Made by a program: the position numbers and the translations under genes. Positions 1 through 64,000 of a stretch of DNA of 64,000 nt are shown piece after piece. The stretch comes from Thermoplasmatota archaeon (GTDB lineage: Archaea; Thermoplasmatota; JAKEGO01): contig JANQNK010000020.1 of NCBI GenBank assembly GCA_028279595.1, forward strand, positions 320,001 through 384,000, in the 5' to 3' direction. Every line of letters begins with the position of its first letter. The stretch's first letter is position 1. The notes below the pieces were generated by a model that saw only the letters and a list, made by a program, of their open reading frames with translations, searched no databases and was not told where the DNA came from.

Positions 1-424
1 ATGCAATGCCGCCATTGGTCATCGCCAGGGCGACAGGAACATTAACGGACGGTTCTGTTGGATATGATTCTGGTTGAGGGTACGATTGCCCAGGATGTGG
101 TGCAGCCTGCACGGGAACTGACTGCCCAGCAAGTCTGTCCTCCAGTGCGGAGAAGAACCGGTCGACGTTCTTACCGCTCTTCCCCCAGTCCATTGTGTAT
201 GCGCTCGAACTGAATGTGACCCTGGTTCCCCGCTCATCCATACCCATGGTAACGATCAGGCTCTCTCCGTAGGAGGCCATAGACATACCTGCGCTCGCGT
301 TTATGCGACCTCCCTGATAATCGACTGACTTGGTCTTGAACTTGCAGTCCGTCAAGGCCACCTGTGCGGCCGCGAAGACGACGTCGTAATGTTGGGAGTA
401 TAGTCTCCACTCTTCGGCACCCAT
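1..424 (-). CDS. Hypothetical protein, partial (runs off the left edge)
   Basis: Not in the ORF track. Manual translation from ATG 424 gives MGAEEWRLYSQHYDVVFAAAQVALTDCKFK...SYGESLIVTMG...DWGKSGKNVDRFFSALEDRL, then a Pro/Gln linker. No stop codon inside the window. Confidence 0.7.
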   Translation of the reverse strand, partial: MGAEEWRLYSQHYDVVFAAAQVALTDCKFKTKSVDYQGGRINASAGMSMASYGESLIVTMGMDERGTRVTFSSSAYTMDWGKSGKNVDRFFSALEDRLAGQSVPVQAAPHPGQSYPQPESYPTEPSVNVPVALAMTNGGIA

Positions 425-484
425 GTTCTCACGATCCCCATTTCTGCGAAATGTCTATTTGGGTCCGTATGTCACAACGACTAT

Positions 485-3400
485 TTACGGTTTCTTGATG
501 ACCTTCTTCTTAGGGGTTTCCCATACCGCATCCTCGCTCGCCTCGGACTCGGCGAACTCCTGCCTGAGCTTCTCGTACTCGTTGGCGTCCATCATCTTCG
601 CCGAGGGCTCCTTCTTCTTTGCTGGCGCGCTTCCCTTGCCCTTGATCCCGCCCTTCCTGAGCTTGAGGACGATCAGGACGAGAAGCACAAGCACGATAAT
701 GAGGATCAGGCCTGCTATCAGCGGCATGAGCGAGCTCTGGTCCGACCTCTTGTCCTCCTCGGGCTCATCTCCGACGAGCAGCGTCTTCGTGAGGGTATTG
801 TTGTCCTCATCGAGCTCGTTGACCTCGTCCTCCGTGTCCACCCTCATCGTCATCGTGTGTGAACCGATCTCGAGGTCCACGGCGAAGGAGATAGTATCGG
901 ACCCACCTGCAGTCACACCTGTCAGTCGGTAGCTCTTGATGAGGTTCCCGTTGTGCGAGAACGTCACGTTCACCCCGGGCGAGTCGATGAGTCCGACGTT
1001 GTCCACGGTCGCGGCTATCGTGACCGTGCCGGGGAACTCGAGGTAGGTGATCGGGCTGTCAGTGAAGAATATGAAGGAGGGCTCGAGGTCCGGCCGGCTG
1101 TAGACGAAGTCGGCCTCGGCTGCCTCTGAATCGTAGGTCCCGTCCGAGGACGAGACGCTCCATGTGTAATTGCCGAGCGGTATCGCACCTAGCGTATACG
1201 TGGTCGCCGTCAGCGATGTCCTGACGATCTCGCCGGTCGGACCGTTCACGACGATGTCATAGGACACATCGTCGCCGTCCGGCTCGATGGACGCGTTCCA
1301 GACGAGGGTCGGGGGCGATCCCACGATCTCTCCGTCGGCAGGCGACACCAGGACCGGAACCGTCGGCGGGCCGTCGGTGATCGTCAACGACCCGCTGCTG
1401 GCCGAGTCGGAGACGCCTCCCGCGACGTCGGTGAATACGAGGACAGCCCTGTAGGTGCCCTCGCCTGCCGGTCCCAGGACCTCTATGGTCTCCGTGCCGT
1501 TCGTCTCTCCCGTCCCCGTCGCGAAGGTGCTTCCGTCCTTGTAGACGATGTAGCTGTAGCCCGCCACCCCGGATCCGTCGTCCGAGGCGATGAACGAGAT
1601 GAACAGGCCGTCCCGGTCGCCGGTCAGTATAAGCTGATCGACCTCTGGAGGCATGGTATCGACCATGAGGACCCCTGAAACCTCCCACGGACCTGCGAGT
1701 CCGGTCTGGGAGTTGCTGCCCATGGCCCTGAAGAGGTACTTCCTCGCGTGCATAAGGCTCGCGTTGTGCGTGAAGTTGAACGATGACCAGACCTCGCCGT
1801 CGTCCTCGACGCGCAGCGTCGTCCATGTGGCCGTCTCCGGATCGAGGTCCGAGCCGACCACCGCGAAGGCCATCTGCAGCGTGACGTTGGACACATTGCC
1901 AGCGGATATCACCTGCACGTTGGCCCAGTCATGCATCGACCAGTTGGTGGGCGTTCCCAGCCAAATGGACGGAAGTGAATCGTCGAGTATCACTTCCGCG
2001 TACTGTGTCCCGCTCAGACCGGCGCCGTTGGTGACCGTGATGGTCACATTGTACACGGCCGGGACCCATTTCATCTGCTTCATCAATACCTGATAGCCGG
2101 ACCCGTTCCAGGGTACGGTGTAGGAATCGATGGGGTTCCCGGAATCGTAGGTTAGTGTTATGTTGAGCGATACGACGTCCGAGTCGATGTCGGTCGCGTT
2201 GCCGACGTAGAACGATATCTGCGATATGTTCCACGATGGACTGTCGGGTACCGGAGCGTCGATCATTGGCGGAGTTACATCGACCAGGGTCACGTTGCCG
2301 CTCGTCTCGTTGATCCATCCGTGCGAGTCGCCGGAGATCGACGTCCCCTTGACCCTGAACCGGTACGCTCCGGCCGAGACTGGACCATCCAGGAATCCAC
2401 CCGAGACCGAGACGTTCAACCACTCGGTCCAGTTCCCGATCTCACCCCTGTCGATGAACGCGAAGCTCATCTGAACGTAGAGTTCGTCGAGTTCCCCCTC
2501 GACAGTGATGTTGGCGGGGAGGGCCTCGTGGGTCCACCACCCGCCCGGTACGGAGATGTTCACGAACGGCGGCGGCGTTATCGGCTCCCTGTATGTCAGG
2601 TTGAGGGTTGCGTCTATCATCAGGTGTGTTGCGTTCAGAATGCAGTTGTGCTCGCTCCCGTCGTAGTTAATCTCGGCGTTGTAGGTCAGGGCCATCTCGG
2701 CCTGGATCCCCTTGAGCACCTCGACGAGCGCTCCCGGGAGGGTGAAGTCGTTGACGACGATGAACTGACCATTGGTCTCGATGGCGGTCTGCAGGAGCTC
2801 TCCCATGTCCCAGTTCCCGTGGGCGATGACGTGGACCGTGGTCCCCGCGGAGATGTTCCCCAGGAGGTCCTCGTACTGCATGTGCTGCTTCGGATTCTCC
2901 GCATAGTTCGGACCGAACGCGATGATGAGCATGTGCTGCCGTCTACCTTCCAGGTCGTTCTCCACGATCGCGTCGTAGCAGTGCGCCTCGGAACCCTGGG
3001 CCACTGATGTGTTGAACGCATCGGCGATGACCTGCGCCGACGAGTTGAAGTCGCTGATCGGGTAGACATCCGTCGAATACTTGATGACCTCGACCGCCTC
3101 CGACGCGGTCAGGTTCTCGATGAACGGAAGCGTCCATTCGGTTACTGACGACCTCAATCTGGACGGCATGGAGTTGGACCAGTCCATGAGCACCGAGATG
3201 TTCCTGAGCGATGGGGTCCAGATGTCGATCTCACGATACCAGTCCTCCCAGAGCGAGGCTGTGGAGTTGTCGATATCCGTTATGTAGGTGTCGTTCGAGA
3301 GCTGGTACGTGAAGTGTACCTCGGTGAGCAGGTCCTCGAACCTCACGGTCCGCAGGTCGATCTCAGCGGACAGCACGATCGGACCCCTCTTCCGGTCGAC

Positions 3401-6400
3401 CGGGTCCCATCGGATCGCGTGCAGATCGTTGACATCGAAGGCCTGGAACTCGTACCTTATCCTGTGGCTGACGGGGAGCCTCGTGCTGAAGTTGAAGACC
3501 ACGCCGGATGCCCAGTCCGTGCTGCTCCCGACCTTGGTCATGTTGAAACCGCCCTCATCGAACGTACCGTCCTCGTAGGGGAAGGACGACTTGTATTTCC
3601 CATCGTTGTCGACGTCTATCCATACGACCGGGGTCCCATTGAGCGGGGCGTCGCCGTTGGGGTCCGTGTACAGTACCCTGAACTCGAACGACTGCGAAGC
3701 ATTCCCGAGGTCGGGGTAGACCCCGGTATCGATGTAGTTCGTCTCGTTGGTCCACTTCAGGTTCGGCGGCGCTATGTCCGATACGAACTCCTCGACATGG
3801 GACGTGCTCATGTCTACCGTCCTTGAATCCTCCCAGTACATGTAGCTGGCGTTGACCGTGACGTTCGGTGTGGTGGTCGACGAGCCTGTGTAGGTCTTGT
3901 ACGCCACCAGGAACCACCACGTCTCACCGCTGTTGTTGGTCTGCGGGTCGAATCCGCCGTATCCGTTCGTCTTGTACCTGTATTCGGAGTCCTCGAGGCA
4001 GTAGACATCCCCTAGCGGTATGGGTGTGAGGTCGAAGAAGAGGATCCTGACCCTGAGCCAGTTGCTGACGTCTAGGACCGCCACGTCGTTGATCTCGATG
4101 TCCCCCTCGTCGTACGTCACGTTCACGAAGAAGGCGTCCGCGTCCTCGGTCAGGTTCACCGGAACGTTCGAACCGGACGTGTCCGACGCCCTCATGGAGT
4201 TCCTGAACCCTTCGATGCACTTGAGCGCCTCGTCGGTCCTTTCGAAGGTCGCCCTCTTGATCTTGTTACGACTGCTCTCCTCGATGAGGATCCCTGTCTC
4301 AGCTCCGAAGAAATTGCAGTCGACGATCATGTTGAAATCGCTGAGGTTGAGATGCAGAGGGACGTCTATCCCGTAGAAGTCGCAGGCCTCGATCCTGCTG
4401 TCCGGAGCCTCGTACATGTAGATGGCGATGTCGTTCCCCGAGAACGTGCAGTTCTGGACCACGGTCTCGTTGGAATCGACGATCGAGATACCTGTGGCCG
4501 GTCCGCTGAGGTTACAGTCGATGACCCTTGTGAAATAGGACTGTGACCGTATCTCCACGCCGATGTCGCCGCCGAACACGTTCTGGTAGATCCTGTTCTC
4601 CTTCGACGCGGCTATCACGACGCAGGACGGGGCGTCGATGTCGTTTCCCCTGACATTCGTCTCCCTGCCTCCCGTGACCCTGACACCGGACTCGTTGGCC
4701 CGGATCTCGTTGTCCTCCACCGAGATGTTCCGCGAGAACCTCACCCATATCCCGTAGGGTGCCGCGTCCTCGATCATGTTCTCGGTGACCAGGATGTTCT
4801 CCGACTCCAGCATCTGGATCGCGAACTCCGAGTCGGATATCTCGTTGTCGATGATCGTTATGTTGCTCGCTTCGTACAGGTTGAAGCCCTTGTAGGTCCC
4901 GTTGAGGATGCAGCCTTCGACAGTGACATTGTCGGACTGCTGGATGGTGACATCGGCGTAGTAGTTCCAGTACAGGACGTTCCTTCCGAGGGTGAGGTCA
5001 TTGGCTCCCGTTATCAGGATACCTGAACCCGTCAGGTGGTTGTATCCGTTCCCGAACGCCACGTTGTCCGACACATCGAGGTTTCTGGGATCGCCCTTGA
5101 GCCGTATCCCGTACCTGTCGTTGGCCCGGAGACGGTTCCAGTTGACGGCGATGTCGTTACCGCCCCGGACGAATATCCCGTACCTGTTCTCCACGCATGT
5201 GTTGTTCCTGACGACGTTGTTGTCCCCGTCAACGTCGATGCCGGACGAGGTCGAGTTCGTCACCGTGTTGAAGGCGACGTGGTTGTCGCCACCCTCGATG
5301 ACTATCCCGTTCAGATTGTCGTTCAACGTGTTGTTCTCGACCGATGCGTCATCGACGCAGAGGACGCCGATATCGTTCCTGTTGATCCTGTTCCAAACGA
5401 CGGTGAGCTCTCCCACGGCCGGAATGCCGATGTCGTTGTTCAGGACGTCGCATCCCTCGACACGGGCCGAACCGCTCTCGAGCGTCACCCCGTACTTGTT
5501 GTTCTTCAGCGTGGACGATGTTACGTTCGCCGAGCTGTCGATGATGAGGACGCCGGACGTGCCGTTCTCAAGCACACAGGAGTCGACCGATGCCCATTCC
5601 GAATCGACGAACGTTATCTTTCCGGTGTTCGAGACCCGTTTCGCTGTAAGCTCGATCCCGGAGAGGTCCACCGAGTCGTTCCTGAAGAAGTAGTGGATCT
5701 CCTCGCCGTTCGCGATGTTCGTCATGTTGATCCAGTGGTCGTAACGCTCCTCGATGAAAAGCCCGTACTCGTCCGAGTCCATGTCGTTATCGTCTAGCCT
5801 GCACTTGCGTGAATCGATGAGTGATATCCCCCGCAGATTGTTCCTCATCGAATTGTCCCTCACGGTTATGTTGGTGGATTCTATGAGGAAGATGCCGCTG
5901 CCCTCCGCGTTGTTCCTGAGGATATTGTCCGAGACAACGATGTTCCTGCAGTTGTACAACGTCACCTTCCCGACATTGCTGACATCGTTTGCCGTGAGCG
6001 TTAGCGAATCGATGGACACGCTAGCGCCCTTGTCGTTATAGTAATAGACCGGTTCGGTGTTGACAAGACAGGACGTCTCGAGCTGATTGTCGAAGTTCCC
6101 CTCGATGTAATAGCCGTACTTGTCATTCCCGGACATGATCGTACTGGTGACCAGGTTCTCCTCCGTGTCGATGAGTGCGATCCCCGCCTGGTTGTTGCTC
6201 GAAGCCCCGCTCCAGTTTATCCAGTTGCCGCTCCCGCCTTCGATCCTTATGCCCCATTCGTTGTCGATGCAGGTCACGTTGTAGAGGTACGTGTCCGTGG
6301 TGTCGACGAGGCGGATCCCGTTGAACACCTGCCTGGACGTCAGATTGTGCACGTAGATGTCATTGCACTCGATCACCGTAAGGCCGCTATCCCCGACCGA

Positions 6401-7375
6401 TGTCGAGCCGCGATTGATGCTGTTGTTGCCGACGTCGATGTTCTCGCAGTTCCATAGCAGTATGCAGGAGCCGAAGGGCTGGTTGTTGAGCTCGTTGTCG
6501 AATATGCTCACGTAGCTGGAATTGGCGACGGTTATCTTCCCGATCGTGCTTACCTGGGTCTCGATCAGCGTGTATCCCGTGATCTCCTCGTAATCGTTCG
6601 AGGTGCCGTGTAGGTCGTTGAAGTAATGGATGCTCTCGCCGTTTATCACGAGGCTGGTCCTTATGGTGTGGTCGTACCGTCCCGAGACGGCGAGGCCGAA
6701 GGTCTGGTTCGTATCGATCGTGGTGTTCTCGATAATGCATCCCCACGAGTCCTGGAGTGTGATCCCCCCATGGGCGATGTCCTCGTCGGTGTAACTCGAG
6801 GTGGAGTTCGAGATCGTGCATCTCTTCGACTCCGCGATCTGCCCCATCTCCGCCAGGTCGGTGACGGCAAGGCCGTCGATATGGAATCCGTCGCAATCCG
6901 TCAACAGGAACCCCGTCCGCGACGGACCAGTGTCCGGCCCTTGCCTGACGGTGACCCGGTCGATCCGGCCGCTGCAATCGGTCACATCGAACCCGTAGGA
7001 TGACATCTCTATCGTCAGGTCGCTAACGGTGATATTGAGTCTCCTGAGCACGAAGGCTGGATCGTCGGAGCCGTTGATCACGACGCCCGCCCGGGACTCG
7101 CCGACGATGTCGAGGTTCGATCCGTTGAAGACGGTCCGATTGATCCTGACGGTCTCGACGTATGCCCCGTTGTGGATGTATATCGTGTCATTGTTCCCCG
7201 CATTGTCCACGGCCTGTCCGATGGTCGGGTAGGGATTCCCAGCGGTCCCGTTCCCTCCGCCCGAATTGTCGTCGTCGACGTATATGGTCCTCGCACTGCT
7301 GGACATAGGAACCAGAGCGACGCACCCAATCAGGACAACCATCGAGAGGAAAAGGATATACCTCGTTCTAATCAT
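485..7375 (-). CDS. Giant cell-surface protein (2296 aa): parallel beta-helix repeats, VWA-like domain, Ig/FN3-like domains, CARDB, C-terminal TM anchor
   Basis: Signal peptide; TIYVDDDN...PYPTIGQAVD start; many N-x-I-x-x-N/G-I-x-L repeats; MIDAS-like DWSNS; CARDB VDTEDEVNELDEDNN; hydrophobic TM followed by a Lys-rich tail. Confidence 0.9.
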   Translation of the reverse strand: MIRTRYILFLSMVVLIGCVALVPMSSSARTIYVDDDNSGGGNGTAGNPYPTIGQAVDNAGNNDTIYIHNGAYVETVRINRTVFNGSNLDIVGESRAGVVINGSDDPAFVLRRLNITVSDLTIEMSSYGFDVTDCSGRIDRVTVRQGPDTGPSRTGFLLTDCDGFHIDGLAVTDLAEMGQIAESKRCTISNSTSSYTDEDIAHGGITLQDSWGCIIENTTIDTNQTFGLAVSGRYDHTIRTSLVINGESIHYFNDLHGTSNDYEEITGYTLIETQVSTIGKITVANSSYVSIFDNELNNQPFGSCILLWNCENIDVGNNSINRGSTSVGDSGLTVIECNDIYVHNLTSRQVFNGIRLVDTTDTYLYNVTCIDNEWGIRIEGGSGNWINWSGASSNNQAGIALIDTEENLVTSTIMSGNDKYGYYIEGNFDNQLETSCLVNTEPVYYYNDKGASVSIDSLTLTANDVSNVGKVTLYNCRNIVVSDNILRNNAEGSGIFLIESTNITVRDNSMRNNLRGISLIDSRKCRLDDNDMDSDEYGLFIEERYDHWINMTNIANGEEIHYFFRNDSVDLSGIELTAKRVSNTGKITFVDSEWASVDSCVLENGTSGVLIIDSSANVTSSTLKNNKYGVTLESGSARVEGCDVLNNDIGIPAVGELTVVWNRINRNDIGVLCVDDASVENNTLNDNLNGIVIEGGDNHVAFNTVTNSTSSGIDVDGDNNVVRNNTCVENRYGIFVRGGNDIAVNWNRLRANDRYGIRLKGDPRNLDVSDNVAFGNGYNHLTGSGILITGANDLTLGRNVLYWNYYADVTIQQSDNVTVEGCILNGTYKGFNLYEASNITIIDNEISDSEFAIQMLESENILVTENMIEDAAPYGIWVRFSRNISVEDNEIRANESGVRVTGGRETNVRGNDIDAPSCVVIAASKENRIYQNVFGGDIGVEIRSQSYFTRVIDCNLSGPATGISIVDSNETVVQNCTFSGNDIAIYMYEAPDSRIEACDFYGIDVPLHLNLSDFNMIVDCNFFGAETGILIEESSRNKIKRATFERTDEALKCIEGFRNSMRASDTSGSNVPVNLTEDADAFFVNVTYDEGDIEINDVAVLDVSNWLRVRILFFDLTPIPLGDVYCLEDSEYRYKTNGYGGFDPQTNNSGETWWFLVAYKTYTGSSTTTPNVTVNASYMYWEDSRTVDMSTSHVEEFVSDIAPPNLKWTNETNYIDTGVYPDLGNASQSFEFRVLYTDPNGDAPLNGTPVVWIDVDNDGKYKSSFPYEDGTFDEGGFNMTKVGSSTDWASGVVFNFSTRLPVSHRIRYEFQAFDVNDLHAIRWDPVDRKRGPIVLSAEIDLRTVRFEDLLTEVHFTYQLSNDTYITDIDNSTASLWEDWYREIDIWTPSLRNISVLMDWSNSMPSRLRSSVTEWTLPFIENLTASEAVEVIKYSTDVYPISDFNSSAQVIADAFNTSVAQGSEAHCYDAIVENDLEGRRQHMLIIAFGPNYAENPKQHMQYEDLLGNISAGTTVHVIAHGNWDMGELLQTAIETNGQFIVVNDFTLPGALVEVLKGIQAEMALTYNAEINYDGSEHNCILNATHLMIDATLNLTYREPITPPPFVNISVPGGWWTHEALPANITVEGELDELYVQMSFAFIDRGEIGNWTEWLNVSVSGGFLDGPVSAGAYRFRVKGTSISGDSHGWINETSGNVTLVDVTPPMIDAPVPDSPSWNISQISFYVGNATDIDSDVVSLNITLTYDSGNPIDSYTVPWNGSGYQVLMKQMKWVPAVYNVTITVTNGAGLSGTQYAEVILDDSLPSIWLGTPTNWSMHDWANVQVISAGNVSNVTLQMAFAVVGSDLDPETATWTTLRVEDDGEVWSSFNFTHNASLMHARKYLFRAMGSNSQTGLAGPWEVSGVLMVDTMPPEVDQLILTGDRDGLFISFIASDDGSGVAGYSYIVYKDGSTFATGTGETNGTETIEVLGPAGEGTYRAVLVFTDVAGGVSDSASSGSLTITDGPPTVPVLVSPADGEIVGSPPTLVWNASIEPDGDDVSYDIVVNGPTGEIVRTSLTATTYTLGAIPLGNYTWSVSSSDGTYDSEAAEADFVYSRPDLEPSFIFFTDSPITYLEFPGTVTIAATVDNVGLIDSPGVNVTFSHNGNLIKSYRLTGVTAGGSDTISFAVDLEIGSHTMTMRVDTEDEVNELDEDNNTLTKTLLVGDEPEEDKRSDQSSLMPLIAGLILIIVLVLLVLIVLKLRKGGIKGKGSAPAKKKEPSAKMMDANEYEKLRQEFAESEASEDAVWETPKKKVIKKP

Positions 7376-7468
7376 GATTATCCCGGTTGAATCGCTGTTG
7401 AATGCTAATAAGCTTTATGGTGTTAGCTTCCGCATTAAGATGAAGGTACAATGACCGATGTGTCCGGA

Positions 7469-7720
7469 TCAGAATGCTAATACGTCCCAGAGATAACGCG
7501 GAAGCTCGGTCCAAATGAGATAGATCGTGAAGCCGAGCCCGCCGAGGAGCAGGATGCCGAGACCCGTGATCTCAACGGTCTTGATGTACTCCTCCTGCGT
7601 CGGCTGACGGGCCATCTTGAGCACCCTGCCGTACTTGCCCTTGCCCATGCGGCGAGCAGTGTGCTCGATATCGTCCTGGAGCTCGGTGGCCCTCTTGAAG
7701 AGCCTGTCGATCCGGCGCAT
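7469..7720 (-). CDS. secE: Protein translocase subunit SecE (Sec61 gamma)
   Basis: YGRVLKMARQPTQEEY motif followed by the single TM GLGILLLGGLGFTIYLI. Confidence 0.9.
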   Translation of the reverse strand: MRRIDRLFKRATELQDDIEHTARRMGKGKYGRVLKMARQPTQEEYIKTVEITGLGILLLGGLGFTIYLIWTELPRYLWDVLAF

Positions 7721-7893
7721 CGCCCATTGAATCGGCTACTCCTTATTATACGTTTCTAACGAAATGCCTCCCCTGAAGGAACCCTCGGTCCCATGATATC
7801 GGCCCGGTGCGGACCGGTAGGCCAAGTTCCGTCAGTGTAACGGTTTCAGACAATCTTTATATAATCAAGGTCCAATCATCCGCCGTGATAAAC

Positions 7894-9204
7894 ATGAGAT
7901 GGTACCATCTCGCCGTAGTCCTACTCCTGTCGCTAACGCTTTGTATCGGTTTCATTGCCGGCCAGTCATCGGCCGTTTCCTTCGGTGCCGGGGAAGAGAT
8001 CGAACTCGATGTCCGAATGAACAACGGAGATGACAACAACGAAACAACGATGTATCGGGACAGTTCATTTACCTTTACAATCTATATCTTCAATTTCAAC
8101 GACTCATCTCAGGACGCTGTATTCAAAGCCTCTTATAAGATCCTCGGGGAAAAGTCCTCTATATCGGGTCAGTTCAACCGTTCAACGACCGAATCGGTCG
8201 AGCACCAAGGTAATACACGGATCGCAATCTCCATCGTTACTAACACCAATACCCTACTCGACTTCTACGAGTTCTCCATCAAGGTCTGGAACGAGGACGA
8301 CGTGAACATGAGTGCCAGTGTCAGCGGAAGGGTCACTGTTACGGTCCTCGCTGCACCTGACGGCGATCCCGCCATCGAGGCGACGAGCGAGAAGTCAATA
8401 ACGATGAGCGTCGGCGGGGAAGCGACCATCGAGCTCACGATAACGAACGAGGCCGACGATCCCGACGATATCGAGTTCACTCTAGCGATATCCGATTCAT
8501 CGATAGCCGAGACGACGATCCCGCCGCTCCTCGATGTCATCTCTCTCGAGGACAACGAGGTGGAGGAGGTCAGTCTGACGGTATACGGATTGGCTCCCGG
8601 CACGACGACATTCACCTTTACTGTGACATCGGGGAACGACCCGGACAAGGACGCCGAAGAGCAGTTCACAATCACGGTCAACAAGGTCGAGGAGAAGAAG
8701 GAGGAGGACAAGGGCTTCCTCGAACAGGAGATCGCGGGCATCCCGCTCGTGGCCCTCTTCGTCGTGATCATCGTGGTACCGGTGGTCGCGGTCGTCGCCA
8801 TGGGAAAGAAGAAGAAGAAGGGAACCGCAGGACCCACCGTACCGACGCAACCCGGGATGACCCCTGGCATGCCTGCGCAGCCTGGCATGGGAGCCCAGCC
8901 AGGGGCTGCCCAGCCGATGGTGATGCACTGCCCGAACTGCGGCGGCGTCATCGAGATCGCCAACCCGGCGTACCCTCAGCCGGTCCAGTGCACGCACTGC
9001 GGCTCGGCATTCCAGTTCCCGGGGACCGGTCAGGCGCAGGCCCCCCCCCAGGCTCCGCCCCAGCAGCAGTACGGAGCGCCTCCCCAGCAGGCCGGCTATC
9101 AGACGACGCCTTGCCCGGCGTGCGGCACGCAGATCCCCGTCCCGCCCCAGAGGCCGGTGACGATATCGTGCCCCGGATGCGCATCACAGTATCAGCTCAA
9201 CTGA
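7894..9204 (+). CDS. Membrane-anchored protein: two Ig-like ectodomains, TM, Pro/Gln-rich linker and cytoplasmic zinc ribbons
   Basis: ATG 7894 (MRWYHL, signal peptide) lies about 30 nt after a TTTATA box. TM followed by KKKKK. CxxC pairs CPNC/CTHC and CPAC/CPGC. Confidence 0.8.
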   Translation: MRWYHLAVVLLLSLTLCIGFIAGQSSAVSFGAGEEIELDVRMNNGDDNNETTMYRDSSFTFTIYIFNFNDSSQDAVFKASYKILGEKSSISGQFNRSTTESVEHQGNTRIAISIVTNTNTLLDFYEFSIKVWNEDDVNMSASVSGRVTVTVLAAPDGDPAIEATSEKSITMSVGGEATIELTITNEADDPDDIEFTLAISDSSIAETTIPPLLDVISLEDNEVEEVSLTVYGLAPGTTTFTFTVTSGNDPDKDAEEQFTITVNKVEEKKEEDKGFLEQEIAGIPLVALFVVIIVVPVVAVVAMGKKKKKGTAGPTVPTQPGMTPGMPAQPGMGAQPGAAQPMVMHCPNCGGVIEIANPAYPQPVQCTHCGSAFQFPGTGQAQAPPQAPPQQQYGAPPQQAGYQTTPCPACGTQIPVPPQRPVTISCPGCASQYQLN

Positions 9205-9222
9205 TCAGGTTCATCAAATCGG

Positions 9223-9903
9223 ATGGGTGACCGCATGACCATGTGCATAGTCAACATGAAGGCGTACGACGGTTGTTATGGCGCTAAGGGGCTCGAGCTC
9301 GGGCTCGCCCTCGAGAAGGTCGCCGGCGAATTCTCCTCGGAGACGGTCCTGGCAGTGGGCGCTCCCGATATCCGGCTGTTCTCGGAGAACCTTTCCATAC
9401 CGATCTACGCACAGCATGTCAGCCCCTTCAAGCCGGGCGGTCGCACTGGTGCGGTCCTCGCCGAGGCGGCCGCCCTTTCGGGAGCCGCCGGGACCCTTAT
9501 CAACCACTCCGAGAGGCGGCTCACCCTCGCTGACATAGAGGCATCCCTGAGCGCGGCGAAGAGGGTCGGACTTGCGACCGTCATCTGTTCGAACAACGTA
9601 AACACCTCCGGGGCGGCTGCGGTCCTCGGACCTGACCGGATAGCGATGGAACCCCCGGAACTGATCGGAGGGGACATCTCGGTCACGAGCGCAAGCCCCG
9701 AGATCATCGGCTCGACGGTCACGCACGTGTCCACCCTCGCACCCGAGGTCGGCATCCTCTGCGGGGCTGGAGTGAAGAACGGCGCGGACGCTGCCATGGC
9801 GATCGAGCTTGGGACCGAAGGTGTCCTGGTCGCCAGTGGTATAGTCCTGGCATCCGATCCCGGAGCTGCACTCGCTGACATCCTGCAGGGCATGGAGCAG
9901 TAG
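9223..9903 (+). CDS. tpiA: Triosephosphate isomerase, archaeal type
   Basis: VNMKAY, YAQHV, LINHSERR, AMEPPELIG, LCGAGVK, GVLVASG motifs. Confidence 0.96.
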   Translation: MGDRMTMCIVNMKAYDGCYGAKGLELGLALEKVAGEFSSETVLAVGAPDIRLFSENLSIPIYAQHVSPFKPGGRTGAVLAEAAALSGAAGTLINHSERRLTLADIEASLSAAKRVGLATVICSNNVNTSGAAAVLGPDRIAMEPPELIGGDISVTSASPEIIGSTVTHVSTLAPEVGILCGAGVKNGADAAMAIELGTEGVLVASGIVLASDPGAALADILQGMEQ

Positions 9904-9945
9904 GTCGAAGGGATCAGAATTCTATCATATCATTCGGAACGCCGT

Positions 9946-10284
9946 TCACTTGACCTTACGGCGCTCCTCCTCGATCTGTTTCGCGACGGTCGAGAGCCTG
10001 TCGCCGAGGTCGAGCAATATGACCTTCAATTGCGGGAAGATCCTCTTCGCATCCTTGGTGTAGACGGCGCCCTCCTGGGTGGGCTTGATGAGCCCCTCCC
10101 TCTCGAGCATCCTGAGGGAATAGCGGATCCTGTGGTCCGGCAGGCCCGTCTCCTTGGAGAGTCTGATGACGCCGATGGGCGCCTCCCGTATCACCACATC
10201 CAGGATGCGGATGTGGCGCTCGATGAGGTCGATCTCGTTCCTTAGCGTCATCGTGAGGCTGTCCTCTGCTACCTTGGGTGTCAT
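9946..10284 (-). CDS. Small archaeal winged-helix transcriptional regulator
   Basis: RHIRILDVV..PIGVIRLSKETGLPDHRIRYSLRMLEREGLI, a wHTH pattern. Confidence 0.8.
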   Translation of the reverse strand: MTPKVAEDSLTMTLRNEIDLIERHIRILDVVIREAPIGVIRLSKETGLPDHRIRYSLRMLEREGLIKPTQEGAVYTKDAKRIFPQLKVILLDLGDRLSTVAKQIEEERRKVK

Positions 10285-10417
10285 GAGTATCCTCTCATTG
10301 GGCCTGCACTGCCCCCGCGGGGGGTGATGGTCCGTGCGATATATAGACCTTGCGTCTCCGTAGCACGGTCCGAAAATGACTTTTTGAGAATCGAGCGTGA
10401 ATGTAACATAGATTCCA

Positions 10418-10431
10418 CAAACCTTTTAAAT
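10418..10431 (+). promoter_or_regulatory. BRE/TATA promoter upstream of the candidate structured RNA
   Basis: CAAACC-TTTTAAAT, with no credible CDS start 25-35 nt downstream. Confidence 0.5.
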
Positions 10432-10468
10432 AAAAAAGGCCAAATTAACAATAGCGAAATGAACAAAA

Positions 10469-10562
10469 GGTGGAGGCACAGCTCTTCCACTCAAGGAAGT
10501 CCTGCCTGCTCATCCATAGCGTCACATCTTCCATCGGACGAGATGTGTTTTGTGCCTCCACC
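10469..10562 (+). ncRNA. Candidate structured non-coding RNA (multi-stem junction)
   Basis: A perfect 12-bp closing stem GGTGGAGGCACA/TGTGCCTCCACC encloses hairpins CTTCC/GGAAG, GCT/AGC and CACATCT/AGATGTG. Confidence 0.5.
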
Positions 10563-10706
10563 CCCAAGATTCCTGAGCCAGTGTGCTCAATTTCTATCTC
10601 TATTAGGCCTTGGTCTCGACCGTCTGCCTGGGAACCCTTATATCCGTGGACATGGTTCTGCGCCCGACGTCCACCACTTCAGGGGACGTTCGCGGAGGAT
10701 GGACGG

Positions 10707-11552
10707 ATGGAGTTCCCGAAGGCGATCAGCGGGCCGTACTGGCGATTCCAGCATTCCATGACCGGCAGGAGGGCCGCTAGGGAGGCCGTCCAGTACAGGG
10801 ACCGATTCGACTCCGTCGAGACCTACTGCATGTTCATAGGGTACCCCAGGAGCGGCCACAGCATGGTCGGGTCCCTCATGGACGCCCACCCCGACATGGT
10901 CATTTCCAACGAACTTGACGCCCTGAAGTACGTCGACCTTGGCTTCGACAGGGACCAGATCTATTACATGATCCTCGAGAACACCCGGGAGTACGCGAGG
11001 GCTGGCAGGTCGCAGACCGGATATTCCTACGTCGTGCCCAACCAGCACCAGGGCACCTTCCGCGACCTGAAGGTCATCGGCGACAAGAAGGGCGGGTCCT
11101 CGACATTCCATCTGAGGCGGGACCCCACTCTCCTCGACAGGCTCGGCAAGGTCGTATCCGTGCCGATGAGGTTCATCCACGTGACAAGGAACCCGTACGA
11201 TAACATCACGACCATGGCGACACGTTCCGGCAGGGACCTCGACGAGCGGATAGATACCTACTTCAAGTTCGTCGCGACCAACGCGACGGTACGGAAGAGG
11301 ATAGGGCCCGACGGTGTTCTCGACATGCATCTGGAGGACTTCATCGCGGACCCCGCGGCGAAATTGCGATCCATCTGTGAATTCATCGGGCTCGACGCTC
11401 CCGACGATTTCATAAAGGACGCGGCTGGAATAGTCTACAAGGAGCCGAAGAGGACCAGGGCCAAGATCAAGTGGTCCAAGAAACAGGTCGCTACCGTCGC
11501 GGAGCGCATCGAGCGGTATGATTTCCTGAAGGGCTACACCTACGAGAGTTGA
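10707..11552 (+). CDS. Sulfotransferase family protein
   Basis: PAPS-binding loop FIGYPRSGHSMVGSLMDAHP and FIHVTRNPYD. ATG 10707 follows GGAGGA; the track's upstream extension is probably not translated. Confidence 0.85.
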   Translation: MEFPKAISGPYWRFQHSMTGRRAAREAVQYRDRFDSVETYCMFIGYPRSGHSMVGSLMDAHPDMVISNELDALKYVDLGFDRDQIYYMILENTREYARAGRSQTGYSYVVPNQHQGTFRDLKVIGDKKGGSSTFHLRRDPTLLDRLGKVVSVPMRFIHVTRNPYDNITTMATRSGRDLDERIDTYFKFVATNATVRKRIGPDGVLDMHLEDFIADPAAKLRSICEFIGLDAPDDFIKDAAGIVYKEPKRTRAKIKWSKKQVATVAERIERYDFLKGYTYES

Positions 11553-11617
11553 GTTCTCCAGTCTGTCTCAATAAGTTAGAAATAAGAGGACTCCGATTGA
11601 GACCTGGAGGTTCTTAC

Positions 11618-12145
11618 ATGCCAGACCTGAGGGACCGTGTCGAGGACGACAGGGGTTTGATAAAGAAGATACAGATGGTCATCCCGGGATACCGCGGGTA
11701 CCGCAAGCGCGAGGACCTGAGGATCGCGGACAGCCTCCTCAGGGAGGAGGTCGCCAAGAGGATGGGTCGCGTCGAGAACGACGCCGATGACATCCGCGGC
11801 GAGCTCGCCGAGGAGATGGAGATGACCAAGATGAACGACCTCAAGGGGCTCATCTACGACATACAGACGTTCAGAAACAGGATCGAGCACGCCGAGCAGG
11901 AGTACTCGGGCATCTCGGCCGACTACAGGATACTGGAGAACGAGCTCGAGGCCCTCTACGAGTACGACCTGAAGCTCTTCAGTTCCGTCGATGTGATCCG
12001 GAAGGAGCTCCAGGGACTCGACCCGAAGCTCGACGACCCCGCCTTCAAGGTGAAGGTGAAGGAGGTCCGGGCAGTCATGAAGGGCATGCAGGAGGACTTC
12101 GACCTCCGTACGGAGACCATAGCGAACATGGTGGTGAGGAAATGA
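11618..12145 (+). CDS. Alpha-helical protein translationally coupled to the SPFH gene
   Basis: ATG 11618 after GGAGG; IPGYRGYRKREDLRIAD motif; ATGA overlap with the next gene. Confidence 0.8.
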   Translation: MPDLRDRVEDDRGLIKKIQMVIPGYRGYRKREDLRIADSLLREEVAKRMGRVENDADDIRGELAEEMEMTKMNDLKGLIYDIQTFRNRIEHAEQEYSGISADYRILENELEALYEYDLKLFSSVDVIRKELQGLDPKLDDPAFKVKVKEVRAVMKGMQEDFDLRTETIANMVVRK

Positions 12146-13284
12146 GCGTCATCGGAGCGGACACGATCGAATGGGCCCATTCGGACAAGGGCGATTACAT
12201 CATGTACAGGGTGCCGAGGAACGTGCAGTACAACGACAACGTCGTTGTCCGGGAGGACGAGTTCGTCGTCTTCTTCAGGGACGGCAAGGCTCTGCACCTG
12301 TTCGACAGGCCGGGGCGCTACGCGCTCACGACCCAGAACATACCGGTCCTGGCCAGCATAGTCAAGGGCCTTTCGGGCGTTCAACAGGTCGGCGAACTGT
12401 ACTACCTCCAGCAGAGGGAGATGCGGGGAAAGTTCGGCACGAAGGAGCCGCTGACCTTCCGGGACCAGGACTTCGGCCTCGTCCGCCTTCGGATGTTCGG
12501 ACAGTTCTCCTACCGGGTCGTCGATCCCATTCTATTCATAACCCAGTTCGTCGGGGCAATGGGCTATTCACACAGCGAAGAGGTCATTGACTGGATGAAG
12601 GCCCAGCTCGTGATGAACCTGAACGACGTCCTCGGTGAGCTCAAGCGCGACAAGGGCATCGGAGTGGCCGACCTTCCCGCCTATCTCGAGGAACTCGAAC
12701 AGCTCGTCCTCTCGAGGATCGGTGATGAGGCATCACGGTACGGCCTCCAGGTCATGAAGGTCGTCGGGATAAACGTCAATCTGCCCGAGGAGGTACAGGA
12801 GGCCGTCGACGCACGGGCCTCGATGGGCGTTCTCGGAGCGGACTACATGCAGTACCAGACCGGCAAGGCCATCAGGGACATCCCCGGTAGCGGTGGCGGC
12901 GGCGGAGGAACGGGCGACGCAGCCGCTGCAGGCCTTGGACTCGGCGTCGGAGCAGGTATGGGCATGGCGATGCCCGGTATGATCCAGGGTCAGCAGGGTC
13001 AGGGCGCCTCACCCGGAGCACCGCCCGTACCCAGCGAGACCGGCACTCCGTGTCCAGCATGCGGTGCGATGGTGCCGGCAGGATCGAAGTTCTGTCCCTC
13101 ATGCGGAGCGGCGATGACACCTCCGACCGAGAAGTGCGTGAGCTGTGGAGCAGAGATAGAGACGGGAGCGAAGTTCTGTCCCGAGTGCGGCGCACAGCAG
13201 AACGCCTCCCTGATCTGTCCGAAGTGCGACGCGCAGCTTCCTTTGGGAACGAAGTTCTGCTCGGAGTGCGGGAATCCGTTGTAG
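12142..13284 (+). CDS. SPFH/band-7 domain protein with C-terminal double zinc ribbons
   Basis: VVREDEFVVFFRDGK..PGRYALTTQNIP, KFGTKEP, Gly-rich linker, three CxxC-x(10)-KFCxxCG units. Confidence 0.88.
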   Translation: MSVIGADTIEWAHSDKGDYIMYRVPRNVQYNDNVVVREDEFVVFFRDGKALHLFDRPGRYALTTQNIPVLASIVKGLSGVQQVGELYYLQQREMRGKFGTKEPLTFRDQDFGLVRLRMFGQFSYRVVDPILFITQFVGAMGYSHSEEVIDWMKAQLVMNLNDVLGELKRDKGIGVADLPAYLEELEQLVLSRIGDEASRYGLQVMKVVGINVNLPEEVQEAVDARASMGVLGADYMQYQTGKAIRDIPGSGGGGGGTGDAAAAGLGLGVGAGMGMAMPGMIQGQQGQGASPGAPPVPSETGTPCPACGAMVPAGSKFCPSCGAAMTPPTEKCVSCGAEIETGAKFCPECGAQQNASLICPKCDAQLPLGTKFCSECGNPL

Positions 13285-13310
13285 TGGGTTGTGTACGCCC
13301 GAGCCCGTCC

Positions 13311-13354
13311 GATCCTCGGGAAGAATGTCTAGATCATCGTCCTTTCCGAGGATC
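13311..13354. terminator. Inverted repeat between convergent genes
   Basis: GATCCTCGGGAAG / CTTTCCGAGGATC, 13 bp with one G-U pair. Confidence 0.35.
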
Positions 13355-13444
13355 AGGCGATTCATGGAATCGCCGGTATCGGGGCTCTTCCCTCCCTCAC
13401 GTTGTCACCTATGTGGTCGTAGGTAGGTTAAGCGATGTACCCAT

Positions 13445-14089
13445 TCAACACTCGCAGAGCTCTCCTTCCCTTATTGTCCTGATCCCCTCGAAGACCAGGA
13501 AGGCCGCGATGAATAGCCCGGCGATCGGGTCGGCCTGCCAGAATCCGAAAAGGTAGTTCAAAGTCAGGCCAACCAGGACCGCAACCGAGAGCAACAAGCA
13601 CGCAAGTGTCTGCCTCGCGTCGGCGAGAAGGCTCCTCGACTTGACGGCGGCGCTGGTCTTCCGCTTCTCCATGAAGAGGATGGGCATGACGATGAGCGAT
13701 GCGAGCGCGATGGCCATTCCGGGGATCGAGGGGTCGGGCTCCTCTCCGAAGCGGAGCTTGTTGACGGACTCGTACACGACATAGACCGCGAGGATGATGA
13801 GCGTGATGCCGACCAGCTTGGCCGCCGTGTGTTCGAGGGCCTCCTCCCTCTCCTCGGTCGTCGACTCATGGGGCCGGAACCGCCATATCATCACGCTGCC
13901 GGATAGGGACTCGATGAACGAGTCCATCCCGAAGGAGACCAGGGCTATACTTCCTGCGAGGAGTCCGAAGAAGATCGAGACGATGCCCTCGACGATGTTG
14001 TAGAATACCGTGAAATAGGACAGGTGCAATGCCCTCTTGCGCTGGCTGGGGTCGATCCCGCAGGCGCAGTCGGAGTCACACTCAACCAT
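13445..14089 (-). CDS. Cation diffusion facilitator-like metal transporter lacking the C-terminal domain
   Basis: YNIVEG, SIALVSFGMDS, SLLADA and ADPIA motifs; about 6 TM; Cys-rich termini. Confidence 0.85.
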   Translation of the reverse strand: MVECDSDCACGIDPSQRKRALHLSYFTVFYNIVEGIVSIFFGLLAGSIALVSFGMDSFIESLSGSVMIWRFRPHESTTEEREEALEHTAAKLVGITLIILAVYVVYESVNKLRFGEEPDPSIPGMAIALASLIVMPILFMEKRKTSAAVKSRSLLADARQTLACLLLSVAVLVGLTLNYLFGFWQADPIAGLFIAAFLVFEGIRTIREGELCEC

Positions 14090-14141
14090 GGCAGACTAGA
14101 ACGATGCGAGAGATTAGAAGGTATCGCCTATTGACTGTCGA

Positions 14142-15128
14142 TCAGGAGCCATAGGTCCCCGTCCGCATCTCGTCCTCGATGGCCCTGAGCGCCTGGATCC
14201 TCTTGTAGGTCGGTGGATGGGTCGAGTGGAGCTCGGCCCAGGTCCCACCCCGGGTCTGTTCCTGTTCCAGTGCCAGCTCGAGTTCGCGCTCGTCTATGAC
14301 CCCGTCGCCGTTCAGGTCGTACTGGCTCTTGTTGTTGGCTATGTTCCTGATCTCCGCAGCTGCTGCCACACCATCAGCTATGTAGAACGATCGAGCGTTG
14401 CCCGCTTCGTCCTTGGGCGCGAGCGAGAGTCCGTAGGTGATCTTGACGAGGGCGGATGAGAGGGCGTGCGGGTTCCCGGTGATCTCCGATGAGTAGGCAT
14501 CGGCATAGTATTCCCGCACCCTCGAGAACCTGAGGACGATCATCTGACTGATGATGTACACTATCATCGACACCAGTCCGAAGGCGAGGATCGCCGCACC
14601 CTCGCGGGACCTCCCTCCGCCGAACCATAGCAGATGGGCGCCTATGTAGGCGAGGAGCGGTATCACTGAGAGGAACGTCATCATAGTAGCGTCCCTGTGC
14701 TTGATGTGGCCGATCTCGTGACCTATGACGGCCCCGATCTCCTCCTTGTTGAGCTGTTCCAGCAGGCCGGTGTGGACGGCCAGCCTCATGTCCCTCTTCG
14801 ACCGGCCCCAGACGAACGCGTTCGGTGTCCTGTTCTGGACTATTCCCAGCCGCGGCATCCTGACCTCGGCCCTCTGGCAGATCTCGCTGACCATCTGCTC
14901 CAGGAAGACGTTTGCGCCGGGCTCCAGATATTTCACTCCGCACGAGGACTCGACGACCTTGGCCGAGACCCACCACTGGATGAACATGATGACCGCTGTT
15001 ATGATTATAGCGACGAAGATCGGTAGACCGAGGAAGAGCGAGGCTGCCAGGAAGAGGATCAGCAGTATACCCATGAGGAGAATGAACGCAATTCCACTGT
15101 TCACCTTCAGAGCTCCCATCGATGCCAT
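14142..15128 (-). CDS. htpX: HtpX-like M48 zinc metalloprotease
   Basis: PNAFVWG, HEIGH, SRVREYYAD, STHPPTYKRI. Confidence 0.92.
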   Translation of the reverse strand: MASMGALKVNSGIAFILLMGILLILFLAASLFLGLPIFVAIIITAVIMFIQWWVSAKVVESSCGVKYLEPGANVFLEQMVSEICQRAEVRMPRLGIVQNRTPNAFVWGRSKRDMRLAVHTGLLEQLNKEEIGAVIGHEIGHIKHRDATMMTFLSVIPLLAYIGAHLLWFGGGRSREGAAILAFGLVSMIVYIISQMIVLRFSRVREYYADAYSSEITGNPHALSSALVKITYGLSLAPKDEAGNARSFYIADGVAAAAEIRNIANNKSQYDLNGDGVIDERELELALEQEQTRGGTWAELHSTHPPTYKRIQALRAIEDEMRTGTYGS

Positions 15129-15334
15129 GGTCGAACATCGCATTTCCGAATAAATAGGTTGCCGTCGACACGACGGTCAATAGGGTCACTTGCCAACGGT
15201 CATCTATCTATATCAGAGACGCGCGCGATGCGCCCCCTCGGGCCATCAATGCCTGTCGCCTGTTCTGACGAGGTTCCCGGTCGGCCGACCTCCTTCACAG
15301 CAATGATTATCTATCCATCCATCGTTCCGGAAGC

Positions 15335-16126
15335 ATGGTCGATATCGTCACCAGCGTGTCCTGCAAGGGGTGCGGCGCCCCGCTCAAGCTCCAGCCAGGT
15401 GAGGTCATCATCACCTGCGAGTACTGCGGTACCTCGTTCAACCAGGCGACGGACAAGGCGTTCATACTCGATCACAGCATCGTCCCGAACTCGCTGGACG
15501 AGAAGGCCCTGAAGGACATCGTGCGGGCATGGATGCGGGGCGGGACCAAGCCGCCGACGCTGGCCAAGGGCGCCAAGTTCGATTCGATCCAGCTTTCGTA
15601 CATACCATTCTTCGTCATCGATATCAAGACGACCACGAAGTACCGCGGGGGTATGACCCGTACGGGAGGATGGGTCGCGAGGGAGGGAACGATGGAGAAG
15701 GAGTACTTCTGGAAGGTCCTCGCTAGAAGGGCCAGCACCTTCCCGACACGGGAGTACGACATTCCGATATCCGCCAAGGAGCCCTTCGACCTCTCCAAGG
15801 TCCCGGAGGGCTGCAAGTTCCTCAACTCGGAGATGGACGACGACGAGGCCGTAACGACGGCGAAGCAGGGCATCGAGGACAACACCAGGTTCATCCTTTC
15901 CCAGGAGATCGACAGCGTCGACGAGATCTCCACGACCTTCGATGTAGATGAGATAGAGTTCCTCCACGCGCCGGTATGGGAGGTCAGGTACACGTTCAAG
16001 GGAAAGCCGTACGACGTCCTCGTCGATGGCGGCACGCGGACCGTCATCAGGGGCGATGTTCCGCCTCCCGACACATCCATGAAGGGATTCATGGGCACGA
16101 TCAAGCGAGGCTTTTTCGGAGATTGA
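15335..16126 (+). CDS. Zinc-ribbon protein of the type found near SPFH genes
   Basis: N-terminal CKGCGAPL...CEYCGT; YIPFF and HAPVWEVRY motifs. Confidence 0.75.
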   Translation: MVDIVTSVSCKGCGAPLKLQPGEVIITCEYCGTSFNQATDKAFILDHSIVPNSLDEKALKDIVRAWMRGGTKPPTLAKGAKFDSIQLSYIPFFVIDIKTTTKYRGGMTRTGGWVAREGTMEKEYFWKVLARRASTFPTREYDIPISAKEPFDLSKVPEGCKFLNSEMDDDEAVTTAKQGIEDNTRFILSQEIDSVDEISTTFDVDEIEFLHAPVWEVRYTFKGKPYDVLVDGGTRTVIRGDVPPPDTSMKGFMGTIKRGFFGD

Positions 16127-16203
16127 AGATAGGGCCTGTCATGTGTCCGATCTCGCACATTTATTTATATCGTCGAGGGACATTACAACGGTAGGTGGAC
16201 CGG

Positions 16204-16776
16204 ATGAGGGATACTGTCGTGACGAATCGGAGCATCAGGCGGTTCAAGCAGGATGAACGGGTCATGGCGGCGACCCTCAGGAAGTTCGTCGACCTCGCCA
16301 GGCAGACCGCCTCGGGCGCGAACCTCCAGCCCCTTCGATACATCATTGTCAGTGGCCCCGAAGCCTGTGATAGGATATTCCCGAACCTTGCATGGGCCGG
16401 ATATCTCCGTGACTGGGCCGGACCCGAGGAGGGCGAACGCCCGCCTGCCTACATCATAGTCCTATCGGAGGGCGTCCTATCGACAGTCTCGACCTACGAC
16501 CCTGGCATCGCGGCCCAGACGATAACGCTGGCGGCTGCCGACCAGGGCATCGGAGCATGCATGCTGGGCGCAATAGACCGCAAGGGCATCCGGAAGGCCC
16601 TCGAGATACCGGAGGGATTCGACGTCCTGCTCGTCATTGCCCTCGGCTGGCCTGCCGAGGAGGTCATCCTCGAGGACATCGGCCCCGACGGCGACGTCAA
16701 GTACTGGCGCGACGAGAAGAGGGTGCACCACGTCCCGAAACGGAGACTAGACGACATGATCATCGCTGAGCATTGA
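16204..16776 (+). CDS. Nitroreductase family protein
   Basis: RSIRRF, ASGANLQPL, GIGACMLG, HHVPKR. Confidence 0.92.
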   Translation: MRDTVVTNRSIRRFKQDERVMAATLRKFVDLARQTASGANLQPLRYIIVSGPEACDRIFPNLAWAGYLRDWAGPEEGERPPAYIIVLSEGVLSTVSTYDPGIAAQTITLAAADQGIGACMLGAIDRKGIRKALEIPEGFDVLLVIALGWPAEEVILEDIGPDGDVKYWRDEKRVHHVPKRRLDDMIIAEH

Positions 16777-16847
16777 CACCGACCACGGTATTTTGATATA
16801 CTAACATGTCTTACTGTGAATGACGGATCCGAACAGGGGGACTCGAT

Positions 16848-17639
16848 ATGCAGGACAACACGAAGAACGGACTTCTCATGCTTATGATCGGCACCTTGAT
16901 AGCCTTGGCGTCCAATGGAATCCGGGCTGCCGGCGCTATGGAACCCTGTCTCGGTGCTGTCGGTGGCCTTCTCTCACTCCTCGGTCTGCTATTCGTATTC
17001 CTCGGGAGGAAGGAGTTCGGAGAGGCCCACGCTAGGAACGTCTTCATCGCACTCGTCCTGATGGTCATCGGGATACTCATCGTTATAGCCGGTGGGTTCA
17101 TGATAGCCCTCGCCTTCCTTGCTGGCAATCCATCCTCCGTCTCCACGGGCTTCTACATCATCATCGTGGGCGGTATCGTGCTGGGAATTTCCAACTACTT
17201 CCTGCTGGTCGAGCTTGAGAACGACCTCGGCAAGAAGATCCTCATGGCAGCCGTTCTGGTGACCATAATGACCCAGTTCCTCGTGGCGGCGATCGCAGGG
17301 CCGGCCATCGAGGACATGATGGATACCCTCGACCAGGCCGAGGAGGAGGATTGGGAATCCGATGAACTCGAAGAGGAGCTGGAGGATTTCCAGAGGGATA
17401 TCTCGGTCGCCACCGCTCCGACCATGGCCGGTCAAGCGTTGATGTTGTTGGCGTTCTACATAGCGTACGACAGGATCAACAAGGGCGAGCTCCGTCCTCG
17501 CGAAGAGGTCAGGCGCAGAGGTCCACGCGGGCCGATGCCTCCCAGGGGCGAGCATCCATGCCGGAGATGCGGCTACCCGCTCGTATGGGTCGGAAAGTAC
17601 AGCAGGTGGTTCTGCGAGAGGTGCGACGACTACGACTAG
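16848..17639 (+). CDS. Multi-pass membrane protein with C-terminal zinc ribbon
   Basis: About 6 hydrophobic segments; CRRC...CERC at the C-terminus; GGGGG upstream of the ATG. Confidence 0.75.
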   Translation: MQDNTKNGLLMLMIGTLIALASNGIRAAGAMEPCLGAVGGLLSLLGLLFVFLGRKEFGEAHARNVFIALVLMVIGILIVIAGGFMIALAFLAGNPSSVSTGFYIIIVGGIVLGISNYFLLVELENDLGKKILMAAVLVTIMTQFLVAAIAGPAIEDMMDTLDQAEEEDWESDELEEELEDFQRDISVATAPTMAGQALMLLAFYIAYDRINKGELRPREEVRRRGPRGPMPPRGEHPCRRCGYPLVWVGKYSRWFCERCDDYD

Positions 17640-17698
17640 TCGCTCACCCACAACCGTTTTAACCTCCCGTCCCCCTAGCAAGATACGGGGGAACCGGA

Positions 17699-18475
17699 AT
17701 GGAGGAATGGACCACAGAGGACTGGAGGCGAAAGCTCGACCAGCAGGCCGAGGAGAGCCACGAGTACAGGCACAAGTTCTACGACATGGTCGACCTCGGG
17801 AACGCGGGGAGGATCCTCGATGTCGGCTGCGGGACGGGCGGGATCACCCGGGACATCGCCCTTTCGACCGACGGTGAGGTCTTCGGGATCGACATCGACC
17901 TCGAGAAGATGGAGATCGCCGGCAAGGTCCTCGCCGATGTCCCCAATGCCATGCTCATTGAGGCGGATGCAAAGGACCTTCCCTTCGAGGACGATTACTT
18001 CGATCTCGTCGTATTCCATCTCGTCCTGATCCACATCGACGACCAGCAGGCCGCTGTTAACGAGATGGCCCGTGTCGTCAGGCCCGGAGGCATCGTGCTC
18101 GCGACCCTCGAACCGGACTATCTGACGAAGGTCGATCATCCGGAGAACATGTTCTACGAACACTTCCTCGAGGGCCTCAGGGACCTGGGCGCCGACCTGA
18201 CGACGGGCAGGCGCCTCAAGGAGATGTTCACACTTGCCGGACTGAAGGCCGAGGTGGGGGTCGAGACCGAGACCCAGTACCTTCTGATCCGGGACGACGA
18301 GAAGGAGATGAAGAAGTTCGAGGACAGCATGTGGTTCCGGGAGAAGATACTCAGGAACCAGGGGATGCCCGAGGAGCGGATCCACCAATACCAGGAGGAG
18401 AAACGTTCTGCGATCGCCGAGGGCAGGAACTTCTCGATGACCATTGCGATGTGGGCGATCGGCCGCAAGGAGTGA
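17699..18475 (+). CDS. Class I SAM-dependent methyltransferase
   Basis: ILDVGCGTG, LPFEDDYFDLV, EMARVVRPGG. Confidence 0.92.
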   Translation: MEEWTTEDWRRKLDQQAEESHEYRHKFYDMVDLGNAGRILDVGCGTGGITRDIALSTDGEVFGIDIDLEKMEIAGKVLADVPNAMLIEADAKDLPFEDDYFDLVVFHLVLIHIDDQQAAVNEMARVVRPGGIVLATLEPDYLTKVDHPENMFYEHFLEGLRDLGADLTTGRRLKEMFTLAGLKAEVGVETETQYLLIRDDEKEMKKFEDSMWFREKILRNQGMPEERIHQYQEEKRSAIAEGRNFSMTIAMWAIGRKE

Positions 18476-18577
18476 GGTCCAGAAACGGTCTTCGATCCAT
18501 CACATTGGGATATGAACATATTCCAGTTCCGATCCATATCGTCGATCTGCGAAATTGTCCCAACTCTTCAGATATCC

Positions 18578-18623
18578 TTTAATATGAAAACGTCGACAGA
18601 AAACCGACCGACGGTCGGTCGGT
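18578..18623 (+). promoter_or_regulatory. TATA box plus palindromic operator of the TetR gene
   Basis: TTTAATAT (18578-85), then ACCGACCGA-CGG-TCGGTCGGT (18603-23), a perfect 9-3-9 inverted repeat over the expected transcription start. Confidence 0.7.
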
Positions 18624-18639
18624 CACTTGGGGTGATCTG

Positions 18640-19275
18640 ATGGCGAACGGTTCCGATCGTAAGAAACAGATAATGGAAGTTACCGAGGACATGATCTGCG
18701 AGCAGGGCTACGACAAGACCACCGTCGAGGCGATCATCACCGAGATCGGGATAGCCAAAGGGACCTTCTATCATCATTTCAGGTCGAAGGAGGAGGCCCT
18801 GGACGCCATCGTCGACGACATCCTCGACGATATGAGGACGAACGTGGAATCCATCGTCGCGGACGGGGATGCGGACGCGGTCCTGAAGCTGGACAGGATA
18901 TTCCAGTTCTTCTGGGAGGCGACCTTCTCCCGTCAGAAGTTGTGGGACTGCATCCTCGAGGAGCAGAACGCATACTTCCATACGAAGTTCGACAACAAGC
19001 TGGCACGGCTGCTGGTCCCGAACTTCATGAAGGTGATCGAACAGGGTGCCGGAGAGGGTACGTTCGATGTTCCGGATACATTCGTCTGCGCGAACGCCGT
19101 GCTCGGTGCCACATTCTTCACTCCCCGGGAGAAACTAGACCAGTATGAGTACGATCCCGGACCCAACTACACCGAGAACAACTGCCACATCCTCGAGAGG
19201 ATATTGGGAGCAGAAAAGGGAGCGTTGAGGAACTGCCTGACGCGAGGGGTAGTCCTTGAAGGAGAGGAGGCTTGA
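18640..19275 (+). CDS. TetR/AcrR family transcriptional regulator
   Basis: GYDKTTVEAIITEIGIAKGTFYHHFRSKE HTH. Confidence 0.93.
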   Translation: MANGSDRKKQIMEVTEDMICEQGYDKTTVEAIITEIGIAKGTFYHHFRSKEEALDAIVDDILDDMRTNVESIVADGDADAVLKLDRIFQFFWEATFSRQKLWDCILEEQNAYFHTKFDNKLARLLVPNFMKVIEQGAGEGTFDVPDTFVCANAVLGATFFTPREKLDQYEYDPGPNYTENNCHILERILGAEKGALRNCLTRGVVLEGEEA

Positions 19276-19277
19276 AG

Positions 19278-22200
19278 ATGAGATCTTTCGCGATATTGTT
19301 CACTTTCACCGCTTTGTGTGTGATGTTGACCATCTGCGGCTCCTCGGAAGCGGATACGATCATTGTTGACCCAGTCTGGGACGGGGCTGACTACAGCATG
19401 ATCCACGAAGCGGCCGAGAACGCCAGTGCTGGTGATACGATCCGCGTTCACGCCGGTACCTACGTCATCGTAGAGGGGGAGAGCGGGTGGTCGGCGACCA
19501 GTTACCCGATAATCCTGAGCAAGAGGATCAACCTGATCGGGAACGGAAGCTCGGACACGATCATCGACGGATGGAAATGGGTCGACCATGCGCATAACAT
19601 CCACGTCTCCGCCGGCGGATGCGTGATAGACGGATTCACCATCAAGGCCTCCTCCGTGCACCACGAGTTCGGCGGCGTTGGATTGTATGCGTCGAACACG
19701 AAGATACTGAACTGCACCTTCGAGAACAACAACTGGGCCATCAACTTCCTCGGCGGCAAGAAGGCGACCATCTCGAACTGCACCTTCATCAGGAACCGGG
19801 CCAACATAATGTGTTACAACGATGGTGGTGAGGACACCATCATCGGGAACACCTTCGAGGACTCCTACGTCTCATACACAGGCGATGAATCGACCTACGC
19901 CAACAACACGGGCGGCTCGATCTCTATCTCCGGGGACGACAACCTGGTACGCGACAGCCACTTCCCCTCCTCCAGCAGTGGATTGAGGATCGACGGGAGC
20001 TTCAACCACGTCAACAACAACACGATGGTCGGCAACGCACCAGTGGACAACTGGACCTACGGAAGGGGCCTGTACATCGCGACCGAATCCGACGACAACG
20101 TGATCGAGAACAACACCATTGCTGACAACTCCGTTGGCATCCACATCGCAGGCAGCTGGCGACATCCGACCCATGGATTGCTGAGCGAGCCTGCGGAGGA
20201 CAATGTCATACAATTCAACAACATATTCGGCAATGACGAAGGGATAGTCGCCACGACGAACCACGACGGCGATACCTTCGCCGACGACAACTGGTGGGGC
20301 GACGCCTCCGGTCCCAGTGGAGACGGTTTCAACGGGACCGGAGACTCTGTCAGCAACAACACTGTCGTGGACACATGGCTCGGCCAGGCGATGGACCTCT
20401 ACATCCCGCCGATCGCCCGTATCCTGACCCCGATGGGCAAGCACGACAACCACCCGATCGTGTGGAACGAGACCTTTCACATCGAAGGGTACGGTACCGG
20501 CGACATCCAGCGATACGTCTGGCGGAGCAGCATCCACGGTGAGATCTACAACGGCACGGATTCCTCTTTCAACATCAGCACGCTCGACCCCGGAAAGCAT
20601 ACCATTTCATTGAGAGTACAGAACACCGACGACGAATGGGGTCCCTGGACCAACAGGTACCTCTTCGTGAACATGCTTCCTGTGATAATCAAAGCATCGA
20701 TAACCCCGAACGCAGTCATGCTCGGGGAATCCATCACCCTGAACGTGACCGCAAAGGACTACGACGGCTACGTCAGGGAGCATGATTACTTCTGGGTCAG
20801 CAACATCAGCGGGGAGCTCACCCATATCTCGCTTCCCATGGATCTCGGCAATTTCACAAGGCACGCGCCCCAAGCCGGTGTACACACAGTTACCGTCACC
20901 GTCAGGGACAACTGGATGTTCATGAGCAAACCCTACAACCTCACTCTGATCGTCCAGCAGAGGCCGGTCGGTTACCTGGAGCCAGGTTGGAATCTCGTAA
21001 TCGTGAGCGACAGCAACCTGACCGTCAAGTGCCACGGAAGGGACCAGGATGGCGAGGTCGTCCAGTGGAGCCTGGCATCTGATATCGATGGGTCGCTCTA
21101 CAATGGAAGCAGCCTGCCGATACATGACGGACCCGTCAGCAAGTACATCAACTGGACGTTCGAGGGTCTCACGAACGGAGTACACAACATTACCCTCCTC
21201 GTGAAGGACAACGACGGATTCTGGTCATATCCCTACACCAGACCGCTGATAGTCCACGACAGGCCGGTAGCCACTATAGAGGCGATCCATCCGGATCCGG
21301 CCCTCGAAGGTGATTACGTCCAGTTCAATGGAAGCGCGGTAGATGATGGAACGATCGAGGTCTATGTCTGGGAGAGCAGCCTGGATGGAGAGATATACAA
21401 CGGGAACAAGTCGAGTTTCGTTACGTTCAATCTGTCACTGGGGGACCACATCATAACGTTCAAGGTCCAGGACGACAACGGCGCCTGGAGCCACGAGGTG
21501 AACTCCTCGATATCGATAACGGAGTCTCCTGTCGCGACGATTGTCAAGATATCTCCAAGTCCGGCCCTGGTCAATGAGAGCGTATCGTTCATCGGTGAGG
21601 GCCGTTACTCCAACGGCACGATAATCGCATATGTCTGGAACTCATCCCTCGACGGGGTGATCGGCCGAACCACGAACTTGACACTGAACAACCTGACCAA
21701 GGGGAAGCACAGGATATCCCTCACCGTAAGGGCCACTGGAGGGATATGGTCAGTTCCGAAGAAGAGGACACTGATAGTCCACGAGAAGCCCATCGCGGTG
21801 ATCGACTCGATCCATCCAGACCCAGGCCTCGAGGGCGACCCCGCCTACTTCGCGGGGCACGGGATCGATGACGATCCCATCCTGCGCTACGTATGGAGCA
21901 GCAGTATCGACGGAGAGTTCCTCAATGGTTCCGAGGATAACCAGACGACGTCCATGCTGTCCTTCGGGAAGCATACGATCCTGTTCAAGGTCCTCGATAA
22001 CAACGGCGCATGGAGCGACAAGGTAAGTATGACCTACTGGGTGAACGCCATGCCCATCGCCAGCATCATCACTATAGACCCGGACCCAGCGATCTTCGGC
22101 GAGAACACCACCCTCACTGGTGAGGGGAGCCACAGCAACGGGTCGATCGTCGGATCGAAGTGGACATCCGACCTCGATGGACTTCTGGATCGTGGAATGG

Positions 22201-24305
22201 AGATCACACTTGCGAACCTGACGAAGGGATATCACAATATCTCGTTCAGCGTTGTTGACGACAAGGGTATATGGTCGCGTGAGAAGTCGTACATACTGCC
22301 TGTCTTCAGCAGACCATCGGCCAGCATCGAGAGGATATCCCCGAATCCCGCAATGGATGGGGACATGATAACGTTCAACGGATCCGGCACAGGCGAACGT
22401 CCCATCTCGGCCCTCCAGTGGTGGCTGGACGGCGATTACCTGAGCTCGAATCCCGAGATCAAGGTACCTGACCTGGACGCAGGTGAGTACACTGTCCGAT
22501 TCAGGGTCGTCGACAATGCGGGTGTCTGGTCCGATGACGCCACCGAGACCCTCGTCATCAACGGGATCCCCAAGGCTGTCGTCGTATCCATCTCGCCCGA
22601 CCCGGCCAACGCCGGCGAGGTCGTCGAATTCACAGGCGGATACATCGACCTCGAGGACAACGTAACAGGCTTCCGATGGGAGTCGAACCTGGATGGTCTC
22701 CTGAGCGATCAGCAGGTGTTCAACACGACAGGACTGTCCAATGGGACTCACCGGATCACGCTCAGGGTCATGGACCATCATGGCGCGTGGTCGCCCACGG
22801 AGATCTCCAACGTCACTGTCAACGGATTGCCCTTCGCGAGGATCGTCTCGATAATCCCTTCCGTGGCGAACGAATCGCAGAAGATCAACTTCACCGGAGA
22901 TTCCATGGACTTCGAGTACGACATCGATGAGTGGAGATGGGTATCCAACTTGGACGGTCCACTCAGCGGAGAGATGTCGTTCACTACCGGCGAGCTCTCC
23001 AACGGGACCCATGTCATATCCCTGAGTGTCTTGGATGGCTACAATGTCTGGTCAGAGAACGTCACCAGGACCGTCATGGTGAACGGCCGTCCCCTTGGTA
23101 GGATAGGATCGATAACGCCCGAGGTCCCTAACGAAGGAGACAACGTGACGTTCTACGGCGGCTATCTCGACCACGAGGACCATGTGGCTGGATTCCATTG
23201 GGAATCCGATATCGACGGGGAGCTCAGCGATGCCGCCCATTTCAGTACCTCCAACCTATCCGCCGGTATTCACAACATCACCTTCCGGGTGATGGACGGG
23301 AACGGTCTGTGGTCAACGAACAAAACACGATCGCTCGAGGTCAACGGTCTACCCACGGCCCGTATCATCAACATCGATCCGTCCCCGTCCAGCGAGGGCC
23401 AGACAGTGAACCTGACCGGTGGATACACTGATCTCGAGAATGACGTTGTCGATTTCGAATGGGTCTCGGACATCGACGGTACCCTCGGCGACCTTCAGAA
23501 TGTCTGGATCGATGGCCTATCGAACGGGACTCACAACATCTCCTTCCGTGTCATGGACCATCGGGGCGAGTGGTCGGAATACGTTACAGATACATTGACC
23601 GTCAATGGGATCCCAAGGGCGAGCCTCACGGTGAACGCCCCGAGTCCGACCTACCGGAGGGATCTGATCGGGTTCATAGCCACGTATTCGGACGACGGGG
23701 CTGTCGTCGAATTCAAATGGCGGTCGGACATCGACGGTATGCTCAGCGAGAACCCTTCCTTCGAAACGGACGACCTCTCCGTCGGGACCCATACCATAGT
23801 TCTGAGGGTCAGGGATGACATGGGAGACTGGTCGTCTGATGCAACGATCTCGTTGCAGGTCCTCGAACGCATCTACGAGGTCGAGATCACCGGGCTCGAT
23901 TACCCACTGACCGCGAGAGTTGGTGATATCGTCACCGTGTCGGCTACCATCGAGAACACGGGTGAATTCACCATCGACGAACTCCGCCTTAGATTGACTG
24001 TGGGTGAGTCCACGATAACCGTCATCAAAACGGATCCCGTGCTTTCGGGGAATTCGACCGTGGCGACCTTCGAATGGACGGCAGTCCAGGGGAACCACAC
24101 CCTGGTGGCGCGTGCCGATGTCAACGGGGAACTGCTTGATATGGAAACCTCATCGGGCAGGCTGGTCGTGAAGGAGGCGAAGACTCCGACCGGAGATGGT
24201 GATGACGAATTCTCACCGGTACTGATGATCATCATCGGGGTCATCGTTGCCGAGGTCGCCCTTATCGCGTTCGTCGCCGTTCGGTGGATGAACATCAAGA
24301 AATGA
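19278..24305 (+). CDS. Giant surface protein: beta-helix, 13 tandem PKD-like repeats, CARDB-like domain, TM anchor
   Basis: ATG 19278 after GGAGG; signal peptide; DNWWGDASGP beta-helix cap; repeated W-x-S-D/N-I/L-D-G...G-x-H-x-I-x-F/L-x-V-x-D-x-x-G-x-W-S. Confidence 0.9.
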   Translation: MRSFAILFTFTALCVMLTICGSSEADTIIVDPVWDGADYSMIHEAAENASAGDTIRVHAGTYVIVEGESGWSATSYPIILSKRINLIGNGSSDTIIDGWKWVDHAHNIHVSAGGCVIDGFTIKASSVHHEFGGVGLYASNTKILNCTFENNNWAINFLGGKKATISNCTFIRNRANIMCYNDGGEDTIIGNTFEDSYVSYTGDESTYANNTGGSISISGDDNLVRDSHFPSSSSGLRIDGSFNHVNNNTMVGNAPVDNWTYGRGLYIATESDDNVIENNTIADNSVGIHIAGSWRHPTHGLLSEPAEDNVIQFNNIFGNDEGIVATTNHDGDTFADDNWWGDASGPSGDGFNGTGDSVSNNTVVDTWLGQAMDLYIPPIARILTPMGKHDNHPIVWNETFHIEGYGTGDIQRYVWRSSIHGEIYNGTDSSFNISTLDPGKHTISLRVQNTDDEWGPWTNRYLFVNMLPVIIKASITPNAVMLGESITLNVTAKDYDGYVREHDYFWVSNISGELTHISLPMDLGNFTRHAPQAGVHTVTVTVRDNWMFMSKPYNLTLIVQQRPVGYLEPGWNLVIVSDSNLTVKCHGRDQDGEVVQWSLASDIDGSLYNGSSLPIHDGPVSKYINWTFEGLTNGVHNITLLVKDNDGFWSYPYTRPLIVHDRPVATIEAIHPDPALEGDYVQFNGSAVDDGTIEVYVWESSLDGEIYNGNKSSFVTFNLSLGDHIITFKVQDDNGAWSHEVNSSISITESPVATIVKISPSPALVNESVSFIGEGRYSNGTIIAYVWNSSLDGVIGRTTNLTLNNLTKGKHRISLTVRATGGIWSVPKKRTLIVHEKPIAVIDSIHPDPGLEGDPAYFAGHGIDDDPILRYVWSSSIDGEFLNGSEDNQTTSMLSFGKHTILFKVLDNNGAWSDKVSMTYWVNAMPIASIITIDPDPAIFGENTTLTGEGSHSNGSIVGSKWTSDLDGLLDRGMEITLANLTKGYHNISFSVVDDKGIWSREKSYILPVFSRPSASIERISPNPAMDGDMITFNGSGTGERPISALQWWLDGDYLSSNPEIKVPDLDAGEYTVRFRVVDNAGVWSDDATETLVINGIPKAVVVSISPDPANAGEVVEFTGGYIDLEDNVTGFRWESNLDGLLSDQQVFNTTGLSNGTHRITLRVMDHHGAWSPTEISNVTVNGLPFARIVSIIPSVANESQKINFTGDSMDFEYDIDEWRWVSNLDGPLSGEMSFTTGELSNGTHVISLSVLDGYNVWSENVTRTVMVNGRPLGRIGSITPEVPNEGDNVTFYGGYLDHEDHVAGFHWESDIDGELSDAAHFSTSNLSAGIHNITFRVMDGNGLWSTNKTRSLEVNGLPTARIINIDPSPSSEGQTVNLTGGYTDLENDVVDFEWVSDIDGTLGDLQNVWIDGLSNGTHNISFRVMDHRGEWSEYVTDTLTVNGIPRASLTVNAPSPTYRRDLIGFIATYSDDGAVVEFKWRSDIDGMLSENPSFETDDLSVGTHTIVLRVRDDMGDWSSDATISLQVLERIYEVEITGLDYPLTARVGDIVTVSATIENTGEFTIDELRLRLTVGESTITVIKTDPVLSGNSTVATFEWTAVQGNHTLVARADVNGELLDMETSSGRLVVKEAKTPTGDGDDEFSPVLMIIIGVIVAEVALIAFVAVRWMNIKK

Positions 24306-24367
24306 GGACCGCGTGATAGGGAACAGTTATTACCCTGGCCTCGATTCTATCCTCGATAGGTGGTCGT

Positions 24368-24808
24368 ATGTTCGGTAGGAAGAAAAAGGCCAAGGGGCAC
24401 AAGAAAATCCCCGGCGAAAAGCTACGTCCACGGGTCAACTACTTCATCGACGGCGAGAAGGTCGTGTTCCGGCTGAACGGCCTCGATTTCACCTTCGAAT
24501 CCTTCTATCTGGCCTACAGCGACGAATGGATGAGGATATTCATCCTGGAGGAGGCGCCGATGAACCTCATCATGATATCCGACGTTGCCCACGAGGAGGT
24601 GGAGGTCGACCGTGAGGAGGTCATCAACGCCGACACGGTCTCGTTCACGCTACAGCTCAAGGACGAGGACTTCGTCAACGTGATCGACCGCCTCCGCGAG
24701 GTCACGGAACCCCACGAGGCTTTCGATGTGGGCGGTGACAGGCTGAAGGACCCGTCGAAGTACAACATTAGGCGATGGGGCATGAAGCAGGTGCTCTATG
24801 ATGAATGA
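24368..24808 (+). CDS. Hypothetical protein
   Basis: 146-aa ORF with genome-typical codon usage and an AGGTGG upstream. Confidence 0.65.
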   Translation: MFGRKKKAKGHKKIPGEKLRPRVNYFIDGEKVVFRLNGLDFTFESFYLAYSDEWMRIFILEEAPMNLIMISDVAHEEVEVDREEVINADTVSFTLQLKDEDFVNVIDRLREVTEPHEAFDVGGDRLKDPSKYNIRRWGMKQVLYDE

Positions 24809-24856
24809 GTGCATCCCAACAGCTCGGTCGTATTTCAGATTCCTGGAATATCCAGC

Positions 24857-25627
24857 CTAGTCCGGCCTTAGTGTGCCAGCGAAAACCTGCCAGGCGAGCG
24901 CCGATTTCGCTACAAGGCTCAGGATGACATACATCCTCTCACCGTAGAGATAGTCCTTCCACTTGCCAACCCTGCGGTACTGGAGCATCATGTTGAGGGC
25001 GAAGCAGTTGAAGAATATCGCTATCGAAACGTAGATCCCGTACACGAAATCAGGAGGGCCTCCGTCCCCTCCTCCTGCACCGAGCAGATGGATCGCAATG
25101 ACGATCCAGGGGATGATCCCGGCGATCGACCCGATGATGAAAGGCGTCCAGTTGACCTTCTTCCTTTTGTGGTTCATCTGCTCCATGAGAAGGCCGAAGT
25201 AGATCATCGTCGCGTTCACGAAGAAGAGGAGGAGCAGTGTGCCGACGTCGTAGATCCCGGTCAGCATGGCGATCGCGACTATCATGATGGAAGCGCTGAC
25301 GGAGTACTCGTACCAGCGGTACGGGTTCATCCTCTTCTTGAGGTTAGCAACATACTTGTCGTATAGTACCGTTGCGATCAGGAAGTGAGCGATCGCCGAT
25401 ATGAAAAGGAATAGTGCGATCAGGTAGCCCAGGCGGACCTCGGCGATCGTCACGGATTCGTGGACGAGCCTTTCCGTCGTCTCGTCCAACTTCAGGAAAC
25501 CCCTGGTAATCGGCAGTGTGAAATCGTTGCTCAGCACCACCATCAGCATCCCCTGGATGGTGTGCAGGAAGCCCATTATCAGGTTGAACCTCTTCAATTT
25601 CTGGTATTTCACCTCGTCGCCTTTCAT
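24857..25627 (-). CDS. heR: Heliorhodopsin
   Basis: FNLIMGFLH, SAIAH, NPYRWYEYSVSAS (counterion Glu), and SLVAKSALAWQVFAG with the retinal-binding Lys; 7 TM. Confidence 0.96.
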   Translation of the reverse strand: MKGDEVKYQKLKRFNLIMGFLHTIQGMLMVVLSNDFTLPITRGFLKLDETTERLVHESVTIAEVRLGYLIALFLFISAIAHFLIATVLYDKYVANLKKRMNPYRWYEYSVSASIMIVAIAMLTGIYDVGTLLLLFFVNATMIYFGLLMEQMNHKRKKVNWTPFIIGSIAGIIPWIVIAIHLLGAGGGDGGPPDFVYGIYVSIAIFFNCFALNMMLQYRRVGKWKDYLYGERMYVILSLVAKSALAWQVFAGTLRPD

Positions 25628-25717
25628 CTTGATCCCACCGTTCGACTGAATGTTAATCGACCCCTGTGGTGTTATTAATATCCAATCCCAAATCGAGATG
25701 ACCTGAAAATGGGGTTT

Positions 25718-27508
25718 CTAAGACCCACCGTACACGACCGTCGTCGATGCCTGGAGGACATGACCTCCGGAGAACGTCCTCGATCCCACGATGGTTATCT
25801 CCATCGGCGATCCCGAGAGGAACACCAGGATCAGGTCGATCCTAAGTAGAAGTGTCAGGATGCTGATGTCGAGGGTAGCATTGACCGTCTGGACCCCCTG
25901 TACTATGTTCGGATCGTGCAAGTAGATCTCACCGATCTGTCCACCGTTGTAGTAGGCCCGGAACTCGAAATCCGTCAGGTTTACTGTGGCAGGAAGCGTG
26001 TTGTTCAATGTCGCTGTGATCCCGATCTGCGTCGTCAGGATCCCCAGGTCGATGTTGACGTCGTCGAGGGTGAGGTCGACGCCGCCCTCCTCGCTGAGGG
26101 CCGTCTCCGTCTCGAACTCCGTCGACAATCTGGAGAGCGTCCGTCCGTTCAGGTCGACGCCGGCCACCTGAAGGGTCATCGGTACCCCAATAAGCGCGTT
26201 TGCTGCCAGATCGTTCAGGACGTCGACGTTCTCGGCCGGGACGGTTATATTGAATTCCAGCTCGTTCGGTCCTCGGTCGAGGATACCATCGGTTGACACG
26301 GTTGTCATCGATGTGCCATTGTAGGAGAGGTCGAAGTTCAATCCCTCCAGAGTGAGCTTCACTACTGATGGATTGTCGATGGTCGTCCTGACGTCGACGT
26401 TCAGACCGGAGTCGTCGGTCGTGACGTCGGCCATGACGATGTCGATCTCAAGGTCGTTTAGTCCTCCGAGGTCGGAGCCGCTGTCCTCGAAGTCGCTGGC
26501 ATAACCTTCCGAAAGTCTCGAGAGGAGCCTGCCATTCCTGTCGATCCCCTTGATGACGATAGACGGAGGGAATCCGTCCGCGAGTTCGGAGACCAGGGGA
26601 CGATACCTCTCTACATCATCCGGTCCGATGTTGAAGGCGATATGCATCGGATTGTCTCCCTTGACGAGCATGCCCTCGGTGGAATGCGAGAACAGCAATG
26701 TATCGTTGTGCATGATGTCGAAGCTCAATCCCTCAAGCGTGGATTCCAGCATTCCGGAATTGACGACCGTGGCATTGATGTCGACAGCCAACCCGCCTTC
26801 ACCGTCGTCGAGGATGTCCACGAGGTCGAGCCTGGTATCGATCGTCTTTCCCTTCCCGATCTCGAATCTCCTGTCCAGGTCCATGTCGAACGTGAACGGA
26901 CCCCTTGTCGAGACCTTTCCCTTCACGCGGGCGACAGCACCCTTGTCTGTGAACGTCTGCTCGGCAAGGGCGTACATACCTGCGGGATCCTCCTCCCTGA
27001 GAACGATGGTCATCGATATGTCGTTGTCTCCCGGTCCGACATGAAGCGGCGGCAGTTTGAACGATCCGACCTTCCTTCCCCAATGGTGCAATGTCAGGTC
27101 GGCCTTCTTTGTGTCGGCAGAGAAGATCGATGGGTTCTTCACGACCAGATCGACCTCCGTCAACAGGGAATGGTTACCTGTCTCGACGATCCTGACCCTC
27201 TCTATCTCGACATCGATGTCCCCGAGGACGGAATAGGCATAGACAAGAAGTATGATGATCCCGAGGAGTAGTATCATGAGGGCCATGCAAACAGCGAGGA
27301 GCTTCTTCCACAGCGGGACACCCTTTTCCGTCTTAGAATGGACGGGTGGAGCAGGCTTCCTACCCGGTCTCCAATGTTCTTCGGGTCGTCTTCCTCGCGG
27401 GCGATACTTCGGTGGAGGGGACGCTGCTCGTCCGTATCGAGGCCCCGACCTCACCGGAGGTCGGAAGAGTGAATCCTCGAGCCTATAACCACGACGCGCC
27501 CTTTCCAT
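25718..27508 (-). CDS. Membrane-anchored protein with four LEA_2-like beta domains
   Basis: Arg/Pro-rich N-tail, one TM, four repeats of V-x-N-P-S...L-x-F-D-x-x-Y-N-G...G-x-N. Confidence 0.75.
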   Translation of the reverse strand: MERARRGYRLEDSLFRPPVRSGPRYGRAASPPPKYRPRGRRPEEHWRPGRKPAPPVHSKTEKGVPLWKKLLAVCMALMILLLGIIILLVYAYSVLGDIDVEIERVRIVETGNHSLLTEVDLVVKNPSIFSADTKKADLTLHHWGRKVGSFKLPPLHVGPGDNDISMTIVLREEDPAGMYALAEQTFTDKGAVARVKGKVSTRGPFTFDMDLDRRFEIGKGKTIDTRLDLVDILDDGEGGLAVDINATVVNSGMLESTLEGLSFDIMHNDTLLFSHSTEGMLVKGDNPMHIAFNIGPDDVERYRPLVSELADGFPPSIVIKGIDRNGRLLSRLSEGYASDFEDSGSDLGGLNDLEIDIVMADVTTDDSGLNVDVRTTIDNPSVVKLTLEGLNFDLSYNGTSMTTVSTDGILDRGPNELEFNITVPAENVDVLNDLAANALIGVPMTLQVAGVDLNGRTLSRLSTEFETETALSEEGGVDLTLDDVNIDLGILTTQIGITATLNNTLPATVNLTDFEFRAYYNGGQIGEIYLHDPNIVQGVQTVNATLDISILTLLLRIDLILVFLSGSPMEITIVGSRTFSGGHVLQASTTVVYGGS

Positions 27509-27690
27509 TCCGCTCCCTCGGTATGAAAATATCCGGTTTCATACATAAAAAGCATTGTGGAGGGTTTGGACAATCGGATTTTTCTGGAGAAACACCGCAG
27601 TCTGGCACATCCAGGATGGATGTCATCTTCCGATCCGCGGCATACCTCCTTACCAAATTCCTTAATAGTGAGGTCCAACATTCTCCTGCT

Positions 27691-28278
27691 ATGGGAGCGA
27701 AGATGAAGTGGGTCCTATCGGCCGTTCTCGTCGTGACATTCGTACTGACCATCTTATCCATGATACCGTCCGCGGAAGGTCTCGACGGTGACATCAATAC
27801 ACTGGAGAACGGCACCTACTCCACCTTCGACAGGAAGTTCAAGGACGGCGACCAGCTGACCTTCGCATTCGAGACCGGCAATGACATCCCGATCGACGTC
27901 TTCTCGGTCGACAACCTGAACTACGAACTCTACAAGGACGGTGAAAACTTCCTGTATTTCACCGGGACCTTCCTGAATGCGACAGAGGGGAATGCCACGA
28001 TCGACTTCACCTATACGGACCACTACTACATCGTATTCGACAACACCTACGTCGGAGAAGCCCAACCGCCAAACGGGTCCATCGTGATCGAGACGGAGAT
28101 TTCCTATTACATCGCCGGTTCGAACGCGCCACCCCCGGGTGCCGAGGTGGAGGTCACGAGCGGTAACGATCCTTACTTCTACTATCCTGGATACATCCTC
28201 GTCATCATCCTGGTCCTGATGGTCATCCTGATCGCCTATCTCTTCCGTTCCGGTGACGACTACCTGGACTACCAGTGA
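27691..28278 (+). CDS. Small secreted protein with C-terminal TM anchor
   Basis: Signal peptide, beta-rich domain (YYIVFDNT), C-terminal hydrophobic helix. Confidence 0.75.
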   Translation: MGAKMKWVLSAVLVVTFVLTILSMIPSAEGLDGDINTLENGTYSTFDRKFKDGDQLTFAFETGNDIPIDVFSVDNLNYELYKDGENFLYFTGTFLNATEGNATIDFTYTDHYYIVFDNTYVGEAQPPNGSIVIETEISYYIAGSNAPPPGAEVEVTSGNDPYFYYPGYILVIILVLMVILIAYLFRSGDDYLDYQ

Positions 28279-28400
28279 TGATCGCTCAGCCCATCTGACG
28301 ACTGCCGAGTCCATGGACAAGTGTTTTGTAATCGATATCGGATGATACCTGCGTGCCAGACGAAGTGAACAGCATAAGATCGCGTTGCAACTCCAGACAG

Positions 28401-28829
28401 ATGGCATTCATACTCCTGGGACTAGTGGTGACGCTGATCGTCTCGGTCTCCATCTGGATTTTCATGGAGGTCGACTCGTCGGACCAGCCGTTGTACAGGG
28501 TCCTCTACCTTCTCCCGCATCTGGTCTGGCTATTTCCTATCTACCGGGCTTACAAGAACGACAAGACCATCAGTTCCATCGAGTTCTACGAGGACTATCT
28601 TACGATCAAGAGACTTGTCGAGAAGGATTATTCCGTTCACTGGATGGCCGTCAAGAAGATCAAGTACAAGGACGGACGCTCCTGCTTCTCCAAAGGCCTT
28701 GTAATAGAATTGAAGTCCGGTAAGAGCTTCGAGATGATATGCGAGAGGGAGGTCTTCGACGCGGTCATCAAGGAGTTGAAGAAGTTCCGGGTCCTCGAGG
28801 CCGAGCGAAGGAAGGCCAAGGCACAGTAA
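28401..28829 (+). CDS. Two-TM membrane protein with a small soluble domain
   Basis: Two hydrophobic segments, then a beta-rich, PH-like pattern. Start position uncertain (28353 or 28401). Confidence 0.6.
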   Translation: MAFILLGLVVTLIVSVSIWIFMEVDSSDQPLYRVLYLLPHLVWLFPIYRAYKNDKTISSIEFYEDYLTIKRLVEKDYSVHWMAVKKIKYKDGRSCFSKGLVIELKSGKSFEMICEREVFDAVIKELKKFRVLEAERRKAKAQ

Positions 28830-28832
28830 GCC

Positions 28833-28953
28833 ATGGGCCAGGGCGGATCATCGCGGAACCTTCGGTCCCGCTTGCCTTGGAATTACTTCACTACCAGAAT
28901 TTATCAACCGTTATTCCAAGATCGAACTGCGTTCGAATCCGCCGCATGGCCCA
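28833..28953. repeat. Palindromic element with arms derived from the tRNA-Val 3' end
   Basis: 28833-48 ATGGGCCAGGGCGGAT is identical to 28977-92. 28931-53 GTTCGAATCCGCCgcaTGGCCCA is an inverted copy. Inner inverted repeat CTTGGAATTAC/GTTATTCCAAG. Confidence 0.75.
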
Positions 28954-28977
28954 ACCAATGATTGATTAATTAGAATA

Positions 28978-29050
28978 TGGGCCAGGGCGGATTCGAACCG
29001 CCGACCACTGCCTTGTAAGGGCAGCGTCATAACCACTAGACCACTGGCCC
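28978..29050 (-). tRNA. tRNA-Val (anticodon TAC), CCA not encoded
   Basis: GGGCCAG acceptor stem, D arm TAGTGGTTATGAC, anticodon arm CTGCC-CTTACAA-GGCAG, T arm GGCGGTTCGAATCCGCC. Confidence 0.97.
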
Positions 29051-29058
29051 ATTGCTGC

Positions 29059-30444
29059 TCAATGATTACCGTAATGCGTCTCTATGAACGCTTCCTTGAT
29101 GCGCTTCAGGTCCTCCTTCGGGAGGGTGCTCATCAGCTTCCATCCCAGGTTGAGCGTGTCATCTATCGACCTGTCCTCGTGTTCTGCCTGCGTCACGAGC
29201 TCGTTCTCGAAGAGGTCGGTGAACTGCAGATAGAGCTTGTCCCTGTCCGTTAAAGCCTCTTCACCGACAACAGCGATCAGTTCCCTGAAGTCCTTGCCCT
29301 CGGCATAGGCGGAGTACATCTGGTTGGATACGTCGTCGTGGTCCTCGCGGGTCCTCTCCGGTCCGATGCCGTGCTTCATCAGTCTGGACAGGCACGGAAG
29401 CACGTCGACGGGAGGATAGATTCCTCTCCTGTGAAGGTCCCTCGACAGAACGATTTGTCCTTCAGTGATGTAACCTGTCAGATCGGGAATCGGGTGTGTG
29501 ATGTCGTCGTCGGGCATCGTCAGGATCGGGATCTGCGTTATGGAGCCCTCCTTCCCGAATATTCGACCTGCGCGCTCGTAGATCGATGCGAGGTCGGTGT
29601 ACATGTACCCTGGATATCCCCGTCGTCCGGGAACCTCCTCGCGCGCTGCGGCGATCTCGCGGAGAGCCTCGGCGTAGTTCGTCATGTCCGTCAACACGAC
29701 GAGCACGTGCATGTCGAGATCGAAGGCTAGGTACTCCGCCGCTGTCAGGGCCATCCTCGGAAGGATGATCCTCTCGATGGCGGGGTCGTCGGCGAGGTTG
29801 ATGAAGAGAACGGACCTCTCGATGGCGCCGGTGTCCTCGAACTCGTGTACGAAGAAGTTCGCCTCCTCGGCCGTGATGCCCATGGCGCAGAAGACCACAG
29901 CGAACTCCTCGCCCTGACCCTTCACCGCGGCCTGCCTGGCTATCTGCGCGGCGAGGTTGTTGTGAGGCAATCCAGCACCGGAGAAGATAGGGAGTTTTTG
30001 TCCTCGTACGAGCGTGTTCATGCCGTCGATCGTGGATATTCCAGTCTGGATGAACTCCCGGGGGTACTCACGGGCCGTCGGATTGATCGGAGCGCCGTTG
30101 ATGTCCTTCCTCTCGTCCGGCACGATCTCCATCCCGTCGTCCAGTGGCTGTCCCGTCCCGCCGAAGACCCGTCCGAGGATCTCCTTCGAGACCCCGAACT
30201 TGATGGTCTCTCCCGTGAAGCGGACCGCGGTGTCCTTGACGTCCACGCCCTTCGTTCCCTCGAAGACCTGGATGACGGCCCTGCTCTCGTGGACCTCAAG
30301 GACCTGTCCGTGGCGTGTGTCGCCGGTCCCGGTCTTGATCTTGACGAACTCGCCGAAGAAGACGTCGTCGACGCCCTCGACGACGATCAATGCTCCGGAC
30401 GCCTCGATGACGCTCCTGTAGTCGATGTTCTTGCTCGTGATCAT
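29059..30444 (-). CDS. atpB: A/V-type ATP synthase subunit B
   Basis: [47 protein letters not shown]. Confidence 0.98.
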
Positions 30445-32183
30445 TCCATCACCTCCAGGTTCGCCATCTCGTTCTCGAGCCTCTGCTCGATCTTCACGAA
30501 CTCGGCCTCGTACTGGTCCAGCGGGATCCTGCCCATCCTGGCCAGGTCCTCACGACCCTTGACCGCCTTGATGGTCGTGATCTCGACGTTCCTGTCGAGG
30601 GCCTCCATCGCGAGGTCGTGGTACTTCATCATGATCCGGAGCATCTCGAACTGCTTCCTGTCGGAGCAGTAGGTGTCCACCGGATCGTAGGCGTGCTGCC
30701 TCAGGAAGTCCTCCCTGATGACCCTCGCGGCCTCAAGTACGACCTGGTCTGACGGCGGAAGCGCGTCCGGTCCAACGAGCTGGATGATGTCCTTGAGTTC
30801 GGCCTCCTTCTGGAGGAGCTGCATGGCCTTCTCCCTTGTGGAGTACCAGGCCGGGTCGACGTTGTCTGCCCACCAGCCCCTGACCTTCTGGAGATACAAT
30901 GAATAGGATCGCAGCCAGTTGATGGACGGGAAGTGACGCCTGTCCGCGAGGTCGGCGTCGAGCGCCCAGAACACCTTGGCTATCCTGAGAGTGTTCTGCG
31001 TAACAGGCTCGGAGAAGTCTCCGCCTGGCGGCGACACCGCCCCGATGATCGAGATGGAACCCGACCGTCCCTGCACGACCTCGACCTGACCGGCCCGCTC
31101 GTAGAACTCCGCAAGCCTGGTCGCCAGGTAGGCTGGGTAACCCTCCTCGCCGGGCATCTCCTCGAGACGGCCCGAGATCTCCCTCAGGGCCTCGGCCCAT
31201 CGGGACGTCGAGTCAGCCATCAGGGCGACGTTGTAGCCCATGTCGCGGAAGTACTCGGCTATCGTGATACCAGTGTAGATGGAAGCCTCGCGTGCAGCCA
31301 CTGGCATGTTCGATGTATTGGCGATGAGTATCGTCCTTGCCATGAGCTTCTCGCCGGTCCTCGGGTCCTCGAGTTCCGGGAACTCGTCGAGCACCTCTGT
31401 CATCTCGTTCCCGCGCTCGCCGCATCCGACGTAGACCACTATCTCGGCGTCGCTCCACTTCGCCAGCTGATGCTGGCTGACGGTCTTGCCCGTTCCGAAA
31501 CCTCCGGGAATGGCAGCGGTCCCGCCCTTCGCAATCGGGAAGAACGTGTCGAACACGCGCTGACCCGTTATCAGCGGTAGGAATGGATCGAACTTCTTGA
31601 GATACGGACGCTCGCGCCTTACGGGCCATCTCTGAGAGAGCTTGATCTCCGTCTTGCCGACCCGCGCAACGACGTCGTCGATGGAATATTCACCGGCTGA
31701 CGCGATGAATCCTACCCTTCCGCTAACGCCGGGAGGGACCATTATCCTGTGCTCGACGACCGGTGATTCCTGGACCTTTCCGAGGATCGCATTGCCTGAG
31801 ACCTCGTCCCCGACGGACGCGGACGGCGTGAAGTGCCACATGTGGTCCCTGTTCAGCGGCGAGACGTTCACACCGCGATCGATGTACTCGCCCGTCAGCT
31901 CCTTGATGTCCGCCAGCGGCCGCTGGATACCGTCATAGATCGTACCGATCAGGCCGGGTCCGAGCTCGACGGAGAGCTGTTCCCCGGTTGTCTCCACCAC
32001 GTCGCCAGGACCTATGCCGCTCGTGTCCTCGTAGACCTGTATGGTCGCGATGTCGCGCTCCAGACCTATGATCTCGCCGATGAGTCCCTGCTCACCGACC
32101 GCCACGACGTCGTACATCCTGGAGCCTGTCATTCCCTCGGCCTTCACCACGGGACCCGCGATGAACACTATCCTTCCTGCCAT
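30441..32183 (-). CDS. atpA: A/V-type ATP synthase subunit A
   Basis: Walker [31 protein letters not shown]; 580 aa, no intein. Confidence 0.98.
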
Positions 32184-32187
32184 GTCA

Positions 32188-32514
32188 TCACCTTGTCACA
32201 TCGATGCCCACCGCCCGGCGGATGACCTTGGCCATCCTGTCCTCCTCCTCGCCGCCCTCGTCGGGCAGCTCCAGGAGGAGCGGTAGCATCCTCTTTTGAT
32301 CGTGAAATCTGTCTATGTCCTTCCTTATCGCACCGGCGGCCGACTCGGAGATCACTATCATCCCGACCTCGGCGTTGCCGATGAGCTCCTTGAACCTCGT
32401 CCGTGCCAGATCGCCGTCGACGTTCGCTCCGTCCTGGACCTCGGTCACGTCTGCCACTCCGCCCAGCCTGAACGCCGTCGCCATGGTCCTGCTCCCTATC
32501 ACGGCTATCCTCAT
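32188..32514 (-). CDS. atpF: A/V-type ATP synthase subunit F
   Basis: True start [20 protein letters not shown] at 32514 (ATGA overlap with atpC); ends IRRAVGID. Confidence 0.93.
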
Positions 32515-33542
32515 GCGGCCTCCTCCGTGATGGTAGCGCGTTCGACGGCCGTCCATTCCATTCCCGCTGCCGCACCCATGAGCACCGCCCTGACATTGGC
32601 GGTCTCGAACTCCCGGAAGAGCAGGAACCTGGTCAGCGGACCGATGGACATGAACCGTCGGGTGTAGACCCTCTCGGCCATGTCGAAGGTGGTCCGATGC
32701 AATGCCCGCTCGATCTCCACGGGGTCCTTCAGCTCGGATATCCCGTCGAGGTCGGTTCCAGCAAGCGAGCCGACGCCCTTCGATGGGTCCGACGCGATCT
32801 CGGTCAGCATCCACGGAGCCACCGTGTCCCCCTCGGGGATATCTAGTTCAGCTAGCTTGTCTCCAGTACCATGGAGATGCATCCTTATCGCGAGGAGGAC
32901 CAGTTCGGAATCGATCCTTGCAGTAAGGATATCGCGCAGCGGGCGTCCGGATATGCCACGCAGCCTTCCCGACGCTCGGGCCATGGCCCTGAGGTACGCG
33001 GCGTCGAGGTCAGCGTCCCTGGGTTCGTCGACGACCTCGCCGATCTCCGCCAGATACATCGACATCAGTTCGCCGGCGGTCTCGCTCCTGGACATCTTGC
33101 CTGCAAGCGTGCTGTCGATCCTGCCAACCGGGTCGATGGTCACCTCGTTGCCGTCCTCGAGGGTCGCACATGCGTCCCTGACCTCGTCGATCTCGTGGGA
33201 CATCATCATGACCTGGTAGAACGGCCGTACGCGCTTGGGAACGACCTCGAGGGCCTCTCCGAGCAGTTCGCGGTTCGCCTGCTTCATCCGGGAGTCCGCT
33301 TCGTCGATCCCGGCGGCGTCCTCTATCGGGAAGTACCTGGTGGCGAGCCTCTTTGCAGCCTCCCTACGGTCGCCTGTCGCAAGCGCGTCGGCGAGCCTCG
33401 TGGAGGACATGTTCGGGTTCCCTATGACATTGAACCTGGTGTTCAGATAGATCAGCTTGATCGAGAAGTACCTGACGAGCAGCACTATCATGACGGCGGA
33501 TGGTATGCCGATGACGGCCGCGATCGTCAGGATATCAGTCAT
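32511..33542 (-). CDS. atpC: A/V-type ATP synthase subunit C, with N-terminal hydrophobic helix
   Basis: Position between E and F, 343 aa, YLNTR and C-terminal REFETANVRAV motifs; divergent sequence. Confidence 0.82.
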   Translation of the reverse strand: MTDILTIAAVIGIPSAVMIVLLVRYFSIKLIYLNTRFNVIGNPNMSSTRLADALATGDRREAAKRLATRYFPIEDAAGIDEADSRMKQANRELLGEALEVVPKRVRPFYQVMMMSHEIDEVRDACATLEDGNEVTIDPVGRIDSTLAGKMSRSETAGELMSMYLAEIGEVVDEPRDADLDAAYLRAMARASGRLRGISGRPLRDILTARIDSELVLLAIRMHLHGTGDKLAELDIPEGDTVAPWMLTEIASDPSKGVGSLAGTDLDGISELKDPVEIERALHRTTFDMAERVYTRRFMSIGPLTRFLLFREFETANVRAVLMGAAAGMEWTAVERATITEEAA

Positions 33543-34098
33543 CGCCGCCCTCCGAGACCTGGGCCTGGATGATCTCGCGGATGCGCGGTCTCATCTCTTC
33601 GACGATCGTGTCGAAACGCAGGTCGAGGACCTTTCCGTCGCCGGTGCTGAGGAGGATCCCACCGGCCCCTTCCACCGTCCCCGTGACATGCTTTCCGAAG
33701 GATTCGAGGAGCTCGAAGTCCGCCGAACGGCAGACCGAGACCTCGTAATCGCCCAAGAGTTCGTCGCCCACGGCGAGACATCTCTCGATGTAGGCGCGAT
33801 ACTTCTCTTCGTGGAGGTCAGATAACCTCTCGAGGGACCTCTCAACCGTCAGCGAGAGGACCTCGTCGAATGCCCTGCTGACCGTCCTCGACGCCTCGGC
33901 CCGGGCCTGGACGACGACGCCGCGGGCCCTCCGCTCGGCCTCGACGACGCTGTCCTCGAAGGCCTCGGCCTCGGTACGCGCCCTCTCGAGTATCTCTTCC
34001 CTCACGGAGTCGGCCGCTGTCCTCGCCTCGTTGAGGATACCATCGGCCTCCTCCCTTGCCTGCGCCTCCAGGTGCCGCTTCAGCTCATCGAGCCCCAT
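33535..34098 (-). CDS. atpE: A/V-type ATP synthase subunit E
   Basis: MGLDEL start, helical N-half, GGILL..DLRFD motif; operon position. Confidence 0.88.
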   Translation of the reverse strand: MGLDELKRHLEAQAREEADGILNEARTAADSVREEILERARTEAEAFEDSVVEAERRARGVVVQARAEASRTVSRAFDEVLSLTVERSLERLSDLHEEKYRAYIERCLAVGDELLGDYEVSVCRSADFELLESFGKHVTGTVEGAGGILLSTGDGKVLDLRFDTIVEEMRPRIREIIQAQVSEGGDD

Positions 34099-34109
34099 CT
34101 ACGGCACCC

Positions 34110-34916
34110 TCAGAACAGGCCTAGACCTATGATCGCTAGCAATCCGAGCACGAAGCCGAACATCGCGACGGCCTCTGGCATCGCGGAGATGATCAGCCCG
34201 CCGGAGAAGGCCTTCTCCCTCTTGCCGATGGCGCTGAGGGAGGCGCCCGCGGATATGCCCTGCGGGATGGCGGACACGCCGGTGATCCCGACGATCAGCG
34301 CGATGCCGAACAGCGCTACCCACGAACCCGAGTTCATGGCAACGTCCGGAGGCACGCCGGCCCCGCCGATGAGCCCGACGCCCATCAGTATGAAGAAGGC
34401 GATCGCGAACGCGTAGATGACCTGCGTGAACGGCAGTGCGGAGAGCATGAGGATCCGGCCGAGGCCGACCTCCTTCTCTGCTGACAGCGCCATCGCGGAG
34501 GTTCCTGCGATGGCGAGCCCCATCGCGGACGCGATGCCGGCGATCGCCATCATCAATCCGATCGCGATGAGCGACATGTTCTGCAGTTCCGTCGGTCCTG
34601 CCACCTGCACCTCGACGACGCTCGCGTACTCGCCGGTCGCGTTTGATATCACGAGCGACACCAGGTAGGTCCCGCCCGAGGTGTACCTGTGCGTCACGGT
34701 CTCCCCAGACGCGGTGTCACCATCCCCGAAATCCCACATGTAGGTGGCGTTCAAACCTCCGTCTGGAGCCATGAACACGACGTTCTTCTCGACATCCACT
34801 TCGATGCTGTCGACGTCCTCGGTCACTGTATCGCCGACCATTATGTCGACGGCCGCCGCAAGGGGCAGCATCATGACGAGCAACAGCGCCAGCACAAGGC
34901 ATCTCAAACCCTTCAT
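34110..34916 (-). CDS. atpK: ATP synthase subunit K/c (4-TM, V-type-like) fused to an N-terminal signal peptide and PKD domain
   Basis: aa1-22 signal peptide; PKD signature YMWDFGDG..VTHRYTSGGTYLVSL; proteolipid motifs LPFTQVIY, SAIPQG, AMPEA. Confidence 0.92.
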   Translation of the reverse strand: MKGLRCLVLALLLVMMLPLAAAVDIMVGDTVTEDVDSIEVDVEKNVVFMAPDGGLNATYMWDFGDGDTASGETVTHRYTSGGTYLVSLVISNATGEYASVVEVQVAGPTELQNMSLIAIGLMMAIAGIASAMGLAIAGTSAMALSAEKEVGLGRILMLSALPFTQVIYAFAIAFFILMGVGLIGGAGVPPDVAMNSGSWVALFGIALIVGITGVSAIPQGISAGASLSAIGKREKAFSGGLIISAMPEAVAMFGFVLGLLAIIGLGLF

Positions 34917-36805
34917 TTGTTTCCCTCCTCGAATTCAACCTTGGTGTAAAGTCTCTGAGCGTGAAACGGTTCGAACTGGCGTCCCTCGCCCTCGTAGAAC
35001 CGCTTGTAGAACTCCACGAACTGGAGCCTCAGTGAATGGACACCCGCTCCCAGCGCCTGCAGGGCCAGGTTCCCCAGGTGTCCGCCTATCAAAAGGATCG
35101 TGATGACTATCGCCGAGAGACCGATGGGAAGCATTCCCCCCATGGTCAGGGCGAAGGAGTTCAGCGCCATGGCGAGGAGCATGGTCGCCAGGCCGAGGGC
35201 CATTATCCTGATGAACGACAGCGCGTCTCCGAGCATTCCTGTCACCTCGAACAGGAAGAAGAATGCGACGTCCACCAGTATGAGACATATCATCGCCAGT
35301 GTCATGAACAGGGCCGCCGTCTCGACAGCGGGCGGATACGACGCCTCGAACAGGAAGATGGTGATGAGCAGTATCCCCGCGGGGAGCAGCACTATCCACG
35401 AGACCCGCTTCAGCACGAAGTCCTTCCTCTTCCCGCTCCTTAGGTCGTTGATCCCGCCGAGGATGACGCTCACGTAGAGCATGATCGCCCCGATGAGTAT
35501 GGACAGGACGATGAGTCCGGTGACGTTCTCGATGAGGTCTATCGGAAGGACGATCCCGCCTATCTCCAGGTGGTAGAGCTGGTCCCGTCCGAAGACGGCG
35601 CTGTGCAGGTCTCCGAAGAAGGACCCAGTCAGGAAACCGACGATGGCCGTGGATGCCCCGAGCTCTATCCCTAGGATCGATGCGCCCTTCATCGCCGGAC
35701 TGGACCTTCCGATGACCCTGTATCCGTAGATGGAGAGCCCGAGGATTATCAGGCCATAGCCCAGGTCGCCCAGCATTATCCCGAATATCAGTATGAACGT
35801 CATCGCCGTGAGGACCGTCGGGTCCACCTCGTTCCTCGACGGTGTGCCGTAGAGGCTCACGATACCCTCGAACGGTCGCGCCCATCCGGGGTTCCGTATG
35901 TAGGTGGGGGCGTCCTCCCTCTCGCTGAGGTCGACGTGAGCCAGACCCTTGCTCGCCCGCCTGACGGACCGCTCGAGGCGGTCTGCGTCCCGGGCAGCGG
36001 CCCATCCGGTTATCTCGTAAGTGTATCTCCCCTCTGACAGGGTGCCCACGGCGGCGACCTGTTTGGCGGCCATGGCGAGCTGTTCCCTGAGAGCGAGGAA
36101 GCGGCCGTGGTCCGGCTGTAGAGCCGAAAGCTCCTCCTTCAGCCTTCCGATCTCCTCCTTGGCGGACTCGATCTCCTTGGCGAGCTCCATCGCACGGTCG
36201 GAAGGAAGTGCCGGAGCGGTAGGAAACTCGAGCCGGTCGAATCCGGCCAGCGCCTTCCTGTCCCTGACAGCTATCAGCGAGACCGCGCCGTCGTCCGAGG
36301 TCCATACCGCCTCCTCAGGAACGGTCTCCCCTGGTCTTATGAATGCTAGTGAGTAGCCTCTCCTCTCACCGACCTCGGACAGCCGGACCGGCGCTCCGAG
36401 CACCGGCTTGATGGCATCGAGCTCCTCGTCAAGCTCGCGTCGCTTCGACCTCAGCTCCTTCAGGCGCGAGTGGGCCGCAATGGCCCAGTCGAGGTCGTCG
36501 GCGACCCGGGCCCCCTGCTCGAGGACCCTGTCGGGGGTTGTGAACGGCGATCCCTTGGGTACGATGGGCTCGGGAAGCAGGATGGACCTCATGGCCTCCT
36601 TCCTGTCCGCCGGCCTGGGTCTCGATGCGTTGACGAGCGTCGCGATCCGCTTCCTGGTCTTTACAAGCTGGGAGTGGAGTTCCGGCGCCTCTCCCTCGGC
36701 AACCTCGATCTCCATGATGCCCTTCTCGTGCAGGTGCGACAGCACTGGCTGTACCTTCGAACGTGGAACGGCTATCCTGACGTAGAGCATCCTCTCCGGT
36801 ATCAT
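34913..36805 (-). CDS. atpI: A/V-type ATP synthase subunit I (a)
   Basis: EVDPT, FGIMLGDLGYG, essential Arg in LSFIRIMAL, HSLRLQFVEF. Confidence 0.95.
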   Translation of the reverse strand: MIPERMLYVRIAVPRSKVQPVLSHLHEKGIMEIEVAEGEAPELHSQLVKTRKRIATLVNASRPRPADRKEAMRSILLPEPIVPKGSPFTTPDRVLEQGARVADDLDWAIAAHSRLKELRSKRRELDEELDAIKPVLGAPVRLSEVGERRGYSLAFIRPGETVPEEAVWTSDDGAVSLIAVRDRKALAGFDRLEFPTAPALPSDRAMELAKEIESAKEEIGRLKEELSALQPDHGRFLALREQLAMAAKQVAAVGTLSEGRYTYEITGWAAARDADRLERSVRRASKGLAHVDLSEREDAPTYIRNPGWARPFEGIVSLYGTPSRNEVDPTVLTAMTFILIFGIMLGDLGYGLIILGLSIYGYRVIGRSSPAMKGASILGIELGASTAIVGFLTGSFFGDLHSAVFGRDQLYHLEIGGIVLPIDLIENVTGLIVLSILIGAIMLYVSVILGGINDLRSGKRKDFVLKRVSWIVLLPAGILLITIFLFEASYPPAVETAALFMTLAMICLILVDVAFFFLFEVTGMLGDALSFIRIMALGLATMLLAMALNSFALTMGGMLPIGLSAIVITILLIGGHLGNLALQALGAGVHSLRLQFVEFYKRFYEGEGRQFEPFHAQRLYTKVEFEEGNK

Positions 36806-37119
36806 ATCGATCCCAGCACCTCGTCGACCACGATGTCGGACATGGTGTCAACGGCCCTGGAACCCGCGCGGACCACGGAGGATGCGGTCGACTCCCCCTT
36901 CTCGCGAACGGACCTGGCATCCTCGGAGCCGTTGTGCTCGGCCTCTGCCGACCTCTTCCTGGACGATTCGCGTGCCTGCGAGACGATCCCGTCCGCCTCC
37001 TTCTCCGCCACGGAGCGGGCCTCCTCGATCAGGCTTCCGGCCCTCGATCGGGCCTCCTCGATCGTGCCAAGGGCGTCCTTCTCGATCATATCGACGAGCG
37101 ATCCCTGTTCCTTGACCAT
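36802..37119 (-). CDS. atpH: A/V-type ATP synthase subunit H (peripheral stalk)
   Basis: Short charged helical ORF heading the operon. TTTATTAA box about 25 nt before ATG 37119, so probably leaderless. Confidence 0.75.
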   Translation of the reverse strand: MVKEQGSLVDMIEKDALGTIEEARSRAGSLIEEARSVAEKEADGIVSQARESSRKRSAEAEHNGSEDARSVREKGESTASSVVRAGSRAVDTMSDIVVDEVLGSI

Positions 37120-37410
37120 CGAGTCCGGTAACACTATTCATTAATAAAGGATTAACCTATGGAATGGGTCCACTGAAGGTGTCCGTCAGGCACCGTCTTG
37201 ATGTACCCCGAACCCACTGATCCTCACTTTCCGGGCAAGAGTTACGGACTCGATGTTCGAATGTCGATTTTCAGGCCTTTTTCGGAGGAAATCGGGCATC
37301 TGCCGGGCGAAAGGTTAAAAAACACGCTTACCATCCCTTTGATAAGGATAGCGCATCGACCAGGCGGGACTATCACTGTCCACATCAAAAATACCGGAGA
37401 GAGGGGGAAC

Positions 37411-39399
37411 ATGGCATCCAAGTCCGAGGCTAAGGAGCTTCTGAAAAAGGCCGTTGAGCACGCGAAAGCTGAGGAGTACGACGAGGCGATGGAGTTCGTG
37501 GACGAGTCGCTCGGGGTAATAGAGACCCCGGAGGGATACACGAACAAGGGCCACATCTACCGGAAACTCAAGGATTGGAAGAATGCGGCCGAGAACTATT
37601 CCAAGGCGATCTCGCTCGACGCAGACCACGAGAAGGCGATCTCTGGCCTCGAGGCGATGAAGAAGAAGCTTCCCGAGGAGGACTGGCCCTCCGAAGGAGG
37701 CGAGGAGCCAGCGCCGGTGAAGAAGAAGGAGAAGCCGGCCAAGAAGAAGAAGGCCCCCAAACCCGAGCCAGAACCTGAACCCGAGCCAGCTCCCGCTCCC
37801 GTCAAGAAGAAGAAGAAAAAGGCGCCGAAACCGGTCGAGAAGGAGCCGGAACCGGAGCCCGAACCCGAGGAGGAACCTGAGGAGCCAGCGCCCGAGCCAA
37901 AGAAGGCAAAGGTGAAGAAGGCACCGAAGGAGCCGGAACCCGAACCCGAACCAGTACCCGCTCCGGTGAAGAAGAAAAAGAAGAAGAAGGCCCCGAAGCC
38001 CGCACCGGAGCCCGAGAAGCCTAAGAAGAAGATGGCGAAGGGCAAGCCGGTCAAGAAGGGCAAGGTCAGGAGGCCCAAGGCGGATGTGGCCGCGGTCGAG
38101 GTGGTCGAGGTCGTCGAGGAGCCGCCCGAACCCAAGGCCGAGGAGGCCGAGGACGCCCTTCAGGACATCAAGGACGTTGTAAAGGACGATCATCTGAAGG
38201 CCATCATGAAACTGTCCCCGGACATCCTGATGGACTTCGATCCGGACATTCACAGGAAGCTCGAGATATTCCACCACATCGAGGCCATGCTCGACAACTT
38301 CGAGGAGGCCGAGGACGCTGTGAAGAAGGAGCTCGCCGCCCGGGAGGAGAACATTCTCCGGAAGGAGCGGGAGCAGGAACTCCTGGACAAGGAGCTCGAG
38401 CTCAAGAAGAAGCAGGTAACCCAGCGCGTAGAGGAGTCCGACAGGCGCTTCATGGAGGCTGAGAAGCACCTGAAGGGCATCGAGGACAAGGGCAAGTCGG
38501 TGAAGGACATGGAGTCCGCCATCACCGATAAGTCGAAGGCGCTGGAGGACAAGCTCGAGGAACTCAAGGTGACCACTGCGGCAGTGCGGAAGCGCCAGGC
38601 AGCCCTGGAGAAGAGGGAGGCCGAGATGAAGAAGATGGAGAAGAAGCTTCGCAAGGAGTTCGAATCCGCCTCCGCAGACGTAAAGGACAAGGAGAAGGAG
38701 CTCGACACACTTCTTTCCGCAAGGCAGATCGCCGAGCAGGAGATAGACAAGGAGAAGTCGGAGATCGAGGCCAAGTTCAAGAAGCAGATCGCGAAGCTCC
38801 AGGCCGAGCTCAAGAAGGAGCGCGAGGTCGCCAAGAAGCAGAGCGGCGTCGTCAAGAAGGCCAGGGGCGCCCTCTCGAAATCTAAGGCTGACCGCGAGGA
38901 GCTCATGGCCGCCCTCGGCAAGAGGGAGGCCGAATCGCTGCAGCTCAAGGAGAAGCTGGAGACGCTCCAGGCCTACCTCGTCGAGAACGAGAAGCTCCTG
39001 AAAGCCCGCGTCGGACGCGCGGCGGCCGACAGGGAGAAGGCCCCGGAGAGGGCGAAGGAGCTCGAGGAGGAGGAGACCGAGATCACCGAGCGCGTCAAGG
39101 AGCTCGAGACGGCAGTCGAGGACACCATCGAGGCGCCCGAGGAGGACGACCTCGATGAGGTCGATCTCGGGGACCTCGACGAGATGGACATCGACGTCGA
39201 CGACCTAGATCTCGAGGCCGAGGCCGACGATCTCGCGGCGCAGTACGACGCCGAGGAGGCCGAGAAGGCCAAGGATGAGAAGAAGGAGGAACCCGCGGAG
39301 GACGACCTGGGAGACGTCGACCTCGGGGACCTCGACCTGGACGACATGGACCTCGACATCGAGGACATGGACGACGATCTGCTGGCAGAGCTCGAGTGA
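37411..39399 (+). CDS. TPR / low-complexity / long coiled-coil protein with acidic tail
   Basis: ATG 37411 after GAGGGGG; TPR pattern GYTNKGHIY..AAENYSKAISLD; KKKK and PEPEPE blocks; heptad-rich region; DLGDLD repeats. Confidence 0.8.
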   Translation: MASKSEAKELLKKAVEHAKAEEYDEAMEFVDESLGVIETPEGYTNKGHIYRKLKDWKNAAENYSKAISLDADHEKAISGLEAMKKKLPEEDWPSEGGEEPAPVKKKEKPAKKKKAPKPEPEPEPEPAPAPVKKKKKKAPKPVEKEPEPEPEPEEEPEEPAPEPKKAKVKKAPKEPEPEPEPVPAPVKKKKKKKAPKPAPEPEKPKKKMAKGKPVKKGKVRRPKADVAAVEVVEVVEEPPEPKAEEAEDALQDIKDVVKDDHLKAIMKLSPDILMDFDPDIHRKLEIFHHIEAMLDNFEEAEDAVKKELAAREENILRKEREQELLDKELELKKKQVTQRVEESDRRFMEAEKHLKGIEDKGKSVKDMESAITDKSKALEDKLEELKVTTAAVRKRQAALEKREAEMKKMEKKLRKEFESASADVKDKEKELDTLLSARQIAEQEIDKEKSEIEAKFKKQIAKLQAELKKEREVAKKQSGVVKKARGALSKSKADREELMAALGKREAESLQLKEKLETLQAYLVENEKLLKARVGRAAADREKAPERAKELEEEETEITERVKELETAVEDTIEAPEEDDLDEVDLGDLDEMDIDVDDLDLEAEADDLAAQYDAEEAEKAKDEKKEEPAEDDLGDVDLGDLDLDDMDLDIEDMDDDLLAELE

Positions 39400-39411
39400 G
39401 ACGGGAGATCC

Positions 39412-40083
39412 ATGGAAAACGAGAAGAGGGTCGCAGCGCACTCCGCGTGCGACCGCGTTGCGGACGGGACCGTCATCGGACTCGGAACAGGCAGCACTGT
39501 ACGATTCTTTCTGGAGAAGCTTGCTGAGCGGATATCCGAGGAGGAGCTCGAGGTCATAGGCGTCCCGACGTCGCAGGGATCGGAGACCATGGCGGCCGAG
39601 CTCGGCATACCACTGACCGACCTTTCGGAGCATCCCGTCCTGGACCTCGACATAGACGGCGCCGACGAAATATCCCCGCAACTGGACCTTATCAAGGGCG
39701 GGGGCGGAGCGCTCCTGCGGGAGAAGATCGTCGCCGACGCATCCCTCGAGGTCGTGATAATCGCCGACGGCAGCAAGACCGTCGACCTGCTCGGTGAATT
39801 CCCCCTTCCCGTGGAGGTCCTCCCCTTCGGGATCGAGCGAACGAGAAGCGAGCTCGAGAACCTCGGATGCCCTGCCACGGTCCGGGAGAGGGATGGGACA
39901 ACATACTTGACCGATAACGGTAACAACATAATCGATTGCGCGTTCGGGCGGATCGAGGACCCCCGCGGCCTGGAGGCCAGGTTGCTCGGGATCCCCGGAG
40001 TGCTCGAATGCGGACTCTTCGTCGGGATGGCCGACGTGGCCATCGTCGCCGACGGGGAAGAGGTGAGGGTCCTGGAGGTTTGA
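39412..40083 (+). CDS. rpiA: Ribose-5-phosphate isomerase A
   Basis: GLGTGST, DGADEI, IKGGGGALLREK, TDNGN. Confidence 0.97.
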   Translation: MENEKRVAAHSACDRVADGTVIGLGTGSTVRFFLEKLAERISEEELEVIGVPTSQGSETMAAELGIPLTDLSEHPVLDLDIDGADEISPQLDLIKGGGGALLREKIVADASLEVVIIADGSKTVDLLGEFPLPVEVLPFGIERTRSELENLGCPATVRERDGTTYLTDNGNNIIDCAFGRIEDPRGLEARLLGIPGVLECGLFVGMADVAIVADGEEVRVLEV

Positions 40084-40088
40084 TCCAC

Positions 40089-41228
40089 ATGGAGGACAAG
40101 ATCAGAGTAGGAACATCAGAGGACGTCATGACCGTAGATGTGATAACGGGCAACGAGGACGAGCCCCTTGCGTCCATAGTGGGGCGCATGGGCGCCAAGG
40201 ACATCTCGCAGGTGCCCATCGTCGACGAGAAGAATCGTGTGCGCGGAATGGTAGACTATCACGTCCTGGTCAAGCACAGGCGCCATCAGGGTGGCACCAA
40301 GGCGAAGCATGTTATGTTCGTGCCGCCGGACGTGGAGCCGTCGACACCGCTGGTCGAGGTCGCTGACCATCTGATCCAGCACGAGCTGCGAGCGCTCCCG
40401 GTAGTCGAGAAGGGACGCCTCGTCGGTATCGTCTCGAGGACGGACCTCGTCAACTTCGCGAGCAGGATAGCGGGCGTCCGGACCGTCCCCGTGGCCGAGA
40501 TCATGACCCCGGAACCCAAGACGGTCTCCCCGGACGATGACATCGCGGCTGCCCTGGCGGTGATCAAGCGGCTCGACGAGAGGAACCTACCGGTCGTCGA
40601 GGACGACCTGCTGGTAGGGGTCGTCGGCGTGAAGGACATATCCTCGGCGCTCATCAGGCCCACCGAGAGGTCGCCCATACTCAGCAAGGGCAAGGAGAGC
40701 AAGATGTCGCCCCAGATCAAGGGCCTCATGAACCCGCCGATAACGGTCGCCGAGGGTGCGAACCTCGGGACCGTCATGGACCGCATGATCGAGAGCGATG
40801 TATCGATGCTCCCGGTCATGAGGAAGGAGACCCTCGTCGGCGTCATTACGCACTACGATCTCGTCGAGTTCGTGGCGAGGTACAGGGAAAGGGAGGAAGT
40901 CCTCGTCCAGATCACTGGCATCGAGGCCGAGCCCGAGATATACGATGCGATGTACGAGATCATCGGACGTCTCATCGAGCGGATCTCGTCCTTCTCGAGA
41001 CCGGAGACCATAATCACCCATATCGGGGAGCACGGCAATCCCTCGGAGGAGGGGCACGGCTTCTACGAGGTCAGGGTCAGGCTAAACGCCGAGAGGACAC
41101 TCTTCACCGCATTCAGGTCGGGATGGAACCTGCTGGTGGCCCTCGACGAGTGCCTCGAGGCCATCGAGACTCAGGTCAGGAAGGACCACGACAAGCGCGA
41201 GGCCGACAACCACCGCCCGCGGAGGTAG
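40089..41228 (+). CDS. Protein with four CBS domains and a C-terminal HPF/RaiA-like domain (putative ribosome hibernation factor)
   Basis: Four CBS motifs (QVPIVD, ALPVVE, NLPVVE, MLPVMR); C-terminal YEVRVRL...GWNLLVALDECLEAIETQVRK. Confidence 0.78.
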   Translation: MEDKIRVGTSEDVMTVDVITGNEDEPLASIVGRMGAKDISQVPIVDEKNRVRGMVDYHVLVKHRRHQGGTKAKHVMFVPPDVEPSTPLVEVADHLIQHELRALPVVEKGRLVGIVSRTDLVNFASRIAGVRTVPVAEIMTPEPKTVSPDDDIAAALAVIKRLDERNLPVVEDDLLVGVVGVKDISSALIRPTERSPILSKGKESKMSPQIKGLMNPPITVAEGANLGTVMDRMIESDVSMLPVMRKETLVGVITHYDLVEFVARYREREEVLVQITGIEAEPEIYDAMYEIIGRLIERISSFSRPETIITHIGEHGNPSEEGHGFYEVRVRLNAERTLFTAFRSGWNLLVALDECLEAIETQVRKDHDKREADNHRPRR

Positions 41229-41231
41229 TCG

Positions 41232-41696
41232 ATGAAGAAGTGGAAGGCTCCAGTCTCCGAACCCTCAAACGTTATGGCCCGGAAGGTCCTCCGCGTCCTC
41301 AAGGAGCTCGACTACGAGTTCCGGCGAGACAAGACATACCAGAACTACACCCGGTTTCATGTCATACTGCCGATCCCCGAGGCCGCGTACACCTTCCGAT
41401 TCTACGTGACCAAGCCTTCCGAGATGATAATCGACGTATACGATACCAGACCATCCCATTCCGGTACGCTGCACTTCATCTACCTTCAGATGATCGAGGA
41501 CCCGCAGGACGCCAAGCGCTTCCTACGAAGACTCGTCAGGATAATGCGCAGGAAGCCCTGGGAGTTCAGATGGGGCGAGCGCGTAAGGACCGGGATAATC
41601 CTTCCGGAGTACATGGGAGCCAAGAAGAAATGGAAGCGGGCGATCGGTCCCGATCTGAAGGGGAAGAGAGGACAGCCCCCCACCCGCGCCGGATGA
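41232..41696 (+). CDS. Hypothetical basic protein
   Basis: Starts 3 nt after the previous stop, with GGAGGT upstream. Confidence 0.65.
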   Translation: MKKWKAPVSEPSNVMARKVLRVLKELDYEFRRDKTYQNYTRFHVILPIPEAAYTFRFYVTKPSEMIIDVYDTRPSHSGTLHFIYLQMIEDPQDAKRFLRRLVRIMRRKPWEFRWGERVRTGIILPEYMGAKKKWKRAIGPDLKGKRGQPPTRAG

Positions 41697-41820
41697 GTAC
41701 AATCCTAGATCGACGCCGGCTCCCACGTACCTGGATGGGATCCGCCGGCCAAGTGGATCTACATCCTTTGGATTACAGTCTCCCAAAACCTTTTAACGTA
41801 ACAGCCGGCATGACCTTGCG

Positions 41821-43008
41821 ATGATATCGAAGCCCCGCGGAACCAGGGACTTCCTCCCGGACGAGAAGGAGGAGAGAGTGCGCACCTACGGAGCGCTTCG
41901 CGAGACGGCGAAGCTCTTCGGTTACCGCGAGGTGGAGACACCCACATTCGAGCTCGCCGAACTCTTCATCGCCAGGTCAGGCCCCGAGGTCGTCGACCAG
42001 ATGTACACATTCGAGGACAGGGGCGGGCGGCTGCTGGCACTGAGGCCCGAACTCACGGCATCGGTGGCGCGGATGTACAGCGCCGAGATGCGCTCGATCC
42101 CGAAACCGCTCAAGCTCTTCTACTTCGGGAACTGCTACAGGTACGAGCGCCCCCAGAAGGGACGCTACCGGGAGTTCGCACAGTTCGGTGCCGAGGTTAT
42201 CGGCAACGACTCACCGGCGGCGAACGCTGACCTCATCGGAATGGCCTTCCGGAACATCGCGGCGGTCGGTCTAGACGAGTACGTCTTCCGCATCGGCGAC
42301 CTGAGGGTCCTCCGAGCGATCCTCGGGGACGATGCAACGCCCGAGGTGATGCGTCTCATCGACAAGAAGGACCCCGGGCTTAAGGCCGTCCTTCCTGACA
42401 GGGCAGATGCGATCCTCGACTCACGCATCGACGAGGTCAGGAGCATCGTCGGAGACGACGTGATGGCAGAGTACGACGAGCTGACCGGCATCCTCGATGC
42501 GATGGACGTCAACTACGAATTCGATGTCGGCATCGCCCGAGGACTCGATTACTACAATGGTATCGTCTTCGAGGCCGACGCACCAGCGCTCGGAGCCGAG
42601 AAGCAGGTGTGCGGCGGCGGCTCGTACGACCTGGGAGGCGTCGTCGGGATCGAGGGCCTGAAGGCCACCGGTTTCGCCATGGGGATCGACCGTCTGATCC
42701 TGGCCAGGGAGAAGGACGATGCCGTAGGTCCGATCGCCAACGTCTACATCGCCGCGCTCGACGATGCGGCGATCCCGGTCGCGCTGTCCGTTGGCCAGAG
42801 GCTAAGAACTGCTGGCATCCCGACAGACATCGGACTTGGTTCGGCGCGTCCGAACAAAGCGATAAAGGCTGCCCTCGACCGGGGCTGTTCATCCGTGATA
42901 TTGATCGGCGAGGACGAACTCGCTGCGAACACGGTCACTGTCAAGGACCTCGCGACGAAGGAGCAGACTACCGTTCCGGTGGATTCGATCGTGGATAACC
43001 TGTCCTGA
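41821..43008 (+). CDS. hisS: Histidyl-tRNA synthetase
   Basis: PRGTRDFLP, LRPELTA, RYERPQKGRYREFAQ, ARGLDYYNG, GGGSYD. Confidence 0.97.
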   Translation: MISKPRGTRDFLPDEKEERVRTYGALRETAKLFGYREVETPTFELAELFIARSGPEVVDQMYTFEDRGGRLLALRPELTASVARMYSAEMRSIPKPLKLFYFGNCYRYERPQKGRYREFAQFGAEVIGNDSPAANADLIGMAFRNIAAVGLDEYVFRIGDLRVLRAILGDDATPEVMRLIDKKDPGLKAVLPDRADAILDSRIDEVRSIVGDDVMAEYDELTGILDAMDVNYEFDVGIARGLDYYNGIVFEADAPALGAEKQVCGGGSYDLGGVVGIEGLKATGFAMGIDRLILAREKDDAVGPIANVYIAALDDAAIPVALSVGQRLRTAGIPTDIGLGSARPNKAIKAALDRGCSSVILIGEDELAANTVTVKDLATKEQTTVPVDSIVDNLS

Positions 43009-43027
43009 GAAGAATTTTCCCTGTGGC

Positions 43028-43567
43028 TCAATCGTTGCGCCACTCGATCTCGACGTCGAGTGAATAGTCATTGCTGTCGTCATCGCCGATCAGCGGGTTC
43101 GGGCCGATTCCGAGCCAGGTCTGGTCACCGGCATTCACGAGGGTTATGGTAACGAGCCACTCACCCTTGTATCCCTTCTCATCGACGAAATCGATCTCGA
43201 TGGCGATGTGGCCGTCATCGTCCGAGTCCTCGTCGACGGTCTCGCCGTCCGGCGCCTCCACCTTCAACGAGAATCGGTCAGGTTCGTTCTCGTGCAATGG
43301 AAGGTCGGCCTCGTCCTCCCAGGTGAGGATGAACGTCCCCATCAGCGCGGTCATGCCGTCGGGGTCGACGGGGATCTCAACACTGTCGCCCTCCTGCAGG
43401 TTGCCCGAGGTCGACGTCTCGTAGGTGGTGTCCTCCCCCTCGCCGTTGGCTCCCCCGCCGTCGGATTCCGAAAGGTCCAGCTCGCCGCCGGCCACGGCCG
43501 CCCCAAGCACCGCTATGATGCTGATGAGGATGCCCAGATTGAATACCTGTCGGTCGGCGGAGTTCAT
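43028..43567 (-). CDS. Small acidic membrane-anchored extracellular protein
   Basis: N-terminal hydrophobic helix, then an acidic beta-rich domain. Confidence 0.7.
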   Translation of the reverse strand: MNSADRQVFNLGILISIIAVLGAAVAGGELDLSESDGGGANGEGEDTTYETSTSGNLQEGDSVEIPVDPDGMTALMGTFILTWEDEADLPLHENEPDRFSLKVEAPDGETVDEDSDDDGHIAIEIDFVDEKGYKGEWLVTITLVNAGDQTWLGIGPNPLIGDDDSNDYSLDVEIEWRND

Positions 43568-43755
43568 CTTTCAAGGCTAAGGTCTGGTCCGATTTAAATG
43601 TTGTCGTTACGCGGTGGACCGGCGCTGGACGCCGGTCCTTTCCTGCATCAATGCGCCTCGCATGCGATGGATCGGGCCAGTAATTTTCCGTGTGTTGTCG
43701 ATCGATCCATTTTCGCAAGTAGATATTTATATCCTGAAGCGAATGAAATCGGTAC

Positions 43756-44718
43756 ATGGCGAAGAAGACTGGCAGCAAGAGTGAGCTCACTTCCAGCGAA
43801 GCCTTCAAGTTCTTCGCCAACTTCGTGATCATCCTCACTGCACTGTTCGTCGTCAATATCGGGACGCTCATGCTCGTCTCGGACGAGTACTACGACGAGA
43901 ACTCGCTGCTTCCACTGCAGGCCTTCGAGACCCGCATCGTCTATGACCTCCAGAGGGCGATGGGTTACGACGTCGAGCTCCAGTACTCCGACGAGAACGT
44001 CGGCATCCACCACAGGATAATCGTGGAGTACGACGGCGACCTCAACGGGACGCTTACCTACAATGCGTGGGAATACTTCATCGAGACCCCGATAGACAGG
44101 AACGTGACCGTCTACACCCACGAACTCCAGGTGGACGTCAGGAAGATGGATGGCGGCAATGGCAACATGACCGTGACCGTCATGCGGGGGAACAAGGTCA
44201 TCCAACACGCTTATACAGGCTCGAGCGGCGTCCGGCTCGAGTTCACCATCGAGGTGGACAACAAGAGGTACCTCGACGAACCCACTGTCCTTCATTATCC
44301 GGACATGGAGGGAAACGGTGAGAGGGCCCAGGGGATCGAGATCACCGGCATCTGCGCCGGACTCAGGGAGATGGCCGTCATTGCGACGCTCGTGCTCCTC
44401 GTGGGAGGGGTCAGGTGGCGACTGAAGTTCAAGTGGGCCGGCATCCTCGTGGGACTGATCTTCCTCGAGAACCTACTGAGGATCTTCCTGATCCACCCGC
44501 TGTCCCTGGCCTTCGGCTGGGACTTCGCGTGGAACACTTTCCACCAGTTCTTCTGGGAGTTCGGTCAGCTCCTCTCCATCATGGTCCTCTTCCTTCTCTG
44601 GTTCATGTTCGTCGCGATGAGGGACCCCGTCCGCCCAGGCTGGGGCGAGCTCAACATAAAGTATCCGAAGCGCCCGCTCAGGTTCGGCCGGCTCCTTCCG
44701 ATCCCCAGGCGGTCCTGA
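43756..44718 (+). CDS. Exosortase/archaeosortase family protein with a large extracytoplasmic insert
   Basis: Catalytic-type Cys in EITGICAGLRE, Arg in ENLLRI and His in TFHQ, within a multi-TM C-half. Confidence 0.8.
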   Translation: MAKKTGSKSELTSSEAFKFFANFVIILTALFVVNIGTLMLVSDEYYDENSLLPLQAFETRIVYDLQRAMGYDVELQYSDENVGIHHRIIVEYDGDLNGTLTYNAWEYFIETPIDRNVTVYTHELQVDVRKMDGGNGNMTVTVMRGNKVIQHAYTGSSGVRLEFTIEVDNKRYLDEPTVLHYPDMEGNGERAQGIEITGICAGLREMAVIATLVLLVGGVRWRLKFKWAGILVGLIFLENLLRIFLIHPLSLAFGWDFAWNTFHQFFWEFGQLLSIMVLFLLWFMFVAMRDPVRPGWGELNIKYPKRPLRFGRLLPIPRRS

Positions 44719-44761
44719 GACTCAGGATAGAGAATTTCAGTTCCAACACCAGTTACTGCGA

Positions 44762-47700
44762 TCAGTCGTCCTCACCGACGATGACGATACCTGAATCGTC
44801 GATCTCGAGGACCTCGTCGCCGGCCTCTCCGTCCTTCTCCTTTTCTGCCGGCTCCCCCTCTCCCTCGGCGGTCTCGCCGTCCTTGGCGGCCTCCTTCTCG
44901 GCAGCCTTGGCCTTGATCTTCGGAAGGGTTATGTGTCGCCTGCCGAACAGGAGTGCGAGGATGACCACGGCGACAGCCAGGATAGCCAATGACGTCAGGT
45001 TGCTGGTTCCGTCCTCCTCGGCCTCCTCGACGTCCAGCCGTATGCCCCTCTTGTTGTTCCTCTCCGACGACTCGTTCACCTCGTCGTCCGGGTCGACGAT
45101 AGCCTCAAGGTCGTAAGCACCGGCCTTCCTCGGGGTCCAGTAGAGGCTGATGGTGTCGCTCTCGCCTGCCTCCAGCTTGATCCTGTCGGAGTCGAGCTGC
45201 TCATCGGTCGCGGAATCGACAAGGACCACGTCCACGTATTCGGAGTCCACAACGCCCGAGTTCTCGACCGTCACCTGAATCTCGACCTCGCTGTCCACCA
45301 CCGGGTCCGAAAGGACATCGATGTAGGTGACGTTGAAATCGGGCTGTTCCTCCACCACTCGCAGGGTGACCGAGTAGTCGTTGTTGTCCTCGTTGTCCTC
45401 ATCTATCTCGTCATCCGGATCGACCGCCACCGTGATGCGGTGGGACCCGGTCTCCCTCGGGACCCAGAATACTGTCCACTGGTGGTCCGTTCCCCCGGCA
45501 ACGAAGGTCCTTTCCTGGTCGGAGGACTCGTCGATCGCGTTCCCACCAGTGTACTCGGAGTCGAAGGTGATGTCGAAGAGCACGGCAAGGTTGCCGGAGT
45601 TCCTGACCAGTACGGTCACCTCGATGGTGCTGTCGACCTGGAGCATCTCGTCGGAATAGACGGTGACCACGGTCAGGTCTGCCGCCTGTACCCTGACCTT
45701 GATGCTGGCATTGTAGGTCGCGTTTAGTGCCTCTATCGTCAGGTTGAACCAGTGATCGCCCAGCGATGTCCCGTCGGGGATGTAGGGTGTGAATGTCCAA
45801 TCGAGGGAGTCGCCGTACAGAAGTAACCACTCGATGTCGTCGTCCCTCGTGAAGTTCTGCGATTCGTAACTGTCCTCGAGAACGAGCTCGAAGCTCCAGT
45901 TCCCGCTAAGGTCGGTCTCGACCGTCACCGACAGCTCCTCGTCCCCGTTCCCGTCGTTGTCACAGCTGAATTCGGAAGGGACGACGGTGCCGTTCGGAGT
46001 GAAGTGCCTGGCATCCGGCGCCTTGGTGAAGGTCAACTCGCTCCGATGCACGACGACCACGTTGAAGAGGAGTTCTATCGGCGGCCTGTCCTCCCCCCTC
46101 TCGGAACGGCCGTTGAGAAGGATGCTGTAGGGTTCGCTGTCCGACTCGGCCTCGTCGTAGACCGGGATATGCATCACGAGATCCACCGAACCCGATGCCG
46201 GCAGCGAGACGCCGTCCACCTCGTCCCCGTCGTCCGTGATGAACGCGTCGGGCCAGGAGGCGTATCCGATGATCTGGAACGTAATGTTGTTCTCCCTGTC
46301 GTCCTCGTTCACCACCGTGAAGTCGAACTCCACCTCGTCCCCGTTATCGGCATACTGGAGGTCGTCCCCTTCGATCTCCATGTAGAAGTAGTACTGGCTG
46401 AAGTTGAGCTCGATGGCGCCCACCCATGGGCCGTCCTCGGAGAACACGATGACCTCCACCTGCTCCGTCGTGCGGTTGATGCCGTCGCTGGCGTAGATCC
46501 TCAGGACCTCACCCTCCCGATAGGACGAGATCACCTCCGACAGGTCTATGTCGAACTCGCCGTCCTCGTCGGCCTGGAACTTGATCTCGGTGGCGGTCCT
46601 GACCACGGTGATGTTGACGTGGGCCTTGGGAGCGGGTTCGCTCCCTCCAGGCTGGTACACGGTACCAATAACGTGGTACTCGGCGTCCGTGTTGGACGGG
46701 ATCGTCTCGACGGTGACCGAGATGTTGTTGTCAGATTCGTGGACCTCGTGGACGTCGTCCTTGGGGTCTATCGCGACGGTGATGTTCGCGTCGCCCTCGA
46801 ACGTGACCGTGAAATTGACGAGCGTCGACTCGCCGAGCTGCATGAAGGCGTCCTTGGTCTCGGTCTCGACGTCGTCGATCAAGAGCGTGACCGGCGTCCA
46901 TCCGCCGATCTCTCCGCCCGAGTAGGCCGAAAGGGATATCCTCGTCTCACGTCCAGCTATCGGATGCTTCGATGTCCCCGGTCCGACGCGAACGCCGTCC
47001 TCCCTGTAGAACCTGATCGACTCGGCCTCGAAGTCGGGGACCTGTATCTCGATATCGATGGTGGCGTCCGTGGTGCCGGACGAGAACTGCGCCTCGACAC
47101 CGATGGTCTCCGTCCCCTCGTCGATGTCGGGAGCCGTGACGTCGATCACCACCTCTGCGGAGGAGAAGGCGCCTACTGTCACCACTGGCTGCTGCGCCTC
47201 GCCTTCCCATGCGCCGGGTGCGTCCACCACTATGGTCGCGTTGTCCGGGGCATTGCCGTCGTTGAAGAGGACGAGTGTGAAGTTGCCCGTCTGGTTCGAC
47301 GGAATGCCGCCCGATATGTTGGACCCGAACCGCATGTCGTAGGTCGGATCGAGGAATACGAAGGCCGTCTCGTTCTTGTTGAGAAGTGCGGTCTCGGCGC
47401 TGACGGTGATGTTGTACAGGCCGGAGACGTAGGACTGGTCCGGCGTGATGGTGAGGTTGACCGTTGCATTCCCGCCGGACGGGATGTCCACATGGTCGTC
47501 ATCGAGGTCCGTGGTCCAGTCGACCGGTCCGACCGCCGAGAGGTTGACGTTAACCTGTTCGGAACCCCTGTTCTCGAGGTCCACGGTGAGGTCCACCGAG
47601 CCCTCGGGATCGACCGAGGCGTTCAATGGCGTCACATTGATGTAAAGGACCTGGGAGACGTCGATGGTGGTGGTCATGTTGTTGTTGCTCTCGTCCGATT

Positions 47701-49420
47701 CATCGATGTTCTGCTCCGGGTCCACTGCGATCTTGATCTCGTAGGTCCCGCTCGCCTTCGGGCGCCAATCGTACTTGACGGTCCTCCGGTCGCCTCCCCC
47801 GCCGGGTCCTATGGTCTTGCTCTTGATCGGGTCGCCGTTCACGATGAGGTGGACCTTGACCGAGTCAGCTTCCTTTCCGCCGGAGTTCTCGATGATGGCC
47901 GTGATGTTGACCGGGGATCCCTCCTCCGTCGTCGGCGGGTCTATCTCGATGTCGACCGGCCTGAGGTCGGCGATGTCGTGCGTGAACAGAAGGCTACCAG
48001 CCAGCAGCTCGCAGTAGAGGTCGTTGCCCATGTTGAAGACCGCCGGCTGGGCCCACAGCCTGTAGGGCAGGTCGTCCTCGAAAAGCAGGTCCCCGTTGTC
48101 ACCGTCAAGGACGAATAGCGTGTTGCTCTGTGCGCCCACGATGTCCTTGGTCCCATCCCCGTCGACGTCGATGAGTACAGGCGACGACACGGCACGCCCC
48201 TCGTCGAACGAGCTTCCCGAATAGTAGTTCAGGGTCTCCCTCCAGATCATGTCGCCATCCTCGCCGGCCCAGACGGTGACGTCGACGTTGTAGTCCTGGA
48301 TGCTCCGGTCCCATGCGATGACAGCGACCTCGAGGTCCCCGTCGCCGTCCAGGTCGCTCCCCGCCGGAGTGGCCTCGAGCTGTCCGTCGATGTCGCCGCT
48401 CACGGCGGTCGTCCACATGAGGTCCATCTCGTCGTCGTAGGCATAGAGGACGCCGTTGTTGGCGCTGTCCTGGAACGGTATCGGGAAGATCACCTCCTTT
48501 CCGTTGGAGGCGTTCTTGTCGAGGTCGAGCACCGTCGGACTGGGCGGGATGTGGCCCGATCCCGCGTAATCGGTCATCGTCTTCGACTCCGAGAACTTCT
48601 CGAAGCCGGATTTGGCGTTGAACCTGTAGAAGTATATCATCTCGCCGGTCCAGTCGACGGAGGTGGCGACGATGTCGTTGCTGGACCCGCTTGGCATGGC
48701 CGCGGGGGTCGAGACGTCCTCGCCGTCGAGCTCGAGGCTCCAGACCTCGTCCTTGTTCCACGCCTTAACTACGAATAATGTGTCCCCGGCGCCGATGGCG
48801 ATCACGTCGCCGACGTCCTGCACGGACATCATGGTCGGGTTGGAGTAGTTTATGGGCAGATTGAGGTTCTTCCGCCATAGCCGGTCGTCCTGATGGTTGC
48901 TGGAGGACCAGCTGAAATCGTCACCGTCATACATGATGTAAGGGGTGTAGGCGTAGAGCGTACCCTTGTCGTTCTCGTCCGTCGTGCCGAACACGATGTC
49001 CTGCGTCCCATCGTCGTCGACGTCCGCCACGAGGGGGCCCGAGACGAACATATCATTGTCGGTCCCGTTCCCGTCGATCTCGTCCACGTCGAGGAGCCAC
49101 ATGGTGTCGCCGGACCGTCCGTCGACTATGTACAGGAATCCGCCGACGCCGTAGGCGACGTGGAATGGCTGGACCCCGGACGCGTCGGACCCGTTGATGA
49201 AATCGATGTTGTCGGTGAAGTTGCCCTGGGCGACGGCAAGCCCCGATACGGGGTCGTCCTTGTCCCAGAGCTCGACCGGTTCGGGGATCGAGGTCTCGAC
49301 CGAGGCGGTGGAGGTGTGCCTGCTGTCATGTCCGAAACCGGGCCAATCGACGTCGTCGATGGCCACGACCGAGGGTATCGCTGTGATCGCGAGTATCATG
49401 ATGATGACGGTCCACCGCAT
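44762..49420 (-). CDS. Giant surface protein: FG-GAP/PQQ-like beta-propeller, four CARDB domains, Ig-like domains, TM anchor
   Basis: DWPGFGHDSRHT; DVDDDGTQDIV, DLDGDGDLEV and DVDGDGTKDIV; four (V/I)DP-x-x-x-(I/V)-x-E...NN motifs; TM followed by RRH. Confidence 0.9.
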   Translation of the reverse strand: MRWTVIIMILAITAIPSVVAIDDVDWPGFGHDSRHTSTASVETSIPEPVELWDKDDPVSGLAVAQGNFTDNIDFINGSDASGVQPFHVAYGVGGFLYIVDGRSGDTMWLLDVDEIDGNGTDNDMFVSGPLVADVDDDGTQDIVFGTTDENDKGTLYAYTPYIMYDGDDFSWSSSNHQDDRLWRKNLNLPINYSNPTMMSVQDVGDVIAIGAGDTLFVVKAWNKDEVWSLELDGEDVSTPAAMPSGSSNDIVATSVDWTGEMIYFYRFNAKSGFEKFSESKTMTDYAGSGHIPPSPTVLDLDKNASNGKEVIFPIPFQDSANNGVLYAYDDEMDLMWTTAVSGDIDGQLEATPAGSDLDGDGDLEVAVIAWDRSIQDYNVDVTVWAGEDGDMIWRETLNYYSGSSFDEGRAVSSPVLIDVDGDGTKDIVGAQSNTLFVLDGDNGDLLFEDDLPYRLWAQPAVFNMGNDLYCELLAGSLLFTHDIADLRPVDIEIDPPTTEEGSPVNITAIIENSGGKEADSVKVHLIVNGDPIKSKTIGPGGGGDRRTVKYDWRPKASGTYEIKIAVDPEQNIDESDESNNNMTTTIDVSQVLYINVTPLNASVDPEGSVDLTVDLENRGSEQVNVNLSAVGPVDWTTDLDDDHVDIPSGGNATVNLTITPDQSYVSGLYNITVSAETALLNKNETAFVFLDPTYDMRFGSNISGGIPSNQTGNFTLVLFNDGNAPDNATIVVDAPGAWEGEAQQPVVTVGAFSSAEVVIDVTAPDIDEGTETIGVEAQFSSGTTDATIDIEIQVPDFEAESIRFYREDGVRVGPGTSKHPIAGRETRISLSAYSGGEIGGWTPVTLLIDDVETETKDAFMQLGESTLVNFTVTFEGDANITVAIDPKDDVHEVHESDNNISVTVETIPSNTDAEYHVIGTVYQPGGSEPAPKAHVNITVVRTATEIKFQADEDGEFDIDLSEVISSYREGEVLRIYASDGINRTTEQVEVIVFSEDGPWVGAIELNFSQYYFYMEIEGDDLQYADNGDEVEFDFTVVNEDDRENNITFQIIGYASWPDAFITDDGDEVDGVSLPASGSVDLVMHIPVYDEAESDSEPYSILLNGRSERGEDRPPIELLFNVVVVHRSELTFTKAPDARHFTPNGTVVPSEFSCDNDGNGDEELSVTVETDLSGNWSFELVLEDSYESQNFTRDDDIEWLLLYGDSLDWTFTPYIPDGTSLGDHWFNLTIEALNATYNASIKVRVQAADLTVVTVYSDEMLQVDSTIEVTVLVRNSGNLAVLFDITFDSEYTGGNAIDESSDQERTFVAGGTDHQWTVFWVPRETGSHRITVAVDPDDEIDEDNEDNNDYSVTLRVVEEQPDFNVTYIDVLSDPVVDSEVEIQVTVENSGVVDSEYVDVVLVDSATDEQLDSDRIKLEAGESDTISLYWTPRKAGAYDLEAIVDPDDEVNESSERNNKRGIRLDVEEAEEDGTSNLTSLAILAVAVVILALLFGRRHITLPKIKAKAAEKEAAKDGETAEGEGEPAEKEKDGEAGDEVLEIDDSGIVIVGEDD

Positions 49421-49511
49421 TCCTTCACCGCACCCTCTATTGCCATTTACCTCTTAAATTATTTCTCTATGGGTTTGGACGGTTGTGACCCTTCTCATCC
49501 GATGTCCCGGG

Positions 49512-50483
49512 CTAACGGAATATCATCATCGCGTCGCCGAAGCTGTAGAACCTGTACCTCTCATTGACGGCGGTCTCGTATGCCGTCCTCAGCCTGTCCC
49601 ATCCCGCGATGGCCGCGGTCATCAGGATCGGCGCTGAACGCGGCAGGTGGAAGTTCGTCAGGAACATGTCTATCGGGGCGCTGAACTCGTAGCCGGGATA
49701 GATGAACACGTCCGCCGAACCCTGCCGTTTCCCGGTGCTCAATGCCGTTTCCAAGGCCCTCACGGAGGACGTGCCGACGCATACGAGCCGGTCACACCCC
49801 GAAACGGCGTCCAGGACACCCTCATTGATCTCGTACTCCTCGGCCTGCATCACGTGGTCCTCTACCATCTCGGACCTCACCGGAGTGAACGTGCCTGGTC
49901 CGATATGGAGCGTGATGACCCCTATCTCGACGCCCTTCTCCCTCAATTTTCCAAGGATCCCGTCCGTGAAGTGCAATCCAGCCGTCGGTGCGGCGATGCT
50001 GCCAGGCCTTTCAGCGTAGACGGTCTGGTATCCGCCGGCCCCGTCGTCGGTGTGTATGTACGGCGGCAGGGGAACGTTCCCGAGGGACTCCAGCGAACTC
50101 ATGTCAATGGCTGGTTCCGTACGGACGGTCCATTCGTCCCCTTCCTTCCCGACGATCTCGAACCTGATGTCCTCGATGGACCCCGTCGCACCGATCCGCG
50201 GCCGACCCTTGATGAGGGCCGTCCAGGCGTCTCCGGTCCTCCTGTGGAGCAGGAATTCCAAGCGTCCACCGGAGTCCTTCGTCCCCTCCAGCCTGGCAGG
50301 CACTACCCTGGTGTCATTGATGATGACAAGGTCTCCGCTGTCCAGCAGGTCTACGATGTCCCTGAAAACTAGGTGTTGGATCCCGTCATCGACCACCATA
50401 AGCCTGGATGAGTCCCTCGGGGACGCCGGAGTCTGAGCTATGAACTCCTCCGGTAAATGGTACGTGAACCTATCTACTTCCAT
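49512..50483 (-). CDS. queA: S-adenosylmethionine:tRNA ribosyltransferase-isomerase
   Basis: LPEEFIAQTP, NDTRVVPARL, PLPPYI, YQTVYA, AAPTAGLHF, TNFHLP, YRFYSFGDAM. Confidence 0.96.
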   Translation of the reverse strand: MEVDRFTYHLPEEFIAQTPASPRDSSRLMVVDDGIQHLVFRDIVDLLDSGDLVIINDTRVVPARLEGTKDSGGRLEFLLHRRTGDAWTALIKGRPRIGATGSIEDIRFEIVGKEGDEWTVRTEPAIDMSSLESLGNVPLPPYIHTDDGAGGYQTVYAERPGSIAAPTAGLHFTDGILGKLREKGVEIGVITLHIGPGTFTPVRSEMVEDHVMQAEEYEINEGVLDAVSGCDRLVCVGTSSVRALETALSTGKRQGSADVFIYPGYEFSAPIDMFLTNFHLPRSAPILMTAAIAGWDRLRTAYETAVNERYRFYSFGDAMMIFR

Positions 50484-50529
50484 CTGTCCGAACGACCCTG
50501 GTCAGCAGATGACGGGATTGGCCGCCTGT

Positions 50530-50748
50530 CTACTTCTTCATTATCTTCATCCAGCCGTTGCTCTCGTAGATCGCGAGGTTCCTCTCACTCATGAAGGATT
50601 CGAACTCGCCCCACGAGATCTCCTCGAGACGCGCGTTGTTCCCGCGCGTGAACTGGATTCCGTCGGTCCCCTTGACCCTGCCGGGTTTCAGTCCCTTCTT
50701 CTGGCAGATGTCCTTTGCGTTCTCGAGCGATATTATCTCCATAGCCAT
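50530..50748 (-). CDS. Small hypothetical protein (about 70 aa)
   Basis: Strong GGAGGT site and TTTAAAT promoter; KPGRVKG..LEEISWGEF..NLAIY motif. Confidence 0.75.
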   Translation of the reverse strand: MAMEIISLENAKDICQKKGLKPGRVKGTDGIQFTRGNNARLEEISWGEFESFMSERNLAIYESNGWMKIMKK

Positions 50749-50845
50749 ACTCTTACCTCCTCTGTGTCTTATGACTGGCTACGTAATGCGGAACAGGGGA
50801 TTTAAATCTTCCGATGACTGGCCCCCCTAAATTCGACGTTCGGGA

Positions 50846-50958
50846 ACTCTTAATTAACGGGGTCCAGGGAGGTACGAATTATGTCGAAATGAGGGTTTGT
50901 TATTTAAAAAAGACCCGGAAAACGGCTTAATTACGGTACTGGCCCACTCTTAATTACG
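50846..50958. repeat. Three copies of (ACT)CTTAATTA(A)CG in an AT-rich divergent intergenic region
   Basis: Copies at 50846-60, 50926-36 and 50946-58. Confidence 0.55.
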
Positions 50959-51195
50959 AAATGACGGGCCTCGAAATGCCCGATCCCGGTATCGATCCAG
51001 CAAAACCATCGGTCTCGATCCGAGAATCGGACCCGAGGACCTCTGATGGACCATGATATCGGGCTGTCGTTCCACCCTCGTTCCGGCGGTTCCGTAGGAT
51101 CGGCCCGGCCTTTTTATAGCCAAGGGCCGTCCGGTTTCCGTGGAAAGGTATATTTAGAGGGTCCTCTTTCATACGGCCGATAAGGAGAGATACGT

Positions 51196-51912
51196 ATGAT
51201 GCAAGGAGGTCAGATGGCATATGACAGGGCGATCACGGTTTTCTCGCCCGACGGCCGCCTGTTCCAGGTGGAGTATGCCAGGGAGGCCGTGAAGAGAGGA
51301 ACCACCACGGTCGGCCTGAAGTACGACAAGGGAGTCGTCCTGATAATCGACAAGAGGATCACAAGCAATCTCATCGAGCCCCATTCGATCGAGAAGATGT
51401 TCCAGATCGACAACACCGTCGGATGCGCGACATCCGGTCTCGTGGCCGACGCCCGCGTGCTCGTGGAGCGCGCCAGGGTCGTGTGCCAGGTGAACAAGAT
51501 CAGGTACAACGAGGAGATACCGGTCGAGATGCTCGTCAAGGAGATCTGCGACTTCAAACAGTCCTACACCCAGTACGGTGGTGTCCGACCGTTCGGTATC
51601 GCGCTGCTCATAGGCGGCGTGGACCCCGACGGTACCGTGCACCTGTACGAGACGGACCCGAGCGGTGCCATGATGGCCTACAAGGCCGGCAGCATCGGGG
51701 CCGCCCGCAACAACGTCCTCGCGATATTCGAGGAGAAGTACAAGGACGGCATGTCCCGGGACGACGCGATAATGCTTGGGCTGGGCGCCCTGAAGGAGTC
51801 CACCGAGGCCGAAATGAACGCTGAGGCCGTTGAGATAGGCCTCGTCGAGGTCGACGGTGAGTTCAGGAAGATCACGAACGGGGAGGTCCAGACCTACCTC
51901 GATAGACTGTGA
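51196..51912 (+). CDS. psmA: Proteasome alpha subunit
   Basis: YDRAITVFSPDGRLFQVEYAREAV, YGGVRPFG, ETDPSG. Confidence 0.98.
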   Translation: MMQGGQMAYDRAITVFSPDGRLFQVEYAREAVKRGTTTVGLKYDKGVVLIIDKRITSNLIEPHSIEKMFQIDNTVGCATSGLVADARVLVERARVVCQVNKIRYNEEIPVEMLVKEICDFKQSYTQYGGVRPFGIALLIGGVDPDGTVHLYETDPSGAMMAYKAGSIGAARNNVLAIFEEKYKDGMSRDDAIMLGLGALKESTEAEMNAEAVEIGLVEVDGEFRKITNGEVQTYLDRL

Positions 51913-51932
51913 TCGTTCAAGGGGGTGCCTGA

Positions 51933-52661
51933 ATGGTTCTGAGACCCGGTCGAGACAAGGAGTCAGGTGGACCTCTGGACGAGGCCGTCATAGCCCGTTT
52001 CGATTCCTCCGGCGAGCGCTTCGAGGTGCTCGTCGACCCCGACCTTGCGAAGGACCTCATCGAGGGTTCCGACGTGGACCTCGAGAAGGTCCTTGCGGTC
52101 GATGCCATCTTCAAGGACGTGAAGAAGGGGGACCGCGCCTCCTCCGAGGCCCTCAACAAGATATTCGAGACGGAGGAGTTCCTCGTCGTCGCAGAGCGGA
52201 TCATCCGCGAGGGAGAGATCCATCTCACAACGAAGCAGAGGCGCGAGATGCTCGAGCAGAAGAGGAAGCAGATCGTCACCTACATCACGAGGAACGCGAT
52301 CAACCCGAGGACCATGACCCCTCACCCGCCGCAGCGGATCGAGAACGCGATCTCGGAGGCGAAGGTGCAGATCGATCCCTTCAAACCCGTGGAGACGCAG
52401 ATCGACGCGGTGATGTCCGGGATATCGCCACTTCTACCGATCAAGATCGAATCGCTGACCATCGCGGTCAAGCTCCCGGCCGAGGACGCGGCACGCGTTT
52501 ACGGCGACATGAGGGAGTACGGCGACGTGCAGCGCGAGGAGTGGCAGAAGGACGGCTCGTGGGTCGGACTCGTCAAGATTCCAGCCGGGGTCCAGGACGA
52601 GTTCTTCGACAGGCTGAACAGCCGGACCAAGGGCAGCGTCGAGACCAAGATCATACGTTAA
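51933..52661 (+). CDS. sdo1: Ribosome maturation factor SBDS/Sdo1
   Basis: RFEVLVDP, IFKDVKKG, INPRTMTPHPPQRIE; canonical position between psmA and rrp4. Confidence 0.95.
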   Translation: MVLRPGRDKESGGPLDEAVIARFDSSGERFEVLVDPDLAKDLIEGSDVDLEKVLAVDAIFKDVKKGDRASSEALNKIFETEEFLVVAERIIREGEIHLTTKQRREMLEQKRKQIVTYITRNAINPRTMTPHPPQRIENAISEAKVQIDPFKPVETQIDAVMSGISPLLPIKIESLTIAVKLPAEDAARVYGDMREYGDVQREEWQKDGSWVGLVKIPAGVQDEFFDRLNSRTKGSVETKIIR

Positions 52662-52766
52662 TGTCAATGATGAAATGTTGAATGTTGAAATCTGGAAGAA
52701 AACTGAATATTGAAGATTTGAGGAATATTTGAACCGAACATATATTGGAGAAACGAAGGTGAATTT
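52662..52766 (+). repeat. AT-rich degenerate short tandem repeats in an operon spacer
   Basis: AATGTTG-AATGTTG, AATATTG-AAGATTTG, AATATTTG units. Confidence 0.45.
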
Positions 52767-53807
52767 ATGAGCAGAAGTAACAAGGATATAACCGTACCCG
52801 GGACCATCATGAACCCGCCGGGCGAGAAGATGCAGGCGGGCAACGGGACCTTCTGGAACGGACAGGACGTCGTCGCGAACATCGTCGGCCTCCGGAACCA
52901 GAGAGGGGCCTACATGAACCTGATCCCCATGGGGGGCAGGTACGTCCCCCAACCGAGGAAGAACGACCTCATCATCGGGATCATAACCGATACCGCCCCG
53001 AGCTACTGGACCGTGGACATCAACTCGCCGTACACGGCGATGCTCCACGTGAACGACTGCCCCTGGAAGGTGGATTTCGGAGAGACCGTCCGGTACCTAA
53101 ACAACGGCGACGTGATAATCGCGAAGATATCGGAGGTCGGAGAGCTCCGGAAGGTCTACGTCTCGTTGAAGGAGAAGGGCCTCAGGAGACTGGAATCGGG
53201 TCACATCATCACCATGTCGCCGTCGAAGGTGCCCAGGGTGATCGGCAAGAAGGGCTCGATGCTCTCGATGCTGAAGGCCTACACCAACTGCAGGATATTC
53301 GTGGGCCAGAACGGCCGCCTGTGGGTGGATGGCAAGCACGAGAACATCCTGGTACTCGAGGAGGCCGTCAATCGCATCGAGGCGATGTCGCACATGCCCG
53401 GCCTGACCACGGAGATCGAGGCGTTCCTGAAGTCCCGGCTAGGAGAGCCCTCGGGCGACTACAGGGAGCACGACGACCGCCGCGGCGACCGCAGGGACGA
53501 CAGGCGCGATCGCAGGGACGACAGGCGTGACAGAAGGGACGAGCGCCCCCGAGAGGAGGCAAAGCCCGAGCCGGTCGAGGAGCCCAAGGAAGAGCCGGTC
53601 GAGGAGACAGACGAGCCGGCACCCGTCGAGGAGCCAGCTGCAGAGACCGTCGAGGATACCGTCGAAGAGGCACCCGCCGAGGAGACGACTGAAGAACCGG
53701 TCATTTCCATAGTCGGCGCGGACGGCGAACCCGCAGATGACATTAGCGAAGACATCAAAGAAGAAAGTGAAGTGAAAGAAGTGATTTTCGAAGAGGAAGG
53801 TGATTGA
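52767..53807 (+). CDS. rrp4: Exosome RNA-binding subunit Rrp4 with a long charged C-terminal extension
   Basis: S1 domain (WTVDINSPY) and KH domain (KVPRVIGKKGSM, VGQNGRLW). Confidence 0.95.
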   Translation: MSRSNKDITVPGTIMNPPGEKMQAGNGTFWNGQDVVANIVGLRNQRGAYMNLIPMGGRYVPQPRKNDLIIGIITDTAPSYWTVDINSPYTAMLHVNDCPWKVDFGETVRYLNNGDVIIAKISEVGELRKVYVSLKEKGLRRLESGHIITMSPSKVPRVIGKKGSMLSMLKAYTNCRIFVGQNGRLWVDGKHENILVLEEAVNRIEAMSHMPGLTTEIEAFLKSRLGEPSGDYREHDDRRGDRRDDRRDRRDDRRDRRDERPREEAKPEPVEEPKEEPVEETDEPAPVEEPAAETVEDTVEEAPAEETTEEPVISIVGADGEPADDISEDIKEESEVKEVIFEEEGD

Positions 53808-53809
53808 AA

Positions 53810-54541
53810 ATGGGAGGAGGAGGAGAAGACCTGACCTTCATCGATGATGAGGGCAAGCGACTCGACGGGCGGAAGCCGAACGAGCTCCGACCGATCAAGA
53901 TGAAACTAGGCGGCGTACCCAACGCCGACGGCTCCGCTCTGGTGGAGTGGGGCGACAACAAGGTTATGGCTGCCTGCTACGGGCCAAGGGAACTTCACCC
54001 GAAGCACAAGCAGCACCCGATGAGGGCGCTCGTGCAGGTGACCTACAACATGGCCCCGTTCTCGGTCAGCGACCGGAAGAGGCCCGGACCCGACAGGCGG
54101 TCCCAGGAGATATCGAAGGTGCTCTCGGAGGCGCTCACACACGTGACGTTCGTCGAGCAGTTCCCGAAAGCGACCATCGACGTGTACGTGGAGATCCTGC
54201 AAGCCAGCGCAGGCACGAGGTGTGTCGGACTGACCGCTGCGAGCCTCGCCATGGCCGACGCCGGGATACCGATGCGCGACATCGTGACATCGGTTGCCGC
54301 AGGCAAGGTCGGCGGCGAGATCGTCCTCGACCTGTCCAAGGAGGAGGACAACTTCGGAGAGGCCGACCTGCCCATCGGCATGGTCGTGAACTCCGGCGAG
54401 GTCGTGCTGCTCCAGATGGACGGCCACATGACGACCGCGGAGTTCGAGAAGGCCATGGGCCTGATCGAGGATGCGGCAAAGGAGATCTACGGAATGCAGG
54501 TCGATGCCATCAAGGCCAAGTATTCGGAGGTGGGCGCATGA
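53810..54541 (+). CDS. rrp41: Exosome subunit Rrp41
   Basis: RLDGRKPNELRP, NADGSA, YNMAPFS, PDRRS, LLQMDG. Confidence 0.97.
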   Translation: MGGGGEDLTFIDDEGKRLDGRKPNELRPIKMKLGGVPNADGSALVEWGDNKVMAACYGPRELHPKHKQHPMRALVQVTYNMAPFSVSDRKRPGPDRRSQEISKVLSEALTHVTFVEQFPKATIDVYVEILQASAGTRCVGLTAASLAMADAGIPMRDIVTSVAAGKVGGEIVLDLSKEEDNFGEADLPIGMVVNSGEVVLLQMDGHMTTAEFEKAMGLIEDAAKEIYGMQVDAIKAKYSEVGA

Positions 54542-55320
54542 GACAGGAGGTCATCGCCGACATCGAGAGGGATTACATCTACAATCTGGTCAAGCAGGGA
54601 AAGCGCGCAGACGGCCGTGGACTGGACGAGAACCGCGAGATATCCTACGAGATAAATCCGATAACTTCCGCGGACGGATCCGCCCGTGTCAAGATGGGCA
54701 ATGCGGACGTCATCGTGGGCGTCAAGATAGGCATTGGCTCGCCGTTCAACGACAGACCGGCAATGGGCGTCATGATGACCGTGGCCGAGCTCCGCCCGTT
54801 CGCGTACGAGTACTTCGAGACCGGTCCCCCGAGGCCCCCGGCGATCGAGATCGCCCGTGTAGTCGATCGCGGTATCCGCGAGGCAGGGACAATCGACATC
54901 TCGAAGCTCTGCATCGAGGAGGGCGAGAAGGTCTGGATGGTCTTCATAGACATCCACGCGATCAACTTCGACGGCAATCTGATCGCCGCCGCAGGCCTTG
55001 CAGGAACGCTGGCTCTCAAGAACGCCACCGTCCCGGCCGAACAGTACGACGTGGGAGAGAACTTCCCGCTGCCAGTGGTCAACTATCCGATTCCGGTCAC
55101 CAGCGTCAAGCTGAGGCACGGCATCGTGGTGGACCCGACAGCGGTCGAGGAGGTCGTGGCTGACGCCAGGATCACCACCACGTTCGACGAGAACGGCGAC
55201 CTGAGGGCCATGCAGAAGGGCCATGGAGGCTCCTTCACCCGCCAGGAACTGACGCAGATAATCGAGACCAACGCGAAAGTTTCAAATAACATAAGGGATT
55301 TGGTCGGGCTGAAACAATGA
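54538..55320 (+). CDS. rrp42: Exosome subunit Rrp42
   Basis: True start MRQEVIAD at 54538 (ATGA overlap); RADGRG, FETGPP, EIARVVDRGIRE, AMQKG. Confidence 0.96.
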   Translation: MRQEVIADIERDYIYNLVKQGKRADGRGLDENREISYEINPITSADGSARVKMGNADVIVGVKIGIGSPFNDRPAMGVMMTVAELRPFAYEYFETGPPRPPAIEIARVVDRGIREAGTIDISKLCIEEGEKVWMVFIDIHAINFDGNLIAAAGLAGTLALKNATVPAEQYDVGENFPLPVVNYPIPVTSVKLRHGIVVDPTAVEEVVADARITTTFDENGDLRAMQKGHGGSFTRQELTQIIETNAKVSNNIRDLVGLKQ

Positions 55321-55559
55321 CCCGGAGAACCAAGAAGATAGGAAGCGCAGGGCGCTTCGGGCCCAAATACGGGGTGAAGATCCGCAAGCAGATCGCCGCT
55401 CTTGAAGCGAAGAAGGTCAAGAGGCACGCATGCCCCAGATGCCTCCACAAGTCCGTGAAACGTGTGGAGACGTCCATCTGGAACTGCAGGCACTGCGGCC
55501 TCACCTTCGCGAGCGGAGCATACAACCCCAACCTTGGCCGGGTCAAGTACGAGGACTGA
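55317..55559 (+). CDS. rpl37ae: 50S ribosomal protein L37Ae (eL43)
   Basis: AGRFGPKYG, CPRC...WNCRHC..FASGAY. Confidence 0.96.
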   Translation: MTRRTKKIGSAGRFGPKYGVKIRKQIAALEAKKVKRHACPRCLHKSVKRVETSIWNCRHCGLTFASGAYNPNLGRVKYED

Positions 55560-55563
55560 GCAG

Positions 55564-55698
55564 ATGTATCACTGCATCAAGTGTGGATCCCCGATCACGA
55601 GCACCATACACGTGATGGGATTCCAATGTGAGAAATGCGGATGCAAGATCTTCTACAAGGAAAGGGTCAGCACGAAGAAGATCCTTCAGGCCGAGTGA
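55564..55698 (+). CDS. rpoP: RNA polymerase subunit P (Rpo12)
   Basis: MYHCIKCG...CEKCGCKIFYKER, 44 aa, canonical position. Confidence 0.92.
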   Translation: MYHCIKCGSPITSTIHVMGFQCEKCGCKIFYKERVSTKKILQAE

Positions 55699-55910
55699 AC
55701 CGGCTCACCTTGAAGCTCGAGGACAAGGGTATCCTTGCAGCCCTGGCTGTGGAGGCGAAGACCGATGAGAGGATCTCCCTCGAGGTCGACGTCGATTCCG
55801 GTACTGTTACTGTCTCTAGTACAGATATTACAGGGTTGAAGGCTGCGATGAACACCATGTTCAGGATGATCGAGACCGCCGAGGGCGTCTCGGACGTTCT
55901 CGGCGAGTGA
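55695..55910 (+). CDS. pcc1: KEOPS complex subunit Pcc1
   Basis: GTG start overlapping the rpoP stop; DITGLKAAMNT motif; position in the operon. Confidence 0.8.
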   Translation: MNRLTLKLEDKGILAALAVEAKTDERISLEVDVDSGTVTVSSTDITGLKAAMNTMFRMIETAEGVSDVLGE

Positions 55911-55925
55911 AACCCCCCCAAGCAG

Positions 55926-55967
55926 GAGGGCCGTGGAGGCCCTCGGCGCCATTTTTTCTTCTTTCAT
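55926..55967 (+). terminator. Hairpin plus T-tract ending the exosome operon
   Basis: GAGGGCC-GTGGA-GGCCCTC followed by TTTTTTCTTCTTT. Confidence 0.6.
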
Positions 55968-56073
55968 TGATATTCATAGGTAGGCCGAAATATACTGTTC
56001 TCTTGCGAAAATGGGCTTATATTCAAAGAACTGAACCATAAAACCCTTTATTACCTGAATCCTAGGATTTTCA

Positions 56074-59000
56074 ATGAGGGTGTCCAAGATGAAGGGGACT
56101 TTGGCGATATTGTTTATCGTCGTCTGTTTCGCGATGGTTCTCCCGCAAGCGGCGGGAGACACCATCGTTGTCGATGATGACGGTGGTGCGTGGGCGGATT
56201 ATTCCAACATACAGGAGGCTGTAAACGCATCAAGTGAAGGGGATGTGATCCGGATATTCAATGGTACATATTCAAGTCACATTGAGATAGAGATAAACGT
56301 CAGCCTAATCGGGAACGGTACCAACGAGACCAGGATCGTACGAAATTGGACCAATCATGTGATATTCAACGTCAATCACCACAATGTAACGATATCCGAT
56401 ATGATGTTGACAGATGTAACGGGTGATCACTCCACAGGCATATACCTGTACGGTGAACCTCCCGACGAAATCGTCAATGATCTCACGGTAGAGCGTGTCC
56501 TCTTCGAAAACCTCACTATCGGAATAACAATTTCAGGATCGTCAAACAACCGGATCGAGAACTGTACATTCATCGATGAAGAGATCGCTGTCAACATTGA
56601 CTGGTCCACCAACAACTATTATAGGAACAATACAATGATAAACTGTGGTCTGGAATTTGCTGGATACGGAGTGAAGGACCAGAAGTTCGAGTACATGGAC
56701 CATGACATCGATACCTCTAATACCGCGAACGGACGCCCTGTGGTCTATATTAAGGACCAGGTTGGAGGCTCGATCCCGACCGATCCCGGTCAAGTGATCG
56801 TCTTCAACTCTACCGATATCAAGATCGAGAACCTGAACATCACCGATGCAACCGGTGGGATCTATGTCGGTTATTCGGATCGCATCAGTATTTCGAACAA
56901 CACATTGATAGACAACCGACTAGCAGGTATCTTCGTGATCACCCTCAATGATAGCCTGATACACAACAATACGATAATCGGGTCCATCGGTGTTGGGAAC
57001 CGGTACGGAACAGGATTGAAGTTGACCACATATTGTAACAACAACACAGTCTCGGGAAATACCATATCCAATTCCAATGACCAAGGACTAGCACTCACTG
57101 GCCTTGGGACGAACAACCGTATCCTTTCGAATCACGTGTATATGAATGGTGGCGCGGGGATCGGAATTTCATATTCCCACAATAATATGATTTTCGATAA
57201 CATCTGTGATTCGAACCTGATCGGGGTCGGGATGAGTGATTCAAGCTACAATAACGCTACAAACAATACTTGTACCCATAATGAAGAGAGCGGGATCTCT
57301 GTTTTCCGAGACGCACACTGGAATGTTGTTTTCGACAACGTAGTCATGAACAATGATCGATATGGGATCGTGATCGATGGGCTTGAGCACCTCCCCTCTG
57401 GCAACAATTCGGTGATCCATAATCAGATCTTGAAGAATCAGAATTATGGTCTCGCTGTTTTCGAAAAACCGACCAAGGAGGTATCCTTCAATTCCACGAT
57501 CTATGATAACATATTCTGGAAGAACGGAAAACCCACTTCCCAGGGTTATGATGACGGTGTGAACAGCGCATGGGACAACGGAACCACTGGCAATTATTGG
57601 CACGATTACAAGGGTCGGGACGCAGACCACGATGGTATCGGAGATTCTGCTTACGATATCGACGGAAATGCCAACGTTCAGGACCGATATCCCCTCATGT
57701 ATCCTTGGAAAGGATCGTTAATACCCTTCACATGGATCGTCGACGATAACTGGGGTTCATGGTGGGATTTCGACAGCATCCAGGATGCGGTCGATGCGTC
57801 GAGCGATGGAGATACGATCCGTGTGTATTCAGGATATTACGATGAGGCTATCGTACTCGATAACCAACTCTCTATCATTGGTAATGGATCCAATTCTACA
57901 ACCATCCATGGCGATGTCAATGACGGTAACCAAACCGGCGACAACTACAACACGATAACGATTGAGGCCGACTACTGCATCCTTTCCGATCTGTTCATTT
58001 CGTATTCAGGGAGCGAGGAATATTCGGCGGGCATCGGGGTATTTGCCGATGAGATTCAACTTACTAATATCGAGTTACGTCACAATCGGTTTGGTATCTA
58101 CATCAATGGATCCAACAATGTGTCCATATCGAATTTCGATATCCAGGACAATACAGCAGCAATCCGGATTTACGATTCCTCTAATGTTACTATAGATTCG
58201 TTCCAGATATCGATCAACCAATCCTACAACCGGTCGGCGCAAGAACAGACCATCATCATTGAAAGGAGTACGAACCTGTCAGTTATGAGTACAACCGGCC
58301 ATTATCTACGCTTCGTTCGCTGCGAGGACGTATCCGTCGAAGAGTCGACTATTGAACATATGTGGCTTCAGACATCATATTGGGTAACGATCAGCCATTG
58401 TGTTCTCGTCAACGATGATGGTATCATCATGCAGGATGGAGGGATGATCGATATCGACCGTGTAACGGTACGCAACAGTATAGATGACGGAATAAGTGTT
58501 GGCGATGGAGCACGAAAGATCCGGATAACTAACTCCACCATCTCAAACTGTACAAACACCGGCATTCTGCTATCCATTGATACAGAAGATGTATCGATTA
58601 TCGATTGTACAATCTCCAAATGTGGTGATGATGGCATCAACCTCAGAATGGACGTTGTCACAATATCGAACGTCACGATATCCGACTGCAATAGGTCGAT
58701 CATCAGGATCGACGGAGATGATTGTGAAATTTCGAACGGATCATTCAGCAATTGTAGTGGTACTATTCAGGTGCTCCTCGACGGTAATGGGAATATGATC
58801 AAAGACTCAGAGTTCTTTGTTGATGACTCCTATGGGATTTATCTTACCAACATCTGTGATGATACCGAGATATATCACAACAACTTCCATTCACTGTCGA
58901 ACAGCACAACCTTCGTATACCAGGAGAATGGGACATACAACCTATGGGACAATGGTTCTGCAGGTAACTACTGGTCCGACTACGACGGTAGCGATGATGA

Positions 59001-62000
59001 TGGCGATGGGATCGGGGACACGCCCTATTACATGGGGGGAACAGGGAACGGTACAGATCGGTATCCCTTGATGGATCCATGGAACGGTTCGATAGACAGA
59101 TCGGGGAATGGTTCTGGGAATCAGACGCAAAATCCCGCACTAATCATCGTTGATGACGATGGTGGTAGATGGGCAGATTATACACGAGTGCCTGATGCCA
59201 TAGAGAACGCAAATGAGAATGACAGGATTTTGATATACGATGGTTATTACTCGATCGATTCCCTAGAGATTAATAGAACACTAGAATTGATCGGTAATGG
59301 GTCCGCTGATACCATGCTATCGGGTCAGATGACATTTACCGATAATTCGATACGAGTCTCGAACCTGACAATTTCAGCAACCGGAGGACATGGCGATTAC
59401 GGACTCGTCATTCATTCAGATTCGAATATCGTTGAACATATCAGGATTCAGAAGTTCGGAAGGGGTATATATCTACTCAACGAAGCACAGGACAATGAAA
59501 TCCGGGATACCTATCTATTTGACAATAACAGGGGTGTTGTCATTTCCAGGTCCTATGGAAATCGATTGGTGAATAACACCATCGATGAATCGGTGATCGG
59601 CATCGAACTGGAGAGATCGGAACGAACGGTTATCCGTAATAACAATTTCGTCTACGGGAGTGGTATATACATTCATGGTGATAGACTTTCACACTGGAAT
59701 ACGCACTGGATCGATGACTCGAACGTAGTCCAAGGTCATCGGATCCATTACATCTCAAACGCAACCAATCTAGAGATAAACGGGACCTACGGTCAGGTAA
59801 TATTGGTAAATTCCAGCCAAGTGTCAATTAAAAAATGTAAGATCAATGGGTCAAGCATCGGTATCCAACTTGGATTCTCTACCAATAACACGATCATGAA
59901 GAACGAGATTACCTGGCAATATTACTATGACATATTCCTTTACAGATCGGATCGGAATATCATTCAAGATAACCTAATGAAGAAAAACTATCACAATGGG
60001 ATCCACATCAAGGATTCTTCTGATAATCACATCAATGATAACGCGTTCATAACGTTTTACGATTTTGGATTGTGGCTCGATAATTGTACAAGCACGACAA
60101 TTAATAACAATACATTCCGACCATACGTCGATTTCGATCTAGCCATTCAATTAGAGGTCACAAACAGCTCGGTCATCACGCATAATAATTTCAAGGCCGG
60201 TTCGGGGACAGTCATAGACATCGCACCATCCTGCTATCAAAACGTCCTACATCACAACAATTTCCCGTATGGAGAATCTGTCCATGATTATGAAGGAAAC
60301 TCCACATGGGATGACGGATCTGAAGGTAATTATTGGTCTTCATACGGTGGAAAGGATTCAAATAACGACGGAATCGGCGATACTCCGTTCTATATCGATA
60401 ATTCGACTGGGTCCGTGGATTACTTCCCCTTAATGGAACCGAACGGATCAAGGACCAACGTCAGCACACCAAGGACCTGGACCGTCGACGATGACAACGG
60501 ATCTTGGGCTGATTTCAGATCAATTACAAATGCTGTTGCTGCTGCGAGTAGTGGCGATACCCTTCGGATATATTCTGGGATCTACAGAGAGCATTTCGTT
60601 TTAGATAGAAGTCTGAAATTAATCGGAAATGGATCGAGTTCAAGGATAATCGGATGGAAGAATGGAACGACAGTCATGATTGACGCTGATTACTGTACGA
60701 TAAGTAATCTTAACTTTTCGAAGGACGAAGTGTTCTATCAAGCAACGACATTCGATACGTATGCAGACCTCCGGAGAGGTCCAGTCGGCGTGGTAAATCT
60801 GAATGTAAATAATTGTTCAATGTCAAGTAGGAACCTCGCCGTCTTTAAATACGTAAACGAATCTCGTTTCGAGAACAACTACCTTTACGGATATACCTTC
60901 GGAATCGAAATACAATTCTCAAACAGTTGGTTAATCCAGGATAACATATTCGTTAATGGATCAAACGGTCACGGGCCATTATATATCGAAGAATCAGAGG
61001 ACATCAACATATATTCGAATCAGATGGATAATGTCAATACATCTGTAATCACGTTAGATAACTGCCGATCCTCATTCATTTCCTTTAACACAATTTCAAA
61101 TTGTACTCGTGATGGAATTCATATTACATATGGATCAGATACGATATTGATCAGTAATAATTCGATTACTGGATCAGGAAGATATGGCATCTGGATACGA
61201 TATTCATCAAATGCCACTGTGATGAATAACATCGTCAAGAATGGTACCGGGATTGGAGTTCTCGTTACCGGAGCTAGTAATGAAAACTGGGCCCATGATA
61301 ATACAATTTACCACAATTACATATCTTCGAACAGCGGTCCAGGTATCGTATTGCATTCCCTCGGATCTAGTGCAGACTATCTATTCCATAACCAAATCTA
61401 TAGGAACCTAATCATCGATAACAATGTATCAGGGGTCCAAGCGAAATGCAACGTTGAAGACAACTACTGGGATAATGGTAGTCTAGGTAATTATTGGTCC
61501 GATTACAACGGAACCGACATCGATGGTGACGGAATCGGAGAGACACCGTATTACATCAATGGCGATGTAAATGCAATTGATAGATATCCACTCACTGAAA
61601 CCTTCGCCTCCTCAAATGGGATAGATATTGAGTTGTCAAATATTTCTTTCGATGGATATCTCGTGGACGGAGAGACCATTACAGTCACTATCTCTTTAGG
61701 TACCCACTCCGGTATCCCCCACGAATCGAACATCACAATCCGTTTGAAGGTCCTTCTAGATGGCGACGAGGTCCAGAACTTCACACAGGACCTCACAATA
61801 GACTCTGGTTATAGCAACCTGACCTTCGATCATAACATCACCCTCAACGGTACTGGCGATTTCACCTTCGAAGCCGAGATCGTTCATGATAATGAGACGA
61901 TAGTGTCCGACAGCACGTCTGTCACCACCAGTGAGGCGGTCTACTCGTTTTCCCTAGTTCTGGACCGCCTCACACCCGGTGCCGATCCGGGGGACGACAT

Positions 62001-62931
62001 CGAGTACGAGCTCGAGGTGAAGAACAGCGGGAACGTGCCTCAGACGATCCGTCTATCTTGTTCGAAGGGTTGGATCAATTTCTCCAAAACGACCCTGTTC
62101 ATCCACCCAGACGGATCAGGATACTCGACCATCACAGCGTCGATCCCGTCGGACGCAACAGGGTCAGTGAACTTCACCATCGTTGCCAAGAGCTATGACA
62201 AGGACAACGATATCGTGAACTCCGGCAATGCTCCAGTGACCATCACCCTGGATGACGAGAGCGAGGACGACGACCCAGAGCGCATCGTATGGGTCTTCGT
62301 GGGAGCTGGAATAATGATTGGTGCCGGCATCCTCATCGGCACCGAGATAGGATTATACGCTCTCATGACACTCTTCATGCCGTTGTACTCCCGGGTGAAG
62401 GGCGAGAAGGTCCTGGACAACTTCGTACGCGGTCAGATCTACGGTTACGTTGTCGCAAATCCAGGTGCCAGCTTCAATCAGATCAGGAAGGCTCTCAGTC
62501 TCCACAATGGACAGTTCGCCTACCACGTGCAGGTGCTCGGTCGCGAGAAGTACATCCGGATCCAGCGTGACGGCATCTACACTCGGTTCTATCCTGCACC
62601 GATGAATGGAGGAGCGATCCCTGTCACAGGGATGCGCGCCGATATCTTCCACGTCATCCGCGAGAACCCTGGCATATCCCAGAAGGAGATCGCGAAGACC
62701 CTCGGGATCAGCAATCAGCTCGTCAGCTACCATGTTATGAGGCTCCGGGAGAGGAAGCTCCTCAAGGTCAAGCAGAAGGGACGTCGGTCGCTCCTATTCG
62801 AGAGGAAGCGCCACGCGAAGGTCGTCGATGATGACATGGATTTCATGGAGGACGATATCGTCGGTGAGGAGGGGCCCGTGATGGGCTCCATCCCCGTGGA
62901 CCCGCTCGATACTGACGAGGAGAACACATAG
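56074..62931 (+). CDS. Giant protein: four beta-helix modules, Ig-like domains, TM segment and cytoplasmic tandem winged-helix domains
   Basis: Signal peptide; four VDD..W.D modules each closed by GNYW.DY.G.D..DGIGD; then PLYSR..VLDNFVRGQIY..NPG and NPGISQKEIAKTLGISNQLVSYHV wHTH motifs. Confidence 0.9.
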   Translation: MRVSKMKGTLAILFIVVCFAMVLPQAAGDTIVVDDDGGAWADYSNIQEAVNASSEGDVIRIFNGTYSSHIEIEINVSLIGNGTNETRIVRNWTNHVIFNVNHHNVTISDMMLTDVTGDHSTGIYLYGEPPDEIVNDLTVERVLFENLTIGITISGSSNNRIENCTFIDEEIAVNIDWSTNNYYRNNTMINCGLEFAGYGVKDQKFEYMDHDIDTSNTANGRPVVYIKDQVGGSIPTDPGQVIVFNSTDIKIENLNITDATGGIYVGYSDRISISNNTLIDNRLAGIFVITLNDSLIHNNTIIGSIGVGNRYGTGLKLTTYCNNNTVSGNTISNSNDQGLALTGLGTNNRILSNHVYMNGGAGIGISYSHNNMIFDNICDSNLIGVGMSDSSYNNATNNTCTHNEESGISVFRDAHWNVVFDNVVMNNDRYGIVIDGLEHLPSGNNSVIHNQILKNQNYGLAVFEKPTKEVSFNSTIYDNIFWKNGKPTSQGYDDGVNSAWDNGTTGNYWHDYKGRDADHDGIGDSAYDIDGNANVQDRYPLMYPWKGSLIPFTWIVDDNWGSWWDFDSIQDAVDASSDGDTIRVYSGYYDEAIVLDNQLSIIGNGSNSTTIHGDVNDGNQTGDNYNTITIEADYCILSDLFISYSGSEEYSAGIGVFADEIQLTNIELRHNRFGIYINGSNNVSISNFDIQDNTAAIRIYDSSNVTIDSFQISINQSYNRSAQEQTIIIERSTNLSVMSTTGHYLRFVRCEDVSVEESTIEHMWLQTSYWVTISHCVLVNDDGIIMQDGGMIDIDRVTVRNSIDDGISVGDGARKIRITNSTISNCTNTGILLSIDTEDVSIIDCTISKCGDDGINLRMDVVTISNVTISDCNRSIIRIDGDDCEISNGSFSNCSGTIQVLLDGNGNMIKDSEFFVDDSYGIYLTNICDDTEIYHNNFHSLSNSTTFVYQENGTYNLWDNGSAGNYWSDYDGSDDDGDGIGDTPYYMGGTGNGTDRYPLMDPWNGSIDRSGNGSGNQTQNPALIIVDDDGGRWADYTRVPDAIENANENDRILIYDGYYSIDSLEINRTLELIGNGSADTMLSGQMTFTDNSIRVSNLTISATGGHGDYGLVIHSDSNIVEHIRIQKFGRGIYLLNEAQDNEIRDTYLFDNNRGVVISRSYGNRLVNNTIDESVIGIELERSERTVIRNNNFVYGSGIYIHGDRLSHWNTHWIDDSNVVQGHRIHYISNATNLEINGTYGQVILVNSSQVSIKKCKINGSSIGIQLGFSTNNTIMKNEITWQYYYDIFLYRSDRNIIQDNLMKKNYHNGIHIKDSSDNHINDNAFITFYDFGLWLDNCTSTTINNNTFRPYVDFDLAIQLEVTNSSVITHNNFKAGSGTVIDIAPSCYQNVLHHNNFPYGESVHDYEGNSTWDDGSEGNYWSSYGGKDSNNDGIGDTPFYIDNSTGSVDYFPLMEPNGSRTNVSTPRTWTVDDDNGSWADFRSITNAVAAASSGDTLRIYSGIYREHFVLDRSLKLIGNGSSSRIIGWKNGTTVMIDADYCTISNLNFSKDEVFYQATTFDTYADLRRGPVGVVNLNVNNCSMSSRNLAVFKYVNESRFENNYLYGYTFGIEIQFSNSWLIQDNIFVNGSNGHGPLYIEESEDINIYSNQMDNVNTSVITLDNCRSSFISFNTISNCTRDGIHITYGSDTILISNNSITGSGRYGIWIRYSSNATVMNNIVKNGTGIGVLVTGASNENWAHDNTIYHNYISSNSGPGIVLHSLGSSADYLFHNQIYRNLIIDNNVSGVQAKCNVEDNYWDNGSLGNYWSDYNGTDIDGDGIGETPYYINGDVNAIDRYPLTETFASSNGIDIELSNISFDGYLVDGETITVTISLGTHSGIPHESNITIRLKVLLDGDEVQNFTQDLTIDSGYSNLTFDHNITLNGTGDFTFEAEIVHDNETIVSDSTSVTTSEAVYSFSLVLDRLTPGADPGDDIEYELEVKNSGNVPQTIRLSCSKGWINFSKTTLFIHPDGSGYSTITASIPSDATGSVNFTIVAKSYDKDNDIVNSGNAPVTITLDDESEDDDPERIVWVFVGAGIMIGAGILIGTEIGLYALMTLFMPLYSRVKGEKVLDNFVRGQIYGYVVANPGASFNQIRKALSLHNGQFAYHVQVLGREKYIRIQRDGIYTRFYPAPMNGGAIPVTGMRADIFHVIRENPGISQKEIAKTLGISNQLVSYHVMRLRERKLLKVKQKGRRSLLFERKRHAKVVDDDMDFMEDDIVGEEGPVMGSIPVDPLDTDEENT

Positions 62932-62983
62932 TTACGCTCATCTCCCCGGTCAACTTTAATACAGACACCGCCATGCCGACGCG

Positions 62984-63670
62984 ATGAAGTACGACGCAGT
63001 CATCTTCGATCTCTTCGGGACGCTCATCGACACGTTCACGTTCGAGGACTACCACGAGACGATAGCGGAGATGACCGAGGTCCTGGACGCCTCATTCGAC
63101 CAGTTCCTCGCGGCATGGATCGAGTCCTTCATTCCCAGGACGACGGGTGCCTTCAGCTCAACGGCTGAGAACATCTGGCATGTCTCCAATGAGATCGGCC
63201 TTGAACCGACCCAGGAGCAGGTGGACGAGGTCGTCAAACTGAGGCACAAGTGGACCAGGCATTGGATCACTCCACGTTCCGACGCGATCTCGACGCTGGC
63301 GGAACTCAGGGAGATGGGACACAGGATCGGCCTCATCACCGACTGTTCCATCGAGGTCCCGACCGTGTGGCAGGAGACCGAGTTCCCGCCGTACTTCGAT
63401 TCGACGATATTCTCCGCATCCGTCGGGATGAAGAAACCCGATCCCAAGATATACAACCTCTGTTGCGAGCAGCTCGGTGTCGAGCCGGACAGATGTCTCT
63501 ATATCGGCGACGGCTCCAGCCGTGAACTCACCGGTGCAAAGGAGATGGGGATGACACCCATACTCATAGTGGCTCCCGGTGACGACTACTTCGTCGAGAG
63601 GAAGGACGCCGTCGAGTGGACCGGACCGAGGATAGCTCATCTATCGGAGGTCCTAGACTACGTTCAGTGA
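62984..63670 (+). CDS. HAD-superfamily hydrolase
   Basis: IFDLFGTL, KKPDPKIY, YIGDG. Confidence 0.93.
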   Translation: MKYDAVIFDLFGTLIDTFTFEDYHETIAEMTEVLDASFDQFLAAWIESFIPRTTGAFSSTAENIWHVSNEIGLEPTQEQVDEVVKLRHKWTRHWITPRSDAISTLAELREMGHRIGLITDCSIEVPTVWQETEFPPYFDSTIFSASVGMKKPDPKIYNLCCEQLGVEPDRCLYIGDGSSRELTGAKEMGMTPILIVAPGDDYFVERKDAVEWTGPRIAHLSEVLDYVQ

Positions 63671-63712
63671 GCAGACGGTAATGAGTTAAATGGGAAGTTC
63701 CATAACCGTCCG

Positions 63713-64000
63713 ATGGTCTGCGCGTACGGGGGCTGCGACCGGGACGTCATGGACGGGTCCGAATACTGTATCTATCATGCATCTTCCAAGCAGAAAGTGG
63801 ATCGTTGGCCAGAGGTCAATGAATCGTTCGTCGAGCTTGTCGATAGAGGCAATCTGAACTTCGACGGATTCGTACTCAAGGATGTCGATCTCTCGGGTAA
63901 GAAGATCTCAGGGAACGTGTCATTCATCAACGCGAAATTCCTTGGCCAGAGCTCGTTCAGAAACGTCGTGTTCAAGGGCTCTGCCGACTTCCACGGAGCC
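63713..64000 (+). CDS. Pentapeptide-repeat protein, partial (runs off the right edge)
   Basis: Not in the ORF track. MVCAYGGC...YCIYH (Cys/His N-terminus), then VSFINAKFLGQSSFRNVVFKGSADFHGA. Confidence 0.75.
   Translation, partial: MVCAYGGCDRDVMDGSEYCIYHASSKQKVDRWPEVNESFVELVDRGNLNFDGFVLKDVDLSGKKISGNVSFINAKFLGQSSFRNVVFKGSADFHGA

Follow-up and report, generated by a model that had tools for sequence, protein, structure and literature searches.

A ring subunit of an archaeal A1Ao ATP synthase with a fused and probably exported PKD domain

The only K (c) ring subunit found for the A1Ao ATP synthase of a marine Thermoplasmatota archaeon is a fusion protein that consists of a predicted signal peptide, a PKD (Ig-like) domain and a four-helix membrane part. 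Prokaryotic ring subunits are taught as bare hairpins. Our literature search, which lay outside most subscription journals, found no published description of an Ig- or PKD-bearing ring subunit, and databases name such Ig-K proteins either K or 'PKD domain-containing'. We propose, with a confidence that is about evenly balanced, that the PKD domain forms a passive glycosylated collar that would act as a cap or shield on an otherwise ordinary Na+-coupled A1Ao synthase, by analogy with the Ac45 protein of eukaryotic V-ATPases.

The gene was analyzed within a window, the whole stretch of 64,000 nucleotides taken from contig JANQNK010000020.1. The atpK open reading frame (ORF; 34110-34916, minus strand) comprises 268 codons with 0 internal stops and sits between the genes for subunits I (34913-36805) and E (33535-34098), and its start overlaps the subunit I stop via an ATGA. 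The operon order is H-I-K-E-C-F-A-B, followed by tRNA-Val, and subunit D is encoded on another contig, C11. The operon features are as follows.

36802-37134, minus strand: subunit H (G-like peripheral stalk), by Pfam/NCBIfam profile matches
34913-36805, minus strand: subunit I (a), 630 aa, essential Arg533 kept, without an extra outer domain
34923-34930, minus strand: ribosome-binding site GAGGAGGG ahead of atpK Met1, within the end of atpI
34110-34916, minus strand: atpK/ahaK, signal peptide, PKD domain and four-helix K (c) subunit, 268 aa, by the ORF list and Pfam
33535-34098, minus strand: subunit E, by Pfam/NCBIfam profile matches
32511-33542, minus strand: subunit C, by Pfam/NCBIfam profile matches
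32188-32514, minus strand: subunit F, the C-terminal portion of a longer listed ORF, 93% identical to the PF01990 gene of relative L001
30441-32183, minus strand: subunit A, with intact P-loop and catalytic GERGNE motif
29059-30444, minus strand: subunit B
28977-29051: tRNA-Val, 3' of subunit B

A previous sequence-only reading of this DNA had described a sole K gene of 268 aa between I and E that is free of stops between its parts, and both the ORF list and a genome search agree, the atpK ORF alone matching PF00137 in a genome that is 86% complete. The genome encodes the full enzyme set: subunit a with its Arg, A, B, C, D, E, F and H. The subunit D gene (G000:C11:109147-109719) adjoins IF2-like GTPase and nucleoside-diphosphate-kinase-like genes; Pfam called no D gene after B in a second genome, G002 (L233). 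Upstream of the operon, a divergently transcribed 733-aa protein (37198-39399, plus strand) has a TPR, repeats rich in Lys, Pro and Glu, and a long coiled coil as well as an acidic tail. Subunit I of the nearest relative (L001:1921-3785) is split near codon 300 by an apparent frameshift or short deletion, which may be an assembly error.

How well is the outer portion of the K subunit defined? Its parts, together with those of the membrane portion, are located as follows.

34851-34916, minus strand: predicted Sec signal peptide, aa 1-22, putative cleavage after A20-x-A22, by sequence features, with a like N-terminus in all orthologues
34596-34850, minus strand: PKD (Ig-like beta-sandwich) domain, aa 23-107, by Pfam, AF2 and Foldseek
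34743-34751, minus strand: sequon N56-A-T, B-C loop, predicted membrane-distal, with a sequon at or adjoining the site in 8 of 8 close orthologues
34635-34643, minus strand: sequon N92-A-T, F-G loop, predicted membrane-distal, partly conserved
34110-34595, minus strand: two c-hairpins, helices 110-147, 152-180, 196-230 and 236-264, by alignment, AF2 model and Foldseek
34173-34175, minus strand: E248, ion-binding carboxylate, aligned with NtpK E139 in the alignment to 2bl2

The N-terminus combines basic K2/R5, a hydrophobic core, P18 and A20-x-A22, features that bear out the signal peptide previously placed at residues 1-22. The PKD domain claimed ahead of the c subunit was checked against Pfam, and two profiles exceed their gathering cut-offs: PKD (PF00801) at residues 44-105 (E 5.6e-14, 52.3 bits against 23.5) and PKD_4 (PF18911; E 6.3e-14, 52.2 bits against 27). 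The domain contains the WDFGDG core, and Foldseek pairs its predicted fold with the PKD domains of 1l0q and 4tn9. In the AF2 model of the atpK product (mean pLDDT 90, pTM 0.77), the PKD strands exceed a pLDDT of 90 in most blocks, the last strand ends at residue 106 and helix 1 begins at residue 110, and confidence stays high through this junction.

The PKD domain is probably exported and N-glycosylated, as judged from sequence. Among the sequons listed in the sequence-only reading, N56 and N92 are real and, from Ig topology, would lie at the domain end away from the membrane; N113 is not conserved. Across 20 Ig ectodomains, whose sequences are kin, 57 sequons are observed against 18.5 expected from composition, with at least one in each. 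Sequon density reaches 2.96 per 100 aa in the ectodomains versus 0.22 in soluble cytoplasmic subunits, a comparison of kin sequences made without a formal test. This sequon excess supports the earlier suggestion of export, as does the presence in the genome of AglB and of a Sec11-type signal peptidase, whose motifs occur in an ORF on contig C9 that scores below the TIGR02228 cut-off. We also consider it likely that the domain is retained on the mature ring.

The AglB/STT3 oligosaccharyltransferase is encoded by a 2441-aa ORF (G000:C4:29975-37297) with WWDYG at about residue 612. The protein bears 38 sequons, and its C-terminal region is very long and finishes in a membrane anchor. The absence of a signal peptidase was considered when a first search returned none at E 0.001 and was dropped when the divergent Sec11 type was found. 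This signal peptidase I (G000:C9:32351-32641; L226:1012-1905) carries a long insert, and similar weak matches occur in genomes G001 and G002. A role of the PKD domain as an acidic Na+ funnel was also ruled out because its charge per residue (-0.156) is the same as that of the other PKDs of the genome (-0.152).

Could the fusion be a product of assembly? Mis-assembly, or a recent dead-end fusion with translation from Met114, has a practically negligible probability. The sole sequencing run with the exact DNA may be the source sample, which leaves some room for an artefact: one Logan contig from a coral metagenome run spans the whole stretch, junction included, with 0 differences at a depth of 18.8. 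The other two runs, X2 and X3, gave only short unrelated pieces, and the sequencing-run search listed no RNA runs containing the stretch. The independent support for the junction, where the sequence-only reading had proposed a read check, comes instead from the orthologues. Orthologues from independent assemblies share 84, 69 and 64% identity, and because independent orthologues at 41-84% identity hold the junction in frame, the fusion is not an assembly artefact. In eight orthologues, V105-x-G107 and the core PKD residues are invariant and the junction is free of indels. An internal start at Met114, raised earlier as an alternative, is unlikely and was rejected since Met114 is replaced by Trp in three of the eight orthologues and no ribosome site precedes it. 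A GTDB search for the same architecture, named as a check in the sequence-only reading, recovered the fusion in each of the three GTDB genomes that belong to this Thermoplasmatota class; one of them is Thermoplasmata archaeon PMV_4.75. The fusion also occurs in five metagenome proteins (P0002-4, P0041 and P0043), and P0041 and P0043 have the same build and the same operon position.

The membrane part resembles a known Na+-binding ring subunit. ATP-synt_C matches the atpK product twice (Pfam, E 3.6e-15), and Foldseek superimposes the model on Enterococcus hirae NtpK (2bl2) with a TM score by target of 0.83 and an rmsd of 2.5 A; the four-helix c subunit proposed to follow the PKD domain thus stands. 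NtpK is the best sequence and structure match for this part (E 8e-11). The best NCBIfam match, PRK08344 K, reaches 86.6 bits, below its cut-off of 108, and by these scores the atpK product is a divergent K outside the curated NCBIfam equivalogs. In the alignment to 2bl2, the carboxylate position is occupied by F163 in hairpin 1 and by E248 in hairpin 2. L161, T164, Q165, Q219 and E248 match the Na+ ligand set of NtpK, which we take to be L61, T64, Q65, Q110 and E139, and T164, Q165, Q219 and E248 are invariant across 21 aligned rows. Because the Na+ ligand residues, Arg533 of subunit I and the catalytic motifs of subunit A are all kept, the enzyme appears to be ion-coupled. It is probably an ordinary A1Ao ATP synthase coupled to Na+, in which every four helices would share a single ion site, as they do in NtpK. 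An ion-blind ATPase, with a c subunit lacking the carboxylate, no subunit a and an F-type head, is ruled out by E248, Arg533 and the A-type operon. ATP synthesis has been demonstrated for the Eubacterium callanderi enzyme, which has a V-type c subunit of such kind (PMC9171764).

What does the history of the PKD domain reveal about its role? Each of the eight close K-fused PKDs finds its best match in another member of this group, and the 26 other PKD domains of the genome rank lower. The PKD domain has therefore been inherited with K, and a recent capture from the genome's own surface proteins is ruled out. In a comparison with L001, the nearest relative, the PKD domain has a dN/dS of 0.33, the K part one of 0.024 and the remaining subunits values of 0.05-0.23; no folded part of the operon is under weaker constraint than the PKD domain. 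Its dS of 0.97 falls inside the operon range of 0.47-1.16, which rules out a recent PKD swap. The PKD domain is under purifying but weak selection: the fold is kept and the surface drifts. Among the class genomes, all of which retain the fusion, identity within the K part has fallen to about 50%.

The domain is one of several modules found in the same slot. Among the 80 closest GTDB loci, a signal peptide with a short acidic tail occurs in 74, a signal peptide with a DxDxDG module in 5 and a PKD domain in 1. The DxDxDG module spans about 60-70 residues, is TSP3-like (TSP3_bac matches) and is putatively calcium-binding. A second K clade carries an Ig/PKD domain ahead of 2, 3, 4 or 6 hairpins, which were seen in 10, 2, 36 and 3, respectively, of the 51 Ig-K proteins inspected, numbers that reflect search ranking and are no census. 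That search also yielded about 80 related multi-hairpin K proteins that are bare, with no N-terminal extension, many of them from Methanomicrobiales and other archaea. Ig-K is also present in a cultured member of the phylum, Aciduliprofundum boonei T469 (DSM 19572), whose 606-aa Aboo_1266 (WP_008083817.1) has an N-domain with a predicted Ig sandwich fold (pLDDT 92) that matches filamin (Z 9.2) and the PKD-containing 1l0q (Z 7.9). In a quick-method tree that was built from the first two hairpins of 81 rows and has an uncertain root, the Ig-bearing K proteins fall into two separate clades, and a single grouping is rejected (AU p 6e-14). Either the domain was gained more than once, or a single gain preceded losses and swaps. 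P0164, an unrelated K, has a TIG-like domain at its C-terminus (weak Pfam match, E 0.03), which should also face the outside. The metagenome contig scan returned mostly plain PKD proteins, and the ESM Atlas gave no usable feature match, with all rows below a TM of 0.4 by structure.

Several relatives show further peculiarities. Aboo_1266 (L018:511-2328) has six hairpins, the first without a carboxylate and the third with an unusual post-Glu motif, E-T-P-S-I-T; if three or four such subunits made up a ring, its number of ion sites would be non-standard. P0164 (L201:5001-5741), whose domain is TIG/IPT-like, lies within a normal I-K-E-C-F-A-B operon. In Ig plus multi-hairpin lineages (L199, L204, L206, L207 and L210), the arginine helix of subunit a is followed by an extra hydrophobic stretch of about 45 residues, which subunit a of the window lacks. 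Very long poly-hairpin K forms occur at L023:751-3456 (G023) and L027 (G013) and as P0023 and P0036, with sizes that include a 968-codon frame, 1042 aa and 1139 aa; each may form a ring from one chain or nearly so, as in Methanopyrus kandleri. The K frame of G013 continues into subunit E with no stop between. In the bacterial V-type K proteins P0133, P0107, P0130 and P0126, a signal peptide is accompanied by acidic linkers that reach about 45 residues, and the P0133 cluster is named Clostridia.

The weak constraint on the PKD domain could also describe a near-neutral passenger, inserted between an existing signal peptide and K in an Ig-rich lineage and kept since it must fold, be exported and is nearly free to spin. 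We hold this to be unlikely. The dN/dS of 0.33 with its variable surface, the genome-typical charge, the negligible drag computed below, the exchange of modules in one slot and the wealth of giant ORFs in the genome are all in keeping with a passenger. However, the domain is kept in all three class genomes though a simple in-frame deletion would yield the signal-plus-short-tail form, and neither the occurrence of Ig-bearing K in two separate clades nor the C-terminal TIG-like domain of P0164 is expected of a passenger. Two of these lines of evidence also bear on the collar that we prefer. The domain is dispensable in near kin, as seen from the 74 short-tail loci and the bare multi-hairpin K proteins, and the giant ORFs and the very large C-terminal extension of AglB fit tolerated accretion; both count against a collar, and the exchangeability of the outer module and the pairing of one Ig domain with 2-6 hairpins count for it. 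The giant open frames lie at G000:C18:210352-251607, C1:16644-41315, C1:127829-144580 and C11:91830-108404 (13752, 8224, 5584 and 5525 codons), and the 2.3 Mb genome has 65 frames of more than 1300 codons, some of which may be shadow frames.

A second alternative limits the domain to biogenesis. The signal peptide and the exported folded domain would secure the N-out insertion and folding of a very hydrophobic subunit of four or more helices, and the domain would later be trimmed or stay idle in the finished ring. This account is likewise unlikely. The signal peptide is more widespread than any single ectodomain, Ig domains also precede the long 4- and 6-hairpin subunits, and the luminal domains of Ac45 and the (pro)renin receptor are removed by cleavage (PMC7414150), all as a biogenesis aid would have it. 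However, neither a second signal-peptidase-like site nor a variable linker lies between PKD and helix 1, where the junction length is fixed in eight orthologues, and bare 5- and 6-hairpin relatives cope without a signal or domain.

How would a collar form and act? In the model that we prefer, the signal peptide would send K through Sec and be cut after A22, and the PKD domain would fold outside, where AglB would N-glycosylate its distal loops. The domain would remain attached to the first ring helix without a flexible linker. With about 10 subunits, a number assumed from NtpK, about 10 domains would crowd into a loose collar that encircles the lipid-filled lumen at its outer opening. As the atpK gene is the sole K gene found, every protomer would bear a predicted outer Ig domain that turns with the ring, in line with the original proposal, and the collar would be carried passively by the rotor. 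It would most likely serve as a structural cap or shield that aids assembly or stability and protects the ring face, and capping or stabilizing the ring is a plausible role for the domain. Its action would depend on fold and glycans with no specific partner, like that of the Ac45 luminal domain on the V-ATPase c-ring.

A more ordered arrangement can be envisaged. The PKDs of this class may lock into a glycosylated crown that caps the lumen and fixes the ring size, and thus the ion/ATP ratio, or that engages an outer envelope structure; we rate this as a minority prospect. Geometry bears on this point. If ring size and radius are taken from NtpK, as 10 subunits and 27-33 A, the computed neighbor spacing is 17-21 A, compared with 34-69 A for 5 or 3 subunits, and about 3 to 10 Ig domains per ring are implied. 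A closed crown may exist in this class. It is not the common purpose of the family because relatives have one Ig domain per 2, 3, 4 or 6 hairpins, and a defined crown as a family trait is not supported for this reason. A four-copy PKD complex prediction scored 0.00 and was counted neither for nor against a crown. In a purely steric variant, packed bulky ectodomains would impose a minimum spacing that fixes the subunit number and the ion/ATP ratio. The spacing of 17-21 A for 10 subunits is about as wide as a beta-sandwich is thick, and the junction looks rigid in the AF2 model and alignment. Nevertheless, such a ring-size setter is quite improbable, given that the wider spacing of the 4- and 6-hairpin forms gives no forced contact and that the exposed strand residues vary widely.

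Does the collar exchange force with its surroundings? The computed drag of a free collar of 5-8 nm is 0.002-0.008 pN nm at 100 rev/s, and the torque of the motor is about 40 pN nm. The drag of a free collar is thus negligible, and braking would need a tether. Archaeal surface-layer proteins contain PKD domains (1l0q), which lends some appeal to a mechanical coupling in which the collar would bind the S-layer or another outer structure and brake the rotor or pass torque. This mechanism is very improbable. The operons examined encode standard subunits only and contain no partner gene for the outer domain. A stator-side partner on subunit I is ruled out, as the subunit I of this genome lacks any additional outer domain. 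With ion coupling intact and one ring gene found, a fixed tether would stall ATP synthesis. Moreover, the distal loops are variable and sequon-bearing. The braking and torque transfer put forward in the sequence-only reading are not borne out by the operons, the variable domain surface and the intact ion-coupling residues.

A passive collar would have implications beyond this genome. Within one archaeal phylum, several lineages make every ring subunit of their apparently sole ATP synthase with a folded domain that is probably glycosylated. A domain that stayed on the ring would be for prokaryotes what the luminal cap is for eukaryotic V-ATPases. The relatives form a natural series, from no domain through a short tail and a calcium-type repeat to about 3-10 Ig domains per ring, for questions of ring assembly, size and lumen sealing. 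The two-hairpin form in the window would give the densest collar, and the outer domain would be a built-in marker by which subunits could be counted and rotation followed. With Aciduliprofundum boonei T469 in culture, the question can be tested. If an ordered crown were true, a prokaryotic ATP synthase would have a functional rotating module outside the cell, and the repeated recruitment of unrelated modules (PKD/Ig, calcium-type repeat and C-terminal TIG-like) would indicate an unrecognized job for the outer face of wide K rings.

The individual elements of the fusion have known counterparts. Subunit L of Thermus thermophilus and AtpP of Sulfolobus reportedly have a cleavable N-terminal signal on the ring subunit, with no folded domain after cleavage, and this signal-only form is the commonest among the Thermoplasmatota relatives. 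The PKD domains of surface proteins, such as 1L0Q and the clostridial collagenases, share the WDFGDG motif and the beta-sandwich fold, but they are spacers or binding modules of static or secreted proteins, whereas the domain described here is on a rotor. NtpK of Enterococcus hirae (PDB 2BL2) has the same four helices, two hairpins, single Glu in hairpin 2 and conserved Na+ ligands, and its ring is a K10 assembly with a lipid-filled center (PMC3604715). In contrast to the atpK product, NtpK has 156 aa and contains neither a signal peptide nor an outer domain. The enzymes of PMC9171764 share the operon make-up, the two hairpins with one site and the known variety in hairpin number; the available portion of that report describes variation in hairpin number and ion sites and no fused exported folded domain. 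The closest functional parallel is found in mammalian V-ATPase, where the glycosylated beta-rich exoplasmic domain of Ac45 (ATP6AP1) and the (pro)renin receptor turns with the c-ring as a rigid body (PMC7414150). However, Ac45 is a separate single-copy, single-pass protein that is anchored inside the ring, whereas the PKD domain is built into each K subunit, and we draw the comparison as an analogy and claim no homology.
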